This document shows, in pieces, positions 1 to 64,000 of a stretch of 64,000 bases of DNA (position 1 is its first letter; every line of letters starts with the position of its first letter). Source of the stretch: an uncultured Alphaproteobacteria bacterium (GTDB lineage: Bacteria > Pseudomonadota > Alphaproteobacteria > Rickettsiales > JALZUV01); the NCBI GenBank assembly GCA_963837025.1, contig CAWILT010000002.1, forward strand, positions 705,089-769,088, in the 5' to 3' direction. Below the pieces are notes generated by a model. The model was given only the letters and a program-made list of their open reading frames with translations, was not told where the DNA came from and ran no database searches. A program made the position numbers and the translations under genes.

Positions 1-10
1 TTAATCGCGC

Positions 11-319
11 TCATTTACGTTTTCCTCTTTTGCGGGAGGGGCTGCTATCTGCTTCCAACACATCATCAATGGACGAGAAAAGCGTGTCTTTAACTTGCGT
101 CGCTTTGAGGATATCCTCTAACCCGCCAAGCACCATGTGAAGCTTTAGGAATGATTCTAGAGATAGTGCGCCAGTACGTTCGAACTTGCGAAGCGTGGGC
201 AAAGCTACACCCGAACGCTCGGCAAGACCTTCCTGCGTTAACTCCATCTGTAGCCGTCGCGCGCGCGCGTGATCTGCAAGCTTTTTTTGCGCTTTTGCTG
301 TTGTTATAAGTGATACCAT
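11..319 (-). CDS. XRE-family helix-turn-helix transcriptional regulator (possible repressor or antitoxin)
   Basis: 102-aa ORF. The HTH segment is LTQEGLAERSGVALPTLRKFERTG. The stop overlaps an ATG (ATGA at 11-14) of a downstream minus-strand gene that is cut by the window edge. Confidence 0.75.
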   Translation of the reverse strand: MVSLITTAKAQKKLADHARARRLQMELTQEGLAERSGVALPTLRKFERTGALSLESFLKLHMVLGGLEDILKATQVKDTLFSSIDDVLEADSSPSRKRGKRK

Positions 320-368
320 TATATCTTAAAACCTCCGTTAAGCCTCATATATTGATATTATAGTATCA
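311..368. promoter_or_regulatory. Two operator-like dyads, TGATA-N6-TATC(A), at 311-325 and 353-368
   Basis: TGATACCATTATATC overlaps the regulator start codon, and TGATATTATAGTATCA lies 42 bp upstream. Both were read directly from the sequence. Confidence 0.35.
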
Positions 369-414
369 CTAACGGGAAATATCAAGTGTAATTTCTCAAG
401 GCAGAGCCTCTGTA

Positions 415-436
415 AAAAATGTTCGCGAACATTTTT
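415..436. promoter_or_regulatory. 22-bp perfect palindrome AAAAATGTTCGCGAACATTTTT
   Basis: Perfect dyad symmetry in a gene-free spacer. It could be an operator or a short bidirectional hairpin. Confidence 0.3.
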
Positions 437-498
437 GAAGCGGACAGGTCGAACAAAAAACGATAGTCTAATCAATACAATCGCCGGAATTGTACTGC

Positions 499-541
499 AA
501 AGCCACGCAACCATTTGATATGGGCGTGGCTTTTGCTTTTT
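499..541 (+). terminator. Orphan rho-independent terminator on the plus strand
   Basis: AAAGCCACGC (499-508) pairs with GCGTGGCTTT (524-533) across a 15-nt loop and is followed by TTTTGCTTTTT. No plus-strand ORF lies upstream. Confidence 0.5.
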
Positions 542-695
542 CCCTTCCCTGTTATAGCAAAAAAGGTACTTCCGGCGATTGAACCCTATGCGGCGGGCTT
601 AGGCGCAGGAGTTTTTTAGCGCCAGAAGATTTTTTTGGGTACGCGCCCCCACCGCCAATCATCAAAAAAACCAGTCAGAGCAACGTGTTCAAGGT

Positions 696-723
696 GCGTA
701 CCTTGGCGCGTACTCATGCGTAC
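696..723 (+). repeat. Three direct GCGTAC repeats at 12- and 10-bp spacing upstream of the methyltransferase genes
   Basis: GCGTAC occurs at 696-701, 708-713 and 718-723. An inverted copy (GTACGC) lies near 640-645. Confidence 0.35.
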
Positions 724-748
724 CTGACCCAAAAAGGAATTTGAATTT

Positions 749-1945
749 GTGGATCATCGTTCCCTTAACAATTTGTCCTTGTGTGCCGGTGTCGGCGGAC
801 TCGACCTCGGCATCCGAGTGGCGCAGCCAAATGCTCGAGCAGTCTGTTTTGTCGAGATCGAAGCCTATGCGTGCGAAATCCTGGCAACGCGCATGGAAGA
901 CAAAAGCCTGGACGAAGCGCCTGTTTGGACGGATTTGCGATCCTTTGACGGCAAGCCATGGCGTGGCATCGTGGATTGCATCACTGCAGGATATCCATGC
1001 CAGCCATTCTCCGTTGCCGGAAAACAAAAAGGCAAAGACGACCCGCGTCACCTCTGGCCAGATGTGTGCAGGATTGTGCGGGAGATACGCCCACGGCTCT
1101 GTTTCTTCGAAAACGTCCCTGGACATTTACGATTGGGGTTTGAACAAGTCCATGATGACCTTCGAAAACTGGGTTACAGCGTTAAGGCAGGCCTGTTCTC
1201 AGCGGCGGAAGTCGGTAGCACTCACAAACGCGAACGCCTCTTCATTTTGGCGTACCGTGAAAGCGACCGAGCCAACGGGTGGCTGTCTGAGCTCAGAGAA
1301 ATTCAAAGAGCGTATGGATGCGGGCATGCCCTTGAGCCTGCGGGATCAGGTGAAGCATCTCTGGCCGACAGTCCGTGTCTCTTCTGCGAATGGCCCGTGT
1401 CAGAAGGAAATCCAGAACAACAATCCGAAATGCCGTCTGGAAGTATCGGTGGTGAATTGGCCAACACCGACGGTGCAAGACTTCAAAAAACGCGGGCCGA
1501 ATTCATCGCAGAAAGGATTGGCGGAGACGTCGGTCAACTGGGCGACGCCGAATACGCTGGATCATCTTCCCGTCAGATCGCCCGAGGCGATGGACAGGAT
1601 GATGGGGCCGAACGGTCAGCGTGCGGGCAGATCCCGTCCGAGCAATTTGCGAGAGCAAATCATGTGGCCAACAGTGACAGCTCAGGATTCCAAGAACAAT
1701 GCGGGGTCGAGCCAATTTGTACGGAACACGAAGCCATTGAATGTGGAAGCTGTTTGCCATTCCCACCCGGACCCGAAGGCGATTGGGACGGAATCCCAAC
1801 CGGTCTTAAACCCGCAATTTGTCGAATGGCTGATGGGCTGGCCAATCGGGTGGACAGAATTCGCGCCTGTGGAAACGGTGTCGTTCCATTGGCTGCCGCT
1901 CATGCGTGGGGCGTTCTTACAACTGCAGCAAATGGAGGAAAATAA
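749..1945 (+). CDS. DNA (cytosine-5)-methyltransferase; the ancestral reading frame appears to be disrupted
   Basis: The frame starting at 749 carries motif I LCAGVGGLDLG, motif IV GYPCQPFS, motif VI FFENVPG, motif VIII RERLFILA and a C-terminal GNGVVP (motif X). The target-recognition and motif-IX-like sequence lies in the +1 frame (ORF 741..1958). See findings. Confidence 0.7.
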   Translation: MDHRSLNNLSLCAGVGGLDLGIRVAQPNARAVCFVEIEAYACEILATRMEDKSLDEAPVWTDLRSFDGKPWRGIVDCITAGYPCQPFSVAGKQKGKDDPRHLWPDVCRIVREIRPRLCFFENVPGHLRLGFEQVHDDLRKLGYSVKAGLFSAAEVGSTHKRERLFILAYRESDRANGWLSELREIQRAYGCGHALEPAGSGEASLADSPCLFCEWPVSEGNPEQQSEMPSGSIGGELANTDGARLQKTRAEFIAERIGGDVGQLGDAEYAGSSSRQIARGDGQDDGAERSACGQIPSEQFARANHVANSDSSGFQEQCGVEPICTEHEAIECGSCLPFPPGPEGDWDGIPTGLKPAICRMADGLANRVDRIRACGNGVVPLAAAHAWGVLTTAANGGK

Positions 1946-1950
1946 AAACC

Positions 1951-3213
1951 ATGACTGATGGAAAATCAAAAGAGCTGAAAATCGAGCATGTATCGGTTGA
2001 TGATCTTATTCCCTATGCCAAAAATGCCCGCACGCATTCTGATACGCAGGTGGCGCAGATTGCTGCATCCATGACGGAATTTGGTTTTGTAAATCCTATT
2101 CTGCTGGGTGAGGATAATATCATCATTGCAGGGCATGGGCGTTTGATGGCGGCGAAACTGCTGGGCATGAAAAACGTGCCAACCATTCGCCTGAACCATT
2201 TAAACGAAGCACAGCGCCGTGCGCTGGTGATTGCGGATAATAAAATTGCTGAGAACGCGGGTTGGGATGAAACCCTGCTGCGGGAAGAATTATCCGCGCT
2301 GGAAGATTTGGATTTCAACATAGACTTGTTGGGTTTTAATGCTGAGGAATTGGACAATCTGTTCTTGGATGATGCCAATGCCGCTGGCGGCTTAACCGAT
2401 GAAGATGCAGCACCTGAAGTGCCAGAAACGCCTATCAGCGTCCCTGGCGATATTTGGATTTGCGGTGAGCATAAAGTGCTGTGCGGCGACTCCACCATGA
2501 TTGATAGTTACAATGCCTTGTTAGGTGAAGAACTGGCGGACATGGTTTTTACCGATCCGCCTTATAACGTCAATTACGCAAACTCCATGAAAGACAAAAT
2601 GCGCGGCAAAGCCCGCCCGATCCAAAATGATAATCTGGGCGATGGGTTTGGCGATTTTCTCTATGATGTTTGCACCAATCTGATGATGGTGTGCAAAGGC
2701 GCAATGTATGTGTGCATGAGCTCGTCCGAGCTTCATACGCTGCACGGCGCATTTGTTGGCGCAGGTGGCAAATGGTCGACCTTTATCATCTGGGCAAAAA
2801 ATACCTTCACGCTGGGGCGGGCGGATTATCAGCGCCAGTATGAGCCGATCCTTTATGGCTGGAAAGATGGGCATGAGCATTTTTGGTGCGGGGCCAGAGA
2901 TCAAAGCGATGTTTGGTTTGTGAACAAGCCTGTTAAAAATGACCTGCACCCCACCATGAAACCTGTGGAGCTGGTGGAGCGTGCCATTCACAATTCCAGT
3001 AAAACCAAGGATATTGTGCTGGATGCCTTTGGCGGTTCGGGATCAACCATGATCGCCTGCGAAAAAACAGGTCGCCGCGCCAGATTGATTGAGCTTGATC
3101 CAAAATATGTCGATGTCATCGTCAAACGTTGGGAGGATTTTACAGGGAAGAAAGCAACTCTGGCCAAGAGTGACCAGAGTTTTGAAGTTTTGGCTGAAGA
3201 GCGTGCTTCTTAG
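1951..3213 (+). CDS. ParB-like nuclease domain fused to an amino (N6-adenine or N4-cytosine) DNA methyltransferase
   Basis: The N-terminus is ParB/Srx-like (DDLIPYAKNARTHS, GHGRLMAA). It is followed by FTDPPYNVNY and, later, DAFGGSGSTMIACE, which is the beta-class motif order. The ATG at 1951 has GGAGGA upstream. Confidence 0.85.
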   Translation: MTDGKSKELKIEHVSVDDLIPYAKNARTHSDTQVAQIAASMTEFGFVNPILLGEDNIIIAGHGRLMAAKLLGMKNVPTIRLNHLNEAQRRALVIADNKIAENAGWDETLLREELSALEDLDFNIDLLGFNAEELDNLFLDDANAAGGLTDEDAAPEVPETPISVPGDIWICGEHKVLCGDSTMIDSYNALLGEELADMVFTDPPYNVNYANSMKDKMRGKARPIQNDNLGDGFGDFLYDVCTNLMMVCKGAMYVCMSSSELHTLHGAFVGAGGKWSTFIIWAKNTFTLGRADYQRQYEPILYGWKDGHEHFWCGARDQSDVWFVNKPVKNDLHPTMKPVELVERAIHNSSKTKDIVLDAFGGSGSTMIACEKTGRRARLIELDPKYVDVIVKRWEDFTGKKATLAKSDQSFEVLAEERAS

Positions 3214-3500
3214 GCGGTGATGATGCGATAATACCGCACCCCATCAACGCGTTCGCTGATAATCTCTGCGCCTGCTTTTTTGAGGATAGAGAGATGCCCG
3301 CGCACGGTGTGGGCTTGCCAGCTGGTTTGTTTGGATAGCTCCTCAATCGTTGCGCCTTTTTCGGATTTGAGCAGTTGTTCAACCAAGGCCTTTTTGGTGA
3401 TTTTTGGCACTGGCTCGGCGGTAGTTTCTGGCGTTGTTGCGACGGCCTCAATTGGTTTGGCTTCGGCTGTTTCGATTGGTTTTTTGCTTTGTTTTGTCAT
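3210..3500 (-). CDS. DUF3489-like small protein
   Basis: The C-terminal GATIEELSKQTSWQAHTVRGHLS pattern is typical of DUF3489. The internal ATG at 3500 is preceded by AAGGA. Confidence 0.55.
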   Translation of the reverse strand: MTKQSKKPIETAEAKPIEAVATTPETTAEPVPKITKKALVEQLLKSEKGATIEELSKQTSWQAHTVRGHLSILKKAGAEIISERVDGVRYYRIITA

Positions 3501-3583
3501 GGTTTTTCCTTTCTGTTGTGATGTCCATGAATGCTTCAATAGGCACGCTTATCAAGTCAATAATCCTTAAAAAGTGAGAGAAT

Positions 3584-4084
3584 ATGGGACTTTCAATCAG
3601 GAAATACGCCACATTGCGCGGTGTGACCGAAGGCGCGGTACGAAAAGCCATCAATTCAGGGCGGATCACGCCGAATGAGGATGGCACAATCGATGTGGAA
3701 CGGGCGGATCGTGAATGGAAAGAAAATACCGATGAAGCCAAAATCAATACGGGCCTGCCGGTGATGACCGAGAACATGCCCGCCGCGAACGGCAAACCAT
3801 CTTTTACCAAAATCAAAACCGCGCATGAGCTTTATAAGGCGCAGCTGACACAGCTTTCCCTGCAGGAAAAGAAAGGACAGCTCATCAACAAAGACATGGT
3901 GAAAACCCAAGTCTATCGCCTGGGGCGGCAGGTTCGGGATAGCTGGCTGAATTGGCCTGCGCGTGTGTCGGCCTTGATGGCTGCTGATCTGGGCATTGAC
4001 GAACACGCTCTTCATCAGGCGTTAGAGCGCTATGTGAGGGAGCATTTAAATGACATTGGAGAGGGAAAACTCAATTTCGATTGA
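3584..4084 (+). CDS. Terminase small subunit (HTH-containing)
   Basis: 166 aa with an N-terminal HTH (IRKYATLRGVTEGAVRKAINSGRI). It lies immediately upstream of, and overlaps, the large terminase gene. Confidence 0.6.
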   Translation: MGLSIRKYATLRGVTEGAVRKAINSGRITPNEDGTIDVERADREWKENTDEAKINTGLPVMTENMPAANGKPSFTKIKTAHELYKAQLTQLSLQEKKGQLINKDMVKTQVYRLGRQVRDSWLNWPARVSALMAADLGIDEHALHQALERYVREHLNDIGEGKLNFD

Positions 4085-6068
4085 GTATGACGCGGCATTT
4101 GTTCAAAACGTCTACCTCAAAAGTTTCACACCCGAACCGCATTATGATGTTGCCGATTGGGCCGATAAATATCGCCTGTTATCGGGTAAATCCGCAGCAG
4201 AACCTGGGGAATGGAAAACTGCTCGCACGCCGTACCTCAAAGAGGTGATGAACCAGCTTTCCACCAGCTCGCCCGCACAGCGCATTGTGTTTATGAAAGG
4301 CGCACAGGTCGGCGGAACAGAAGCCGGTAATAACTGGATTGGTTATATCGTGCATATGGCGCCAGGGCCGATGATGGCGGTGTCGCCCACGGTGGAGCTG
4401 GCCAAGCGTAATTCGAAACAGCGGATTGAGCCGTTGTTGCAGGAAACGCCGGAATTACGCGAACGTGTAAAGCCTGCGCGCGAACGGGATAGCGGTAATA
4501 CGATCCTGAGTAAAGAATTTGAAGGCGGTTTGTTGATTATGACGGGCGCAAATTCGGCGGCGGGTCTGCGCTCTATGCCTGCGCGGTATTTGTTTATGGA
4601 TGAGATTGATGCCTATCCAGGGGACGTTGGCGGCGAAGGTGATCCGATCCTGCTGGCAGAACGCCGAAGCGCGACATTCCGCCTGCGCCGTAAGATTTTT
4701 ATGGTGAGTACGCCAACAGTGAAAGGAATATCCCGTGTGCAACGTGAATTTGAAAAAAGCGATCAGCGCTATTTTTTTGTTCCTTGCACGAAATGTGGCC
4801 ATTACCAGCATTTGCGCTTTACGCAACTCCGCTGGCCTGAGGGCGATCCGGAAGAAGCTAAATACGCTTGTGAATCCTGCGGGCATCTCATGCATAATCA
4901 TGAGAAAACCTTACTGCTTTCCAAAGGCGAATGGCGGGCAACAGCGGAAAGTGTTGATGGCACGGTTGGGTATCATTTGTCATCGCTTTATAGCCCTGTG
5001 GGTTGGTTTAGCTGGTCGGATGCGGCAACGCTGTTTGAAGAAGCCAAGCGCAATCCCGATCTCATGAAGGGTTTTGTGAATACGGTGCTGGGTGAGCCTT
5101 ATGAGGAATCATCCGAAGCGCCGGAATGGCAACGCATTTATGAACGCCGTGAAAAATACAGCCAGGGTGTTGTGCCGATGGGCGGTTTATTCCTTACCGC
5201 CGGTGTGGATGTGCAAAAAGACCGTCTTGAATGTGAAGTGGTGGCTTGGGGACGCAACAAACAAAACTGGTCGGTGGATTATATCATCATCGATGGGGAT
5301 ACCGCCCGCCAAGATACATGGGATCGACTCGCTGTCGAAGTCTTGGAACGTGATTGGCCTCATGCCTCTGGTCATACCATGCCCATTCGGGTGATGGCGG
5401 TGGATTCCGGTTATGCCACGCAGGATGTTTACGCCTTTGTGCGTCAACATCCGCAGGCCGTTTGGGGTGGTTCGGGCGCACGCGCCAGCCAACCACGCAC
5501 CGTTGTGGCGATTAAGGGACAGGAACGTGATACAGCGCTCATCTTGAGTGTATCCAAAGCTGATACGGGTGGGAAACGTCGAGGTCTCCGCGTTTGGAAC
5601 GTCTCTGGCCCCGTGGCGAAAATGGAGCTTTACCGCTGGTTAAAATTGGAATGGCCAACCGATAAAGATCTGGACGATGGTGTGGCGTATCCGCCCGGCA
5701 GTTGTCACTTCCCGCAATATGGCGAGGAGTTTTTTAAACAGCTGACGGCTGAGCGTTGCATCACCCGTGTGGTACGAGGTTTTCCAAAACAGGTTTGGGA
5801 GAAAGACCCAAGCCGTAACAACGAAGCCTTGGACTGCCGTGTTTATGCGCGTGCTGCCGCCAGCATTTATGGGCTGGATCGCATGTCCGATTATAAATGG
5901 CGGGCTTTGGAAAAAAGTCTCGGGCAAGAGGTCATTATTCCAACCAAGGGCGTGGAAATGCCCGTGCCTGCTGTGACAGCAACGCCAGAACAACCAAAAC
6001 AAACGCCCAGTCAAAAGCCGAGAGTGCCTCAACGCAAGGTGATCAAGGCCGATGATCCGTATCTTTAA
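4050..6068 (+). CDS. Terminase large subunit, lambda gpA family
   Basis: 672 aa with FMKGAQVGGTEAGNNW, a zinc-ribbon-like CTKCGH...CESCGH segment, and the expected position in the lambda gene order. Confidence 0.9.
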   Translation: MTLERENSISIEYDAAFVQNVYLKSFTPEPHYDVADWADKYRLLSGKSAAEPGEWKTARTPYLKEVMNQLSTSSPAQRIVFMKGAQVGGTEAGNNWIGYIVHMAPGPMMAVSPTVELAKRNSKQRIEPLLQETPELRERVKPARERDSGNTILSKEFEGGLLIMTGANSAAGLRSMPARYLFMDEIDAYPGDVGGEGDPILLAERRSATFRLRRKIFMVSTPTVKGISRVQREFEKSDQRYFFVPCTKCGHYQHLRFTQLRWPEGDPEEAKYACESCGHLMHNHEKTLLLSKGEWRATAESVDGTVGYHLSSLYSPVGWFSWSDAATLFEEAKRNPDLMKGFVNTVLGEPYEESSEAPEWQRIYERREKYSQGVVPMGGLFLTAGVDVQKDRLECEVVAWGRNKQNWSVDYIIIDGDTARQDTWDRLAVEVLERDWPHASGHTMPIRVMAVDSGYATQDVYAFVRQHPQAVWGGSGARASQPRTVVAIKGQERDTALILSVSKADTGGKRRGLRVWNVSGPVAKMELYRWLKLEWPTDKDLDDGVAYPPGSCHFPQYGEEFFKQLTAERCITRVVRGFPKQVWEKDPSRNNEALDCRVYARAAASIYGLDRMSDYKWRALEKSLGQEVIIPTKGVEMPVPAVTATPEQPKQTPSQKPRVPQRKVIKADDPYL

Positions 6069-6934
6069 AGACCCAGGTCTGTCCATCGCTTTCTTCGCAA
6101 GGCATCTGCTTTACTGGTATATAAAATTGGAAATATTTCTTCATAGTACGGGATGTGGGGTGAACGATATTTGGGAGGATGTTCTGTTGTATCTCTTTCA
6201 TGGGCTTTCCAAGAAATTGATGAAAGGAGTTTAATAATCGGTTTAATTAATTCCAGTGTATTCCATACTGCGTAGTAATTAGCCTTGTCGACCATGACGT
6301 ATTTATACATATCTGAAACATATCCTGTGTTTTCCACTATATCTTGAAGCTGCAATTGAGGGTTTAAGCGCTTTGCTACTTCATTTTCGATCCATGAATG
6401 TGTTCGGTTTGAAAAATCATGACACTTTATCTGGTCGATGATGTTCCACCACTGCGTAAGTGGATCGGGGTTTATGACTTGGGCAATATTAGAAATGTTG
6501 TGGTATCTACCAGTCGCAGCCGCAAAGTCATTCATAAAAACAAGTATGTTTTTATGAATACTATCGTCATCTAAAACTGGAAAAATTGAATTGCTATATG
6601 CTTCGCTAATCTCTTTTGCTTTTTGATAAAGAGCCAAGAGATCATGGCCATATGACTTTATTGTCTTAATGTCTGGTGGCTGATAGTCGTTTTTATACAT
6701 GTGGTCAGAAATGATCACCAGTTTTAACATTCTTTCAATTCCAATGCTTAGTTGGAAAAACGATGTGTAGTAATGCCCTTTATACACATCGTCAAATCCA
6801 CCTTTGATCATAAATTCAAAGCCAGAAAGCATTGATGATTTAGCAAGTATTGCTTCTTGTTGGAGTAATAGGAATGACCTCGGCCAAGAGCTTGTGTCCA
6901 TTTTAATTAAATGATCGTACATCAACACCTCCAT
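6065..6934 (-). CDS. AT-rich opposite-strand moron of unknown function
   Basis: Intact 289-aa ORF antisense to the late operon, wedged between TerL and gpW. It is visibly AT-rich compared with its flanks. Confidence 0.7.
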   Translation of the reverse strand: MEVLMYDHLIKMDTSSWPRSFLLLQQEAILAKSSMLSGFEFMIKGGFDDVYKGHYYTSFFQLSIGIERMLKLVIISDHMYKNDYQPPDIKTIKSYGHDLLALYQKAKEISEAYSNSIFPVLDDDSIHKNILVFMNDFAAATGRYHNISNIAQVINPDPLTQWWNIIDQIKCHDFSNRTHSWIENEVAKRLNPQLQLQDIVENTGYVSDMYKYVMVDKANYYAVWNTLELIKPIIKLLSSISWKAHERDTTEHPPKYRSPHIPYYEEIFPILYTSKADALRRKRWTDLGL

Positions 6935-6954
6935 CTGTTCACGAAAGATTATAC

Positions 6955-7185
6955 ATGATTGAAACTATTTTAGAATTGCAAAGCCGACTGGTGCAGGCCA
7001 AAGAAGCACGCCATCGCTTGCTGACAGGATCGCAGGAAGTGACCGTCAGCTTGCATGGCTATGGCTCAACCACCTATAGCGCCGCCAATGTCGAGGCGTT
7101 GGAGCGATATATCCACGAGCTTGAGCAGGAAATAGCCAAGAAAAGCGGAACTGCGCGTCGCGTCATTATTCGCACCAGTTTTTAA
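6955..7185 (+). CDS. gpW-like head-tail joining protein
   Basis: 76 aa. Size, helical pattern and position between TerL and the portal match lambda W. Confidence 0.6.
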   Translation: MIETILELQSRLVQAKEARHRLLTGSQEVTVSLHGYGSTTYSAANVEALERYIHELEQEIAKKSGTARRVIIRTSF

Positions 7186-7197
7186 GGATAGTAAAAT

Positions 7198-8741
7198 ATG
7201 GTTCAACTTTTAGACAGCGCAGGTAATCCGCTGAAGGTTAGTGATACGGCGCACCGCGCGGCATCGCATCGTGCGCGGGAGCTTTCCAGCTGGCTACCGC
7301 CTTTAGGCTCTGCCGATAGTGATTTACTGGGTGAATTGCCGACGCTGGTATCTCGCTCTCGGGATTTAAGCCGTAACCATGGTGTTGCGGCTGGTGCGAT
7401 GCAAACACTCACCGATAATGTGGTTGGCACGGGCTTGCGCTTATCGGCAACGCCTGATTATCGGGCTTTAGGCAAAGATAAGAAATGGGCGGATGACTGG
7501 TCACGCGGGGTGGAATCCCTCTGGCGGGCATGGGCGGAAAGCACCGATTGTGATGCCGCCAAAAGCCTAACCTTTGCAGGAATGACGGCATTAATATTTC
7601 GCTCAAGCCTTGTGAATGGTGAAGCGCTGGCATTGCCATTATGGCTGGAAAACAGAGGCGCAAAATTCGCAACCACTATTCAGTTGGTGGAAGCGGATCG
7701 CTTATGCAATCCAAATGGCAAGCAGGATAGCAAATATCTGCGCGCTGGGATTGAGATTGATTCTTACGGCGCACCGCGTGCCTATCATATCCGCAAGAGC
7801 CATCCCGGCGATGCGTATTTGGGGTTTGGCGTTGATATAAGCGATTGGGAGCGTATTCCCTCTGTGACCCGTTTTGGTCGCCGCCGTGTTCTGCATATCC
7901 ATGATAAGGAGCGCACCGGGCAGCATCGCGGGAAGCCGCTTCTGACCTCCATCATGCCAATGTTCAAAATGCTGGATCATTACGAGCGATCCGAGCTTCA
8001 GGCGGCGGTGGTGAATGCCATGATTGCGGCCTTTATTGAAACGCCGCTGGACGGGGAAAGCATTGGCGAGATGTTTGGCGGATCGGTGGATGATTATCTC
8101 GCCGCCCGTAATGAATGGGATATTCGCTTGCAGGGCGGATCAATTATTCCGATCTTCCCCGGCGATAAAGTCGCGCCCTTTACGCCAAGCCGCCCAATAG
8201 CGGCTACGGTCAGTTTGTTGAAAATGTCCTGCGTCATATTGGTGCGGGTCTGAATATTCCGTTTGAATTGTTGATGAAGGATTTTTCCAAAACCAATTAT
8301 TCAAGCGCCCGCGCGGCACTCTTGGAGGCATGGCGATATTTCTCGGCGCAACGCCAGTGGCTTGCCACCTACTGGGCAAGGCCTGTTTATGAATTATGGC
8401 TGGAAGAAGCGATTAACAAGGGGCTCATTGAAGCCCCTGATTTTTATGAGAACAAAGCCGCATGGACACGGTGCAAATGGATTGGCCCGGTCGTGGTTGG
8501 GTTGATCCTGTCAAAGAAGCCAAAGCCGCACATCTACGGATGCAGATTGGTCTTTCCACGCTGGAAGATGAATGTGCCAGCCAAGGTCTTGGATTGGGAA
8601 GAAGTCTTGGAACAGCTTGCCCGTGAAAAAGCCAAGATCACTGAACTTGGCCTCACGATCAACGATGTGAACAGCATTTTAAACACCAACACTCAAGAAA
8701 AAGAGGATAACGATGAGAATCTGGAACCGCATAACCGGTGA
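7198..8741 (+). pseudogene. Lambda-family portal protein (gpB) carrying three frameshifts
   Basis: The portal sequence runs through ORF 7198..8253, then switches frame near 8191-8200 (...FTPSRP / NSGYGQFVENVLRHIGAGLNIPFE...). A 35-codon stretch, WIGPGRGWVDPVKEAKAAHLRMQIGLSTLEDECASQGL, is readable only in a third frame between about 8487 and 8592. That stretch resembles the lambda gpB C-terminus. Confidence 0.85.
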
Positions 8742-9921
8742 TCCGTGGGCGATCACTGAAACCGCCTTGCACACGATTTTGGAAGTGGCCGCGCGTGAAA
8801 ATGAAGCACCCGAAGCGGTTGCTGCAAAACTTGGTCGTCAATTACAAAATAGCTATAACGCTACCGAGCGTGATGGTGTAGCCATTATTCCTGTGACAGG
8901 GCCGCTCTTTCGTTACGCCAATATCTTCACGGCCATCAGCGGTGCATCCAGCTATGAGCTTATTGCGCGTGATTTTATGAGCGCCCTTGAAAACCCTCAA
9001 ATCAGTTCGATTATTTTAGATATTGATTCCCCTGGCGGTGAAGTCAACGGTGTGTCGGAGCTGGCCAGCATGATCTTTGATGCACGCGGCACAAAACCAG
9101 TTATTGCTTATGCGTCCGGTGATGCGGCGTCTGGTGCATATTGGATTGCCTCCGCTGCCGATGAAATCGTGGTATCGGAAACATCGGCGCTGGGATCAAT
9201 TGGTGTCGTTGGTATTTACCGTGGTAAAGCAGCCAAGGAATCCACTGAAACGGTAGAGATTGTCTCTTCGCAAAGCCCGCATAAACGCCTTGATCCGATG
9301 AGTGATGATGGTCGCGCCAAATTGCAAACGCGCATTGATGCTATGGCCGATGTGTTTGTGTCCACCATTGCCCGCAACCGTGATGTGACAGCCGATCATG
9401 TGCTGGAGCATTATGGTGGTGGTGATGTGATGATTGGCGCACAGGCTGTCAATGCCGGTTTGGCAGATCGCATCGGATCGCTCGAACGCCTGATCACAGA
9501 ACTTTCATCCCCGAAAACCCAAAGCCCTCCTGACGAGGGCTTTTTTAATTCAACCCAACCGAAAAAGGAGAAAAAGCCCATGAACCTTGAACAACTCAAA
9601 ACCGATCATCCTGATCTGGTTGCCTCACTGCATGCAGAAGGATCAGCCAAGGAAAAACAGCGATTGAAAGATATTCTAAGCTGCGAAGCTGCCGAAGGTC
9701 GTCAAAAGCTGGCGCAGGAAATTGCTCTGCATACTGAGATCAATGCGATGGATGCCCAGCATTTGATGAAGAGCGCCCCAAAAGATGAGCCAGAGAAATC
9801 GCAATCATCTTCCTTTGAGCAGGTGATGTCCTCCATCCCCAATCCCGAAATTGCCCCTGATGGGGATGATCACATCGCCACTGCCGACACAGTCGCCGAC
9901 CGTATCGCCTCAACCCGTTAA
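8713..9921 (+). CDS. S49 (SppA/ClpP-type) prohead protease with a C-terminal scaffold-like region (gpC-like)
   Basis: IIPVTGPLF, LDIDSPGGEV and SGDAASGAYWIASAAD motifs, plus a position directly after the portal. Confidence 0.85.
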   Translation: MRIWNRITGDPWAITETALHTILEVAARENEAPEAVAAKLGRQLQNSYNATERDGVAIIPVTGPLFRYANIFTAISGASSYELIARDFMSALENPQISSIILDIDSPGGEVNGVSELASMIFDARGTKPVIAYASGDAASGAYWIASAADEIVVSETSALGSIGVVGIYRGKAAKESTETVEIVSSQSPHKRLDPMSDDGRAKLQTRIDAMADVFVSTIARNRDVTADHVLEHYGGGDVMIGAQAVNAGLADRIGSLERLITELSSPKTQSPPDEGFFNSTQPKKEKKPMNLEQLKTDHPDLVASLHAEGSAKEKQRLKDILSCEAAEGRQKLAQEIALHTEINAMDAQHLMKSAPKDEPEKSQSSSFEQVMSSIPNPEIAPDGDDHIATADTVADRIASTR

Positions 9922-9948
9922 CCCCAACAATAAAGGAGATCCAAAACC

Positions 9949-10323
9949 ATGACACATGCTTCAGGTTTTACTGATCAGGGTGAATATAAACCCTGTAATT
10001 TACTGGCGGGGGAATATCCCCGCATTGAACGCATAATCACCATCGCTTCTGGCAGTAATCTTGCCAAAGGCGCAGTGCTGGGGCGCATTACCGCTTTGGG
10101 CAAGTTTGTCTTAAGCGCCGCTGGTGCAAGCGATGGCTCAGAAACGCCCGATGCCATTTTGGCCGAAAATATCGATGCAAGCGCCGAGGATAAACAAGCC
10201 GTTGTGTATTTCAGCGGGGAGTTTAACGAGAACGCGCTAACGCTTGGCACTGGCCATACGGTGGAGAGCATCCGCGCTGGTTTACGTTCCAAAAGCATCT
10301 TCCTTCGCTCAAACCAATCTTAA
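9949..10323 (+). CDS. Head decoration protein (gpD-like)
   Basis: 124 aa, located between the protease and the major capsid gene, with a Gly/Ala-rich beta-type sequence. Confidence 0.65.
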   Translation: MTHASGFTDQGEYKPCNLLAGEYPRIERIITIASGSNLAKGAVLGRITALGKFVLSAAGASDGSETPDAILAENIDASAEDKQAVVYFSGEFNENALTLGTGHTVESIRAGLRSKSIFLRSNQS

Positions 10324-10343
10324 CCCATAAGGAGAACACACTC

Positions 10344-11384
10344 ATGTCTGTAGATATTTTTAGCACCCATGTTCTGACCAAGGTGGTCGAACGGCTGGAT
10401 CGTCCAAGCTCATTTTTGCTGGATGTGTTTTTTGGCCAGGAACAAACCGAAGATAGCGAGGAAATCCACTTCGATATCGATAAATCAAAGCCACGTTTAA
10501 CACCTTTTGTGTCACCTTTGGTGGCGGGTAAAGTCGTGGATGATGAAGGCTATATCACCAAGAGCTTTAAACCAGCTTACGCCAAAGATAAACGCCGTTT
10601 TGATCCAAGCCGTCCGCTCAAACGCTCCATTGGTGAGAAAATCGGCGGGACATTATCCCCGCAGCAACGTCTTGAAGCAAACTTGAACCGCACGCTGACC
10701 AAGCAGCTTGAAAACCTCACTCGCCGAGAGGAAGTCATGGCGGCAGAAGCCTTACGAACTGGTAAAATCACAGTTTCTGGTGAAGATTATCCAACCGTGG
10801 TGGTTGATTTTCAGCGTGATCCTGAATTGACGGTGGCGCTGGCGGCTTCATCCCGCTGGGGTGAAACAGGCGTGAATGCGCTCAACAATCTTGAGGACTG
10901 GGTTGCCAAAGTGCAGGAAAAATCTGGCGCGGTTGCCCGCACGGTTGTGATGGACGCGCTGGCATGGCGCGTGTTTAAGGCCGACGCGTCTGTTGAGAAG
11001 CTCCTTGATATTCGCCGTCTCCGTGATAATGCGGGCATTAATCTGGGGCCGATTGCCTTTGGTCAAGGCAATGAGCTTGCCCGCTATGTCGGCTCAATCG
11101 GTGATTTAGATTTCTGGGTTTATAACGACCGTTATGTCGATGAAAGTGATCAGGTTCAAAAACTGCTTCCCGATTATACTGTATTAATCGGCAGCACGTC
11201 CCAGCTTGAAGGCACGCGTTGTTACGGTGTTATCCAAGATGAAAAAGCGGCGTATCGGGCGCAGCGTTTCTTCTCCAAATCATGGCTTGAGGAAGATCCC
11301 GCTGTGCGCTGGTTGTTGTTGCAATCTGCGCCGCTCCTTGTGCCGTACCGTCCAAACGCATCATTTTGTGCAACCGTGCGCTAA
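10344..11384 (+). CDS. Major capsid protein, gpE family
   Basis: 346 aa with N-terminus MSVDIFSTHVLTKVVERLDRPSSFLLDVFF. Size and position match lambda E. Confidence 0.85.
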   Translation: MSVDIFSTHVLTKVVERLDRPSSFLLDVFFGQEQTEDSEEIHFDIDKSKPRLTPFVSPLVAGKVVDDEGYITKSFKPAYAKDKRRFDPSRPLKRSIGEKIGGTLSPQQRLEANLNRTLTKQLENLTRREEVMAAEALRTGKITVSGEDYPTVVVDFQRDPELTVALAASSRWGETGVNALNNLEDWVAKVQEKSGAVARTVVMDALAWRVFKADASVEKLLDIRRLRDNAGINLGPIAFGQGNELARYVGSIGDLDFWVYNDRYVDESDQVQKLLPDYTVLIGSTSQLEGTRCYGVIQDEKAAYRAQRFFSKSWLEEDPAVRWLLLQSAPLLVPYRPNASFCATVR

Positions 11385-11398
11385 GGGAGGATTGAATT

Positions 11399-11773
11399 AT
11401 GAAGATAACTGCAATCATTACCCTGCATGTTGACGGTAAAGCTATTCTGCCTGGTAAATCGGTTGATATTTCTGATGAGGAGGCAACGTCACTGATTGAG
11501 CGTGGCTTTGCCAAATCAGCGGATGCATCAATTTCGACAGAGCATAAGCCTGCTCAGACCCATCAACCCGAACCCGCCATTGATGATGTGATCGAGGCAA
11601 TTGAAATCCTCAATCCAGAAACTGACTTTGCCAAAAACGGCAAGCCAAAGGTGGAGGCGATAGAGGCTGTTCTTGGTCAAAACATCTCTGCGGACACACG
11701 GGACAAGGCGTGGGAGCTTTATCAAAAAGAGCTGGAGGCTGATGGGGCATCGGGCGATGACGTTCAGGAATAG
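11399..11773 (+). CDS. Phage head-module protein, function unassigned
   Basis: 124-aa ORF with GGAGG upstream, in the neck region of the late operon. Confidence 0.5.
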   Translation: MKITAIITLHVDGKAILPGKSVDISDEEATSLIERGFAKSADASISTEHKPAQTHQPEPAIDDVIEAIEILNPETDFAKNGKPKVEAIEAVLGQNISADTRDKAWELYQKELEADGASGDDVQE

Positions 11774-12083
11774 TGCCATAAAATCGGTGGACGTGCTGTT
11801 TCATCGTTTTGGAAAAATGGCACGTCTTATCTTTGCGGATGAAACGGAAATTGAGGCAATGGTGATCCATCGTTTACCCGATAAAATCACTGATGTGTTT
11901 GATGCACGGGTACATTCAGAAACCGATATGTTTGAAGTACTCCTTGCTGATATCCCTGCGGGCAAGACGCTTCAATCTATTTTTTTGGATGATAAGCGTT
12001 ACACCATGCAAGGTGAACCAGTGAAAGATCAGCATAATCTTATTTTAAAGGTAGATGCCTATGCGGTTGAAAGCGGCGATTGA
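11757..12083 (+). CDS. Phage head-tail connector-region protein, function unassigned
   Basis: The ATG at 11757 overlaps the previous stop. The gene is collinear with the late operon. Confidence 0.45.
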   Translation: MTFRNSAIKSVDVLFHRFGKMARLIFADETEIEAMVIHRLPDKITDVFDARVHSETDMFEVLLADIPAGKTLQSIFLDDKRYTMQGEPVKDQHNLILKVDAYAVESGD

Positions 12084-12717
12084 GGGTGATCTCAAAAAAT
12101 ACATGAAGGAAGAGTATCACACGGCAGAACGCGCCGTGACGCTCGGCATTCGTGAGGCTACAAACGGTTTGAAGATGGCGATGCGTCGTCAGGTGCATTC
12201 CTCAGGTCTGGGGCAGCGTATGGCCAATACCTGGCGTGGTGATATTTACCCGCGTGGGCAAAATTCCATTCGGGCGGCGGGGCTGGTTTATACCAAAGCC
12301 AGCAAAATCATGGCGGGTTTTGATGAAGGCACAGTCATAAAATCAAAAGATGGCTGGTGGTTGGCGATCCCAACCCCCAATGCGCCAAAGCGCGGTGTCG
12401 GCGGTAAGCGGATAAATCCCTCCAACTTTCCTGAGCATCGCTATGGCAAGCTTCGTTTTGTATATCGCCGAAATGGCCCGTCATTGCTGGTGGTCGAAAA
12501 TGTGCAAGCCTCTTACAGCCGTAAAACAGGCGATATGCGTGGCTTTCGTAAAGCCAGTCAGAGAAACCTTAAAACAGGCCGTAACCTATCAACCGCTGTG
12601 ATGTTCTGGCTTGTGCCACAGGTCAAATTGCCAAAGCTGATCCGTTTCGATGAAGAAGCCAAGCGCTGGTATGACAAACTGCCAAGGCTGATTTTGAAAA
12701 ATTGGCCAGATGATTAG
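12055..12717 (+). CDS. Phage neck or tail-completion-region protein, function unassigned
   Basis: 220-aa ORF, collinear with and overlapping the previous gene. Confidence 0.45.
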   Translation: MPMRLKAAIEGDLKKYMKEEYHTAERAVTLGIREATNGLKMAMRRQVHSSGLGQRMANTWRGDIYPRGQNSIRAAGLVYTKASKIMAGFDEGTVIKSKDGWWLAIPTPNAPKRGVGGKRINPSNFPEHRYGKLRFVYRRNGPSLLVVENVQASYSRKTGDMRGFRKASQRNLKTGRNLSTAVMFWLVPQVKLPKLIRFDEEAKRWYDKLPRLILKNWPDD

Positions 12718-12729
12718 GATAAAATAAAC

Positions 12730-13164
12730 ATGACATCAAAACGAGAGCAGGCCTTAGCGGGCCTTTTTTTATGCCTGCAAAATGGAATGAGCGGCGTTGC
12801 GGTTTTAAGGAATGAGCCATTGCCCACCAAAATTCCTGCATCGGGATTGCTCATTTTGCGTGATGGCGATGCGGGAGAGCCAGAGATCACACTCTCCCCG
12901 ACACGATATCACTATGCTCATGTCGCAGAACTGGAGGTGCTGGTGCAAAAGCCAAAACCCGATGAACGTGACGCGGCATTGGATGAATTGCTGGTGGCGC
13001 TGGGTGACACGCTCGGCGCTGATCGGGCGCTCTCAGGCGCGGTGGATTACATGTCCATTGGTTCACCTGAATTTTTAACTGAAACCGTGGACGGTGCTCC
13101 CGCTATTAAGGCGGCAGTCGTGCCGATCACGCTTGAATATACAACCCTTAACCCACTTCAATAA
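12730..13164 (+). CDS. Phage tail-terminator-region protein, function unassigned
   Basis: 144-aa ORF directly upstream of the tube gene. Confidence 0.45.
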   Translation: MTSKREQALAGLFLCLQNGMSGVAVLRNEPLPTKIPASGLLILRDGDAGEPEITLSPTRYHYAHVAELEVLVQKPKPDERDAALDELLVALGDTLGADRALSGAVDYMSIGSPEFLTETVDGAPAIKAAVVPITLEYTTLNPLQ

Positions 13165-13178
13165 AGGAGAAACAAAAT

Positions 13179-14120
13179 ATGTCACGCGCTTACGGGTGGA
13201 ATGCCCGCATGTTACTTGGTTTTGAAACCACATATGGAACACCCCCAAATGCGGGGGATTTTCATGTCATCCCTTTTGTGTCCTCCGATCTGGACTCCGC
13301 GCAAGGGTTGATTGAATCCAATGTTTTGGGGCTTGGTCGTGATCCGACTGCACCGTTTCAGGATGTGATCAATGTAGATGGCGATATTGTTGTGCCAATT
13401 GATCTTCGCAATATCGGTCTATGGCTCAAAGCCATGTTTGGCGCACCAACCACCACAGGCGATGATCCCTATACCCATGAATTTAAATCTGGTGCGATTA
13501 CACTGCCCAGTATGGCGGTGGAAGTTGGCTTGCCTGAAATTCCGGACTTTCCGCTCTTCACGGGTGTGCGTGCGAACAGCATCGCGTTTAATTTTGCGAG
13601 GTCTGGTGAGGCACAAATCACCGTTGGCTTGATTGGTCAGGGGGAAACTCCACAAACTGTGACCCGTGATGCTAACCCAAACCAAACGGATTACACACGG
13701 TTTTCGCAATTCCAAGGCTCGGTCAAACAAGGCGGTCAGGCGCTGGGGAATGTCACTTCAGCGGCGCTCACTTATAGCAACAATCTGGAGCGTATCGAAA
13801 CCATCCGCGATGACGGGAAGATTGACGGTGTTGACCCGGGTGTTGCGTCCTTAAGCGGGAATATCACTGTGCGCTACGCCGATACCACATTGATGGATGC
13901 GGCGCGTGCCGGCACACCGATTGATCTAGAATTGTCTTACATCATCAATGCCAATCGTCAGCTGGTTATTGAATGTCACGAGGTTTATTTGCCGAAGCCA
14001 AAGCGCTCCATTTCGGGGCCGAATGGCATTGAAGCGTCTTACGACTATCAAGGCGCAAAAGATGCTGTGCTGGGCAACATGGTCACAATCACCCTTATCA
14101 ATGATGTGGAGACTTATTAA
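13179..14120 (+). CDS. Major tail (tube) protein
   Basis: 313 aa, placed immediately before the chaperone pair and the tape measure. GGAG lies upstream. Confidence 0.65.
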
Positions 14121-14650
14121 TGTTAAAACTCAATATCCAAACCGAAGCCTATTGGCTTGATCTGGGCTTAGGCGTGAAAATTAAAGTGCGCCCATGCACC
14201 AGCCCGATTTTCTATGCCGCGCGTGCTTTTATGAACAAGCGTTTGACGGAGCTTGGCGCAGAATACCGCAAGCGTAAGGAGATCGGCGCATCGGTGGAAG
14301 ATCTACCCGATGTTGAAAACCCAGAAATCCGTGAAGCACTGGCTGAGGAATATCTGGCGCGTGGTCTTGCCCGCGCCGCCATTATTGATTGGGAAGGCAT
14401 TTTGGAATCGACAGGTGATGATAAAGCACCTGTCACTCCTGAAAAGATTGATGAGCTGATGACAGGGTTTTGGTCAATCGCTGCCAGCTTCTCCCAGCAA
14501 TACACAGGCGTTCGGGAGCTGATTGAAGCTGAAAAAAAAGACTTGAGCGCCGCGCCGAATGGCACTTCGGAGACGGCGCAGGATATTGCAGAAACTGCCC
14601 CCAAACGTGCGAAGACTGCCCGTTCGAAGTCAACAGCCCAGAAAGCTTAG
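14120..14650 (+). CDS. Tail assembly chaperone (gpG-like)
   Basis: 176 aa between the tube and tape measure genes. It contains an A8 slippery run near its 3' end. Confidence 0.7.
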
Positions 14651-14829
14651 AGGGTTTTCAGGCATGGGATATTGCCGTTCGCATATCCCCGCAAATCAGA
14701 AACAGCTTTCCTTTATCGGAAGCCTTAAGCCTCGCATCCGCGCTGGACTATGACATGGCGGTGATGGGAGAGCTGTTGCCCGCATTATCAACCGGTATCA
14801 CAAAAGCCTTGATGGCTCATAAGGAATAA
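14120..14829 (+). CDS. gpGT-like frameshift fusion product (14120..14539 joined in the -1 frame to 14539..14829)
   Basis: The -1 frame encodes ...[57 protein letters not shown] and ends 10 nt before the tape-measure ATG. Confidence 0.55.
14533..14539 (+). promoter_or_regulatory. Slippery heptamer A_AAA_AAA for a -1 programmed ribosomal frameshift
   Basis: The zero-frame codons are GAA AAA AAA GAC. The -1 frame stays open from here to TAA at 14827-14829, past the gpG-like stop at 14650. Confidence 0.65.
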
Positions 14830-14839
14830 ACAAACCGCC

Positions 14840-17800
14840 ATGCGCTCACAAAAAAACATGTCGATCCGCCTTGCGGTGGTGGACGGGAAAAAGGTTGAGG
14901 ATACCTTTTCTCGTATCGGACGCACTGGCGAGCAGGCTTTTGAGCGTATTGAGCGTTCGACCAAGCCCGCCAGTATGGGCTTAAAAGCCGTTGATACAAC
15001 AGCGCGTGCGCTTGAATAATGTATTTCGTCAAGCAGCAGGACTTGTGGCGGCTTATGCGGGAATTTCCGGCATTATTTAACTTCTGCTGCGCTCGGTCAA
15101 TGAAACAGGTATGGCTTTTCAGGGGTTAGGCACTGCGCTGGAAACCATCACTGGCTCAAGCGCCGGTGCGCGCGCGGAAATGGCGTTTTTGGAAGAACGA
15201 ATCCGAACGACTGGGCTTAAATCTTTTAGAAACAGCAAAATCCTATATGCAGATTGCCGCTGCCGCCAAAGGCACGGAATTGGATGGCGAGCGCACACGC
15301 GATATCTTTACGGCCATTGCCGAAGCCTCGACCGTGCTTCAATTATCTGTTGATCAAACCAACGGTGCGATCAGAGCCATTGGGCAAATCATGTCCAAGG
15401 GTAAGGTTCAGGCCGAAGAATTGCGCGGACAATTGGGTGAGCGTCTTTACGGTGCATTCCAATTGGCGGCGCGCGGTATGGGCATTACCACGGCAGAGCT
15501 TGATAAAATGCTGGAACAAGGTCAGGTTATCGCCGAAGACTTCCTACCAAAATTTGCTGCGGAAATCCGTAATACATTCTCCGATGGTGTGCCTGCAGCC
15601 TCCAAAATGCGCGCGCGGAAATGAACCGCTTTAATAATTCGATTTTAGAAATTGAACGCTCTATTGCCGCATGGGTGGCTTTTTAGATGGCGTGACCGAT
15701 GGTTATCGCACCTTAACTGAAACACTCGAAGATCCTGCGGTGGTCAGGATGCCGCACGAGAGTTAGGCGAAACACTTGGCAATGCTATTGCCACAGCAGC
15801 GGAAGGCCTTGCTTTTTTAATTGAAAATGCCGATTTGGCTGTCACGGCCATTGGTGGACTGGTGATTGCCCGCACAGTTGCGGGTGCGGTTACGCTTCTT
15901 AATGCATCCATTGCTGGCAATGCAGGATTGATTTTGGACTCCACATGGCCAAAGCATTATCGACGGTTTTTGCCATTCGTCTTGTGGCGGTGGAAGCTGC
16001 AACAAAGTTGGCAACACTGGCGATGGTTGGATTTCGATCGGCCTTGATGTTGGTGGGTGGCCCCGTAGGTCTTGCTGTTTTAGCAGGTATTGCCGTTTTG
16101 AAATTCGCATCCGGTCATGACGCCGCAGCAAAAGCTGCGAGTGATCATGCAACCGAATTAAAAGAAATCAAAGAAGAACTCGGCAAAACAGCCGAAGCCG
16201 CAGCGGATTTAAGCGAGGCATTGAGTGAAAGCGAGAGTGTTTACCGTTTTACCAAGCAGTTGGAAACGGCAAAAGAAAACATCATCGATCTGCAAAAGGA
16301 ATTAAAGTTCGGTGGGATCGGCGGATTTTGGGATCAATTTAGCCGTTTTGGCAAGCCGCTCCAGAATGATCTTTACCAAATTCGCCAAGCCTTCAATCAG
16401 GGAAAGTTATCGGCGACGGAGTATTCCGAAGCCTTATTCAAACTGGCAACAAAATATCCTGATTTTGGTGAGCAAGCAGAAGAAGTCCAACAGCAGGTGT
16501 TTGCGTTATTGGCAGCAGAACGTGCCGCCAAAAAAGCCGCAGCTGCGCTGGATGAACTTGCGCAATCCAAAAACTAAGAATGCGGCTCAAGCTGCGCCGA
16601 CACCATCTGCGCCTGCGGAAGTGATCCCTGAACTATCGGACGCCGATAAAAAACGCATTACAGACCGCATCACGGAATTACACGCAGAAGAACAAGCGCT
16701 TCAGCGTTTAAATGCTGCACGTAATCAGGGTGAAGTGGCAGTACGCCGTGCCATGATTGCAAATGAGCAGGATCAGGCTTTACGTCGCTTGGGGTTAGAT
16801 GTCACCGGCGCTCAAAGTGATGAACAAAAAGAATATGCCGCGCAGATTAAATCGCTGGTGGGTGATATTTATTCTCTGCAGGAAGCGGATAAAAGTTACC
16901 AAGACACCACCCGTGAAAATAATAAGTTAGCGCAAGAACGTGAACGGCTGGTTGAAGATGTGCGTCAAAAATATGATGCGCTGGATACGTCTTTATCGGC
17001 GGCCATAAAGCGCGCAGGTGAATGGCGTAATGAGGCCTTAACAGGCCTTGATAGCACCAAGGCAGGTTATGCTGATTTTGCCGAGCAGGTTGATGCAGTT
17101 TATCAGGATATGATCGCCAAAGCCCGTGATGAGGATTTGCAAAATTCCAAAAGTTGGGAGGATGGCATTAAACGCGGATTGCAAAGCGTTATTGATGAAG
17201 CCGATGATATGGCGAGCAAGGCCGAACGCGGTGTCACCTCCATGTTCAAAAGCATGGAAGATGCGCTGGTTAGTTTTGCCACAACAGGCAAGTTGGATTT
17301 TAAATCCATGGCGGATTCCATCATCGCCGATATGGTGCGGATGCAAATCCAGTCCAGCATCACAAAACCACTGGCGGGTGCTCTGGGTGGTTTTCTTGGT
17401 GATATTGCAGGCTCAATCTTTGGTGCGCCTGCGGGCGCTGGCACTACCTCTACGGCCACCGCGCATACTGGTGGTGTGATTGGCGGTGACACTTTACGCA
17501 TGCGTTCGGTAAGTCCATCTGTGTTTGCAAATGCACCACGGTTTCACACAGGCGGCATTGTTGGCAATGAAGTGCCGATTATCGCCAAACAAGGTGAAGC
17601 CGTCTTTACGCCAGGACAAATGAAACTGCTGGGCGGTGCGTTGCAATCCAAGCCGAATGTGAATGTATCTGTGCGTGTTGAGAACAACGCTAGCAATGCT
17701 CAAGCCAGAGCCGATGTCAGCCGTGATAGCGCAGGCAATATGGACTTAAAAATCATCATCGAGGAAGTGGAAGGCAATTTATCGCGCAATATAGGTCGCG

Positions 17801-17868
17801 GTGAAGGACTAGCGCCAACGCTTGAAAGGCGTTATGGCCTCAATCCTGCTGCGGGGAGTTACAGGTAA
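14840..17868 (+). pseudogene. Tail tape measure protein, fragmented by multiple frameshifts and an in-frame stop
   Basis: A continuous TMP-like sequence can only be read by changing frame near 15015, 15190, 15607, 15672, 15745, 15940 and 16572. One of the fragments carries an in-frame TAA at 15078-15080. The TP901-type core is ...QIMSKGKVQAEELRGQLGERLYGAFQLAARGMGITTAELDKMLEQGQV... The last 1.3 kb is intact. Confidence 0.85.
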
Positions 17869-18351
17869 ATGAGTGATATCACATGGCCATCGACATTACC
17901 GTTGCCAACGGTGCAAGGCTACGGCGTTCAGCCTGGGGAAGCGATTTTACGCACCGAGATGGAGGCTGGTCTTGCCCGTCAACGTCGCCGATTTACTGAT
18001 GTGCCGACCAAGGTATCGGTACGCTGGATTATGCGGCGGGATCAATATGCCATTTTTGAAGGCTGGTATCGCTGGCATGCCCGTGAGGGGGCAAGCTGGT
18101 TTGCTATCACACTTTTGGGCGGCCTTGGTCTTTTGGAGCAAGAAGCGCGATTTACACGGCAGTTTTCATCACGGCTTTTGGCGGGTGGAACGCTTTGGGA
18201 AATCACATCGGAGCTGGAAATCCGTGAACGCCCTGTTTTGGATGAAGGGTTGCTGAACCTGCTGCTTAGTGAAGATGCTCAAGGGATTATCACGGCTGGT
18301 GATGGCTTGCATATTCTTGTGCATCAGACTTTGCCTCTTCAGCTTTATTAA
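17869..18351 (+). CDS. Phage distal-tail protein (in the gpM position), function unassigned
   Basis: 160 aa. The ATG overlaps the TMP stop (TAAATG). Confidence 0.5.
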   Translation: MSDITWPSTLPLPTVQGYGVQPGEAILRTEMEAGLARQRRRFTDVPTKVSVRWIMRRDQYAIFEGWYRWHAREGASWFAITLLGGLGLLEQEARFTRQFSSRLLAGGTLWEITSELEIRERPVLDEGLLNLLLSEDAQGIITAGDGLHILVHQTLPLQLY

Positions 18352-18375
18352 CTACTCAAACAAAAGGAAACTCTT

Positions 18376-18906
18376 ATGACCTTGCAGACAGATCTGCAGG
18401 ATGCGGTGGCGCGTGTTCAAACGGACAGCCATCTCCTGCACAACATTGTCCACGGCGATGACCAGACAGAAGTGCCAACCGACGGCGGGACTGTCAAAAG
18501 CGCCGCCAAAGCCATCAAGGATATGGAAGATACCATTCAGGCAGGGCTAACAGATCTTGGCGCATCTGCTGACCAACTGAATGAAGCAGTATCACAAACC
18601 GAAACCTATCGTGACGAGGCACAATCCTCTGCCCAGGAAGCCTTACAAACCGCCAATGCGCTCAACTTGCCGACCAATATCAATGGTCAGGCAGGAAAAT
18701 TGCTGGCGGTAAAACAAGCCGAAGACGGGTTTGAGGTGATTGAATCCGTGGGCGTGTTTTACGGCCTGCGTGCCGATGGGTCAAAGCTCACGGCCATCAC
18801 AGGGCAAGGCACATACAACGCCAATGATTTTGACGCGTGGTTTATCACGCTGCCGGGGGTGGATTTCAACATTAACGATGATGGTCACCTCATCATCAAT
18901 ATTTAA
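18376..18906 (+). CDS. Tail-fibre-associated protein, function unassigned
   Basis: 176 aa with AAGGA upstream, preceding the RCC1-repeat fibre gene. Confidence 0.45.
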   Translation: MTLQTDLQDAVARVQTDSHLLHNIVHGDDQTEVPTDGGTVKSAAKAIKDMEDTIQAGLTDLGASADQLNEAVSQTETYRDEAQSSAQEALQTANALNLPTNINGQAGKLLAVKQAEDGFEVIESVGVFYGLRADGSKLTAITGQGTYNANDFDAWFITLPGVDFNINDDGHLIINI

Positions 18907-18921
18907 AAAGGAAGTAAAAAC

Positions 18922-20586
18922 ATGACACAGATTGATTTGGGCAATATCCGCATAAACTGGCGCGGAGCCTATAACAGCGCTGGTAATTACGTGCGCCATG
19001 ATGCCGTTTCCTATCAGGGTTCAAGCTATATCGCCAAGCGTACTGTTTCAGCCGTTACACCCGTTCAAGGGGATGATTGGGATTTGATGGCAGCCGGTAC
19101 GGATCAGCTTTCCCAAGAAGGTGATCTGCTGATCCATAATGGCGCAATTCCTGTTCGTCTTGCCAGAGGCAATAATGCTCAAGTCTTGCAGATGGTGGAC
19201 AATCAACCTGCTTGGCGGGATCAATCTCTTGATCCATCCCGCCGTGTGTGGAAGCTCGCCAAGGTCAATGGTCTAGGCGGCTGGTACACGCGTGTTTATC
19301 TCATGGCTGATGGCACGATCAAAGCCTGTGGCTATGGTGGGAATTATTCTAATGGGGATTCAAATGGCTCTCATGTTTATACGCCAAAGCGTGTGGCAAC
19401 GGATAATCCTGATGTGCGCTTTGTCGATGTGTTCTCAGGCGGCATGCAGCATTATGCCTTAACCGCCGATGGTGAAGTCTGGTCATGGGGGTTTAACAAT
19501 TACGGACAGCTAGGACATGGCAATACCATTAATTTGGCGGTGGCCAAGCGTATTGAGTATTTTGTTCAAAACAATATCCAGATCGCCAAAGTTATCCCCG
19601 GTCGCCCGAATTATTACGATCATGCCTGCGCTTATTTCTTAACGACCGATGGGCGGGTTTATGCCTGCGGGATTAACAGTAACGGTAATCTAGGAAATGG
19701 TACATCCGCCAATCAATATACGCCCATTCGCTGTGGGGCATTGACCAATATTATTGATGTCGCGACTTCTGGTTTGCCGCATACGACATATGCTGTTCAA
19801 GATAACGGCTCACTCTGGGTCTGGGGCTATAATGGTTATGGACAACTTGGCCTAGGGGATACGACCAATCGGGAAACTCCCATTCTGCATCCCGCCTTTA
19901 ATAATGTGATCAAAGCCTTGCCATCTTGCGGGTATAACACCGCTGGCTCTGGCCCAACAGGTTCCGGTCTTGTTTTGTTAAGTGATGGCACATTGTGGAG
20001 CGCTGGTTTTAATGGCAATGGCGAGCTGGGCTTGGGTGATACAACGCAACGGACAAGTTTCACCCAAATCGCTCTACCTGCTGTTACCTTCACGGATATT
20101 TTTGTGGGTGATGGTCGTTATGCCAGCGGTGGCGGCATTACTGATCAAGGTGAAGTTTACCTGTGGGGTTATAACGGTTACGGCCAGTTGGGAACGGGGA
20201 ATTCAACCAACCAACTCTCCCCGCAAAAACCAGCAGGAAGTTTTCAAGGCAATGTGACCAAGGCCGCCTTTGGCGGTGGATGCAGCTATGAGGGCTGTAT
20301 TTTGCAAGCAGGTAACACACTCTGGGGCGCTGGGTATTCCGGCAATGCCAATCTGGGGATTAACAGCTTTGCCGCTACCAATAACACATTTCAACGTGTG
20401 CTTGGGCAATCTGGTGTGATCGAGGACTGGAATTGCTATGGGCAAGGCACAGCCTCATGGGGGCTTGGGGTTTTGTATGACGACGGGCGCGTGGATGCTT
20501 GTGGTGACAATAACTCCTACGGCGAAACAGGCACACAAGTCGGCAATCTGCATGATGTCGCCACATTAACTAATGTCATTTTCTAG
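18922..20586 (+). CDS. RCC1-repeat (seven-blade beta-propeller) tail fibre or receptor-binding protein
   Basis: Seven repeats of the RCC1 signature: NNYGQLGHGNT, NSNGNLGNGTS, NGYGQLGLGDT, NGNGELGLGDT, NGYGQLGTGNS, SGNANLGINSF and NNSYGETGTQ. The N-terminus is fibre-like: INWRGAYNSAGNYVRHDAVSYQGSSYIA. Confidence 0.8.
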   Translation: MTQIDLGNIRINWRGAYNSAGNYVRHDAVSYQGSSYIAKRTVSAVTPVQGDDWDLMAAGTDQLSQEGDLLIHNGAIPVRLARGNNAQVLQMVDNQPAWRDQSLDPSRRVWKLAKVNGLGGWYTRVYLMADGTIKACGYGGNYSNGDSNGSHVYTPKRVATDNPDVRFVDVFSGGMQHYALTADGEVWSWGFNNYGQLGHGNTINLAVAKRIEYFVQNNIQIAKVIPGRPNYYDHACAYFLTTDGRVYACGINSNGNLGNGTSANQYTPIRCGALTNIIDVATSGLPHTTYAVQDNGSLWVWGYNGYGQLGLGDTTNRETPILHPAFNNVIKALPSCGYNTAGSGPTGSGLVLLSDGTLWSAGFNGNGELGLGDTTQRTSFTQIALPAVTFTDIFVGDGRYASGGGITDQGEVYLWGYNGYGQLGTGNSTNQLSPQKPAGSFQGNVTKAAFGGGCSYEGCILQAGNTLWGAGYSGNANLGINSFAATNNTFQRVLGQSGVIEDWNCYGQGTASWGLGVLYDDGRVDACGDNNSYGETGTQVGNLHDVATLTNVIF

Positions 20587-20595
20587 GAGGCTTTT

Positions 20596-21054
20596 ATGAA
20601 TCTCAAATCTTATTTGCAGACCCGCGCGCCAGTTTTTACCGAAAGTGAAATCGCACCCATTCATCTGGCTGATCTGAACGGACGCCATTATTACGCTTTT
20701 GCCGAGGATGTCACCCCACCATCGGGTGGCAAGGCTGTGCCTGATAACAAGCTGAAGGACGTTATTTCAAACAGCCAGTTGATCCGCCAGATCAAGGAAG
20801 AAGCCGGACGACGCATCACCGATATTGCGCCCATGTGGAAACAGCAAAATGCGCTGGCTGATTTATATCTGTTGGGAGATCGCACAGATTTGACGGACGC
20901 AGAACAGGAAACCCTCACCAAAGCGCAAGATTTACTGGCGCAGGTGCAAGTTCTGCGTGAGCGTTCTAACGCCATCGAAGCCTCATTCCTGAACGGTGTG
21001 GCGGTGGATTATCTGACCGATAAAGCATGGGAGGATGAGCCTCATGCCGAATAA
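20596..21054 (+). CDS. Putative tail-fibre assembly chaperone
   Basis: 152 aa directly after the fibre gene. The IAPMWKQQNALAD segment resembles fibre-chaperone domains. Confidence 0.4.
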   Translation: MNLKSYLQTRAPVFTESEIAPIHLADLNGRHYYAFAEDVTPPSGGKAVPDNKLKDVISNSQLIRQIKEEAGRRITDIAPMWKQQNALADLYLLGDRTDLTDAEQETLTKAQDLLAQVQVLRERSNAIEASFLNGVAVDYLTDKAWEDEPHAE

Positions 21055-21586
21055 TGCTTTATCAGAAGCCTTGCGTGAGGCCTATGCCTCTGCGCCCAGT
21101 GATGTCGTAATTTTACACACGCTGGAGCTGCGCCATCCGTCCTTTATCGATGATGATGACCAGCCGATGGCCATTCGGGTGGTGCGGGACAATCAGAATT
21201 TGACCGCCCGCATGGAGGCAACAGCTCCATTAAATGCCGGTGAAAAGGTGGAGTTTATCGCCATGGGGTTTGATTTAGAATTACCGCCTGTTGATACTGC
21301 GCCTGTGCCAGAAATTTCCATCACGCTGGATAATGTCAGCCGTGAAATTGTGACGCATTTAGATCGTGCTGCGGAAAGTCAGGACAAAATCGAAATCACT
21401 TATCGCCCGTATTTATCGGATGATTTGGAAGGGCCGCAAATAGACCCGCCATTTACGTTAGTGTTGACGGAAGTCAGTGCCGATGCCTCCCGCGTCACCG
21501 GCAAAGCCCGCATGCTTGATGTCGGGAATAAAGCTTTTCCGTCGGAAACATATAACGCTTTACGTTTTGCAGGGCTGACGCGATGA
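21035..21586 (+). CDS. DUF1833-like minor tail protein (in the gpL position)
   Basis: 183 aa. The N-terminal ...SDVVILHTLELRHPSF... pattern is followed by an NlpC/P60 (gpK-like) gene, as in lambda-like tail-tip modules. Confidence 0.55.
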   Translation: MSLMPNNALSEALREAYASAPSDVVILHTLELRHPSFIDDDDQPMAIRVVRDNQNLTARMEATAPLNAGEKVEFIAMGFDLELPPVDTAPVPEISITLDNVSREIVTHLDRAAESQDKIEITYRPYLSDDLEGPQIDPPFTLVLTEVSADASRVTGKARMLDVGNKAFPSETYNALRFAGLTR

Positions 21587-21711
21587 CACATTGGGCAACA
21601 GACTATATCGGCAAGCCATGGGTTGTCGCATCGGACGGTCCTGAGGCGTATGACTGCTGGGGCTTGGTGGTGGCAATCCATAACCCAGCAAGGCGGCACA
21701 TATGCTCGTAA
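21583..21711 (+). pseudogene. N-terminal stub of a gpK-like NlpC/P60 tail protein
   Basis: The stub reads MTHWATDYIGKPWVVASDGPEAYDCWGLVVAIH, including the catalytic-Cys context DCWGL. Similarity then stops near 21685. There is an ATGA overlap with the upstream gene. Confidence 0.6.
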
Positions 21712-22001
21712 TGAGCGCTTTCATCGGTGCGCTGGAAACGCCCCCATCTGGAAACGTCATAAACAAGCAATAATGAAAAATCGAGCTCAGCTTCTCTGTT
21801 CTTAACGTCAGAAATCAGCTTTTGAAAAGAATTGCGTCCCGTGGCCACAACACCGCTTTTACCCTCATCAGCGTAGGCGCGAACAATCTCAATGCCGTTA
21901 TTATCGGCATAATTGCGTATGAGCTTTTCTTGAATTTCTGTTGAGCATTCCTGCCTTGGGTCTGACATCCGTAAATACATCGCTGCTTTACGCCCAGCCA
22001 T
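21685..22001 (-). pseudogene. N-terminal fragment (resolvase domain only) of a large serine recombinase
   Basis: The fragment reads MAGRKAAMYLRMSDPRQECS...YADEGKSGVVATGRNSFQKLISDV...LLLVYDVSRWGRFQRTDESAHYEHMCRLAG. The ORF then reads through into the antisense of the gpK stub. Confidence 0.8.
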
Positions 22002-22141
22002 GTTGAGATTCCAGTTTTTTCTACTGTCGTTATGCACGTTTTTATTCCCGCCATTAAATAAATCATAGCTCTCCCTCTCGGTCTTTTTAGGCCGAGAGCC
22101 GAAAATTGTTCTCTTCACATTGTAAAGAAAGGAACAATTCA

Positions 22142-22720
22142 ATGTCATTAATGGAAAACGGGTCAAATGGCTCAACTAAACACAAGAAGTATATCGTTAC
22201 GCAGATTGCCAAAATATTGCGGGAGGATTATAAAAGTTCAGGGTCAGCAATAAAGTGGATCGCCCGTCATACTGGGGCATCTGAACATGCAGTGCGAAAC
22301 TGGTATGACGCAGCAAGAGAGCCAAGCATCGAGAATTTCATTTCGTTGACTAAAGCATCTCCTAGGCTGATCCAATGGTTTTTAAGCCAAGTAGGGAGAG
22401 AAGATTTAGCTCACCTGATACATAAACAAAATCAGGCTGGAAAATCATCTGTCATAATGCATGGCGTGCATTTAGATCGTCTCATTTTTGAGACAAACCA
22501 CCCAAGCCAGACACTGATAAAAATGCAAAAATTAACGCTCCGACAATTATGGTTTTATTCTGGAATAAAAGAAGGGCACAAGTTAAATCCCCATGATCTG
22601 ATTTCAAATTTTGGCATTGGACGTGCAACTGCATATCGGGATATTAAAGAGCTGTGTGAACTCGGTCTTATCTGCAAAATCGGAAGTGATCGTAATGAAT
22701 ATTACACGGTCATGGTATAA
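22142..22720 (+). CDS. Double-HTH DNA-binding protein, divergent from the recombinase stub
   Basis: IARHTGASEHAVRNWY and GIGRATAYRDIKELCELGLI segments. The ATG at 22142 has AAGGAA upstream. Confidence 0.5.
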   Translation: MSLMENGSNGSTKHKKYIVTQIAKILREDYKSSGSAIKWIARHTGASEHAVRNWYDAAREPSIENFISLTKASPRLIQWFLSQVGREDLAHLIHKQNQAGKSSVIMHGVHLDRLIFETNHPSQTLIKMQKLTLRQLWFYSGIKEGHKLNPHDLISNFGIGRATAYRDIKELCELGLICKIGSDRNEYYTVMV

Positions 22721-22965
22721 ACAATAACGCTGGAAAGGGTGCTCTCAATTCGTAATCATTTAGAGTGTTCGTTTCGGTGTAACGCATACACAACCATTTC
22801 AACTAATATTTAGATTGCTTTGCTGCTTGAGATAGAGTGATTTAAGCCACTTTAAGCTAATACAAGAAGTGGTCAGTTAAGCACAGTTAGTATTCCAAGT
22901 AACATGCTATGGGAAAAAATAAAAAATTTAATACTTTTTTAAACACATTTTTATATATTCATAAT

Positions 22966-23772
22966 ATGAAATATGGTTTTACACTACTTGAACTTTCAAT
23001 AGTTTTAGTAATCATCGGTTTAATAATTGGAGGGGTAGTAGCCGGAAGCTCTTTAATTGAAGCTGCCAAGGTAAACTCTCAAGTTGCGCAAATTAACAAA
23101 CTTGATGTTGGTGTTGTAGCATTTAAACTGAAATATAATGGACTGCCAGGTGATTTAAAGAACGCAGTACAATACCAAATTCATGGTGGTTCGCATTGCA
23201 ATGACCAAAATGGTAATGGCGATGGAGTAATAGCATATGTTGGACAAAGTTCTCCTGGCATTTTTGAAGGTGAGCCATTAGCATTTAATGCTCAACTCAA
23301 TCGCAGCAAAATTGCGCCTGATATACCTTTTATTGCGAATTGTAGTGCCTCTGAATTGCAAATAGGTAAAGATTTTATTGAGAGTAAGATTAAAGACAAC
23401 GTTGGAATAACTGCAGCTTCAATTAATGGTAAAAACGGATTTTATATAGGGCTCAATGGTGGATGTGATGGAACTGTAGGCGGTGCCACATGTTATAATT
23501 TATTTCGTTATACATATAAAAACGGTGTTTCTAGACAACATAGTATTAATCCATCACAAAGTTATATTCTTGATGTAAAGATGGATGATGGCATGCCTAA
23601 TTTAGGTAGAGTTAAAGCTGCTGTATTTGGTTCATCAAACACTTTAGTTTTGCAATCCGGTGATGGAAGCGATTGTCTCAAAAATGCAATTAGCGGGCAA
23701 ATTAACGACAGAGTCTACAATGTAAGCAACATTTCAGACACTTGCAATTTATGGATTGATGCGGGTTTTTAA
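22966..23772 (+). CDS. Prepilin-type N-terminal cleavage/methylation domain protein (pilin or pseudopilin paralog 1)
   Basis: MKYG|FTLLELSIVLVIIGLIIGG leader, plus the shared family motifs KYNGLPGDLKNA, NGNGDG and KMDDGMPNLG. Confidence 0.8.
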   Translation: MKYGFTLLELSIVLVIIGLIIGGVVAGSSLIEAAKVNSQVAQINKLDVGVVAFKLKYNGLPGDLKNAVQYQIHGGSHCNDQNGNGDGVIAYVGQSSPGIFEGEPLAFNAQLNRSKIAPDIPFIANCSASELQIGKDFIESKIKDNVGITAASINGKNGFYIGLNGGCDGTVGGATCYNLFRYTYKNGVSRQHSINPSQSYILDVKMDDGMPNLGRVKAAVFGSSNTLVLQSGDGSDCLKNAISGQINDRVYNVSNISDTCNLWIDAGF

Positions 23773-24029
23773 AATTGGAAAATATTTATTAAATATACTC
23801 TAAATGCAAATAAAGTAAAAAAATAATCTGCCTAGTAACTATAAGATTTTAACCTCTTGAATGTAGTATTCTAAAGTAAACAAACCTTCAATAAAATTTT
23901 AAGTATAGAAAATATATTATTGCTCTGCAAAATCACAACACTATTTTTATTGCTTGGAATTGGGTGTGATGCGGTTTATAACGCCTTATCAATCAAACCG
24001 TTAGTCTGTTTTGAGAAAGAAAAGATAAT

Positions 24030-24855
24030 ATGGGCGTTTCAAAGCTATTTCCTAAAATGGTTGGTGGGTTTTTAAAGATGTTCCCGCACGATTATGCAAC
24101 CAAAATTGCGCGTAATGTGCGCCATGAATTACACCCCTATCGCAAGGAATTACAGCATTTTACGTCCCCGCGTGGCAATATTTATGTATCGGGCGTTCGC
24201 CGTTCGCTCAATATGGATAATGATCTTACCCAATTCGAGCCGGAAACTATCCGCTGGATTGATACCCATTTCAAGGGTGGCGATTGCGTGTGGGATATTG
24301 GCGCAAATGTAGGCTTATATTCAAGCTATATCGTAAAAATTCCCGATATTACGCTCATATCTTTCGAGCCCCACTCGGCTACCCACACCGATTTATTTGA
24401 GAATGTAATGCAGAATAATGAAGCAGGTAATAAAAATAATTTTTCCTTTAAATATGGCGCTGGGTTCAGATGAACGTATTATTGGCATGCCGATTGATTC
24501 GCTTGAATCAGGCTATACCAGCTCTACTTTCTCAAAGAGAATTTATGCTGCAAACCAGATGACGCAACCGGTACTCACCATGTCAGGCGACACATTCTCG
24601 CACATGTATCAGCAAGCTCCAACCCATATTAAAATTGATGTAGATGGAGCTGAAATTGATGTGCTTAAAGGCTTAACAGAAGTGTTCAAAACGACGGCTA
24701 CTTTATTAATAGAGGTGGAAGATGATTTGGTGGAGCAGTTTGATGCAATTATGCAAGAATATATTTTACCTTCGGGCCTCATATTATGCCCCATACGAGA
24801 GCCGCATTCAAAACGTATGAAATTCTTTTCGCAAAATAAAACGGACAGCCTTTAA
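24030..24855 (+). pseudogene. FkbM-family methyltransferase, frameshifted
   Basis: WDIGANVGLYS...SFEPHS is in frame 24030, while ...FPLNMALGSDER...IKIDVDGAEIDVLKG is in frame 24418. The switch lies at the A5/T5 runs at 24432-24444. The total length of 826 nt is not a multiple of 3. Confidence 0.75.
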
Positions 24856-26144
24856 TGGCAGAAACTTCCGCGCCGAATTTACGGGTAAAAATCGGACGGT
24901 TATCGCATATGGCGGAGGGCATAGCAGTAGTAAATGGCCAAACGCAGTTTGTATCGCGCACATGCCCTGATGAAGAAGTCGAGATTAAGTTGCATCACGG
25001 TAAAGCTACTTTAGAACGCGTGATTACCGCATCGCCCCAGCGCAAACCAGCCGACTGCATCCATTATCATGCGTGCGGTGGTTGTAGTTTACAGCATTTA
25101 AACGAGGCGGCTTATAACACATTTAAGCGCGATGTGGTGCGCGATAAATTGCGTGAATTAGACTGCGATGATGCTGTATTACAGCCCACTATAAAGGGCG
25201 CATATCATACGCGCCGTCGTGCAGAATTTAAATTAGTAAAACAAAAAGGCACGTTGCTGCTAGGTTTTTATCAGGCGCAAAGCCACCAGATTGTTGATAT
25301 TGAGCAATGCCTTACTATTGCGCCCTTAATGCTTGAGGCAATACATGCGCTTAAGCCATATTTACTCACCTTAAAAAAGCCAGCGCGGATTGAATCTATT
25401 TCGGTAACGCATTTGCCCAATGGGCTTGATGTAAACATGCATGTCAAACAACCGCTTTTGCCGCAAGATCGTGAAAAACTAACCGCTCATGCCGCCGCGC
25501 AAAAATGGGTGCGATTGATTGAGCAATTTTCAGAAGATAATATTGTTACGCCGCTTTATGACACAAACCAAGCGAGCATTCATTTCGGCGATAGTCGTGT
25601 CGACTTGCCCCCTAATGCGTTTCTACAAGCGACTGCCCACGGGCAAGAGGCTATCACGCAATTGGTGCTGGATTATTTGCGCGATGCCCGTCACGTGGTG
25701 GATTTATATGCGGGCTGTGGCACCTATAGCTTTGCACTTATGGCAGAAGGTAAAACCATTAGCGCATATGAGGGTGAAAATGCCATGGTTGCCGCCTTTC
25801 ATAATGCATTGCATCGCAATAATTTAGATATGCAGCACCACGTGCATTGCCGCGATTTATATTTAAATCCCCTCACAATCAAAGAATTAATGCCTTATGA
25901 TGCGGTGGTAATCAATCCGCCACGAAATGGCGCATTGCCTCAAGTGAAGCAATTGGCGCATAGCGAGGCTAATCGCATCGTTATGGTATCGTGCAACCCG
26001 CAAACCTTTGCACGCGACGCGCAACATCTAATCCAGTACGGATTCGCGCTCGCATCCGTTACGCCAATTGACCAATTCTACCAAACACCCCATCTTGAAT
26101 TAGTGGCTTGTTTTGAGAAGTTACCGCTTTTATTTCACCCTTAA
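24855..26144 (+). CDS. RumA/TrmA-family RNA (uracil-5)-methyltransferase
   Basis: TRAM-like N-terminus, an Fe-S Cys cluster (CIHYHACGGCSLQH), the SAM motif VDLYAGCGTYS, and the C-terminal VSCNPQTFARD. Confidence 0.85.
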   Translation: MAETSAPNLRVKIGRLSHMAEGIAVVNGQTQFVSRTCPDEEVEIKLHHGKATLERVITASPQRKPADCIHYHACGGCSLQHLNEAAYNTFKRDVVRDKLRELDCDDAVLQPTIKGAYHTRRRAEFKLVKQKGTLLLGFYQAQSHQIVDIEQCLTIAPLMLEAIHALKPYLLTLKKPARIESISVTHLPNGLDVNMHVKQPLLPQDREKLTAHAAAQKWVRLIEQFSEDNIVTPLYDTNQASIHFGDSRVDLPPNAFLQATAHGQEAITQLVLDYLRDARHVVDLYAGCGTYSFALMAEGKTISAYEGENAMVAAFHNALHRNNLDMQHHVHCRDLYLNPLTIKELMPYDAVVINPPRNGALPQVKQLAHSEANRIVMVSCNPQTFARDAQHLIQYGFALASVTPIDQFYQTPHLELVACFEKLPLLFHP

Positions 26145-26161
26145 ACACGTAAGATGCGGCT

Positions 26162-28216
26162 ATGAAAATGCATCCATTCAATGCACTAATTTTGTTATTA
26201 GGGCTAGCTTTATTAAGCTTAGCACAGCCACTGGCTGCTCAAGATGCATCCTTTAAAAGCAATTTGAAAAATTGGGAAAAAACGATTGATAATATTGATC
26301 GTAATGTGAATGCGGATAATCTTAATCAAGATGAAATTGATAATTACCGCGATGATTTGCGGGCAATTAAAAATCAAGCATCTGAGCAGATAAAGCAATC
26401 GCAATCTATTTTAGCAACTAAGCAAGGTTTGCTTAGTGCCTTAGGCAATGTGCCAGCAGAAGGCGATATTGAAGAGAACGCATATGTGCGTCAGGAGCGT
26501 AAATCGCTCAATGATGAAATACGCGATATTGACTCGCGCATGAAACAATCGAATTTAATACAAAGCCGCGTGCAAAACTTACAAGATAGTTTAAATCGGA
26601 ATCAATCATTTGAAAAACGGCAGGAATTATTTAGCCGCGATTTAACATTATATAGCTTTAATTTTATCCCAACCATTTACCAAGAACTTTCCGATTTAAA
26701 ATCGTCAAGCATTTGGTGGACGCCTATATTAACGGGCGCATCAGTTTTATTTTTTATGACATTAGCATATATTTTTCGGCCAAGTCTATTACGAGCGCTG
26801 GTTGAAAATATTCCGCTAGGCCATAGATTGCCCGCCTCAGCAACAATCATCTATATTGCGCTATTTAGTGCTATTATTTTAGCAATATTACGTTTTAAAG
26901 TTATTTCACAACCGCTGCCCGATACTTTATTTTTAGTGCGTTTTGTAGCGTCATTGTTTTTGGCTATTAGTACCTTTTATTTACTAAAACGTGCTAAACA
27001 GAGTGAATCTCAGTTGGATGAAAGCACTCCAATAATGCTTAAGCGAATGCGCATATGGAGCGGTTTTATTACCCTTTTACAAATTGCAGCGGTATCAGCT
27101 ATACCTTCTGCATTATTTGGCTATGTAAATTTTGCACAATTTTTTGCATTTGCAAGTTTTATGACGCTTGCCAGCATCTCGCTCTTTTTCATCTTGCGAT
27201 TGGCTGCAGAATGGGTGCATAAACGGTTAAAAGGCACGCATACTCAAGCAAATCCGGATAATTTATCACCCTTAAGTGTATCGGTGGTTGAACCCATTTT
27301 TGCCATTGGCTGCTTAGCACTCGCCACGCATTTTTGGGGCTATGGCATTTACCGTGTAGGCCGCTGGGCAGAACAATATGAAGATGGCATTCCGATTGGA
27401 AATATAACGTTAAATGTAACGGATTTAATTACGGGCATCATCGTATTTGTGGTGTTTATTGCTTTAACACGGCTCATCCAATGGTTTATGGGTAGCCGCG
27501 TTTTTGTGCATACCGCACTCAATAGCGGCGTTAAAGATGCCATTATTGCTTTAACGGGTTATGCGGGCATTACCATCGGCATCTTTGCGGGGCTTACCAC
27601 CACTGGTTTAGACATGTCCAATTTAGCTATTATCGCCGGTGCGCTTTCGGTGGGGATTGGTTTTGGCTTACAAGCCATTTTCAGCAATTTTGTATCTGGC
27701 TTAATCTTGTTTTTTGAGCGCCCCATTAAAGTGGGCGACTGGGTAATTGTTGGGCAAAATCAAGGCTTCGTGAAAAAAATTCGTGTGCGCTCAACCGAGA
27801 TTGAGACCTTTCAAAACGCCTCCATCATGATTCCCAATTCACAATTTATCAGCGAAGCAGTCACCAACTGGACGTTAAATGATGCGGTTGGCCGCATCGA
27901 AGTGATTGTGGGCGTGGCCTACGGTTCCGATGTCGATAAAGTGCGCGATTTGATGGTGAAAATTGCCTCACAAAATAAAGACCTGCGTAAGCGCCCCGAG
28001 CCGCTTGTGCTGTTTAAAGATTTTGGCGATAGCGCGTTGATATTTGAATTACGCTGCTTCTTGAAAGACATTAAACTCACTGCCATCGTTGCAAGCGATT
28101 TGCGTTATGGCATTGAAAAGGCTTTCCGCGAGCATCAAATCAGCATTCCATTCCCGCAGCGCGATTTGCATATTGTGCAATCGGTACCGTTTGAAGTAAA
28201 AAAACCGCGCTCTTAA
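26162..28216 (+). CDS. MscK/KefA-like mechanosensitive channel
   Basis: Signal peptide, coiled-coil region, multiple transmembrane segments and the MscS core GALSVGIGFGLQAIFSNFVSGLILFFERPIKVGDWV. Confidence 0.85.
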   Translation: MKMHPFNALILLLGLALLSLAQPLAAQDASFKSNLKNWEKTIDNIDRNVNADNLNQDEIDNYRDDLRAIKNQASEQIKQSQSILATKQGLLSALGNVPAEGDIEENAYVRQERKSLNDEIRDIDSRMKQSNLIQSRVQNLQDSLNRNQSFEKRQELFSRDLTLYSFNFIPTIYQELSDLKSSSIWWTPILTGASVLFFMTLAYIFRPSLLRALVENIPLGHRLPASATIIYIALFSAIILAILRFKVISQPLPDTLFLVRFVASLFLAISTFYLLKRAKQSESQLDESTPIMLKRMRIWSGFITLLQIAAVSAIPSALFGYVNFAQFFAFASFMTLASISLFFILRLAAEWVHKRLKGTHTQANPDNLSPLSVSVVEPIFAIGCLALATHFWGYGIYRVGRWAEQYEDGIPIGNITLNVTDLITGIIVFVVFIALTRLIQWFMGSRVFVHTALNSGVKDAIIALTGYAGITIGIFAGLTTTGLDMSNLAIIAGALSVGIGFGLQAIFSNFVSGLILFFERPIKVGDWVIVGQNQGFVKKIRVRSTEIETFQNASIMIPNSQFISEAVTNWTLNDAVGRIEVIVGVAYGSDVDKVRDLMVKIASQNKDLRKRPEPLVLFKDFGDSALIFELRCFLKDIKLTAIVASDLRYGIEKAFREHQISIPFPQRDLHIVQSVPFEVKKPRS

Positions 28217-28274
28217 CCTTTTAGTTACTTATTTGCGCTATCGTTAAACTATGAACAAACGGATAATGTGCAAA

Positions 28275-29015
28275 ATGACGAAACACCAAGGCTTTACCTT
28301 AATTGAACTGGCAATTGTTTTAACCATTATTGGGTTAATTGTTGGGGGCATTATTTCAGGTCAAAGCCTTATTCGAGCCGCCGAACTAAATAATGTGGTG
28401 GGTGATATTGAAAAATATACTACTGCGGTGAATGTTTTCAAAGATAAATATGGCGAACTGCCTGGCGATATGAGCAATGCAAAAAAAATGTGGCCAAGCA
28501 TGTCCTGCACAGATACTACCACAAGTGATGGGAATCCTGGCGGATGTAACGGCGATGGAGATGGAAAACATAATTCATATGCAGAGGCTTTTAGGGCTTG
28601 GCAACATATGGGGTTGGCTGGAGTTATTGATAAAACATATTCAGGAATAAACAATGGGCATAGTCATTTCCATGCTACAATTGGAGTGACGCTGCCTGAA
28701 ACTGGAATTAAAAACGCAGGCTTTATGTTTTACGAGTTAGAAAAAATTGCACCGGGCCACCCTTATTGGTTTCCAAATAATTATGGTAAAACTTTTATGA
28801 TTGGCGAATCACTAAACGGATATCCAAGTGACCCTTTCATTTCAGTAGCAGAAGCCAAAAATATTGATAAGAAAATTGATGACGGCAGCCCTTCAAAGGG
28901 AAAATTATATACGTGGGCGAATACATTTCATACAAATTGCACTATATCAGCCACAGCCTATGCTACGGGTGAAGTAGAGAAAGCTTGCGCCTTAATTTAT
29001 AGCTGGTCGAAATAA
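28275..29015 (+). CDS. Prepilin-type N-terminal cleavage/methylation domain protein (paralog 2)
   Basis: MTKHQG|FTLIELAIVLTIIGLIVGG leader, plus KDKYGELPGDMSNA, CNGDGDG and KIDDGSPSKG. An upstream ATG at 28251 is an alternative start. Confidence 0.8.
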   Translation: MTKHQGFTLIELAIVLTIIGLIVGGIISGQSLIRAAELNNVVGDIEKYTTAVNVFKDKYGELPGDMSNAKKMWPSMSCTDTTTSDGNPGGCNGDGDGKHNSYAEAFRAWQHMGLAGVIDKTYSGINNGHSHFHATIGVTLPETGIKNAGFMFYELEKIAPGHPYWFPNNYGKTFMIGESLNGYPSDPFISVAEAKNIDKKIDDGSPSKGKLYTWANTFHTNCTISATAYATGEVEKACALIYSWSK

Positions 29016-29021
29016 CGTAAG

Positions 29022-31520
<2,499 letters not shown>

Positions 31521-31681
31521 CTAGTAAAAACACACATTTTGATAACTCTCACGTGTATAAATTTTTAAAAATTTTAATGCGCTTATGATAAATTTTGTTT
31601 CTTTACCATCTCGAAAATTTATATGGAGAATGGTTTAACGAAGATGCTTCAATAATGAAGTAACACAGGAGGTTTAATAAT

Positions 31682-31789
31682 ATGTCTTCAACTCAAAATA
31701 AAAACTCAAATCCATCACAAAAACAACCATCATCTGAGAAAAAAGGTGAGCCAACAAAAGCAAACAAGAAGCCAGCTCCAAAGAAATAG
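31682..31789 (+). CDS. Candidate 35-aa lysine-rich small protein
   Basis: AGGAGG lies 7 nt upstream of the ATG. The ORF reads MSSTQNKNSNPSQKQPSSEKKGEPTKANKKPAPKK and is followed by a hairpin near 31820-31850. Confidence 0.35.
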   Translation: MSSTQNKNSNPSQKQPSSEKKGEPTKANKKPAPKK

Positions 31790-31937
31790 TTTCTTTTAAA
31801 AATCTTTATTCTGTAAATGTAGAGCCTGCGAAAGTGGGCTCTGCTTTATTGGCGTCATTTTTCTCATAAGCCCTTTACTAATTAACAAAGAATAAAGTTA
31901 AACCCTTGTATCGCGCATAAACTGTGATTACATTCAC

Positions 31938-32034
31938 CTTGGGTCGAGCAGTGGGCGAAATGTCCGTGAATCTGGTCAGGACTGAGAAGTAGCAGCCATA
32001 GCGATTTGCATCTCGGGTCACTGCCGGCCTCTAA
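31938..32034 (+). ncRNA. ffs: Signal recognition particle RNA (4.5S type)
   Basis: Domain-IV signature CUGGUCAGGACUGAGAAGUAGCAGCCAUAGCG. Closing helices GGUCG/CGGCC and GCAGUG/CACUGC. Conserved position directly upstream of dnaX. Confidence 0.75.
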
Positions 32035-32062
32035 CATTCATATAACCTAGGCATCAAGACCC

Positions 32063-33700
32063 ATGGAATATCGCGTTCTCGCTCGTAAATATCGCCCCAC
32101 TAACTTCGATGAGTTGATAGGCCAAGATGTGTTGGTGCAAACCCTTTCTAACGCGATTGAACGCAATCGTGTAGCGCATGCATTCTTATTACATGGCATT
32201 CGCGGGATTGGCAAAACCACCACGGCGCGTATCATCGCCAAAGCTCTCAATTGCATAGGCGTTGACGGGCAGGGCGGTGCAACCATCAGCCCATGCGGAG
32301 TGTGTGCCAATTGCGTTGCCATCACCGAAGATCGCCATATTGATGTGGTGGAAATGGATGCAGCAAGCCGTACGGGCGTTGATAATATCCGCGATATTAT
32401 TGAAACGGTACATTACGCACCAGGCCAAGCCCGCACCAAAATTTATATCATTGATGAGGTGCATATGCTTTCCAAAGGCGCTTTCAACGCGCTGCTTAAA
32501 ACGCTGGAAGAGCCACCTGAGCATGTGAAATTCATTTTTGCCACGACCGAATTACGCAAAATTCCCATCACCATTCTTTCGCGTTGCCAAAAGTTTGATT
32601 TGCGTCGCGTTGATGTGGTTACACTCGCCGCTCACCTTAAAGCAATATGCGATAAAGAAAATGTTGTCGCTAATGAAGATGAGCTTAAGCTTATCTCGCA
32701 AGCTGCAGAAGGTTCGGTTCGCGATGGATTATCCTTACTTGATCAAGCCATTGCTTTGGGCGATGAAGCAGATGGGAAAACCAATATAGCCGACGGCAAA
32801 GTTGCGCAAATGCTAGGGTTAGCCGACCGCAGCCGCACGATTGCATTACTCGAAAATCTTTATGAAGGAAAAGTAGCGGATGCCATTACTTCATTGCGCG
32901 AGCAATATGCTGATGGCAATGATCCCGCGCAAGTTCTGCAAGAAATTTTGGAGCGTTTGCATGAATTGACCTTGCTCAAAACAAATATGCAATCTGAAGA
33001 TGCCAAGATTGCCCCTAATTTTGAAAGGCTACAGGTTTTGGCGCAAAAACTCAGCCTTGGTATATTAACACGCAGTTGGCAGGTGATTGCTAAAGGTACA
33101 CAAGAGCTTTCGCATGTGAGCAACACACTAGCAGCGGCTGAGATGATATTAATTCGCTTGGCGCATTTATCTGATTTGCCTGACCCCGATCAACTGATTA
33201 AAAAGTTAAAGTCAGAGCCGGTGGATTCATCTACGAACACTCCTGCCAATATAGCGGCACATGCGGCCGCACCGGCAGAAGCAGTGTTAACGCAAGCGAA
33301 TGAAAATTCGATAAAAGATGCTCAGCGTTCGCAGGATTTTGACAGCTTTGAATCAATCATAGCCCTGTTTAAGCGCAAAAAAGAACCGATGATTGTGCAT
33401 CATTTATATACCGAAGCGCGCTTAGTTAGTTTTGCCCGTGGCAAAATAGAGCTTAATTTTGGTGATTCGGTTGGGCGCGATGTGCCAGCAGAAATTGCCG
33501 CTAAATTAAAAGAATATAGTGGGCAAACGTGGATAGTGGCCGTTAGCCAGCAAGAGGGCCAACCTTCATTGCGCGAACAAGCAGAGGCGAACGCACAACA
33601 AAAACGCGAAGCCATTTGCGCGCACCCTATTGTGCAAGGTGTTTTAAACAGTTTTGAAGGCAGCCAAATTAAAGCAATAAAATTAGGAGAATCATCATGA
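32063..33700 (+). CDS. dnaX: DNA polymerase III subunit gamma/tau
   Basis: GIRGIGKTTTAR (Walker A), a Zn module (CIGVDGQGGATISPCGVCANC), IYIIDEVHML and SRCQKF. Confidence 0.95.
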   Translation: MEYRVLARKYRPTNFDELIGQDVLVQTLSNAIERNRVAHAFLLHGIRGIGKTTTARIIAKALNCIGVDGQGGATISPCGVCANCVAITEDRHIDVVEMDAASRTGVDNIRDIIETVHYAPGQARTKIYIIDEVHMLSKGAFNALLKTLEEPPEHVKFIFATTELRKIPITILSRCQKFDLRRVDVVTLAAHLKAICDKENVVANEDELKLISQAAEGSVRDGLSLLDQAIALGDEADGKTNIADGKVAQMLGLADRSRTIALLENLYEGKVADAITSLREQYADGNDPAQVLQEILERLHELTLLKTNMQSEDAKIAPNFERLQVLAQKLSLGILTRSWQVIAKGTQELSHVSNTLAAAEMILIRLAHLSDLPDPDQLIKKLKSEPVDSSTNTPANIAAHAAAPAEAVLTQANENSIKDAQRSQDFDSFESIIALFKRKKEPMIVHHLYTEARLVSFARGKIELNFGDSVGRDVPAEIAAKLKEYSGQTWIVAVSQQEGQPSLREQAEANAQQKREAICAHPIVQGVLNSFEGSQIKAIKLGESS

Positions 33701-33999
33701 ATATTCAAAAAATGTTAAAGCAAGCTCAAGCCATGCAAGCTAAAATGGAAGTGCTGCAAACCGAGCTAGCGCAAGAAGAAGTCCATGGTTCAGCCGCAGG
33801 CGGCGCTGTTAAGGTGACACTCACCGGCAAGCACGACATGAAAGATTTACATATTGATGATAGCCTGATTGATCCTACCGATAAGGAAATGCTTATCAGC
33901 ACCATTATGGCCGCTTTCAACGATGCTAAAGCCAAAGTTGACACCATGAATTCCGAACGGATGAGCGAAGCCACCGGTGGCATGAAGCTCCCCTTTTAA
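33697..33999 (+). CDS. ybaB: YbaB/EbfC nucleoid-associated protein
   Basis: 100 aa, with MLKQAQAMQAKMEVLQTEL... and the conserved location after dnaX. Confidence 0.9.
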   Translation: MNIQKMLKQAQAMQAKMEVLQTELAQEEVHGSAAGGAVKVTLTGKHDMKDLHIDDSLIDPTDKEMLISTIMAAFNDAKAKVDTMNSERMSEATGGMKLPF

Positions 34000-34000
34000 T

Positions 34001-34294
34001 ATGATGATAAAATGGATAACTTTAATCGCAGCGCTTACGATAGCATCACCCGCTTTGGCGCTTAAAGTGGCAAATTGCGATGCACAACCGCATAGCTTAA
34101 CGCTCGATTATTATGGCGAAACGACTACGCGCATCATTCAACCCAACGAACACGTGCGTTTCTATGGCCGAGCGCGTGAAATTCTATTAAATGACAGAAC
34201 CTATACTCTCATCCGTCATCATGATGAATATTGCATTCGCAAAGGTGTTTTAACTTTGCAACGCCGCGCACATGATACCCGTGGATTCCGCTAA
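34001..34294 (+). CDS. Small secreted protein of unknown function
   Basis: 97 aa with an N-terminal signal peptide (MMIKWITLIAALTIASPALA). It occupies the slot where recR usually lies. Confidence 0.45.
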   Translation: MMIKWITLIAALTIASPALALKVANCDAQPHSLTLDYYGETTTRIIQPNEHVRFYGRAREILLNDRTYTLIRHHDEYCIRKGVLTLQRRAHDTRGFR

Positions 34295-34335
34295 ATATTA
34301 ATCATAAATTAGCTTATTAGTGGTAGAAATACAGA

Positions 34336-35100
34336 ATGAAACAGGGTTTTACACTTTTAGAATTATCCATCGTATTAGTCATAATTGGCTTGATTATTGG
34401 TGGCATAACCGCAGGGGCGAGTCTAATTCGAAGTGCTGAATTAAATTCCGTATTAAAAGAAAAAGGGAATTATTTATTAGCAGTAAGCACTTTTAAGCTT
34501 AAATATAATGCTCTTCCAGGTGACATGAAAAATGCAGAATTATACTGGGGGACTGCGAATGCTGCCGACGCAAGCTGTATAACGACAAAATCAACAACTC
34601 AATCTACCTGTAATGGTAATGGTGATGGTATTTTACAGTATTCTTCTCGCTCAAACGAATATTTTCGTTTTTGGCAACATTTAAGTAACGCTCAAATTAT
34701 TCAAGGTCAATTTAATGGCGCTTCAAGAGATAGTTCTAATATTTTCTCTAGTGAATTAGGAGTTAATGTCCCTAGGTCAACTGTGTCTGGTGCGGGTTGG
34801 ATGTCAATTTATCTAGGTAAACCTAGTTCCAGTGGTGATTGGTTGGATGGAACATATAATAATAGTTTAATATTTGGTTCAGAAAGCCCTAGTTCATATA
34901 CTTATCTACCAATTTTAACTCCTAGTGAAGCAATGGCAATCGATATAAAGTCTGATGATGGAAACGCAGGCAAAGGAAATATTGTTGCCGGAAGATATAC
35001 TATATGCACCAATGCGTCAAATAGTGCTGATATAAATGCTGAATATTTGTTATCTTCTTCTGCTATAGCTTGTAGTTTAGTTTTTAGAAATTTTATGTAA
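34336..35100 (+). CDS. Prepilin-type N-terminal cleavage/methylation domain protein (paralog 3)
   Basis: MKQG|FTLLELSIVLVIIGLIIGG leader, plus KLKYNALPGDMKNA, CNGNGDG and KSDDGNAGKG. Confidence 0.8.
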   Translation: MKQGFTLLELSIVLVIIGLIIGGITAGASLIRSAELNSVLKEKGNYLLAVSTFKLKYNALPGDMKNAELYWGTANAADASCITTKSTTQSTCNGNGDGILQYSSRSNEYFRFWQHLSNAQIIQGQFNGASRDSSNIFSSELGVNVPRSTVSGAGWMSIYLGKPSSSGDWLDGTYNNSLIFGSESPSSYTYLPILTPSEAMAIDIKSDDGNAGKGNIVAGRYTICTNASNSADINAEYLLSSSAIACSLVFRNFM

Positions 35101-35124
35101 GCAGATAGATTATTGTTATAAATT

Positions 35125-35694
35125 TTAACTATTCACCGCTTCTACTTGCTGCACTTCGGGCACGTAGTGTTTTAACATATTCTCAATGCCATCTTTTAAC
35201 GTGATGGTGCTGCTGGGGCAGCCGCTGCAACTGCCATGCAGCTCTAGCTTTACGGTGCCCGTGCTTTCTTCAAAACCTTTAAACACAATATCGCCACCAT
35301 CTTGCGCTACGGCTGGGCGCACACGGGTTTCGATAAGTTCTTTAATTGTTTTTGCTAACGCGCTATCGGCCTCATCTGAACCGCCTTTAGCGGCAGATTC
35401 TTCACCATTCATGGCAGGTTTACCCGCTACGAAATGATCCATCACACGGCTTAAAATTTGCGCCTTTAATGCGTCCCATTCAACCGTTTCGCTTTTGGTA
35501 ACACTAATAAAGTCATGTCCGAAAAAAATAGCATTAATACCATCAACTTCAAATAGAGTGGCCGCTAATTCCGATTTCTTCATCGCTTCTTCTTTGCGTG
35601 TGAAAAAGGCAGTGGCTCCCTGTATCATCACTTCTTTACCAGGAAGGAATTTTAATGTTTGCGGATTTGGGGTCGTTTCGGTTTGAATAAACAT
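35125..35694 (-). CDS. NifU/Nfu-type Fe-S cluster assembly protein
   Basis: An Nfu_N-like N-terminus (MFIQTETTPNPQTLKFLPG) and a C-terminal CxxC motif (HGSCSGCPSS). Confidence 0.85.
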   Translation of the reverse strand: MFIQTETTPNPQTLKFLPGKEVMIQGATAFFTRKEEAMKKSELAATLFEVDGINAIFFGHDFISVTKSETVEWDALKAQILSRVMDHFVAGKPAMNGEESAAKGGSDEADSALAKTIKELIETRVRPAVAQDGGDIVFKGFEESTGTVKLELHGSCSGCPSSTITLKDGIENMLKHYVPEVQQVEAVNS

Positions 35695-35790
35695 GCATCA
35701 CTCTTTCTATTGCCATTTATATGTAGGGTTTTTAGCTTTATTTACAAGGTTTGCTTACTTTTTGTTAAAACTTTAATGCTATGCTAACCT

Positions 35791-36348
35791 ATGGCGTTGT
35801 TTTCACTCTATGAGCCCACTGATAACGTAAATACGATGCGCATAGAGCGCGCGATACGTATTAGTGGCATGTTTTGGAATATTGCCGCTACCATTAATCG
35901 CAAGTTATATCCAGTGGATATCAATGCAGAAATTGCCAAACAAATCGATTCAAAGAATAAAGATGTAGAAGATTTATATGTGCCTACTGCCATTGAGGAT
36001 ATGCTGCATGAAAGCAGCCATCAATCAGCTTTATTAAACAGGCTCGATTATGAAGTAAAATTGCTAAAACCTTTCTTACTCGCACCAAGCACCCGCCATT
36101 CGCCAGAAGTTAAAACCATTGCTGAAGCCACCTATTTATTTAATGATCAAACAGGAAAATCAGCAGATTTAATGCATGAATTTATAAGGCATTTAGACAA
36201 AAACGAAAGCTCAATTGATCAGCTTATTAATACGGGCATTGAAAGACGAAAGCTTAATGAGCTGGTTAAACAATATGAAAATGATACTGACTTATCGAAG
36301 AAAATGATGCCACGTATTAAAACGAGTGGAGCAGGGCACAAGCGCTAG
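35791..36348 (+). CDS. Hypothetical protein
   Basis: 185-aa ORF with no recognisable motif. Confidence 0.4.
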   Translation: MALFSLYEPTDNVNTMRIERAIRISGMFWNIAATINRKLYPVDINAEIAKQIDSKNKDVEDLYVPTAIEDMLHESSHQSALLNRLDYEVKLLKPFLLAPSTRHSPEVKTIAEATYLFNDQTGKSADLMHEFIRHLDKNESSIDQLINTGIERRKLNELVKQYENDTDLSKKMMPRIKTSGAGHKR

Positions 36349-36350
36349 CC

Positions 36351-38099
36351 TTATTTTTTATCAAACCAATCGGCGCCACTATCAGCTTGTTTTCGTGCAT
36401 TCATCATGCCTTTAAATGTAGGGCAGGGCTTATTCCACAATTCTAATGCGGTTGGGCTAGTATCGGGTTTGCCAAATAGCCAGCCTTGACCATAATGCAC
36501 GCCGCTTTCCCATAGAATGCCTGCAGTTTTATCATCCTCCACCATTTCAGCGATAGTGGTCATGCCTAAATTACGGCACATGCCTACCATCGCGCGCAAT
36601 AAGTGGCGGCCACGTGTAGTATTTAAATTCTCGCGCACATAGCTGCCGTCAATTTTAATATGATCAACATGCAAATAACGCAAATAATCGAAAGAAGATT
36701 CGGCGACTCCAAAATCATCTAAACACACAATATGGCCGCGCTTACGCAATTCTTGCAAAAAATTATTAGCCGTTTCCATATCACTAATCTTGGCTGATTC
36801 TGTCACTTCCAACATCACTTGTTTGCGGATATGCGGAAAGCCATTCATCATAGCCAGCATGGCATCCATAAATATTTGTGATGAAAGTGAGCGACCTGAC
36901 ATGTTGATCGCCACCGAAGGCCAATGTGCTTTTTCATGTTCGCGATCAAGTGCCACTAGGGCGCGCCGGCACATGGCCAAATCAAACTCATTGATTAATC
37001 CGGTCTGTTCGCCAAAATTTATAAATTCAAATGGGTTCGAAAACTGATTCGCTTCGTATCCCTCTTTCAAACGCACAAGTGCTTCAAAATGATGCACAAT
37101 ACCATTGCGCAAATCAACAATAGGTTGATAAGCCAGTTCAAAGGAGTTTTCTTCCACCGTCGATTTAAATTGAGTGATGCGTGATACCGTATCGTTCAAC
37201 AAACTATCATAGCTGTCTTGCAGGTTTTCAAAACTAAAGTTTTCGTTTCTATCGGCAAATTTATTAAGGGTGAAGAGCACGGCTCTGGCAGAATCTTCGT
37301 TATTTAATCCTTTCACATGGCCATCAATGGTTGAAACCCGCGTTTCAATTTGCTTGGCTGCGGGGTTGAGTTTGCTAAGCAATGCCTGCACTTCGCTGGC
37401 AACTTCATGGCCAACCACATCCGAATCGTGCAATAAACTAAATTTGGTGGAATCAACCATGCCAGCCGTATCATTATCCACCGATTGGCTGCGTAAATAG
37501 TCGGCCACTTCGCGCATCAATTCCTTTGAACGCTCCGGCTCCATTTCATCGAGAAACTTCTTTAAATCGGGCAAATCAATCAACGAAATTTGCGGCGTTT
37601 TGCCTTCGGCGGTTAGAATATTTAAACGTTCTGCCGCGCGTTTTGCATAAGCCTCTTTGTTTAATAAGCCGGTGGCAAAATCGCGGCTGCTAAATTCAGC
37701 TTCGTCCATTTCTTCGCGCAAGATTGAAAAGCTCAAATAAATGCGGCTGGCATCATTGGGCAAAATTACACCCGATACCGCAACAGGCAATTTATCAAAC
37801 AAGCGGCTTTGCAGCATTAGCTTGCGTTGTTGCGCGCGGCCAAACTGGATTATTTCATCGGAAATTTCTGCCCACACTGTGAGTTGATCTTGCGCTAAAA
37901 AATGGCTGAAGGGTTTGTGTAAAAAATGTGCGGCCTCTTCACCTAAAAATCCACGTGTGGCACCATCAATATAACCTATTTCTTGTTCTTGATTTAATTC
38001 AATCAGCATATCGGACGATGCAAATGCAAAGGCCACAAATCGATCGCGATCATGCTTTATCGCGTTATGATAATGTTCAGATGTTGGATGTTTCGACAT
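36351..38099 (-). CDS. EAL-domain protein with a degenerate GGDEF-like domain
   Basis: EAL signature YQPIVDLRNGIVHHFEALVRL and DDFG. The preceding domain lacks a GGDEF motif. Confidence 0.85.
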   Translation of the reverse strand: MSKHPTSEHYHNAIKHDRDRFVAFAFASSDMLIELNQEQEIGYIDGATRGFLGEEAAHFLHKPFSHFLAQDQLTVWAEISDEIIQFGRAQQRKLMLQSRLFDKLPVAVSGVILPNDASRIYLSFSILREEMDEAEFSSRDFATGLLNKEAYAKRAAERLNILTAEGKTPQISLIDLPDLKKFLDEMEPERSKELMREVADYLRSQSVDNDTAGMVDSTKFSLLHDSDVVGHEVASEVQALLSKLNPAAKQIETRVSTIDGHVKGLNNEDSARAVLFTLNKFADRNENFSFENLQDSYDSLLNDTVSRITQFKSTVEENSFELAYQPIVDLRNGIVHHFEALVRLKEGYEANQFSNPFEFINFGEQTGLINEFDLAMCRRALVALDREHEKAHWPSVAINMSGRSLSSQIFMDAMLAMMNGFPHIRKQVMLEVTESAKISDMETANNFLQELRKRGHIVCLDDFGVAESSFDYLRYLHVDHIKIDGSYVRENLNTTRGRHLLRAMVGMCRNLGMTTIAEMVEDDKTAGILWESGVHYGQGWLFGKPDTSPTALELWNKPCPTFKGMMNARKQADSGADWFDKK

Positions 38100-38173
38100 T
38101 AAATGAATATAGTTTTACTAACGCCTAACGTGAAGTTTCGTTGCTAACTATACTCTTTTTTTCGTAAATATGC

Positions 38174-38202
38174 TTCACATTTATACGTAAGTGAGGCATA
38201 AT
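38174..38202 (+). promoter_or_regulatory. Candidate sigma-70 promoter for ssrA
   Basis: TTCACA (38174-38179), a 17-nt spacer, then CATAAT (38197-38202). Confidence 0.35.
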
Positions 38203-38208
38203 TATATC

Positions 38209-38555
38209 GCTCGCAAAAGCTATGGCGATAAACGTTATTTAGAATAGGCGGACTGGACCCGAGGGCAGTACTCGGCATCTCCACCCAAGGGCATTTACTA
38301 CAGGTTGTATCTGTAAGTTTAAGTGCATTTCGGCGGGGATGAAATAGATTCGACAGACGTAATAAAAAAATGATTTTCGTTCGGCATGATACCACCGCAT
38401 CGGGTCAAACTTTATAGTTGCTAATGATAATTCAGCGACTGTTGCATCTAACGACAATTTTGTCGTAGCTGCTCGTATGGCTGCCTAACGGCACCTAACG
38501 AGTACAGTATGTAAACGCGGTTCGGGGGGCGCCGGGCAACAGGAGTCCCCCCACT
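38209..38555 (+). ncRNA. ssrA: Two-piece (circularly permuted) tmRNA. The acceptor piece runs from about 38209 to 38286 and the coding piece from about 38335 to 38555.
   Basis: T-arm CCGAG-GGCAGUA-CUCGG (38259-38275). Acceptor 3' strand CAUCUCC-A-CC (38276-38285) pairs with GGGGAUG at 38335-38341 and includes the G3:U70 wobble. A D-loop-like AGAUUCGAC follows. The tag ORF begins at GCU 38420 and encodes ANDNSATVASNDNFVVAARMAA, with TAA at 38486-38488. A terminal GGGGGG...CCCCCC hairpin closes the RNA. Confidence 0.85.
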
Positions 38556-38739
38556 TTGATAACCAACATTGTCATCAAACTTTCACACTTGTTTTATGCA
38601 GAATATTTTATGCTAATTGCATTCTTTTCCTTTTACTCTTTTGTAATCGGTTTTCTGCGTATTCGCATGACTCACACTCGTCATTTGCTTTCTAGCAAAG
38701 ATGTAAAAGAATGTTTTCTTCACCTCATAATTTTCAAAC

Positions 38740-39159
38740 ATGCAAAGCGCCAAAATTCTAAATGTGCATGATGCAAAGTTCTTCACGTCATGGGATAAGG
38801 TTGAAGCTTTAAATTGCAAGCTTCCCATAAAGGGCTTTTCGCTTCTAAATCAGCACCGCGAATTGATTCGTCTGAACCTAAAGTTAGGCAGTCAACGCGA
38901 AGTCGAAATTTGGCTGCGCCAAACGCACCCTGAGCTACTCCACCTCAGCATGGAAGTTCCCTTTACGGGGAACCCTCCTGCAATCGGTTGGGGCGAGTTA
39001 ACGGTGTTTAGCCCTGAACTCATTTGCGGCAGCTTCAATATCTACCGCGGAGTTTCGGCTGAGAGCCTCATTTCGCATAAGATCGATCTCGGCTTTGCAG
39101 CCGGAATTTGGGGCATCTATCGTGGCGAATTCCACCAACCATGGAGTTTGCCAATTTAA
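38740..39159 (+). CDS. Hypothetical protein
   Basis: 139-aa ORF followed by a strong intrinsic terminator. Confidence 0.45.
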   Translation: MQSAKILNVHDAKFFTSWDKVEALNCKLPIKGFSLLNQHRELIRLNLKLGSQREVEIWLRQTHPELLHLSMEVPFTGNPPAIGWGELTVFSPELICGSFNIYRGVSAESLISHKIDLGFAAGIWGIYRGEFHQPWSLPI

Positions 39160-39166
39160 TCACCAA

Positions 39167-39198
39167 GGGGTGTAGCATCACGCTACACCCCTTTTTTT
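39167..39198 (+). terminator. Rho-independent terminator
   Basis: GGGGTGTAGC, loop ATCAC, GCTACACCCC, followed by seven Ts. Confidence 0.75.
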
Positions 39199-39272
39199 CT
39201 CGTCATTTCGACGAGAAATCTCAAATATTGCAATACCTTAGATTTCTCCTCGCTTTGCTTGTTCGAAATGAC
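39199..39272 (+). repeat. Palindromic repeat element, copy 1
   Basis: Nested inverted repeats GTCATTTCGAC/GTTCGAAATGAC and GAGAAATCT/AGATTTCTC. Near-identical to the copy at 39586-39675. Confidence 0.8.
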
Positions 39273-39280
39273 TAGGGCAA

Positions 39281-39573
39281 TTATTGGCTGATGTTTTGCC
39301 ACAAGTCATTCCATTCAGAATTTAAAGCTTCTATTAAAGCTACTTTCTTTTCGCGGCGGAATTTCTTTAACTGTTTTTCGCGAGTAATAGCATGCTTCAT
39401 ATCGTCATAAGCTTCAAAATAAACGAGTTTAGTGCATTGATATTTTTGGTAAATCCATCTAACGCTCCAGCGCGATGCTGCGCAATACGCTGCAATAGGT
39501 TGCTTGTAACGCCGATGTAAATAACGGTGTTTAGTCGATTTGTAACGATATATACAAAAGGCGCTTTTGGCAT
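39281..39573 (-). pseudogene. GIY-YIG (UPF0213/URI-type) nuclease-family gene, frameshifted
   Basis: MPKAPFVYIVTNRLNTVIYIGVTSNLLQRIAQHRAGALDGFTK is followed, in a different frame, by YQCTKLVYFEAYDDMKHAITREKQLKKFRREKKVALIEALNSEWNDLW. The shift lies at the T5 run at 39443-39447. The length is 293 nt. Confidence 0.85.
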
Positions 39574-39585
39574 AGTCTAAAGCCT

Positions 39586-39675
39586 CCCGTCATTTCGACG
39601 AAGCATAGCGACGAGAAATCTTAAATGTTGCAATAACTTCGATTTCTCCTCGCTTTGCTCGTTCGAAATGACGGG
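39586..39675 (+). repeat. Palindromic repeat element, copy 2 (with a 10-bp internal duplication)
   Basis: Same nested inverted repeats as copy 1, with an extra AAGCATAGCG segment. It lies between the ffh stop and the GIY-YIG start. Confidence 0.8.
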
Positions 39676-39680
39676 TATAG

Positions 39681-41150
39681 TTATTTCTTTAGCAGCTTTG
39701 CTAAATCTGGGGGTAATCCGCCGCTACCGCCCATTTTGCTGAAATCTGGCATAGCACCGCCGCCACCGCCACCGAGTTGGCTCATATCGGGCATACCCAT
39801 GCCGCCGCCCATTTGCTGCATCATTTTCATCATGCCGCCTTTGCCACCACCCATTTTCTTCATTTTCTTCATCATGGTTTGCATTTGCAACTGAGCTTTG
39901 ATGAGCTTGTTAATTTCGGAAACTTCAACGCCGCTGCCCAGAGCAATACGTTTTTTGCGGCTACCATTCATTAATTTAGGGTTAGCGCGTTCTTTCTTAG
40001 TCATTGAGCCGATGATACTTTGTTGGCGGGTAATCACGCTGTCATCCATGCCCGCTTCATCAAGTTTACCTTTTAACTTGCCCATGCCGGGTAACATCTT
40101 CATCAACCCGCCTAGACCGCCCATCTTTTTCATTTGATTTAACTGTTTGTTTAAATCGTTAAAGTCAAACTGACCCGATTGCATCTTTTTGGCCATCGCT
40201 TCTGCTTCATTGCGATCAATCGTTTCTGCCGCGCGTTCCACCAATGACACCACATCGCCCATATCCAAAATGCGGCCTGCAATACGCTCAGGATGGAACG
40301 GTTCAAATTCAGTTGGTTTCTCGCCCACACCCATAAATTTTATGGGCTGACCTGTGACATGCCGCATCGATAATGCGGCGCCGCCGCGCCCATCACCATC
40401 AATTCGAGTTAAAATAATGCCAGTTACGCCAATTTTTTCATTAAATTCACGCGCGATGGTTACGGCATCTTGCCCCGTTAGCGCATCAGCCACCAATAGC
40501 GTTTCTGTAGGCTTGGCAAGGTCGCGCACCTGCACCAGTTCGTCCATCAATTCGCCATCTAAATGTAAGCGGCCTGCGGTATCTAATATCAACACATCTG
40601 CGCCAGAAAGTTTGGCTTCTTTCAACGCGCGCTTAGTAATGGTAACGGCATGTTCACCCTTTACAATAGGTAAGCTAAGGGCATCCGTTTTCGTAGCTAA
40701 AATCTCAAGTTGTTCTTGTGCGGCAGGGCGTTGCGTATCGAGCGATGCCAGCATCACTTTTTTATTTTGTTTTGATTTTAGATAGAGGGCTAATTTACCC
40801 GAACTGGTCGTTTTTCCCGAACCCTGCAAGCCGCACATTAAAATAACTACAGGCGGCGTGGCGCGCAAATTTAGCTCCGCCGTTTCAGATCCTAACAGGT
40901 CGGTAAGATGATCTTGCACCAGTTTAATCACCATTTGTGCAGGATTAACATTCTTGATAATTTCCGCACCAACGGCTTTTTCTTTCAAGCTATTGACGAA
41001 GTCTTTCACCACGGGCAATGCTACATCCGCTTCAAGCAGCGCAATCCGCACTTCACGCATGGCTAAATCAATATCTTTTTCCGAAAGGGTGCCGCGTTTG
41101 CCTAACCCTGAAAATATGCCGCCAAGACGGTTACTTAAACTTTCAAACAT
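39681..41150 (-). CDS. ffh: Signal recognition particle protein Ffh
   Basis: GLQGSGKTT, DTAGR and TRIDGDGRGGAAL motifs, with a Met/Gly-rich M-domain tail. Confidence 0.97.
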   Translation of the reverse strand: MFESLSNRLGGIFSGLGKRGTLSEKDIDLAMREVRIALLEADVALPVVKDFVNSLKEKAVGAEIIKNVNPAQMVIKLVQDHLTDLLGSETAELNLRATPPVVILMCGLQGSGKTTSSGKLALYLKSKQNKKVMLASLDTQRPAAQEQLEILATKTDALSLPIVKGEHAVTITKRALKEAKLSGADVLILDTAGRLHLDGELMDELVQVRDLAKPTETLLVADALTGQDAVTIAREFNEKIGVTGIILTRIDGDGRGGAALSMRHVTGQPIKFMGVGEKPTEFEPFHPERIAGRILDMGDVVSLVERAAETIDRNEAEAMAKKMQSGQFDFNDLNKQLNQMKKMGGLGGLMKMLPGMGKLKGKLDEAGMDDSVITRQQSIIGSMTKKERANPKLMNGSRKKRIALGSGVEVSEINKLIKAQLQMQTMMKKMKKMGGGKGGMMKMMQQMGGGMGMPDMSQLGGGGGGAMPDFSKMGGSGGLPPDLAKLLKK

Positions 41151-41319
41151 GCTTTTTATATAAGCCCCCGCACCCCATTTAGCAATGGGTTAGGTGCTTT
41201 GAAATAAAATTACATCTGCGCCAATATTTCGCTGGGAATAAGCGTAAGCTTGGGTTATGCTGGTTCAAATTGACAAAACCTGTCTTAAAAACAAGTCATA
41301 AAAATATTCTGGAGGGATA

Positions 41320-42096
41320 ATGTTTAAACGTAAAGACGAAGATATCGATCTGCTTAGCGATGCCGGTGGAAGTAACAATCAAACGAACCAAAAAAGTGAG
41401 CCTGCTATGACAACCACCCCGGTAAACACCCCAACCTCAACCAATCAAGCAGCCATTAAGCCTGCTGCAACTCCGGCTAACAATCAAGGTAATAACAATA
41501 GTGGCATGTCAGGTGCTCCAACAGGTTACACCCGTCCTAATAGCGATACGGGCACAGTATCGCGCCCTAGCGCATTTCGTCCAACGGGTAACGAGTCAGC
41601 GCGTCCAGCATCGCCTATGGGTCGTCCAACGTCTGATTATCGCCCATCGCCGGTTAATCCAACATCCAATCCAAATGCTTCGGCTGCTGCGAGTAACGCT
41701 TCAAATGCCGATAAAGCCAAAGCTTCAGGCCGCCGCGTGTTAACCGTTGGGCATGATATTTTGCTTAAAGGCGAAATTGCAACCTGCGATCGTTTAGTGA
41801 TTGAAGGCTCTGTTGATGCCACATTGAATGAAGTGCATACGGTAGAAATTGCTGAAACGGGTTCCTTCAAAGGCGCTGCCGAAATTGAAGATGCTGAAAT
41901 TTCGGGCGTGTTTGATGGTGAGCTAATCGTGCGTAATCGTTTAGTTATATATGCCACCGGCCAAGTACGCGGCAAAATCACTTATGGTGAAATTGAAATT
42001 GAACGTGGTGGCGAATTAACCGGCACTATTAAATCGTACAAAGGCGAAAGCTTAGACAAAAAAACGAAAGATGCGAAAGACAAAAAAGCCGCGTAA
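41320..42096 (+). CDS. Bactofilin-domain cytoskeletal protein with a long low-complexity N-terminus
   Basis: The C-terminal beta-helix repeats (LKGEIATCDRLVIEGSVDATL...LIVRNRLVIYATGQVRGKITYGEIEIERGGELTG) are typical of DUF583/bactofilin. Confidence 0.8.
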   Translation: MFKRKDEDIDLLSDAGGSNNQTNQKSEPAMTTTPVNTPTSTNQAAIKPAATPANNQGNNNSGMSGAPTGYTRPNSDTGTVSRPSAFRPTGNESARPASPMGRPTSDYRPSPVNPTSNPNASAAASNASNADKAKASGRRVLTVGHDILLKGEIATCDRLVIEGSVDATLNEVHTVEIAETGSFKGAAEIEDAEISGVFDGELIVRNRLVIYATGQVRGKITYGEIEIERGGELTGTIKSYKGESLDKKTKDAKDKKAA

Positions 42097-42117
42097 TTAA
42101 TTTATAATATATCTAAT

Positions 42118-42147
42118 AAAGGGGAGGCTTGAGCTTCCCCTTTTTTT
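42118..42147. terminator. Bidirectional intrinsic terminator between the bactofilin gene and nth
   Basis: AAA-GGGGAGGC-TTGA-GCTTCCCC-TTTTTTT. Confidence 0.7.
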
Positions 42148-42158
42148 GTTGCTCAAGG

Positions 42159-42797
42159 TTAAGGCGCTGGCGTTTTATGCTTATAGCGACACACATCTTC
42201 AATTCGGCAATTAAAACACATGGGCGTACGTGCCTTGCAGGTATAACGCCCATGTAAAATTAGCCAGTGATGCGCGTGCAGTTTAAACGCGGCGGGCACT
42301 TTTTTTTCCAACGCTTTTTGCGTTGCGTCGGCTGTTTTGGTTTTCACCATGCCCGTTCGGTTGGCCACCCTAAATACATGCGTATCCACCGCAATCATCG
42401 GCACACCGCGCGCGCAATTTAACCATACGGCAGCCGTTTTTTTACCTACTCCCGCTAGCGATGTAAGCCCCTTTAATGTTTCTGGAATTTTGCCTCTATG
42501 CTCGTTTACCAATGCCTCACAAAGCGCCATCACATTCTTGGCTTTGCTGTTAAATAAACCGATTGTTTTGATATATTTTTTCAGCCCCGCTTCACCTAAA
42601 TCGAGTATCGCTTGCGGTGTGTTATAGCTTGCAAATAGCGCCTTAGTAGCTTTATTCACCCCCACATCCGTTGATTGCGCAGATAGCACCACGGCCACGA
42701 GCAACGTAAATTCGTTCACATATTCTAGCTCAGTTACTGGCTGAGGCTCGGCAGCTTGCAATCGTACAAAAATTTCCGTGATGGTGGCTTGGTTCAT
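42159..42797 (-). CDS. nth: Endonuclease III
   Basis: HhH-GPD (LAGVGKKTAAV) and a C-terminal 4Fe-4S motif (CKARTPMCFNCRIEDVC). The start at 42797 gives a typical length of 212 aa. Confidence 0.92.
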   Translation of the reverse strand: MNQATITEIFVRLQAAEPQPVTELEYVNEFTLLVAVVLSAQSTDVGVNKATKALFASYNTPQAILDLGEAGLKKYIKTIGLFNSKAKNVMALCEALVNEHRGKIPETLKGLTSLAGVGKKTAAVWLNCARGVPMIAVDTHVFRVANRTGMVKTKTADATQKALEKKVPAAFKLHAHHWLILHGRYTCKARTPMCFNCRIEDVCRYKHKTPAP

Positions 42798-42836
42798 GCC
42801 ATTGTATATAGCGGCCATTTGCACTAAAATAAAGCC

Positions 42837-43598
42837 ATGCGCTTTACCGATCATGCCATTTTGCTTTCTGTTACCAAATATAGCGAATCCACCGCTATTT
42901 GCCGATTTTTCGCGCAGCAAAATGGCATCATTTCCGGTGCAGTGCGTGGCGCGATGAGCCGTAAGCAAAAAGGAAATTACCAACAAGGTAACCTAGCACA
43001 CGTGGAATGGAGCGCGCGATTAGCCGAACATCTTGGCAGTTTAAAATGCGAATTTACTTCACCCATTTCCGCCTATTTTTTAAATGATGCATTACGATTA
43101 TCAGCACTCAACGCTGCACTCGCCCTCACACAAGCATCGCTGGCCGAACATGACCCACACCCGCAGCTTTTTGATTGTTTGCAAAATCTGCTCGAAAAGC
43201 TCAAACATAATGATACCACCTGGATGGCCGATTACGCCCGTTTTGAGCTATTGTTGCTGGAGGAATCGGGCTTTCGCCTTGAGTTAGAACGCTGCGCGGT
43301 CACGGGTGAAACCGAAAACCTCATCTATGTCTCGCCCAATTCAGGCTGCGCCGTAACCGCCCAAACCGGCGAGCCTTATAAACATAAGCTGCTACCGCTG
43401 CCGGCATTTCTTACCCATAGTTCAAACCCTTGCACGCCGCACATGTTAGCGCAAGCCATGCAGTTAACGGGTTATTTTTTGGAACATCGATTATTCGCTA
43501 GCCATTCCAAGCCAATGCCCCTTGCGCGAATGCGGTTTGAAAATAATCTAAATAAATTGCTGCAATCAAGCGCCCTAGCCGCTAAACAAGCAGTATAA
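42837..43598 (+). CDS. recO: DNA repair protein RecO
   Basis: 253 aa with an N-terminal OB-like segment (AILLSVTKYSESTAICRFF...GAVRGA). Size and overall pattern match RecO. Confidence 0.8.
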   Translation: MRFTDHAILLSVTKYSESTAICRFFAQQNGIISGAVRGAMSRKQKGNYQQGNLAHVEWSARLAEHLGSLKCEFTSPISAYFLNDALRLSALNAALALTQASLAEHDPHPQLFDCLQNLLEKLKHNDTTWMADYARFELLLLEESGFRLELERCAVTGETENLIYVSPNSGCAVTAQTGEPYKHKLLPLPAFLTHSSNPCTPHMLAQAMQLTGYFLEHRLFASHSKPMPLARMRFENNLNKLLQSSALAAKQAV

Positions 43599-43623
43599 AC
43601 AAAAACAATAAATTTGAAATTCT

Positions 43624-45852
43624 ATGGCTAAAACTGATAAAACCGAATCTGCTCCCATTCTTCCCGTTGCATTTAAAGATGCGATTGGCGAGCGTTATTT
43701 GGCTTACGCCATGTCCACTATCACCTCGCGCAGTTTGCCCGATGTGCGCGATGGGCTAAAGCCCGTGCATCGCCGATTGCTCTGGGCCATGCTGCAACTA
43801 AAACTCGACCCTTCAAGCGGCTATAAAAAATGTGCGCGTGTGGTGGGTGATGTAATCGGTAAATATCACCCCCATGGTGATACGGCGGTATATGATACCA
43901 TGGTTCGCCTCGCGCAAGATTTTGCCGTGCGCTACCCGCTGGTCGAAGGCCAAGGCAATTTCGGCTCCGTTGATGGCGATAATGCCGCTGCCATGCGTTA
44001 CACCGAAGCCAAATTAACAGCCGTAGCCATGGCGTTGTTAGAAGGTATTCGCGAAAATACCGTTGATTTTCGCCCCACCTATGATGGCGAAGATTCGGAG
44101 CCGATTGTTCTGCCTTCAGCCTTTCCCAATCTGCTAGCCAACGGCTCAGAAGGCATCGCCGTGGGTATGGCCACCTCCATTCCACCGCATAATGCGGGCG
44201 AATTATGCGATGCGTTATTACACCTCATCAAAACCCCTGATGCGCGTATTGAAACATTGGTTGGCAAAGTGCTCGGCCCCGATTTTCCTACGGGCGGTAC
44301 AATTGTTGAGCCTCGCGGAAATATTCTCAAAGCCTACGAAACGGGCAAAGGCAGTTTTCGCACCCGCGCCAAGTGGGAAGTGGAAAAAATGAGCCACGGC
44401 CTGTTTCAAATCATCATTACCGAGATTCCCTATCAGGTGCAAAAGTCACGCTTGCTGGAGAAAATGGCCGAACTTTTCCGCGCGAAGAAGCTGCCGCTGG
44501 TTTCTAATTTTCGTGATGAGTCGGCCGAAGAAATTCGCTTAGTCATTGAGCCTAAATCGCGCCAAGTTGACCCTGAAATGTTGATGGAATCACTATTCAA
44601 AGTCACTGAATTAGAGAACCGTTTTTCACTCAACATGAACGTTTTGGATTCAAAAGGTGTACCGCGCGTGATGAACCTGCGCGAAGTGTTGCAAGAGTTT
44701 TTACAGCACCGCATGCAGGTGCTTACCCGCCGCTCTGAATTTCGCTTAGAAAAAATAGCGCATCGCTTAGAAATTCTTGCTGGATTTCTCATCGCCTACC
44801 TCAATCTTGATGAGGTAATACGCATCATTCGCGAAGAAGATGAACCCAAAAAGATGATGATGGAAAAGTGGAATTTGTCTGATGTGCAGGTGGAAGCAAT
44901 CCTCAATATGCGTTTGCGTCAGTTGCGTAAATTAGAAGAAGTTGAAATTCGCAACGAGCATGATGCGCTTTCGGCTGAACAAGCCGCTCTCATTGAATTG
45001 CTATCATCTGAAGAACTTCGTTGGAATCGTATCAGCGATGAAATTAAAGCAACCAAAGTGGCATTTGGCCAAAAAACCGAACTCGGCAAGCGCCGCACCC
45101 AATTTGCCGATGCACCCACCGATACGGTTATTTCCATCGAAGCCTTTATTGAAAAAGAACCCATCACCGTGCTTTATTCGAAAAAAGGCTGGATTCGCGC
45201 CCTTAAAGGCCACAATCAAACCACGGCCGATTACAAAGAAGGTGATAGCGAGCAATATAGTTTAAACAGCTACACCACCGATCAAATCTTATGTTTCGCA
45301 TCTGATGGCCGATGCTACACCATTAGTGGCGATAAAATATCGCGTGGGCGTGGCCATGGCGAACCCCTTAATTTGATGATTGATATGGGTAGCTCCGTCA
45401 AAATTATCGCGATGACGGTATATGAAGCGGGTAAACGCTACTTGCTGGCATCTACAGCAGGCAAAGGCTTCCTAACCCGCAGCGACGATATGGTCGCTTC
45501 AACCAAAAACGGACGCCAAATTCTCAACACGCCGAAAGATTCACGCGCGATGGTGTTTAGCGAAGTGCCTGCTGATGCTACGCATATTGCCGTAACCGGA
45601 AGCAGCCGCAAGTTACTCATCTTCCCCATTGATCAAATCACCGAGATGAAAAAGGGGCAGGGCGTTACCTTGCAAAAGTTTAAAGATGGTGAATTAACCG
45701 ATGCCAAAGCCATCAATTTAGAGCATGGCCTAAGCTGGGCGCAGGGCGAAAACCGCACCCGCACCGAAACGGATTTAACCACATGGTTAGGCAACCGTGC
45801 AGGCGCAGGCAAATTGCCACCTCAAGGATTCCCACGCGATAATAAGTTTTAA
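43624..45852 (+). CDS. parC: DNA topoisomerase IV subunit A
   Basis: SRSLPDVRDGLKPVHRR, GKYHPHGD and AAMRYTEAKL (catalytic Tyr). The 742-aa length and the lack of a GyrA box favour ParC. Confidence 0.9.
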   Translation: MAKTDKTESAPILPVAFKDAIGERYLAYAMSTITSRSLPDVRDGLKPVHRRLLWAMLQLKLDPSSGYKKCARVVGDVIGKYHPHGDTAVYDTMVRLAQDFAVRYPLVEGQGNFGSVDGDNAAAMRYTEAKLTAVAMALLEGIRENTVDFRPTYDGEDSEPIVLPSAFPNLLANGSEGIAVGMATSIPPHNAGELCDALLHLIKTPDARIETLVGKVLGPDFPTGGTIVEPRGNILKAYETGKGSFRTRAKWEVEKMSHGLFQIIITEIPYQVQKSRLLEKMAELFRAKKLPLVSNFRDESAEEIRLVIEPKSRQVDPEMLMESLFKVTELENRFSLNMNVLDSKGVPRVMNLREVLQEFLQHRMQVLTRRSEFRLEKIAHRLEILAGFLIAYLNLDEVIRIIREEDEPKKMMMEKWNLSDVQVEAILNMRLRQLRKLEEVEIRNEHDALSAEQAALIELLSSEELRWNRISDEIKATKVAFGQKTELGKRRTQFADAPTDTVISIEAFIEKEPITVLYSKKGWIRALKGHNQTTADYKEGDSEQYSLNSYTTDQILCFASDGRCYTISGDKISRGRGHGEPLNLMIDMGSSVKIIAMTVYEAGKRYLLASTAGKGFLTRSDDMVASTKNGRQILNTPKDSRAMVFSEVPADATHIAVTGSSRKLLIFPIDQITEMKKGQGVTLQKFKDGELTDAKAINLEHGLSWAQGENRTRTETDLTTWLGNRAGAGKLPPQGFPRDNKF

Positions 45853-45856
45853 ACGC

Positions 45857-46438
45857 ATGTTTACATTTCATTTGATTACAACGGGCGGCACCATTGACGC
45901 GCAGCCTTATGATGTGGCGCATACGCCAGACGTGGTTACACCGTTGCCCAATAGTCTAGTGCCGCAAATGCTACGCTATCTGGGTTATCACAATTTTGTT
46001 CACACTGCGCTGCCGCCTTTAGATTCGAAAGAGTTTTTATCAAGCGAAGTCGGATTATCTCACTTAATTTCGCACATTATAGCATCTAAGCAACCCACAC
46101 TTATCACCTACGGCACTGATGCCTTGGCTCTCACAGCGGTGGCAGTTTATGAAGCCACTAAACATCAGCAAAATTCTCAAAAAATTGCTTTTTCTTGTGC
46201 AATGACTCCGCTTTCGAATACGCATCAGCCTGATGGAAACTTTAGGTTTGATCAATGTGATGGAACCGCAAATACTCAGCAAGCGCTGCGCATATTAGAA
46301 GATGATTCTTACTCTGCAGGCGTTTACATCAGCGCAAATCGCGGGCAGCTTGTAGCCAGTAATCAGCAATTATCACATGTGCGAAAAGAATATGACACCG
46401 CTTCGGCTGATCAGCGTTACTTCGTATTAGATGCTTAA
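45857..46438 (+). CDS. Stand-alone asparaginase N-terminal-domain-like protein
   Basis: ITTGGTIDA, TYGTDALA and SCAMTPL parallel the asparaginase motifs TGGTIA, HGTDTM and GAMRP. At 193 aa it covers only the N-terminal domain. Confidence 0.55.
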   Translation: MFTFHLITTGGTIDAQPYDVAHTPDVVTPLPNSLVPQMLRYLGYHNFVHTALPPLDSKEFLSSEVGLSHLISHIIASKQPTLITYGTDALALTAVAVYEATKHQQNSQKIAFSCAMTPLSNTHQPDGNFRFDQCDGTANTQQALRILEDDSYSAGVYISANRGQLVASNQQLSHVRKEYDTASADQRYFVLDA

Positions 46439-46497
46439 TATGCGATTAAAACTAATGTAATAAGAAAACTTTACTCAATCATAAACTTAGATTATTA

Positions 46498-47211
46498 ATG
46501 TGGCTTATGAGCGAATTGGATCTCAACAAATATATCGGCGCGCGTATTCGTAAGAAACGTAAGGCGATGGGCTTAAGCCTACAACAATTAGCTGAAGTGT
46601 TGAAACTATCCACGCAGCAAGTACAAAAATATGAATCAGGCGCTTCTAAAATTTCAGCTGATAGGTTGGCGCTCATCTCACATATTTTCAGCGAGTCCAT
46701 TAGCTATTTTTATTCCGATATTGATTTTAATTCCATCACCATTGGCGAGACATCCAATCCAATCGTTATATCCATGTCGCGCCAGCGTAAATTGCGGCTT
46801 ATGTTAGTCGAAGATAACCCGTCAGATGCCATGTTATTTCAAAAAAGCGCGGAACGTTTGCAAGCGGTGGATTCAATTTTAATTGAACATCATGCTAGCA
46901 AAGTTATTCCTTATTTACTTAACCATCAACAAAACCCAAACCACGAATTGCCCGATATTATTTTCATGGATTTAACCTTATCATCGGGTAGTGGCTTTGA
47001 TTTAATCAAAAAAATTAAAGACGATCATTCATTGCGCCATCTGGTAGTTGTCGTTATTTCAGGAAGCATAAATTGGGATGATATGATGCGCAGTTATCGC
47101 ATGGGTGCTGCTAGTTATATCCTAAAATCCTCTAAAGACAGATCATTAAGTGATACGTTGCAGAATGTTTTAAGCTATTGGACTGAAAGCGTTATTTTAC
47201 CAAGCATGTAG
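46498..47211 (+). CDS. Response regulator with an N-terminal XRE-type HTH and a C-terminal receiver domain
   Basis: HTH segment IGARIRKKRKAMGLSLQQLAEVLKLSTQQVQKYESG, then receiver segment LMLVEDNPSDA...PDIIFMDLTL...VVVISGS...GAASYILK. Confidence 0.8.
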   Translation: MWLMSELDLNKYIGARIRKKRKAMGLSLQQLAEVLKLSTQQVQKYESGASKISADRLALISHIFSESISYFYSDIDFNSITIGETSNPIVISMSRQRKLRLMLVEDNPSDAMLFQKSAERLQAVDSILIEHHASKVIPYLLNHQQNPNHELPDIIFMDLTLSSGSGFDLIKKIKDDHSLRHLVVVVISGSINWDDMMRSYRMGAASYILKSSKDRSLSDTLQNVLSYWTESVILPSM

Positions 47212-47224
47212 GGTGCAGAACGAA

Positions 47225-47476
47225 CTAATTGCGATTAAACACAAATTTAATACGAAGTTTTTTGATTATCCCAATCGTAAATAATAGCGGTGTTAAAACA
47301 AGACAAGCTGGGCAAATATAACCTGCAGAAATTTTGGTCATAGCTCCAAATAATGTCGTGAAAATGCCAGCGCCTAAGAACTGATTCGCTGTCACGTAAG
47401 ATTTATTATTTTCCGTTTCTTGATGCATGCTAACTTTACGTCGTTTTCGCATTAAATAATTAGAAGATGATTTCAT
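47225..47476 (-). CDS. Small putative membrane protein
   Basis: 83-aa ORF with two hydrophobic segments. Support is weak. Confidence 0.3.
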   Translation of the reverse strand: MKSSSNYLMRKRRKVSMHQETENNKSYVTANQFLGAGIFTTLFGAMTKISAGYICPACLVLTPLLFTIGIIKKLRIKFVFNRN

Positions 47477-47546
47477 ACATAATATAGCTATGTTTATTGC
47501 TTATGAACGTACCTTCGCTGAATAAGCAACAAACATTACAATTAAA

Positions 47547-48098
47547 ATGACACGCCCTGTTGAAGAGCAATGCCGCTATTGGATGGCCAAATCGCAAATG
47601 GGCGATAAATTGGCTTACGCACAACTGCTCGCGCATGTGCAGAGCATGGCGCAACGTTATGTAATCTCGCGTTTATCCAACCACGCTGATGCGCATGATG
47701 TGGTGCAAGAAATGTTGCTATCGGTGCATAAAGCACGCGCAACTTATGATGTAAATAAACCATTCTATCCGTGGATGTATGCTATTATCAATTATCGCCT
47801 ACATGATTATTTTCGCCGGCATTATAGAAAGCGCGATCGCGAAGCACCTGAGCTTGATAGTGATAAGGTGGATGATAGCGCCACTAATCCAGAACAATGG
47901 GCAAATGATAAACAATTAACCACAAAACTATTATTGAGTTTAAATGCCAAACAACGCCAAATTGTTGAGATGCTCTATGTTCAAGGCAATTCCGCTCAAG
48001 AGGTATCTAAAGCGCTCAACCTATCCATATCCGATGTGCGCGTAACCGCTCACCGCGCATTAAAAGAACTAAAACAAAAAGCAGAAAAAGTCGCATGA
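47547..48098 (+). CDS. sigF: ECF-type sigma-70 family sigma factor (SigF-like by synteny with NrsF)
   Basis: Region 2 (DAHDVVQEMLLSVHKA...FYPWMYAIINYRLHDYFRR) and region 4 (LNAKQRQIVEMLYVQGNSAQEVSKALNLSISDVRVTAHRAL). The stop overlaps the next gene. Confidence 0.85.
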   Translation: MTRPVEEQCRYWMAKSQMGDKLAYAQLLAHVQSMAQRYVISRLSNHADAHDVVQEMLLSVHKARATYDVNKPFYPWMYAIINYRLHDYFRRHYRKRDREAPELDSDKVDDSATNPEQWANDKQLTTKLLLSLNAKQRQIVEMLYVQGNSAQEVSKALNLSISDVRVTAHRALKELKQKAEKVA

Positions 48099-48727
48099 AT
48101 AATAACAATTTAATCGCCCAATTAGCGGATGATGTAACACCCGTACAGCCCATTAGTATACTGCGCCGCTTGGTGCTCACTTTTTCAGTGTTAATCATGT
48201 ATATTACACTTGTGCCTATGTTGTTTGGTGCGCGCCCCGATTGGGCACAGCAAATGGCCACTTTATCCTATCAGCTAGAGATGGGCATTTCAATTGCACT
48301 CACCTTTAGCGCTGCATTTTTAGCCGTACGGCTGGCAGTTCCCACACAAACGCGTTTCCCTTATGGCTGGCTCATCGGAGTAGCTGCATTAGCCATCGGC
48401 GCAGTAATTGGTTTGCTGGGTGAAGTATCCATGCAAGGCGTGCGCGATTCCTTTGCGTCAAATCATTATTATATTACTGCTGGGGTAATTGCCTTTGCAA
48501 CGCCGGTGGCCGCCGCCCTTTTTATTAGCGTAGCAAAAGGCGCCACCACGCAACCGGCGCTTGCTGGCCTAGCTTCATTACTATCGGCCAGTGCTGCGGG
48601 ACATTTTATCATGCGCACCATCGGCCAATCTAATAATTATGCCGAGGTGCTGCTTTGGTGTTATTCACCCGTGCTGATACTTGCTCTAATTGGTTTTATA
48701 ATGGGTCAAAAATACCTGCGATGGTAA
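48095..48727 (+). CDS. nrsF: DUF1109/NrsF-family membrane anti-sigma factor
   Basis: 210 aa and about six transmembrane segments. N-terminus NLIAQLADDVTPV. Translationally coupled to the ECF sigma gene (ATGA overlap). Confidence 0.75.
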   Translation: MNNNNLIAQLADDVTPVQPISILRRLVLTFSVLIMYITLVPMLFGARPDWAQQMATLSYQLEMGISIALTFSAAFLAVRLAVPTQTRFPYGWLIGVAALAIGAVIGLLGEVSMQGVRDSFASNHYYITAGVIAFATPVAAALFISVAKGATTQPALAGLASLLSASAAGHFIMRTIGQSNNYAEVLLWCYSPVLILALIGFIMGQKYLRW

Positions 48728-48827
48728 TTTCAGATTATTTTTGTAATGAATTCTGTTAAAGTGGCCAAGAACAGAATGTAAGCAGGTGCTTACAAGCATA
48801 CCAAACAAAAAAACTTTGAGAGTTATC

Positions 48828-49142
48828 ATGACAAAAACAAAATTAATTATCCCCGCATTTGCATTGGCCGCTATGGCGAGTGCGGTTGCATTTACTACTA
48901 CCGATGCACAAGCAAAAGAAGGCATGGAAAAATGTTATGGCGTTGCAAAAGCCGGTGCAAACGATTGCGGCAGCGCAACCGGCACGCATAGCTGTGCAGG
49001 CCAAACTGCTTCCGACAATATGTGGGAAGAATGGAAATATGTGGAAACTGGCACGTGCGAAGATGCTGGCGGCCATTTAGAAGCACAGAATCCAGCCGAT
49101 GATCACGACCATGACCATGATGCTGACCACGAAGAAAAATAA
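48828..49142 (+). CDS. DUF2282-type secreted Cys-containing peptide (bufferin BufA1-like RiPP precursor) with a His/Asp-rich tail
   Basis: Sec signal peptide [29 protein letters not shown]. Core [26 protein letters not shown]...GTCED has 4 Cys. Tail is [15 protein letters not shown]. Confidence 0.8.
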
Positions 49143-49160
49143 TTAAAAGCAAATTTTAAA

Positions 49161-49196
49161 AAGGCTGTGCGGTGGCAACATCCACAGCCTTTTTTT
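49161..49196 (+). terminator. Intrinsic terminator or attenuator between the precursor gene and the maturase gene
   Basis: AAGGCTGTG...CACAGCCTT stem followed by seven Ts, ending directly at the ATG at 49197. Confidence 0.65.
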
Positions 49197-50771
49197 ATGA
49201 AAATGAAAGCAGCGATGACAAACACACTACCCACACTCGGTTATGGTTTAGTGCTAAGATCGCAACATTGGGACGCAATTTTGGCATCGCCCAACCACGC
49301 GGTGGATTGGTTTGAGATTATATCAGAAAATTTCATGCATAATTTTGGTTACGCGCGCGATGTTTTAGGTGAAATTGCACGCGCTAAACCAGTGGTTATG
49401 CACGGCGTATCCCTATCAATCGGCAGCAGCGATGCACTTGATTTGGAATATGTCAAAACACTCAAAGCGCTCGCCGATTGGGTGAATCCTCCTTGGATAT
49501 CCGATCATATTTGTTGGACGGGCATCAATCACACCAACACACATGATTTGCTGCCGCTACCCTACACCCGCGATAGTTTGGCAAATTGCGTCGCTAAAAC
49601 GCGGGAGTTTCAATCACGTATGGAGCGGCCATTACTGCTTGAAAACCCATCAAACTATATGGAGTTTGCCGATAACACCCTGACCGAATGGCAGTTCGTA
49701 AACGAGCTTTTAGAACAGGCCGATTGCCATTTGCTGCTAGATATCAATAACGTGTATGTCACCTGCTTTAATCATCGACTAGAGCCTAAAACCTATATTG
49801 ATTCCATTGACCCGAATCGCATCGCGCAAATTCATCTGGCGGGGCATGAACATCATGGCAGCCATTTAATTGATACGCATAATCAACCCGTGCATGATGA
49901 TGTATTGGCGCTCTATCATTACACAATGCAAACCAAAGGTTTCACGTCAACCATGCTAGAATGGGATGCGGATATTCCCAATTTTGCAACCATGCTGAGT
50001 GAGTTGGAGCGTATTAAAACTGCCAATCAAACATTAGATTTGCCTAATTTTTCTACAGCTCATTCGGATGCTACAATATCAAAACCGCTGCCATATCATG
50101 TGCGTATGCAGCAATTTCAACAATGTGTTTTACAACGCAAAGCTCCCGCCGATTGGGTTAAAGATAAGCCTGAATTTTCAAGCAATGCGCAAATGAATGT
50201 CTATCAGTTAGCATATCGCAAACGTTTATTCGATAGCCTGCAAAATCATTTTCCTGAAACATTAAAAGCGATGGGGCAGGAGGATTTTAATCTGGCCGCA
50301 CGCAGCTACATCGAAGCAACCCCATCACAATTTCGCGCGATGGAGCCTTATCTTAATGCGTTTGCCACATTCTTGAAAACCTTTGCTCCTACCTTTGCAA
50401 GCATTGCGCAGACCGAGGCTTCCATGCATCAACTACGCGATAAGCCTCAGCCTTTGCCGCTTACGCCACAGCAATTTGCACAAGCTGCAAATGGCGATTT
50501 TGCAACAATCAATTTACAACTCACCCCCGCTTGCTTGCTCACCCCGCGCGCCGTTTATCTGTGCCAAAAATCTGATATTTTTCGTCAACCCTTAGAGCCA
50601 ATCGAATATGAAACCCTTAAAGCTATTGCCGAAAATGCATCGTTAGAAGATGCAATGCATACGCTTTATGAGCGTGATTTGTGCGATGAAAACTCACTCA
50701 TTCCTACAGTGCAACAAGTGCTAACTACCTTTATGCCGAAAGGATTTTTCATTTTAGCCCCTTCCGGCTAA
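49197..50771 (+). CDS. Fused DUF692 (MNIO, MbnB/BufB-like) and DUF2063 (BufC-like) protein
   Basis: The N-terminal half has WFEIISENFM, HGVSLSIGS, DLLPLPYT, LLLENPSNY, LLLDINNVYV and IAQIHLAGHE...IDTH, which is the DUF692 pattern. The C-terminal half has MQQFQQCVLQ...MNVYQLAYRKRLFDSLQNHFPETLKAMGQEDFNLAARSYIE, which is the DUF2063 pattern. It is a single ORF. Possible starts are 49197, 49203 or 49215. Confidence 0.85.
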   Translation: MKMKAAMTNTLPTLGYGLVLRSQHWDAILASPNHAVDWFEIISENFMHNFGYARDVLGEIARAKPVVMHGVSLSIGSSDALDLEYVKTLKALADWVNPPWISDHICWTGINHTNTHDLLPLPYTRDSLANCVAKTREFQSRMERPLLLENPSNYMEFADNTLTEWQFVNELLEQADCHLLLDINNVYVTCFNHRLEPKTYIDSIDPNRIAQIHLAGHEHHGSHLIDTHNQPVHDDVLALYHYTMQTKGFTSTMLEWDADIPNFATMLSELERIKTANQTLDLPNFSTAHSDATISKPLPYHVRMQQFQQCVLQRKAPADWVKDKPEFSSNAQMNVYQLAYRKRLFDSLQNHFPETLKAMGQEDFNLAARSYIEATPSQFRAMEPYLNAFATFLKTFAPTFASIAQTEASMHQLRDKPQPLPLTPQQFAQAANGDFATINLQLTPACLLTPRAVYLCQKSDIFRQPLEPIEYETLKAIAENASLEDAMHTLYERDLCDENSLIPTVQQVLTTFMPKGFFILAPSG

Positions 50772-50823
50772 CTCATGCCAGCCATAAAGTGAGAGAAATT
50801 TCACCCTAACCTAAGGCTTTTTT

Positions 50824-51177
50824 ATGGCAGAATCCACGCAGTTCCAACCCATTATCACCACCAACCTCACCACTCTAATGGCGGATGGCCAAACCGAATC
50901 TTCCGCGATTGATTTATCCGGAACCACCCTTGCAGCGCTAAGCATACCCGCAGAATTTGAAGGCGCCAGCATCTCACTTAAAGCGGCTATTGCTGCTAAT
51001 GGAAACTTTGTATCCGTTTATGATGCTAAAGGCATTGTGGTTTCTTTTAACGCCGCGGCGAATCGGTTTATTGTTATTGAGCCTGCCTTAATGGCTGGTT
51101 TGCAGCATATAAAACTTGTTTCCAATGTGGCGCAATCGGGTGATGCAACCATCACGCTACTCACTCGCCCCATTTAA
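50824..51177 (+). CDS. Hypothetical protein
   Basis: 117-aa ORF with no recognisable motif. Confidence 0.4.
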   Translation: MAESTQFQPIITTNLTTLMADGQTESSAIDLSGTTLAALSIPAEFEGASISLKAAIAANGNFVSVYDAKGIVVSFNAAANRFIVIEPALMAGLQHIKLVSNVAQSGDATITLLTRPI

Positions 51178-51187
51178 GGTTAATAAT

Positions 51188-51940
51188 ATGAGCTTGCTTA
51201 CTACGCTAAACCCCACACAATCGGCCTTTGATACTCTCGTCCGCCGTCCATCGCTTGAAGTATTTTTCGATGCCATCGCTTCGCCGCGCACGTTAACCAC
51301 AAGCAACCAAGTGCAGCAATGGAACGATATTTCAGGCAACAATAATCACGCGCTAAAAGTTGCTACCGATCCCATGCCCACTTATGTGGCATCTAAAGAT
51401 GGGTTTCCGTCCATCTATAGCGATGGTCAAGCAGGCCGAAAGCTTGATTTTAATCACAGCGTTACAGTGAATGATCCCTTTACCGCCATCGCTTTATTTT
51501 TAGGCGATAATAGCATAAGCGATCCTTCTACTGGTTCATCACTCAATGTGGTGTTTGCTTTTGGGGGTGCCGATGCGAGCAATAACAGCGTGGCGTTGCG
51601 CCAATCGCGCGATAATCTGCGCGATTTAAGTTTTGTTGGCTATGGCGGCGGTTCGCAGTTGGATGACAGTCCCTATAACAGCTTTGAAACTTTTGCCATT
51701 AGTTATGATACCATCAAGGTTAAAATGCATTACGGCAACATACTTGAAAGTGGTAGCAACTATAATGCAGCCGCCACTCGCGTAATGGGAACCGGCCGAT
51801 TATTTAATGAAAGCCCTCAAAATAGTTCTCGTACGGGTATTGGCTGGCTGCGCTGTATGCTTTTATATAAAGAGGCTTTGAGCGACACCACGCGCAATCA
51901 AATTACCTTGGCTCTAAAACAACGCTACGGCGCTGTATAG
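51188..51940 (+). CDS. Hypothetical protein, possibly a LamG-like jelly-roll
   Basis: QQWNDISGNNNHALKVATDPMPTYV...GFPSIYSDG resembles the W-x-D-x-SGNGNHA signature of LamG-type phage and cell-surface proteins. Confidence 0.4.
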   Translation: MSLLTTLNPTQSAFDTLVRRPSLEVFFDAIASPRTLTTSNQVQQWNDISGNNNHALKVATDPMPTYVASKDGFPSIYSDGQAGRKLDFNHSVTVNDPFTAIALFLGDNSISDPSTGSSLNVVFAFGGADASNNSVALRQSRDNLRDLSFVGYGGGSQLDDSPYNSFETFAISYDTIKVKMHYGNILESGSNYNAAATRVMGTGRLFNESPQNSSRTGIGWLRCMLLYKEALSDTTRNQITLALKQRYGAV

Positions 51941-51980
51941 ATACAGTTGCCTTTTGAACCATGAATCATTACATTGCCGC

Positions 51981-52859
51981 ATGGAAAAATTTAATGGAAT
52001 TATCACAGCCATGGTTACCCCCATGCGTGATGGCGCGGTGGATTACACCGCACTTGAGGCTTTCATCAATTGGCAAATTGCGGAAGGCATTCACGGTTTA
52101 GTGCCCTGTGGCACCACGGGCGAATCGGCTACCTTATCCTATGATGAGCATAAAAAAGTGGTGCAGCGCACCGTTGAGATTGTAAATGGCCGTGTGCCGG
52201 TGATTGCCGGCGCAGGCTCCAATGCAACGGATGAGGCAATATTGCTAGCTAAGTCAGCGCAAAAAAGCGGCGCAGATGCGGTACTCACCGTATCACCTTA
52301 TTACAATAAACCTTCCGAAGAAGGGCTTTATGCGCATTTTAAAGCCATTCATGACAATACCGATATTCCGATGATTTTATATAATATCCCCGGCCGCAGC
52401 GTAGTGAATATGAGTGATACACTTATTGCAAAGCTCGCCGATCTACCGCGCATTATTGGAACAAAAGATGCCACCGGAAATTTAGCCCGTGTAAGTACAT
52501 TACGAGGCTTGGCAGGCTCCGATTTCATTCAGTTATCCGGTGAAGATATGACCGCTATCGGCTTTAATGCCATGGGCGGTAAAGGGGTTATTTCAGTTTC
52601 TTCCAATGTGATTCCCTCAATACTTGCAAAAATTCAGCAACTTACGCTTCGCAATGATTGCGAGGCGGCTTTATTGCTACATGATGATACGGTGGATTTG
52701 CATGAGGCAATGTTCTGCACCTCATCGCCCGCGCCCGTAAAATATGCTTTATCGCGCTTAGGACGATGCACGCCTGATGTGCGCTTGCCGATTGTACCCG
52801 TCAACGATACGCACAAAGCTCAAATTGATCGTGCTATGGTGAAGCTAGGCATCATTTAA
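51981..52859 (+). CDS. dapA: 4-hydroxy-tetrahydrodipicolinate synthase
   Basis: ITAMVTPM, VPCGTTGES and ILYNIPGRS motifs, length 292 aa. Confidence 0.93.
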   Translation: MEKFNGIITAMVTPMRDGAVDYTALEAFINWQIAEGIHGLVPCGTTGESATLSYDEHKKVVQRTVEIVNGRVPVIAGAGSNATDEAILLAKSAQKSGADAVLTVSPYYNKPSEEGLYAHFKAIHDNTDIPMILYNIPGRSVVNMSDTLIAKLADLPRIIGTKDATGNLARVSTLRGLAGSDFIQLSGEDMTAIGFNAMGGKGVISVSSNVIPSILAKIQQLTLRNDCEAALLLHDDTVDLHEAMFCTSSPAPVKYALSRLGRCTPDVRLPIVPVNDTHKAQIDRAMVKLGII

Positions 52860-52860
52860 T

Positions 52861-53343
52861 ATGGCAACTAAGTCCAAAAATAGCATGATTTCGCATGGTG
52901 TTGTTGCGCGAAATAAACGTGCCAATTTTGATTTCGAAATTTCCGATGAGGTAGAGGCAGGCTTAATTCTAACGGGAACCGAAGTGAAATCAATGCGACT
53001 AGCTAAAGCTCAAATTAACGAATGTTATGTAGGCGAAAAGGATGGCGGCTTGTGGTTGTTAGGCGCCATGATTGCACAATATGATGGTGGAAACCGCCAA
53101 AATCACGAAGAAAAACGCCCACGCAAAGTGCTGTTAAAAAAGAAGCAGGAGCTTAAATTATTAGGCGAGATAACCAAAAAAGGCATCACTTTGGTGCCCA
53201 TAAAATTATTCTTTAACAGCCGTGGCATTGCAAAACTTATCATTGGTTTAGGTAAGGGTAAAAAAGAATTTGAAAAACGCGATAGTATTAAAGACCGCGA
53301 CTGGCAACGCGACAAAGCCCGCATCATGAAAGAACATAGCTAG
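52861..53343 (+). CDS. smpB: SsrA-binding protein SmpB
   Basis: 160 aa with VARNKRANFDFEI...GLILTGTEVKS...RPRKVLLKKKQ. Confidence 0.95.
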   Translation: MATKSKNSMISHGVVARNKRANFDFEISDEVEAGLILTGTEVKSMRLAKAQINECYVGEKDGGLWLLGAMIAQYDGGNRQNHEEKRPRKVLLKKKQELKLLGEITKKGITLVPIKLFFNSRGIAKLIIGLGKGKKEFEKRDSIKDRDWQRDKARIMKEHS

Positions 53344-53349
53344 AATATT

Positions 53350-53676
53350 TTAGCGTAAAGGCATGATTGTTGGCTGATTAGCAGACTTACGTCGTTGATT
53401 AATGTAGTCACAAAAACTATCAATACCATCATTCACTGCCTGTTGACGTAATGGCATTGCATGCGATTCAGGAGACTTTTTAAATCGCGCTAAATAAGAT
53501 TCGCCTCTTGATGGTAATATTTCCGCCGCTACCGATAGCACTGATTTTGCATTACCTGCTGCTCCAACAAAATCAAATTCATCGCCTAAGGGGTGTTTGC
53601 GTAAGGTTTCATCAATTTTAGCAAAAGCGCGCAATTTAGCAGCTTCAATTATTTCAGGGCAGTAGCGGTTATCCAT
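53350..53676 (-). CDS. Hypothetical protein
   Basis: 108-aa ORF with no recognisable motif. Confidence 0.4.
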   Translation of the reverse strand: MDNRYCPEIIEAAKLRAFAKIDETLRKHPLGDEFDFVGAAGNAKSVLSVAAEILPSRGESYLARFKKSPESHAMPLRQQAVNDGIDSFCDYINQRRKSANQPTIMPLR

Positions 53677-53717
53677 AAACTATCATAACGCGAAATTATG
53701 TAAGTTTAATGACAGCG

Positions 53718-54223
53718 TTAGCGTTGGTCTTTCCAATAAATAAATTCATCGTCGGCTTGCTTGCCCACCATGTAGTAGTAATGCGAATGATGGGTAAATC
53801 CCCAGCGCGCATAAAAGCGTTGAGCACCTACATTCTCGCTATAACACTCAAATAAATGGCGGCTTTATGGCTAAGATCATCCATCATATTTTGCATCAAT
53901 ATCTGCCCAATTCCTTGGCCTTGGAAGGCGGAATCAATATAAAGCCTGTCAATCTCCGCACAGGGTTCTATAGGATTCTCAACCGGAAGCGTCATACGCC
54001 CCCATTTAGCATAACCAATAATTTTCTTCTGATAAAATACCAATAAGATGGCATCCTTATTCAATTCATCATGAAAAAACGCATCACTGCAATAGGTTTG
54101 CAAATAATCAGCAAGGTCATGCTTACTGTAAAGATGCCCAAATTTTTCATTAAATGCGCGCTGGGCAAATTCGGCTAGAGCAGGAATGTCTGAAAGCAGG
54201 ATGCGCCGTTAGTCGTAAGTCAT
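53718..54223 (-). pseudogene. GNAT-family N-acetyltransferase with an in-frame stop and a frameshift
   Basis: ATG at 54223, then TAA at codon 5 (54209-54211). The GNAT core is RLYIDSAFQGQGIGQILM. The C-terminal ENVGAQRFYARWGFTHHSHYYYMVGKQADDEFIYWKDQR is in another frame. The length is 506 nt. Confidence 0.8.
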
Positions 54224-54224
54224 T

Positions 54225-54671
54225 TTACCGTCTCAAGGCAAAAAATTCTTTGAGCAAGGCTGACGCCTCGCTTTCCATCAAACCGCCTATCACTTCAGGC
54301 ACGTGGTGGCAGGTGGGTTGCTGATAAAAACGAGCGCCATGTTCCACCCCCCCGCCTTTGGGGTCGTAAGCGCCAAAATAAAGCCGGCTGATACGTGCAA
54401 AGCTAATCGCGGCGGCGCACATGGTGCAAGGTTCAAGCGTTACATATAAATCGCAATCAATTAAACGAGGCGAGCGTAAAATCTTACCTGCTTGTGCAAT
54501 GGCCAGAACTTCAGCATGTGCACATGGATTGACATCGGTCTCAGTTAAATTACTAGCTTGTGCAATAACTTTATTTTGGTAGATAATCACCGCACCTACC
54601 GGAACTTCGCCCAAAATTGCAGCGTGTTTAGCTAGCGCTAAAGCTTGTTGCATGGGGGTGGCCGTAGCCAT
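54225..54671 (-). CDS. tadA: tRNA adenosine(34) deaminase
   Basis: CAHAEVLAI and LEPCTMCAAAI zinc motifs, length 148 aa. Confidence 0.92.
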   Translation of the reverse strand: MATATPMQQALALAKHAAILGEVPVGAVIIYQNKVIAQASNLTETDVNPCAHAEVLAIAQAGKILRSPRLIDCDLYVTLEPCTMCAAAISFARISRLYFGAYDPKGGGVEHGARFYQQPTCHHVPEVIGGLMESEASALLKEFFALRR

Positions 54672-54673
54672 TT

Positions 54674-55192
54674 TTATTTGCGGAACGTATCGATGGATAT
54701 CACTTCGGCTACGGGGCGTTTATCTTTGCCTTTTTTGCCTTTACCACCATCATTATCCATCAACGGCAGCTCATCATCGGCGGCATCTTCACCATCATCA
54801 AATTCAAAATCATCATCAATTAAATGGAATTGTAGGCCAAATTTAATAGATGGATCGGCAAAAGCCGTCATGGCTGCAAAAGGCACCACCAACTTTTCAG
54901 GTCGTTTATTAAAGCTTAACGTGATGGAAAAGAGTTTCTCAGTTACAATCAAATCCCAAAATTGATGTTGCAACACAATCGTCATTTCGTTCGGATATTT
55001 CTTCTTTAAAACCGATGAAATCTCAACGCCGGCAAAATTGGTATCGAATGTAATGAAAAAATGATGCTCACCAGGCAATTCGCCTTCAGCCTCAACTTGG
55101 CGCAACGCTTGCTTTACAACGCCACGCATTGCCTCGTCGATCATGGTGGGGTAGTCAATTAAAATTTCATTATCCATAGAAGTATCATTCAT
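54674..55192 (-). CDS. sspB: SspB-family ClpXP adaptor
   Basis: IDYPTMIDEAMRGVVKQAL...HHFFITFDT...IVLQHQFWDL, an acidic linker, and a basic C-terminal tail. Confidence 0.7.
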   Translation of the reverse strand: MNDTSMDNEILIDYPTMIDEAMRGVVKQALRQVEAEGELPGEHHFFITFDTNFAGVEISSVLKKKYPNEMTIVLQHQFWDLIVTEKLFSITLSFNKRPEKLVVPFAAMTAFADPSIKFGLQFHLIDDDFEFDDGEDAADDELPLMDNDGGKGKKGKDKRPVAEVISIDTFRK

Positions 55193-55300
55193 TACTGCAT
55201 TACTATTGCAAACATATTAGCGCTGATTAACCCTGTTAGCGAGGATGTTTTTTATAAAAATCGAACAAAGGCAGTATTAAAGCATTTAGAATTAAAGACA

Positions 55301-56290
55301 CTAGTCTTTTCTACGACCATTGCTTAGCAATTTATTCTGTTCAATCGCTGCTTTGGTATGTGTGTCGCGTAGCTGTTCATAGCGTTGCGCGGCATCTTGT
55401 TTTATCGTTTGCACCTCATCGGCCATAGCAAATAAATGGCCATCTCCATCTCCGCGAATATCGGATGAAAATTTAGTGGCCATTTCATCAAGCTTATGAA
55501 AAAATTTCAATTTAAATTCTTGGGTTGCATCTTCAATTATTTCATGCACTTTTTGCGCTATAATTTTCTTATCATCTACGGATTTTAATTCCTCTTGAAG
55601 TCGGTTAATTTGCTCGGTTTGGAATGTTTGTAAATCATCCTCCAAATCAACTTTATTTTGTTTAACAAGATGATGATATAAAACAATATCTTTGGCTTGA
55701 AAGTTAGTATTATCTTCTTGAATGGTATAAAGTTTCTCGCCTTGTGCGGCAAAAATAAGCTGAATTTCATCTTTCCAAATTCGCGCATTAATATATTTAT
55801 GGGTGCGCGAAATATTTTGGCGTTGGCGTTCAATTTCCATGCGCATATGCGACATATCATCGTGCGCTTTATGAAATAATTCCTTAGTCGCTATTTGCGC
55901 ATATCCGGTATTAATCAAAATATTCTTATCCATAACATTTGTTTCAGCCGTAAGCTGTCTTCTAAATTCGCCAATTTGTGAAAATAAATAATTACTGGCA
56001 AAAAATTGCCAATCTGCACCTTCATTAAATTGATGAGGTTTTTCCTTAAAAATATATTCTTTGCGATAATTAGTAACGGCTTCAGGGTATAAATTTTGAA
56101 AGCGCGTTAAATCACCGCCATCTTTTACATCTTTTAACAAAGACAAAAGTTTATCAAGCTGCATAGGATTATCTTTTTCAGAATCATGCAATGCAATGGT
56201 GTCAGTTAAGAATTTTTTATAAAATTCACGTTCTTGATTTTTAGACATAAATTCGTTTCTTATGGGTTGTTCCAAACCACACTCTAACAT
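55301..56290 (-). CDS. AT-rich coiled-coil protein of unknown function
   Basis: 329-aa ORF (alternative start 56248), rich in K, E and Q. Confidence 0.5.
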   Translation of the reverse strand: MLECGLEQPIRNEFMSKNQEREFYKKFLTDTIALHDSEKDNPMQLDKLLSLLKDVKDGGDLTRFQNLYPEAVTNYRKEYIFKEKPHQFNEGADWQFFASNYLFSQIGEFRRQLTAETNVMDKNILINTGYAQIATKELFHKAHDDMSHMRMEIERQRQNISRTHKYINARIWKDEIQLIFAAQGEKLYTIQEDNTNFQAKDIVLYHHLVKQNKVDLEDDLQTFQTEQINRLQEELKSVDDKKIIAQKVHEIIEDATQEFKLKFFHKLDEMATKFSSDIRGDGDGHLFAMADEVQTIKQDAAQRYEQLRDTHTKAAIEQNKLLSNGRRKD

Positions 56291-56303
56291 AGAATCGTTA
56301 ACG

Positions 56304-56370
56304 AATGATGACTAGCCGAAAGGGGCTTGCTAAATCATGGCATGAGCGTTATTTTCGGCCACTCATCATT
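56304..56370 (+). promoter_or_regulatory. Long imperfect hairpin in the ettA upstream region
   Basis: AATGATGACTAGCCGAAA (56304-56321) pairs with TTTCGGCCACTCATCATT (56353-70) at 16 of 18 positions. The 31-nt loop contains ATGGCATGA. Confidence 0.3.
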
Positions 56371-56388
56371 TAAAAAGGAATCCTTCTC

Positions 56389-58047
56389 ATGGCCGAAAAA
56401 TTTATCTACCACATGCAAGATTTGAAAAAATCCTACACGGGCGGCAAAGAAGTGTTGAAGGGCATTTACCTAAGTTTCTACCCGGGTGCTAAAATTGGCT
56501 TGTTAGGCCCCAATGGCTCTGGTAAATCAACCCTGCTTAAAATTATGGCGGGTGTAGATACCGAATTTGTGGGCGAAGCATGGGCGGCTGATGGCACGAA
56601 AATTGGCTATTTAGAGCAAGAGCCGCACTTAGATGAATCTAAAAACGTGCTCGAAAATATTTTGGAAGGGCTAAAAGATAAAAAGGCTCTGGTGGATCGT
56701 TATAATGAAATTATGATGGATTATAGCGACGATGTGGCCGATGAAGCTGCTGAGTTACAAGATAAAATTGATGCCGCCAACGCGTGGGATTTCGAGCGCG
56801 AAGCACAAATAGCTATGGATGCCTTGCGCACACCCGCTGGCGACAAAGAAGTCACCAATCTTTCAGGTGGTGAGAAGCGCCGAGTGGCCTTATGCAAACT
56901 ACTGCTTGAAAAACCCGATATGCTGTTGCTTGATGAGCCAACTAACCATCTTGATGCCGAATCGGTGGCATGGCTTGAGCATTTCCTCGCCGATTACAAA
57001 GGCACCGTGGTGATGATTACGCATGATAGATATTTTCTCGATAATGTAACAGGCTGGATACTCGAACTCGATAACGGTCATGGCATTCCCTATGAGGGCA
57101 ATTACTCCACTTATTTAGAAGCCAAAGCCAAACGCGTAAGCCAAGAGCAGCGTGAAGAGGGTAACCGTCAGAAAAAGATTGAAGAAGAATTGGAATGGGT
57201 GCGAAGCTCGCCCAAAGCCCGCCAATCAAAATCGAAAGCACGCTTAAAATCTTTCGATGAGTTAGTGCGTAATGCTTCTGAAAAACGCAGTGGAAATTCG
57301 CAAATTATTATTCCCGCAGCGGAGCGTTTAGGCAATAATGTTATTCAAGCCAGTAATGTTGAAAAAGCGTATGGCGAACGCTTGCTGATTGATGATTTAA
57401 GTTTTGATATTCCCCCTGGCGCTATCGTGGGTGTAATCGGCCCTAACGGCGCAGGTAAAACCACGTTATTTAAAATGATAACTGATAATGAAAAGCCTGA
57501 TGCCGGCTCGGTCACTATCGGCGAATCCGTGCAATTAGGTTATATTGATCAATCACGCGATTCGCTTGATGGCTCAAAAACCGTGTTTGAAGAAATTTCG
57601 GGCGGCACCGATATGCTCTATTTAGGCAGAACGGAAATGAAATCGCGCGCCTATTGCTCGGCCTTTAATTTCAAAGGTTCTGACCAACAAAAGAAAGTAG
57701 GGCAACTTTCAGGTGGCGAACGCAACCGTGTGCATCTGGCTAAAATGCTTAAAGAGGGCAATAATGTTATCATGCTCGATGAGCCAACCAACGATTTAGA
57801 TATTGAAACGCTGCGTGCGCTGGAAGAAGCTTTGTTGGAATTTGCAGGCTGCGCCATTATCATCTCGCATGATAGATGGTTTTTAGATCGCATCGCCACG
57901 CATATTTTAGCATTTGAAGGCAATAGCCATGTGGAATGGTTCGAAGGTAACTTTGCCGATTATGAAGCCGATTTTGAGCGCCGTTACGGCCACAAGTTTG
58001 AGCCGCGCGCCATTAAATATAAACCACTCGAACGCAAAGCGGGCTAA
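56389..58047 (+). CDS. ettA: ABC-F translational throttle protein EttA
   Basis: 552 aa with two cassettes (GPNGSGKST and GPNGAGKTT), LSGGE twice, and an EttA-type arm and linker. Confidence 0.92.
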
Positions 58048-58104
58048 GCAAAAATTGATTTTTCTTTAAGTAAATTTTAAGCTTTATGCATTAAAGTTTT
58101 TAAA

Positions 58105-58647
58105 ATGGATAGACAAGAAATTGATGACGCATTTGATGAAGAAATAAAGCGTAGCCGCCCCGCTGTCGCGCTAAGCTACACACTTTTGAAAGATGATATG
58201 GAAGTTTTTCAATCGCATCTCAAAAAAGCAATTAAATACGAAAAGCGCGAAGAAGAAAAAGAAATGCTATGCTATTATTTAGGGCAAGTGCATAAATTCA
58301 TTGAGCCTTTGGATGATCTTTTAAAAATAAAACCGCCTGAAATGGGTGATGAAGATATCTCTAAACTCCCCGGGCAAAAGAACTACATTGCACCCACCAT
58401 TGAAGAGCTTTCTTCTCCCTATTACCGACCGCCCAGCGCAACCGATGCCGATATTAGTGACAATTTTAAATCATTAGCGGGGCAAGCATTACTTTATGCC
58501 CGCAATGCGATTGATCTTATTGAAAAAAGCAACCCAAATCCCAGTTGGAAAGTTACCATTTTAAAAGAAGAGCTTGATGCCAGCTACAAAAAAGCCTTTT
58601 ACGCATTTGTTGGCGAAAAAGATGATATAGGAACTTCACGCAATTAA
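58105..58647 (+). CDS. Hypothetical protein
   Basis: 180-aa ORF with no recognisable motif. Confidence 0.4.
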   Translation: MDRQEIDDAFDEEIKRSRPAVALSYTLLKDDMEVFQSHLKKAIKYEKREEEKEMLCYYLGQVHKFIEPLDDLLKIKPPEMGDEDISKLPGQKNYIAPTIEELSSPYYRPPSATDADISDNFKSLAGQALLYARNAIDLIEKSNPNPSWKVTILKEELDASYKKAFYAFVGEKDDIGTSRN

Positions 58648-58654
58648 AAAATAA

Positions 58655-60949
58655 TTAAATAATCTCTACAAACTCAGCCATTATGCGCTTGGTTTCGCCA
58701 TTTTTAAACGCGATTTCTAGGGTTTCATCTTTGTTTTTAATGACCATTCCTTCGCCAAAGCGCGCGTGTTTAACGCGGGTGCCAGGCGCAAAACTATCGC
58801 GTGAAGTTGTCGCGATTTTGCTCTTTTGTTTTGGTTTAGTGTTGAAACTTGAAAAATTTCCACCTGCATTTTTCATGATATTGGCCATTTCATCGCCAAA
58901 ATCGTTATTCCATTCATTACGGCGATGGCTGAACCGGTTGTAGCTTTGACGGCTATAATGATCTTGCGCGTCAATATGTTCAGGCGGCAATTCCGTTATA
59001 AATCGCGAAGGCACTGTGGGTTGCCATTCAACCCCGCCTTTCGTGAAAAAGCGGCGGCGCTCAGCATGGCTAATAAACACTTGCTTGCGCGCGCGGGTGA
59101 TGCCCACATAGGCCAAGCGGCGTTCTTCTTCCAACCCTTCCTTGCCCGATTCATCGATGGAGCGTTGATGCGGAAATAACCCTTCTTCCCATCCGGGTAA
59201 AAACACACAATCAAATTCTAATCCTTTAGCGGCATGCAGCGTCATTAACGTAACCATTTCGCCATCATCGCCACGGTTCGCCTCGGCAATTTCAGTTACT
59301 AAACTTACATGTTCTAAAAAAGCGGAAAGATCTTCAAAATCACCCATCGCGCGCACCAGCTCGCGCAAGTTTTCTAAGCGACCATTAGCTTCGGCATTTT
59401 TCTCTTTCTCCCAATGCGCGCGATAGCCTGATTCGTCCAGCACTTTATCGGTTAACTCGCCAATGGGCAGGGTGGGTTGTTCTTCACGCCAATGCACAAA
59501 TTGTTGGAGCAACATTTCAATCGCATCGGCCACTTTGCCGCGCAGTTGCTTTTCGCGAATCAATCGCGTGGCCGCATCATGCATACTGATATTCCACTGG
59601 CGGCCAGCCGAATGAATTTTCTCCATCGTGGCTTTGCCTACGCCACGTTTGGGCGTGTTGATGATGCGCTCAAACGCCAAATTATCCGATGGAGTCTGCA
59701 CCACACGCAAATAGGCGATAATATCACGAATTTCAGCGCGTTCATAAAAACGCAACCCCCCAATCACCTGATAAGGCAGGCCGAGCGTCAAAAAGCGCTC
59801 CTCAAACTGGCGGGTTTGAAAGCCCGCGCGCACTAAAACTGCCATTTGAGAATACCGATTGCCATGGCGGCGTAAATGCTCAATCTTTTCGCCTACCTGA
59901 TAAGCTTCTTCATCACTATCAGCGGCTGATTGCAGTTGTAGTTTTTCGCCATCTGCTGCTTCTGTCCATAAGGTTTTGCCCAAACGTGTTTCGTTATAGC
60001 CAATTAAATGCGAAGCAGCGGCCAGAATTTGCGGGGTGGAACGATAATTCTGCTCCAATCGGATAATGGTAGCACCCGGAAAATCATGCTCGAATTTTAA
60101 AATATTGCCCACTTCAGCCCCGCGCCAGCCGTAAATAGATTGATCATCATCACCCACGCAGCAAAGGTTTTTATGCCCTAACGCCAACAAGCGCAGCCAT
60201 AAATATTGTGCGATGTTGGTATCTTGATACTCGTCCACCATAATATATTTAAAGCGCCCCGCATAGGTTTTGAGCGTATCGGGGCTTTTGTTGAAAAGGG
60301 TTAGGCAATGCAGCAGCAAATCGCCAAAATCCATGCAATTCATCGCCATGAGGCGCTTTTGATATTCAACATAAATTTCCAGCACCTGTTTGCCGCCAGT
60401 TATCAACTGCTCAGCATGGTTAACTTTATCGGGGGTTAGCCCCTTATCTTTCCAATTTTGTATATTCCATAAAAATTGTTTGGGCGGGTTTTGTTTCGCA
60501 TCAATATTCTTGTCAGCTAAAATTTGTTTAATCAGGCGAACCTGATCATCCGTATCTAAAATAATATAATCGCTACTAAACCCAATCAGCTCGGCATGGC
60601 GACGCAAAATTTTGGCGCTGATGGAATGGAATGTGCCCAGCCAAGGCAAGGGCCCTTGACTGCCGCCATCAGTGCTATTTACCAAGGCTTCGGCGCGGCC
60701 AGCCATCTCGCGCGCCGCTTTATTGGTGAAGGTAACCGACAAAATCTCGCTCGGCCAAGCCAGCTTGCTGTTGATAATATGCGCGATGCGCGCGGTTAGC
60801 ACGCTGGTTTTGCCCGTGCCCGCACCCGATAGCACCAAAACGGCACCTTCTGTAGTGGTTACGGCCTCAACCTGCGGTGAATTTAACCGCTGAAGGTAGG
60901 GTGCATTAGTTGCTGCTTGATTTTGTGATGTTTCCAAAGCATGTTCCAT
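58655..60949 (-). CDS. uvrD: UvrD/Rep/PcrA-family ATP-dependent DNA helicase
   Basis: LSGAGTGKTS, VDEYQDTN, NYRSTPQIL, MTLHAAKGLEF and VGITRA motifs. Confidence 0.9.
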   Translation of the reverse strand: MEHALETSQNQAATNAPYLQRLNSPQVEAVTTTEGAVLVLSGAGTGKTSVLTARIAHIINSKLAWPSEILSVTFTNKAAREMAGRAEALVNSTDGGSQGPLPWLGTFHSISAKILRRHAELIGFSSDYIILDTDDQVRLIKQILADKNIDAKQNPPKQFLWNIQNWKDKGLTPDKVNHAEQLITGGKQVLEIYVEYQKRLMAMNCMDFGDLLLHCLTLFNKSPDTLKTYAGRFKYIMVDEYQDTNIAQYLWLRLLALGHKNLCCVGDDDQSIYGWRGAEVGNILKFEHDFPGATIIRLEQNYRSTPQILAAASHLIGYNETRLGKTLWTEAADGEKLQLQSAADSDEEAYQVGEKIEHLRRHGNRYSQMAVLVRAGFQTRQFEERFLTLGLPYQVIGGLRFYERAEIRDIIAYLRVVQTPSDNLAFERIINTPKRGVGKATMEKIHSAGRQWNISMHDAATRLIREKQLRGKVADAIEMLLQQFVHWREEQPTLPIGELTDKVLDESGYRAHWEKEKNAEANGRLENLRELVRAMGDFEDLSAFLEHVSLVTEIAEANRGDDGEMVTLMTLHAAKGLEFDCVFLPGWEEGLFPHQRSIDESGKEGLEEERRLAYVGITRARKQVFISHAERRRFFTKGGVEWQPTVPSRFITELPPEHIDAQDHYSRQSYNRFSHRRNEWNNDFGDEMANIMKNAGGNFSSFNTKPKQKSKIATTSRDSFAPGTRVKHARFGEGMVIKNKDETLEIAFKNGETKRIMAEFVEII

Positions 60950-60954
60950 GCGTT

Positions 60955-61806
60955 ATGCGCGACTTTCTTGGTCTATATTTACGGGGTATTGTTATGGGAA
61001 TGGCCGACCTCGTCCCCGGTGTCTCAGGCGGCACTATGGCTTTCATTTTAGGGATTTATGAGCGCTTAATGCAAGCACTGAAATCATTAAATACCGACGC
61101 ATTGTATCATTTCATCACTTTAAAATGGAAATTAATGTTTAAAGAGGTGGATTTTAAAACCTTAGCGGGTGTGGCATTTGGCATTATCACCGCATTTTAT
61201 ATTTTTACCCAAATTATACCGCTCATCAAATGGGTGGCGGCATATAAGGCGGAATTTTATGGATTTTTCTTTGGGCTGGTGTTTGCCACAGTGATTATCT
61301 TTCTTACTCAACAAAAATCAGCCAAGTTAATGCGCTTAATCACCTTGGCTTTGGGGGCTGCAACCGGTTTGGCGCTTATATCGTTAGAGCTTTCAACGTT
61401 GCCCAATACCAACCCCTATATTTTTGTGAGTGGCATGATAGCCATTTGCGCTATGTTATTACCGGGCATTTCAGGCTCCTATATTTTGCTGATGCTGGGT
61501 AAATATGAGCTTATTTTAAATGCACTTACCTACCATCAATGGTCAATATTAGGCATATTCGCTTTGGGCATGTTTGTGGGAATGATTGCCTTTGTACGTA
61601 TATTGCTATGGGCGCTCAAGCGCTATCGCGATACGATGCTTATGTTTATCACCGGCCTCATAGCTGGCACCCTGCCGCAATTATGGCCACTGCAATTTAC
61701 CAACGACCCCAGCAGCGAAAAACTCGTAATTGTAGCAGGCTGCACAGTAGCTGGAATAATCGTTATATCCGCATTGCAATGGCTGCAACTAAAAATGGGC
61801 GATTAA
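60955..61806 (+). CDS. DUF368 family membrane protein
   Basis: GMADLVPGVSGGTMAFILGIY occurs near the N-terminus and LLPGISGSYILLMLG in the middle, with multiple transmembrane segments. Confidence 0.8.
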   Translation: MRDFLGLYLRGIVMGMADLVPGVSGGTMAFILGIYERLMQALKSLNTDALYHFITLKWKLMFKEVDFKTLAGVAFGIITAFYIFTQIIPLIKWVAAYKAEFYGFFFGLVFATVIIFLTQQKSAKLMRLITLALGAATGLALISLELSTLPNTNPYIFVSGMIAICAMLLPGISGSYILLMLGKYELILNALTYHQWSILGIFALGMFVGMIAFVRILLWALKRYRDTMLMFITGLIAGTLPQLWPLQFTNDPSSEKLVIVAGCTVAGIIVISALQWLQLKMGD

Positions 61807-61823
61807 TTTGCTAAATTTTAAGC

Positions 61824-61856
61824 AAAAAAAACCCCACCTTTCGGCAGGGTTTTTTT
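61824..61856. terminator. Bidirectional terminator-like hairpin
   Basis: A8-CCCCACC-TTTC-GGCAGGG-T7, lying between the convergent DUF368 and flp genes. Confidence 0.5.
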
Positions 61857-61867
61857 GAATGTAAAAT

Positions 61868-62026
61868 CTAAAGTGCTTCGTCTACTTTTTTGAAGGTTGC
61901 ATCTAAAGATCCACCTAAAGCTTGTACTGTAATAATAATTGCAACAGCAATTAATGCTGCAATAAGGCCGTACTCGATAGCGGTTGCACCTGATTCGTCT
62001 TTAAAAAGTTTTTTGAGCGTAGTCAT
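61868..62026 (-). CDS. flp: Flp-family type IVb pilin
   Basis: 52 aa: MTTLKKLFKDESG|ATAIEYGLIAALIAVAIIITV..., with AGGAG upstream. It is too short to appear in the ORF track. Confidence 0.85.
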   Translation of the reverse strand: MTTLKKLFKDESGATAIEYGLIAALIAVAIIITVQALGGSLDATFKKVDEAL

Positions 62027-62208
62027 TGTAATCTCCTAAACGTTAGCTCTACATTTTAGAAAAGGGTTAAAGTTTACACTTCGTCTTTTCCACATACGCT
62101 GTTCATCAGCTAAATTAACTATACCACGAAATGAGATGCTATAAAAGTATTATTTAACACTAAAATCAAAATAAGTCTCTGAAAATTAACGAAAATTTAA
62201 CTAAAATT

Positions 62209-62703
62209 TTATCTATTTCGTGAAGATTGTGTGACAGTTTTGCGTGGCTTACACCATAAAATTTCTAACTCATGCAATGCGGCCGATAGATATTCCAAAC
62301 CGCGTGTGCTATGCCGCCATTGCGGTGGTATATTCTGTTTATACACGCAAAAGGTTAAGGCAACGTTAAGCAACTTTCGATGCTCTAAATGCGTTAGCGC
62401 CTCGTTCCATTCCCGTTCACGCTCCATCTGCCATAGGGTATAATCGCGTTGATGCACTATGCCCTGCTGCTTGGCAGCATCCAGCGATTGAAGCGTCACC
62501 GCACCATAACGCAGCGTAAAAAGCCATCTAAAATGCAAACCGCACCAATGTTGTTTGGGGCTGATAAGCTCGCGCTGGCGCAGCCAATCTAAAGGCTCAA
62601 CGGTTTTGCCCGCTTTGCGTTGTGCTTGTAATTCCGGCGTGCCTAAATCATACTCCTCTTGCGCAGGTTGCTTAGGCCTGCCACGCTGTGATGAAAATCC
62701 CAT
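62209..62703 (-). CDS. Phage-associated hypothetical protein
   Basis: 164-aa ORF, tightly coupled to the upstream 108-aa ORF. Confidence 0.45.
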   Translation of the reverse strand: MGFSSQRGRPKQPAQEEYDLGTPELQAQRKAGKTVEPLDWLRQRELISPKQHWCGLHFRWLFTLRYGAVTLQSLDAAKQQGIVHQRDYTLWQMEREREWNEALTHLEHRKLLNVALTFCVYKQNIPPQWRHSTRGLEYLSAALHELEILWCKPRKTVTQSSRNR

Positions 62704-62704
62704 G

Positions 62705-63031
62705 TTACGCCTCCGTTAGTAGTTTTATTTTAAGAGGTTGCGGACTGGCGGCCTTGGCGGGTTCTTTGCGCCACCTACAATCGCGTTTTAGCGCCTCTAA
62801 CGATTGTTCGCGTATATAGCAGGGGTTTAAGCCTGCATTTTCGCACACGGCACGAAAATCCTCGTTATTGCCCGTTAGCCAGCATAAGGCTTGTGATTTT
62901 TCATAGCGCAGTTCCATCTTTTTGGATTGGCTCGATGCGTCCATCAATGCTTGTGTAATAACGGCTTTCCACAACGCGCGTTCCCCCATCACCGTTTTGA
63001 TTGGAATTTCGGCTCCCCATGATTCGTGCAT
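62705..63031 (-). CDS. Phage-associated hypothetical protein
   Basis: 108-aa ORF, divergent from the packaging genes. Confidence 0.45.
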   Translation of the reverse strand: MHESWGAEIPIKTVMGERALWKAVITQALMDASSQSKKMELRYEKSQALCWLTGNNEDFRAVCENAGLNPCYIREQSLEALKRDCRWRKEPAKAASPQPLKIKLLTEA

Positions 63032-63105
63032 AAATCAACTCCCTGAATGATTAATCTTATTATAGACTAAGATATATCTAAATTTATCTAAGACGGAAGT
63101 ATTAA

Positions 63106-63447
63106 ATGACCGAAAATGAAAAAAGAGTCGTTAGCACGTTGCTAGCGCAAATGGGATCTATTCTCGAAATTGCCGAAGAGGCCGCAGAAAATCTGCTGGC
63201 CGAAACCTTAAATCGCACCGAACATGAAGGCAGCAAAAACAGCACTCAAATTGCTGAATTAATTAAACTTATTCAATTGCTCGAAAAGCAGTATATTTTC
63301 TTAAAACGTATTGAAAAGGAGCAGGAATTAACGCAAGAAATTCCAGTGCCAAACGAAGCGATGATGCGCCAATATTTGAATCAGAAACATCATAAAAAAT
63401 CACGCGCTGAAAAAGCACTTTCCAAACATAAGCATCAGCATGTCTAA
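63106..63447 (+). CDS. Putative small terminase or packaging accessory protein
   Basis: 113 aa, helical and charged. The stop overlaps the TerL start. Confidence 0.35.
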   Translation: MTENEKRVVSTLLAQMGSILEIAEEAAENLLAETLNRTEHEGSKNSTQIAELIKLIQLLEKQYIFLKRIEKEQELTQEIPVPNEAMMRQYLNQKHHKKSRAEKALSKHKHQHV

Positions 63448-64000
63448 TATTTCTGATGCGATGCTGGCGCAGCAATTATTGGCGCAAGAGGCGGCTATGC
63501 TGCGCGAAAGCTTCCCGCAGTTTTTGCATTATAGCTTTGCTACCCTCAACCAAGGAAGCCACTTTTTGCCTAACTGGCATGTGGATGCGCTGTGCGATTA
63601 TCTGCAAGCGGTGGAGCGCGGGCAGGTTAAGCGCCTGCTCATTAACATGCCACCGCGCTATCTCAAGTCGCTCACTGTATCTGTGGCATGGCCAGCATGG
63701 TTGCTGGGGCAGCAGCCGCATCGGCGTATTATCGCGGCTTCTTATGCCGAAAAACTCAGTATCAAACACTCGCTCGATTGCCGTTTGCTGTTAGATCAGC
63801 CATGGTATAAACGTAGTTTTGAGTCGATGCAGGTGCTGAGCGGCCAAAATGAAAAACACAAATTTGTGAGTTCACAGCAGGGCTTTCGGCTCGCCACTTC
63901 CGTGGGCGGCACCTTGACCGGCGAGGGCGGCGATTATTTGATCATCGACGATCCTATCAACCCTCTAAATGCCGAATCGCAAGCCGTGCGCAACAAAGCG
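63440..64000 (+). CDS. Terminase large subunit (partial; 3' end outside the window)
   Basis: Open from the ATG at 63440 to the window end (187 codons). NWHVDALCDYLQAVERGQVKRLLINMPPRYLKS is Walker-A-like and GGDYLIIDDPINP is Walker-B-like. It is absent from the ORF track because it has no stop. Confidence 0.8.
   Translation, partial: MSNISDAMLAQQLLAQEAAMLRESFPQFLHYSFATLNQGSHFLPNWHVDALCDYLQAVERGQVKRLLINMPPRYLKSLTVSVAWPAWLLGQQPHRRIIAASYAEKLSIKHSLDCRLLLDQPWYKRSFESMQVLSGQNEKHKFVSSQQGFRLATSVGGTLTGEGGDYLIIDDPINPLNAESQAVRNKA

Follow-up and report, generated by a model that had tools for sequence, protein, structure and literature searches.

Among bacterial defences against copper, bufferins were described only recently and are very widespread. 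The locus at positions 47547-50771 of the window (the whole 64-kb stretch of DNA that was analysed) raises the question of whether it encodes a bufferin-type cluster under the control of its own sigma factor, as the first-pass annotation had proposed, and whether a missing DoxX gene, an NrsF protein with a single cysteine and a fused maturase make it a meaningful variant. On the basis of the results below, we estimate a probability of about 0.8 that the locus is a Buf1-type cluster, encoding a 5-thiooxazole copper-binding RiPP, that is wired to its own ECF sigma factor/NrsF anti-sigma pair. The cluster, which comes from an uncultured alphaproteobacterium, is a genuine yet fairly ordinary member of the bufferin family; its most unusual part is a metal-sensor protein in which the probable metal-binding residues are rearranged. 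It adds one bufferin member, and the side results leave the basic picture of such a cluster unchanged.

The genes are arranged as ECF sigma factor, NrsF/DUF1109 anti-sigma factor, BufA1/DUF2282 precursor and fused MNIO-DUF2063 maturase (Table 1). The order claimed earlier (ECF sigma, DUF1109, DUF2282, DUF692, DUF2063) is borne out by the profile scores, and the HMM check upheld every assignment: sigma factor, NrsF/DUF1109, DUF2282, MNIO and DUF2063 all scored above the curated Pfam and NCBIfam cut-offs, with the exception of the NCBIfam NrsF equivalog, for which the window protein reached 41.6 bits, far under the cut-off of 300. The sigma factor, which scored 85 bits against TIGR02937 (cut-off 42.9), probably belongs to group ECF16. 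Its gene overlaps nrsF by 4 bp (ATGA) and the two are translationally coupled. Buf1 clusters have been described as carrying sigma and NrsF genes (PMC12452194), and SigF/NrsF control has been published (PMC11626156, PMC3511200).

Table 1. Features of the bufferin locus, with positions counted from the first letter of the window
Feature	Position	Strand	Evidence
Small CPAC-motif membrane protein	47225-47476, true start probably 47452 or 47428	-	Invariant GYxCPACLxLTP motif
SigF-type promoter GTAATG-N16-CGAA, facing the small CPAC gene	47514-47539	-	Exact match
ECF sigma factor, SigF-like	47547-48098	+	Sigma70_r2 46.8 bits, r4_2 40.5 bits, Sigma70_ECF
NrsF/DUF1109 membrane anti-sigma factor, 'WCY' subfamily	48095-48727	+	PF06532 96 bits (cut-off 26.8)
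bufA promoter-like site GTAATG-N16-CCAA	48743-48768	+	One-mismatch match
BufA1-type bufferin precursor	ORF 48786-49142, likely start ATG 48828	+	PF10048 75.2 bits (cut-off 22.4)
BufA C-terminal His/Asp tail (14 residues)	49098-49139	+	Sequence
Intrinsic-terminator-like hairpin in the bufA/maturase gap	49158-49196	+	Stem GGCTGTG/CACAGCC 49163-49189, T7 at 49190-49196
Fused BufB-BufC maturase	49197-50771 (ORF from 49167)	+	PF05114, NF050167, PF09836

We compared the locus with its five closest relatives (L001, L002, L085, L086 and L087) and with known systems. Exact-sequence look-ups of the window BufBC and NrsF matched no contig, and the genomic context was therefore taken from homologues. Four of these loci (L001, L002, L085 and L086) represent the Buf1 clusters found in uncultured, Rickettsiales-like members of the Alphaproteobacteria (such as GCA_029252805.1 and GCA_964654855.1), which share with the window the gene order, the fusion (BufBC 52-58% identical), the 'WCY' type of NrsF, both promoters and the hairpin; L001, L002 and L085 also lie in the same chromosomal neighbourhood (parC ... 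DHDPS, SmpB). Unlike the window, these clusters keep DoxX before the small CPAC gene, have CGAA as the bufA -10 element and lack a His/Asp tail. The buf1 cluster of Caulobacter vibrioides (bufA1B1C1D1, CCNA_03363-03366 / CC3254-CC3257, with adjacent sigF-nrsF) has in common with the window a four-cysteine DUF2282 precursor bearing a Sec signal peptide, a BufB-equivalog MNIO with a DUF2063 partner, an adjacent ECF sigma/NrsF pair and a GTAACC-N16-CGAA-type promoter motif. The window differs from it in that BufB and BufC form a single polypeptide, the precursor ends in a His/Asp tail, a small CPAC membrane protein is encoded in addition, and the sigma-nrsF pair immediately precedes bufA in the same orientation. 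It also lacks DoxX/BufD, whose gene is the last of the operon in Caulobacter and is upstream and divergent in the close relatives of the window. Other MNIO-PME1 thiooxazole metallophore clusters, the 'captophorins' (oxazolin/HvfABC, fontiphorin and gonophorin), resemble the window in having an MNIO with a DUF2063 partner (DUF2063-RRE in the captophorins) that acts on a Cys-rich exported precursor, and in a link to stress or copper. However, these precursors are peptides with EGKCG or Lys-Cys repeats rather than DUF2282 proteins, and the window MNIO remained under the HvfB cut-off (229.8 bits vs 360).

The BufA signal peptide (residues 1-29, ending AQA) could be read from the sequence as a basic N-terminus (MTKTK), a hydrophobic stretch and an AQA cleavage motif, a layout common to the homologues. 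The four core cysteines (Cys36, Cys47, Cys56 and Cys77) line up with those of ∼30 homologues. In bufferins, the central pair (CysII and CysIII) is converted into thiooxazoles and CysI and CysIV form a disulfide (PMC11626156, PMC12452194); Sec export and copper binding have also been published (PMC11626156, PMC3511200). The His/Asp-rich tail is unique to the window among the ∼30 aligned homologues and may add metal-binding capacity. In the closest relative, the BufA tail is Met-rich (PDMMMKK), a copper(I)-type motif.

With regard to the maturase, a single ORF indeed carries both MNIO and DUF2063, as had been claimed, but the fusion is widespread and not distinctive: the best 120 database matches were all fused. 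It should be noted that a search of the bufferin literature found no mention of such fusions, an absence that is not proof of novelty. BufB occupies approximately residues 1-290 (PF05114, 325 bits; NCBIfam MNIO_BufB NF050167, 321.7 bits vs a cut-off of 310), and BufC, consisting of DUF2063 (PF09836, 48.7 bits vs 27.2) and a C-terminal domain, approximately residues 300-524. Nine His/Asp/Glu/Asn residues, similar in type to the iron ligands of MNIO enzymes, are invariant in 17 fused homologues and are kept in the window. In the AF2 model (pLDDT 91.3), the predicted N-terminal half superposes on 3BWW (TM 0.85), TglH and MbnB. In Buf1 clusters, the DUF2063 domain of the partner protein is followed by an RRE-type domain. 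The C-terminal part of the window protein is confidently modelled (strands at 440-465 and helices at 468-512) and putatively RRE-like; the whole-protein fold search, which was dominated by the TIM-barrel half, did not identify this domain. Translation most likely starts at ATG 49197, 49203 or 49215; GTG 49167 falls within the terminator-like hairpin.

This hairpin is predicted to fold at about -22 kcal/mol (z = -3.8), and none of 200 shuffled sequences folded as well. Its position is conserved in all six loci (the window and the five relatives) whereas its sequence is not: L001, L085, L086 and L087 have a hairpin with a T-run at the same place, each with a different sequence, and in L002 only a weak T tract follows the hairpin. 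We propose that it acts as an attenuator between bufA and the maturase gene. Together with two divergent SigF-type promoters, a terminator-like hairpin after the precursor gene is found again in all related loci, a layout that suggests how the levels of precursor and enzyme are set.

Control of the cluster by the sigma factor, the other half of the earlier proposal, is supported by the promoter sequences. The consensus of Caulobacter SigF promoters is GTAACC-N16-CGAA (PMC3511200). SigF-type motifs precede both bufA and the divergent unit of DoxX and the small protein in each of the five relatives, including L087, in which no sigma gene is adjacent, and ∼0.16 matches per locus would be expected by chance. 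The divergent-unit motif in the relatives is GTAAYK-N16-CGAA; it occupies the same position and strand as the window promoter at 47514-47539 and points there at DoxX. Within the 64 kb of the window, two exact motifs were found vs 0.25 expected, the second of which (57353-57378) falls within the ORF of an ABC-F ATPase and was dismissed as a chance match. At bufA, the -10 element shows a G-to-C change (CCAA) at the position where CGAA is aligned in all five relatives; thus, SigF-dependent induction of bufA may be weakened. A search for expression evidence found no sequencing runs that contain this region.

The absence of DoxX was correctly recognized in the first-pass annotation: none follows the cluster, and none could be identified in the 64-kb window by tblastn with the DoxX proteins of the relatives (best E = 1.7). 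In all five relatives, however, DoxX lies upstream of the cluster (the first-pass annotation had looked downstream) and divergent from it, behind its own SigF-type promoter, and a gene for a tiny CPAC-motif membrane protein follows it in four of them. The window retains the divergent promoter and this tiny gene and has lost DoxX alone. Since DoxX is upstream and divergent in this clade, its absence from the window represents a lineage-specific deletion, the recent loss of a dispensable part. BufD/DoxX, although a frequent core member of Buf1 clusters, is needed neither for the modification nor for protection against copper, and buf2 has no DoxX (PMC11626156). A nearby DoxX was also missing at about half of 12 BufA1 loci among the matches listed, a rough count obtained with home-made HMMs; the matches listed in the profile scan of genome contigs were mostly non-fused, non-Buf1 MNIO loci. 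For all these reasons, the missing DoxX should not be regarded as a meaningful variant.

The small CPAC gene belongs to the unit as its sixth member; its counterpart in the relatives comes second in an operon that starts with DoxX. The protein is 46% identical to those of L001 and L002 over the full alignment and 50-59% identical in tblastn local alignments. Only four matching proteins could be found among 5.8 billion, in addition to an uncalled ORF in L086, and no Pfam or PHROG family was matched. A CPAC membrane protein that is co-transcribed with DoxX in the relatives may help explain the role of DoxX.

NrsF has exactly one cysteine, C189 in LLWCYSP, as described earlier, but the difference had been understated, in that this lone cysteine matches neither of the two Caulobacter cysteines. 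The columns of C131 and C181, both of which are required in Caulobacter, are occupied by I127 and G177 in the window protein, the columns being anchored on 214-residue family members that have Cys at exactly 131 and 181, none of which is the Caulobacter protein itself. The other residues considered are H124 and E184. The C189 column contains His in 85% of the family. Column analysis assigned 17 of the 147 representatives to the 'WCY' subfamily, and the swap from Cys...His to Ile/Val...Cys co-varies near-perfectly across the whole set. Judging from the aligned columns, the probable ligand set Cys/His/His is replaced by His/acid/Cys in the 'WCY' subfamily; therefore, the inducing signal may differ from that in Caulobacter. 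The co-variation points to specific candidate sensor residues in this anti-sigma family. When plasmids were searched by tblastn, the window NrsF gave no match, and a canonical NrsF gave only partial matches in Burkholderia and did not recover the S. meliloti orthologue.

The mechanism shown in Caulobacter is one that we infer for the window as follows. Metal stress in the periplasm or membrane would inactivate NrsF and free the sigma factor, which would guide RNA polymerase to a divergent pair of GTAAYG-N16-CGAA promoters. The small CPAC membrane protein, the former operon partner of the deleted DoxX, would be driven by the first of these promoters and bufA by the second. The hairpin would stop most bufA transcripts and let some read through, giving much precursor and little enzyme. 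The cytoplasmic BufB-BufC fusion would then turn Cys47 and Cys56 into 5-thiooxazoles, the Sec signal peptide would export the modified product, with cleavage after AQA, and a Cys36-Cys77 disulfide would form. The resulting periplasmic bufferin would sequester copper, with some additional capacity possibly contributed by the His/Asp tail.

Several observations could also be read in other ways. The combination of DoxX loss and the bufA promoter change means that the system could be in decay, selection having been relaxed in a genome that is host-associated or reduced, so that bufferin would no longer be stress-induced or would barely be made. Both changes are confined to the window among the six related loci, the second affecting an otherwise invariant CGAA, and the small CPAC gene is left without the partner to which its translation was coupled and shows no obvious ribosome-binding site. 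However, the five remaining ORFs of the unit are intact and of full length, the invariant MNIO residues are kept, the divergent promoter still fits the motif exactly and the hairpin is intact. Far from losing such a sequence, the precursor has acquired a metal-binding-like tail, and the only missing gene is the one dispensable in Caulobacter (PMC11626156). We consider decay improbable. The imperfect -10 element also fits a reading in which the sigma/NrsF pair merely adjoins the cluster without controlling it and bufA is transcribed from a housekeeping promoter, for which a sigma-70-like site (CTGATA-N17-TATAAT, 48674-48702) is available just upstream of the gap. Such sites occur in this region at chance frequency (13 found vs 13.8 expected), whereas the SigF-type motif is kept at the same place in the five relatives, and the sigma-NrsF-BufA1 order is conserved and corresponds to the described Buf1 organization (PMC12452194). 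We consider this explanation very improbable.

A functional system that responds to, and buffers, something else than copper (another metal such as Zn, Ni, Co or Cd, or redox stress) would accommodate the shift of the NrsF ligand columns and the (His-Asp)n tail, a sequence characteristic of the binding of borderline metals. The metals with which Caulobacter SigF was originally associated are Cr and Cd (PMC3511200), and bufferins may serve other metals (PMC12452194). On the other hand, both the BufA1 core domain and the BufB equivalog correspond to copper-binding Buf1, and the closest relative carries the copper(I)-type tail. A non-copper role appears rather unlikely, and a copper-binding Buf1 cluster under its own sigma factor remains our preferred reading. 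Beyond this, we tentatively consider a joint reading, possible though not probable, in which the NrsF family detects metal directly at a three-residue site within the membrane. This site would consist of a Cys from one predicted membrane segment and, from another, a His-x4-His motif whose second His lies in W-H-Y, and it would have been rebuilt as His/acid/Cys with altered specificity in the 'WCY' subfamily. In the same reading, DoxX is partnered in this clade by a very rare, previously unrecognized SigF-controlled CPAC peptide able to persist and function without it. If true, it would provide a handle on both the inactivation of ECF16 anti-sigma factors and the role of DoxX in bufferin clusters.

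Finally, the genes downstream of the cluster had been described as unrelated hypotheticals, and our results agree with that. The two genes encoding proteins of 117 and 249 amino acids were rejected as cluster members: they matched no Pfam family, showed only weak phage-structural similarity and are absent beside BufBC in L086 (the closest BufBC homologue), L087 and L004. In three relatives, they are found as syntenic neighbours of the cluster.

Profile searches of the window showed that the region is made up of four same-strand ORFs (feature table below). The gene set claimed in the first-pass annotation (ECF sigma factor, NrsF anti-sigma factor, DUF2282, DUF692 and DUF2063) was borne out by profile scores above the cut-offs. 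The core of bufferin clusters has been described as precursor, MNIO, DUF2063 and DoxX, and sigma and NrsF genes have been listed as a feature of Buf1 clusters (Antoine et al., PMC12452194). In Caulobacter, where SigF controls the buf operon, BufB1 and BufC1 turn CysII and CysIII into 5-thiooxazoles (-4 Da each), a CysI-CysIV disulfide gives -10 Da in total, and the bufferin is exported by the Sec route and binds copper (Leprevost et al., PMC11626156). The locus is a Buf1 cluster whose organisation has already been described. Worth noting are side features: the WCY subfamily of NrsF (named after its W-C-Y motif, as opposed to W-H-Y), a CPAC mini-protein linked to DoxX in relatives and preceded by a SigF-type promoter, a conserved likely attenuator, an apparent -10 mutation and a His/Asp tail. 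The two-piece tmRNA, together with the small SRP RNA, identified the window as alphaproteobacterial, and the closest homologues came from MAGs named 'Rickettsiales bacterium'.

Features of the bufferin locus and its surroundings (window positions)
Feature	Position	Strand	Details
Small SRP RNA	31939-32035	+	
alpha_tmRNA	38170-38555	+	two-piece (permuted); 210 bits
213-aa protein	45797-46438	+	asparaginase N-terminal domain only (PF00710, E = 5.8e-8)
HTH_3-receiver fusion	46498-47211	+	N-terminal HTH_3 (Xre-type), C-terminal response-regulator receiver domain
Small CPAC gene	47225-47476	-	upstream of sigma gene; hydrophobic product, motif GYICPACLVLTP
Divergent SigF-type motif	47514-47539	-	GTAATG-N16-CGAA, exact
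Region with putative housekeeping promoter	47514-47546	+	TTCGCT-N17-TACAAT
ECF sigma factor	47547-48098	+	Sigma70_r2 and r4_2; TIGR02937 85 bits (cut-off 42.9)
NrsF/DUF1109	48095-48727	+	PF06532 96 bits (26.8); ATGA overlap with sigma gene
bufA motif	48743-48768	+	GTAATG-N16-CCAA
Palindrome	48777-48794		GTAAGCAGGTGCTTAC, near-perfect
DUF2282/BufA1 precursor	ORF 48786-49142, likely ATG 48828	+	PF10048 75.2 bits (22.4)
His/Asp tail of BufA	49098-49139	+	short GACCAT-type repeats
Terminator-like hairpin	49158-49196	+	stem GGCTGTG/CACAGCC 49163-49189, then TTTTTTT 49190-49196
MNIO-DUF2063 fusion	ORF 49167-50771	+	PF05114 325 bits; NF050167 'MNIO family bufferin maturase' 321.7 bits (310); PF09836 48.7 bits (27.2)
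117-aa hypothetical	50824-51177	+	no Pfam family
249-250-aa hypothetical	51188-51940	+	no Pfam family; weak match to phage 'virion structural protein' family phrog_10356, E = 2.6e-4

The fused maturase had been regarded as a distinguishing feature, a view that had to be given up: such fusions are common, since the 120 best database matches were all MNIO-DUF2063 fusions (about 490-600 residues), from Rickettsiales, Rhodospirillales, other Alphaproteobacteria, Bdellovibrionales and Chitinophagales MAGs. With 17 fused homologues as input, AlphaFold2 gave a confident model (pLDDT 91.3, pTM 0.88), whose N-terminal half superposed on 3BWW (TM 0.85), TglH and MbnB; a sequence match was found as well. 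Invariant among these homologues were H69, D103/H104, E149, D182, N185, H213/H217, D226, H228 and E255, which we take to be the MNIO iron-ligand pattern. At a further database locus (L004), which has no BufA1 gene, a 166-aa Cys-rich ORF of no family (512-1012, +) precedes a fused homologue (P0004, 56% identity); it may encode a different substrate or be spurious.

It had also been claimed that DoxX is missing downstream. None follows the cluster, and tblastn with the DoxX proteins of relatives found no match anywhere in the 64-kb window; however, in the related clade the place of this gene is upstream and divergent, as read in five related loci with fused maturase homologues. In L001 (GCA_029252805.1), L002 (JGI metagenome) and L085 (GCA_964654855.1), DoxX followed by a small CPAC gene diverges from sigma, NrsF, BufA1 and BufBC (the fused maturase), with a 4-bp overlap between DoxX and the small gene in L085. 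The wider synteny of L001 is that of the window, and parC ... 117-aa, 249-aa, DHDPS and SmpB are common to these three loci. L086 (Logan contig) has the same arrangement with different downstream neighbours; in L087 (GCA_028281385.1), DoxX diverges from BufA1 and BufBC with no adjacent sigma/NrsF genes, and the small CPAC gene was not detected. Among the six loci, DoxX is gone from the window alone, where the small CPAC gene is kept. DoxX was needed neither for modification nor for protection in Caulobacter, and a buf2 cluster without it has been reported (PMC11626156); in our rough survey, about half of 12 BufA1 loci had a nearby DoxX. The first-pass interpretation is upheld in part: the proposed SigF/NrsF-controlled bufferin cluster stands as Buf1, and its 'missing DoxX' reflects lineage-specific loss of a dispensable gene.

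The small CPAC genes (L001 3658-3870, -; L002 3525-3722, -; L085 7001-7234; L086 about 745-900, -) encode, as in the window, tiny membrane proteins of 65-83 aa with an invariant GYxCPACLxLTP motif. The window protein shared 46% full-length identity with those of L001 and L002, and local tblastn alignments gave 50-59%. It matched neither a Pfam nor a PHROG family, and its members numbered four in a 5.8-billion-protein collection plus one uncalled ORF in L086. In the relatives, the gene is predicted to share a transcript with DoxX, made from a SigF-type promoter.

The hairpin between bufA and the maturase gene is strong (about -22 kcal/mol, z = -3.8), and none of 200 shuffles folded as well. Since GTG 49167 falls inside the stem, the maturase most likely starts at ATG 49197, 49203 or 49215, in agreement with the length of its relatives (514-519 residues). 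GC-rich hairpins of differing sequence (-19 to -33 kcal/mol) occupy this position in all six loci, followed by a T-run in the window and four relatives, the T tract of L002 being weak. The hairpin is likely an attenuator setting the precursor-to-enzyme ratio, which partial termination would keep high. A partial terminator giving much precursor and little enzyme is a design known from other RiPP operons.

Searching 1.84 billion representatives with NrsF (phmmer) returned 547 matches at E up to 0.001, and 146 full-length representatives were aligned with the window protein.

Residues at selected NrsF alignment columns
Column	Window	All (147)	Canonical (n=123)	WCY (n=17)
192	H124		Gly most common (42)	His in 12
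195	I127	Cys 87%	Cys in 123	Ile, Val, Met, Thr or Gly
246	G177	Cys 37%, Glu 52%		
253	E184		His in 111	Asp, Asn or Glu most often
258	C189	His 85% (W-H-Y motif)	His in 123	Cys in 17

The single NrsF cysteine had been noted correctly; it is C189. In three members of 214 residues, columns 195 and 246 correspond to positions 131 and 181, in agreement with the numbering of Caulobacter C131 and C181; with I127 and G177, the window protein thus lacks both cysteines shown to matter there. Co-variation between columns 195 and 258 is nearly perfect (Cys...His in 123/147; non-Cys...Cys in 17/147, the window and its relatives). Of the 123, 111 also have a His four positions ahead of the W-H-Y one, and in the 17 its place is mostly taken by an acidic residue or an amide. 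In this distinct subfamily His/acid/Cys stands in for a probable Cys/His/His ligand set, and we infer that the columns of residues 124, 127, 184 and 189 form one site. The WCY subfamily is independent of the fusion: L008 combines a fused BufBC with a canonical WHY NrsF, and in L089 a WCY NrsF stands apart from any buf genes. Apart from the two cysteines, literature searches turned up no mechanistic study of NrsF.

The precursor begins with a stretch resembling a signal peptide, which ends in AQA, and its Cys 36, 47, 56 and 77 align with the four Cys of about 30 homologues. Its C-terminal His/Asp tail is unique among them; L086 BufA, the closest homologue, ends in Met-rich PDMMMKK instead. A different metal specificity, which would be compatible with the Buf1 reading, is conceivable, if somewhat doubtful.

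In Caulobacter, SigF binds the sequence GTAACC-N16-CGAA (PMC3511200). All five relatives carry two GTAAYK-N16-CGAA motifs, one before bufA and one on the opposite strand before DoxX, where about 0.16 matches per locus were expected by chance. L087 keeps both despite having no adjacent sigma gene, which speaks for their being genuine promoters of the regulon. Exact matches in the 64 kb numbered two (0.25 expected): the divergent motif, and one inside an ABC-F gene that was taken as chance. The bufA motif carries a G-to-C change in its -10 element, CCAA being found in the window only and CGAA in 5/5 relatives and the Caulobacter consensus; the difference could reflect a genuine change in regulation, or else an error in the sequencing. 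The main doubt, raised by this change and by the loss of DoxX, is whether the system can still be induced and works. Decay of the cluster, to which both would point, seems improbable with DoxX being dispensable, and that the adjacent sigma factor exerts no control here is very improbable. The palindrome lies in the presumed bufA 5' leader, downstream of the promoter-like site and ahead of the start codon, and might act as an operator or form a stem-loop in the leader.

Only about 70 bp of intergenic sequence precede the sigma gene, and the divergent promoter takes up this space. The same bases, read on the plus strand, give TTCGCT-N17-TACAAT; this element stops 4 nt short of the sigma ATG, and a ribosome-binding site is absent. 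L001, L002 and L086 have a similar TTACAA 4-6 nt upstream of the ATG, and L085 has a related TTACAT. These elements suggest that a housekeeping promoter overlaps the divergent one and that the sigma mRNA is nearly leaderless. As to the neighbours, both downstream hypotheticals are conserved in L001, L002 and L085 and not in L086, L087 or L004. The unusual HTH_3-receiver gene also lies beside the cluster in L001 and L085, where L001 has in addition a gene for a histidine kinase and another, second receiver gene, both absent from the window. The L001 counterpart of the 213-aa protein has 188 aa.
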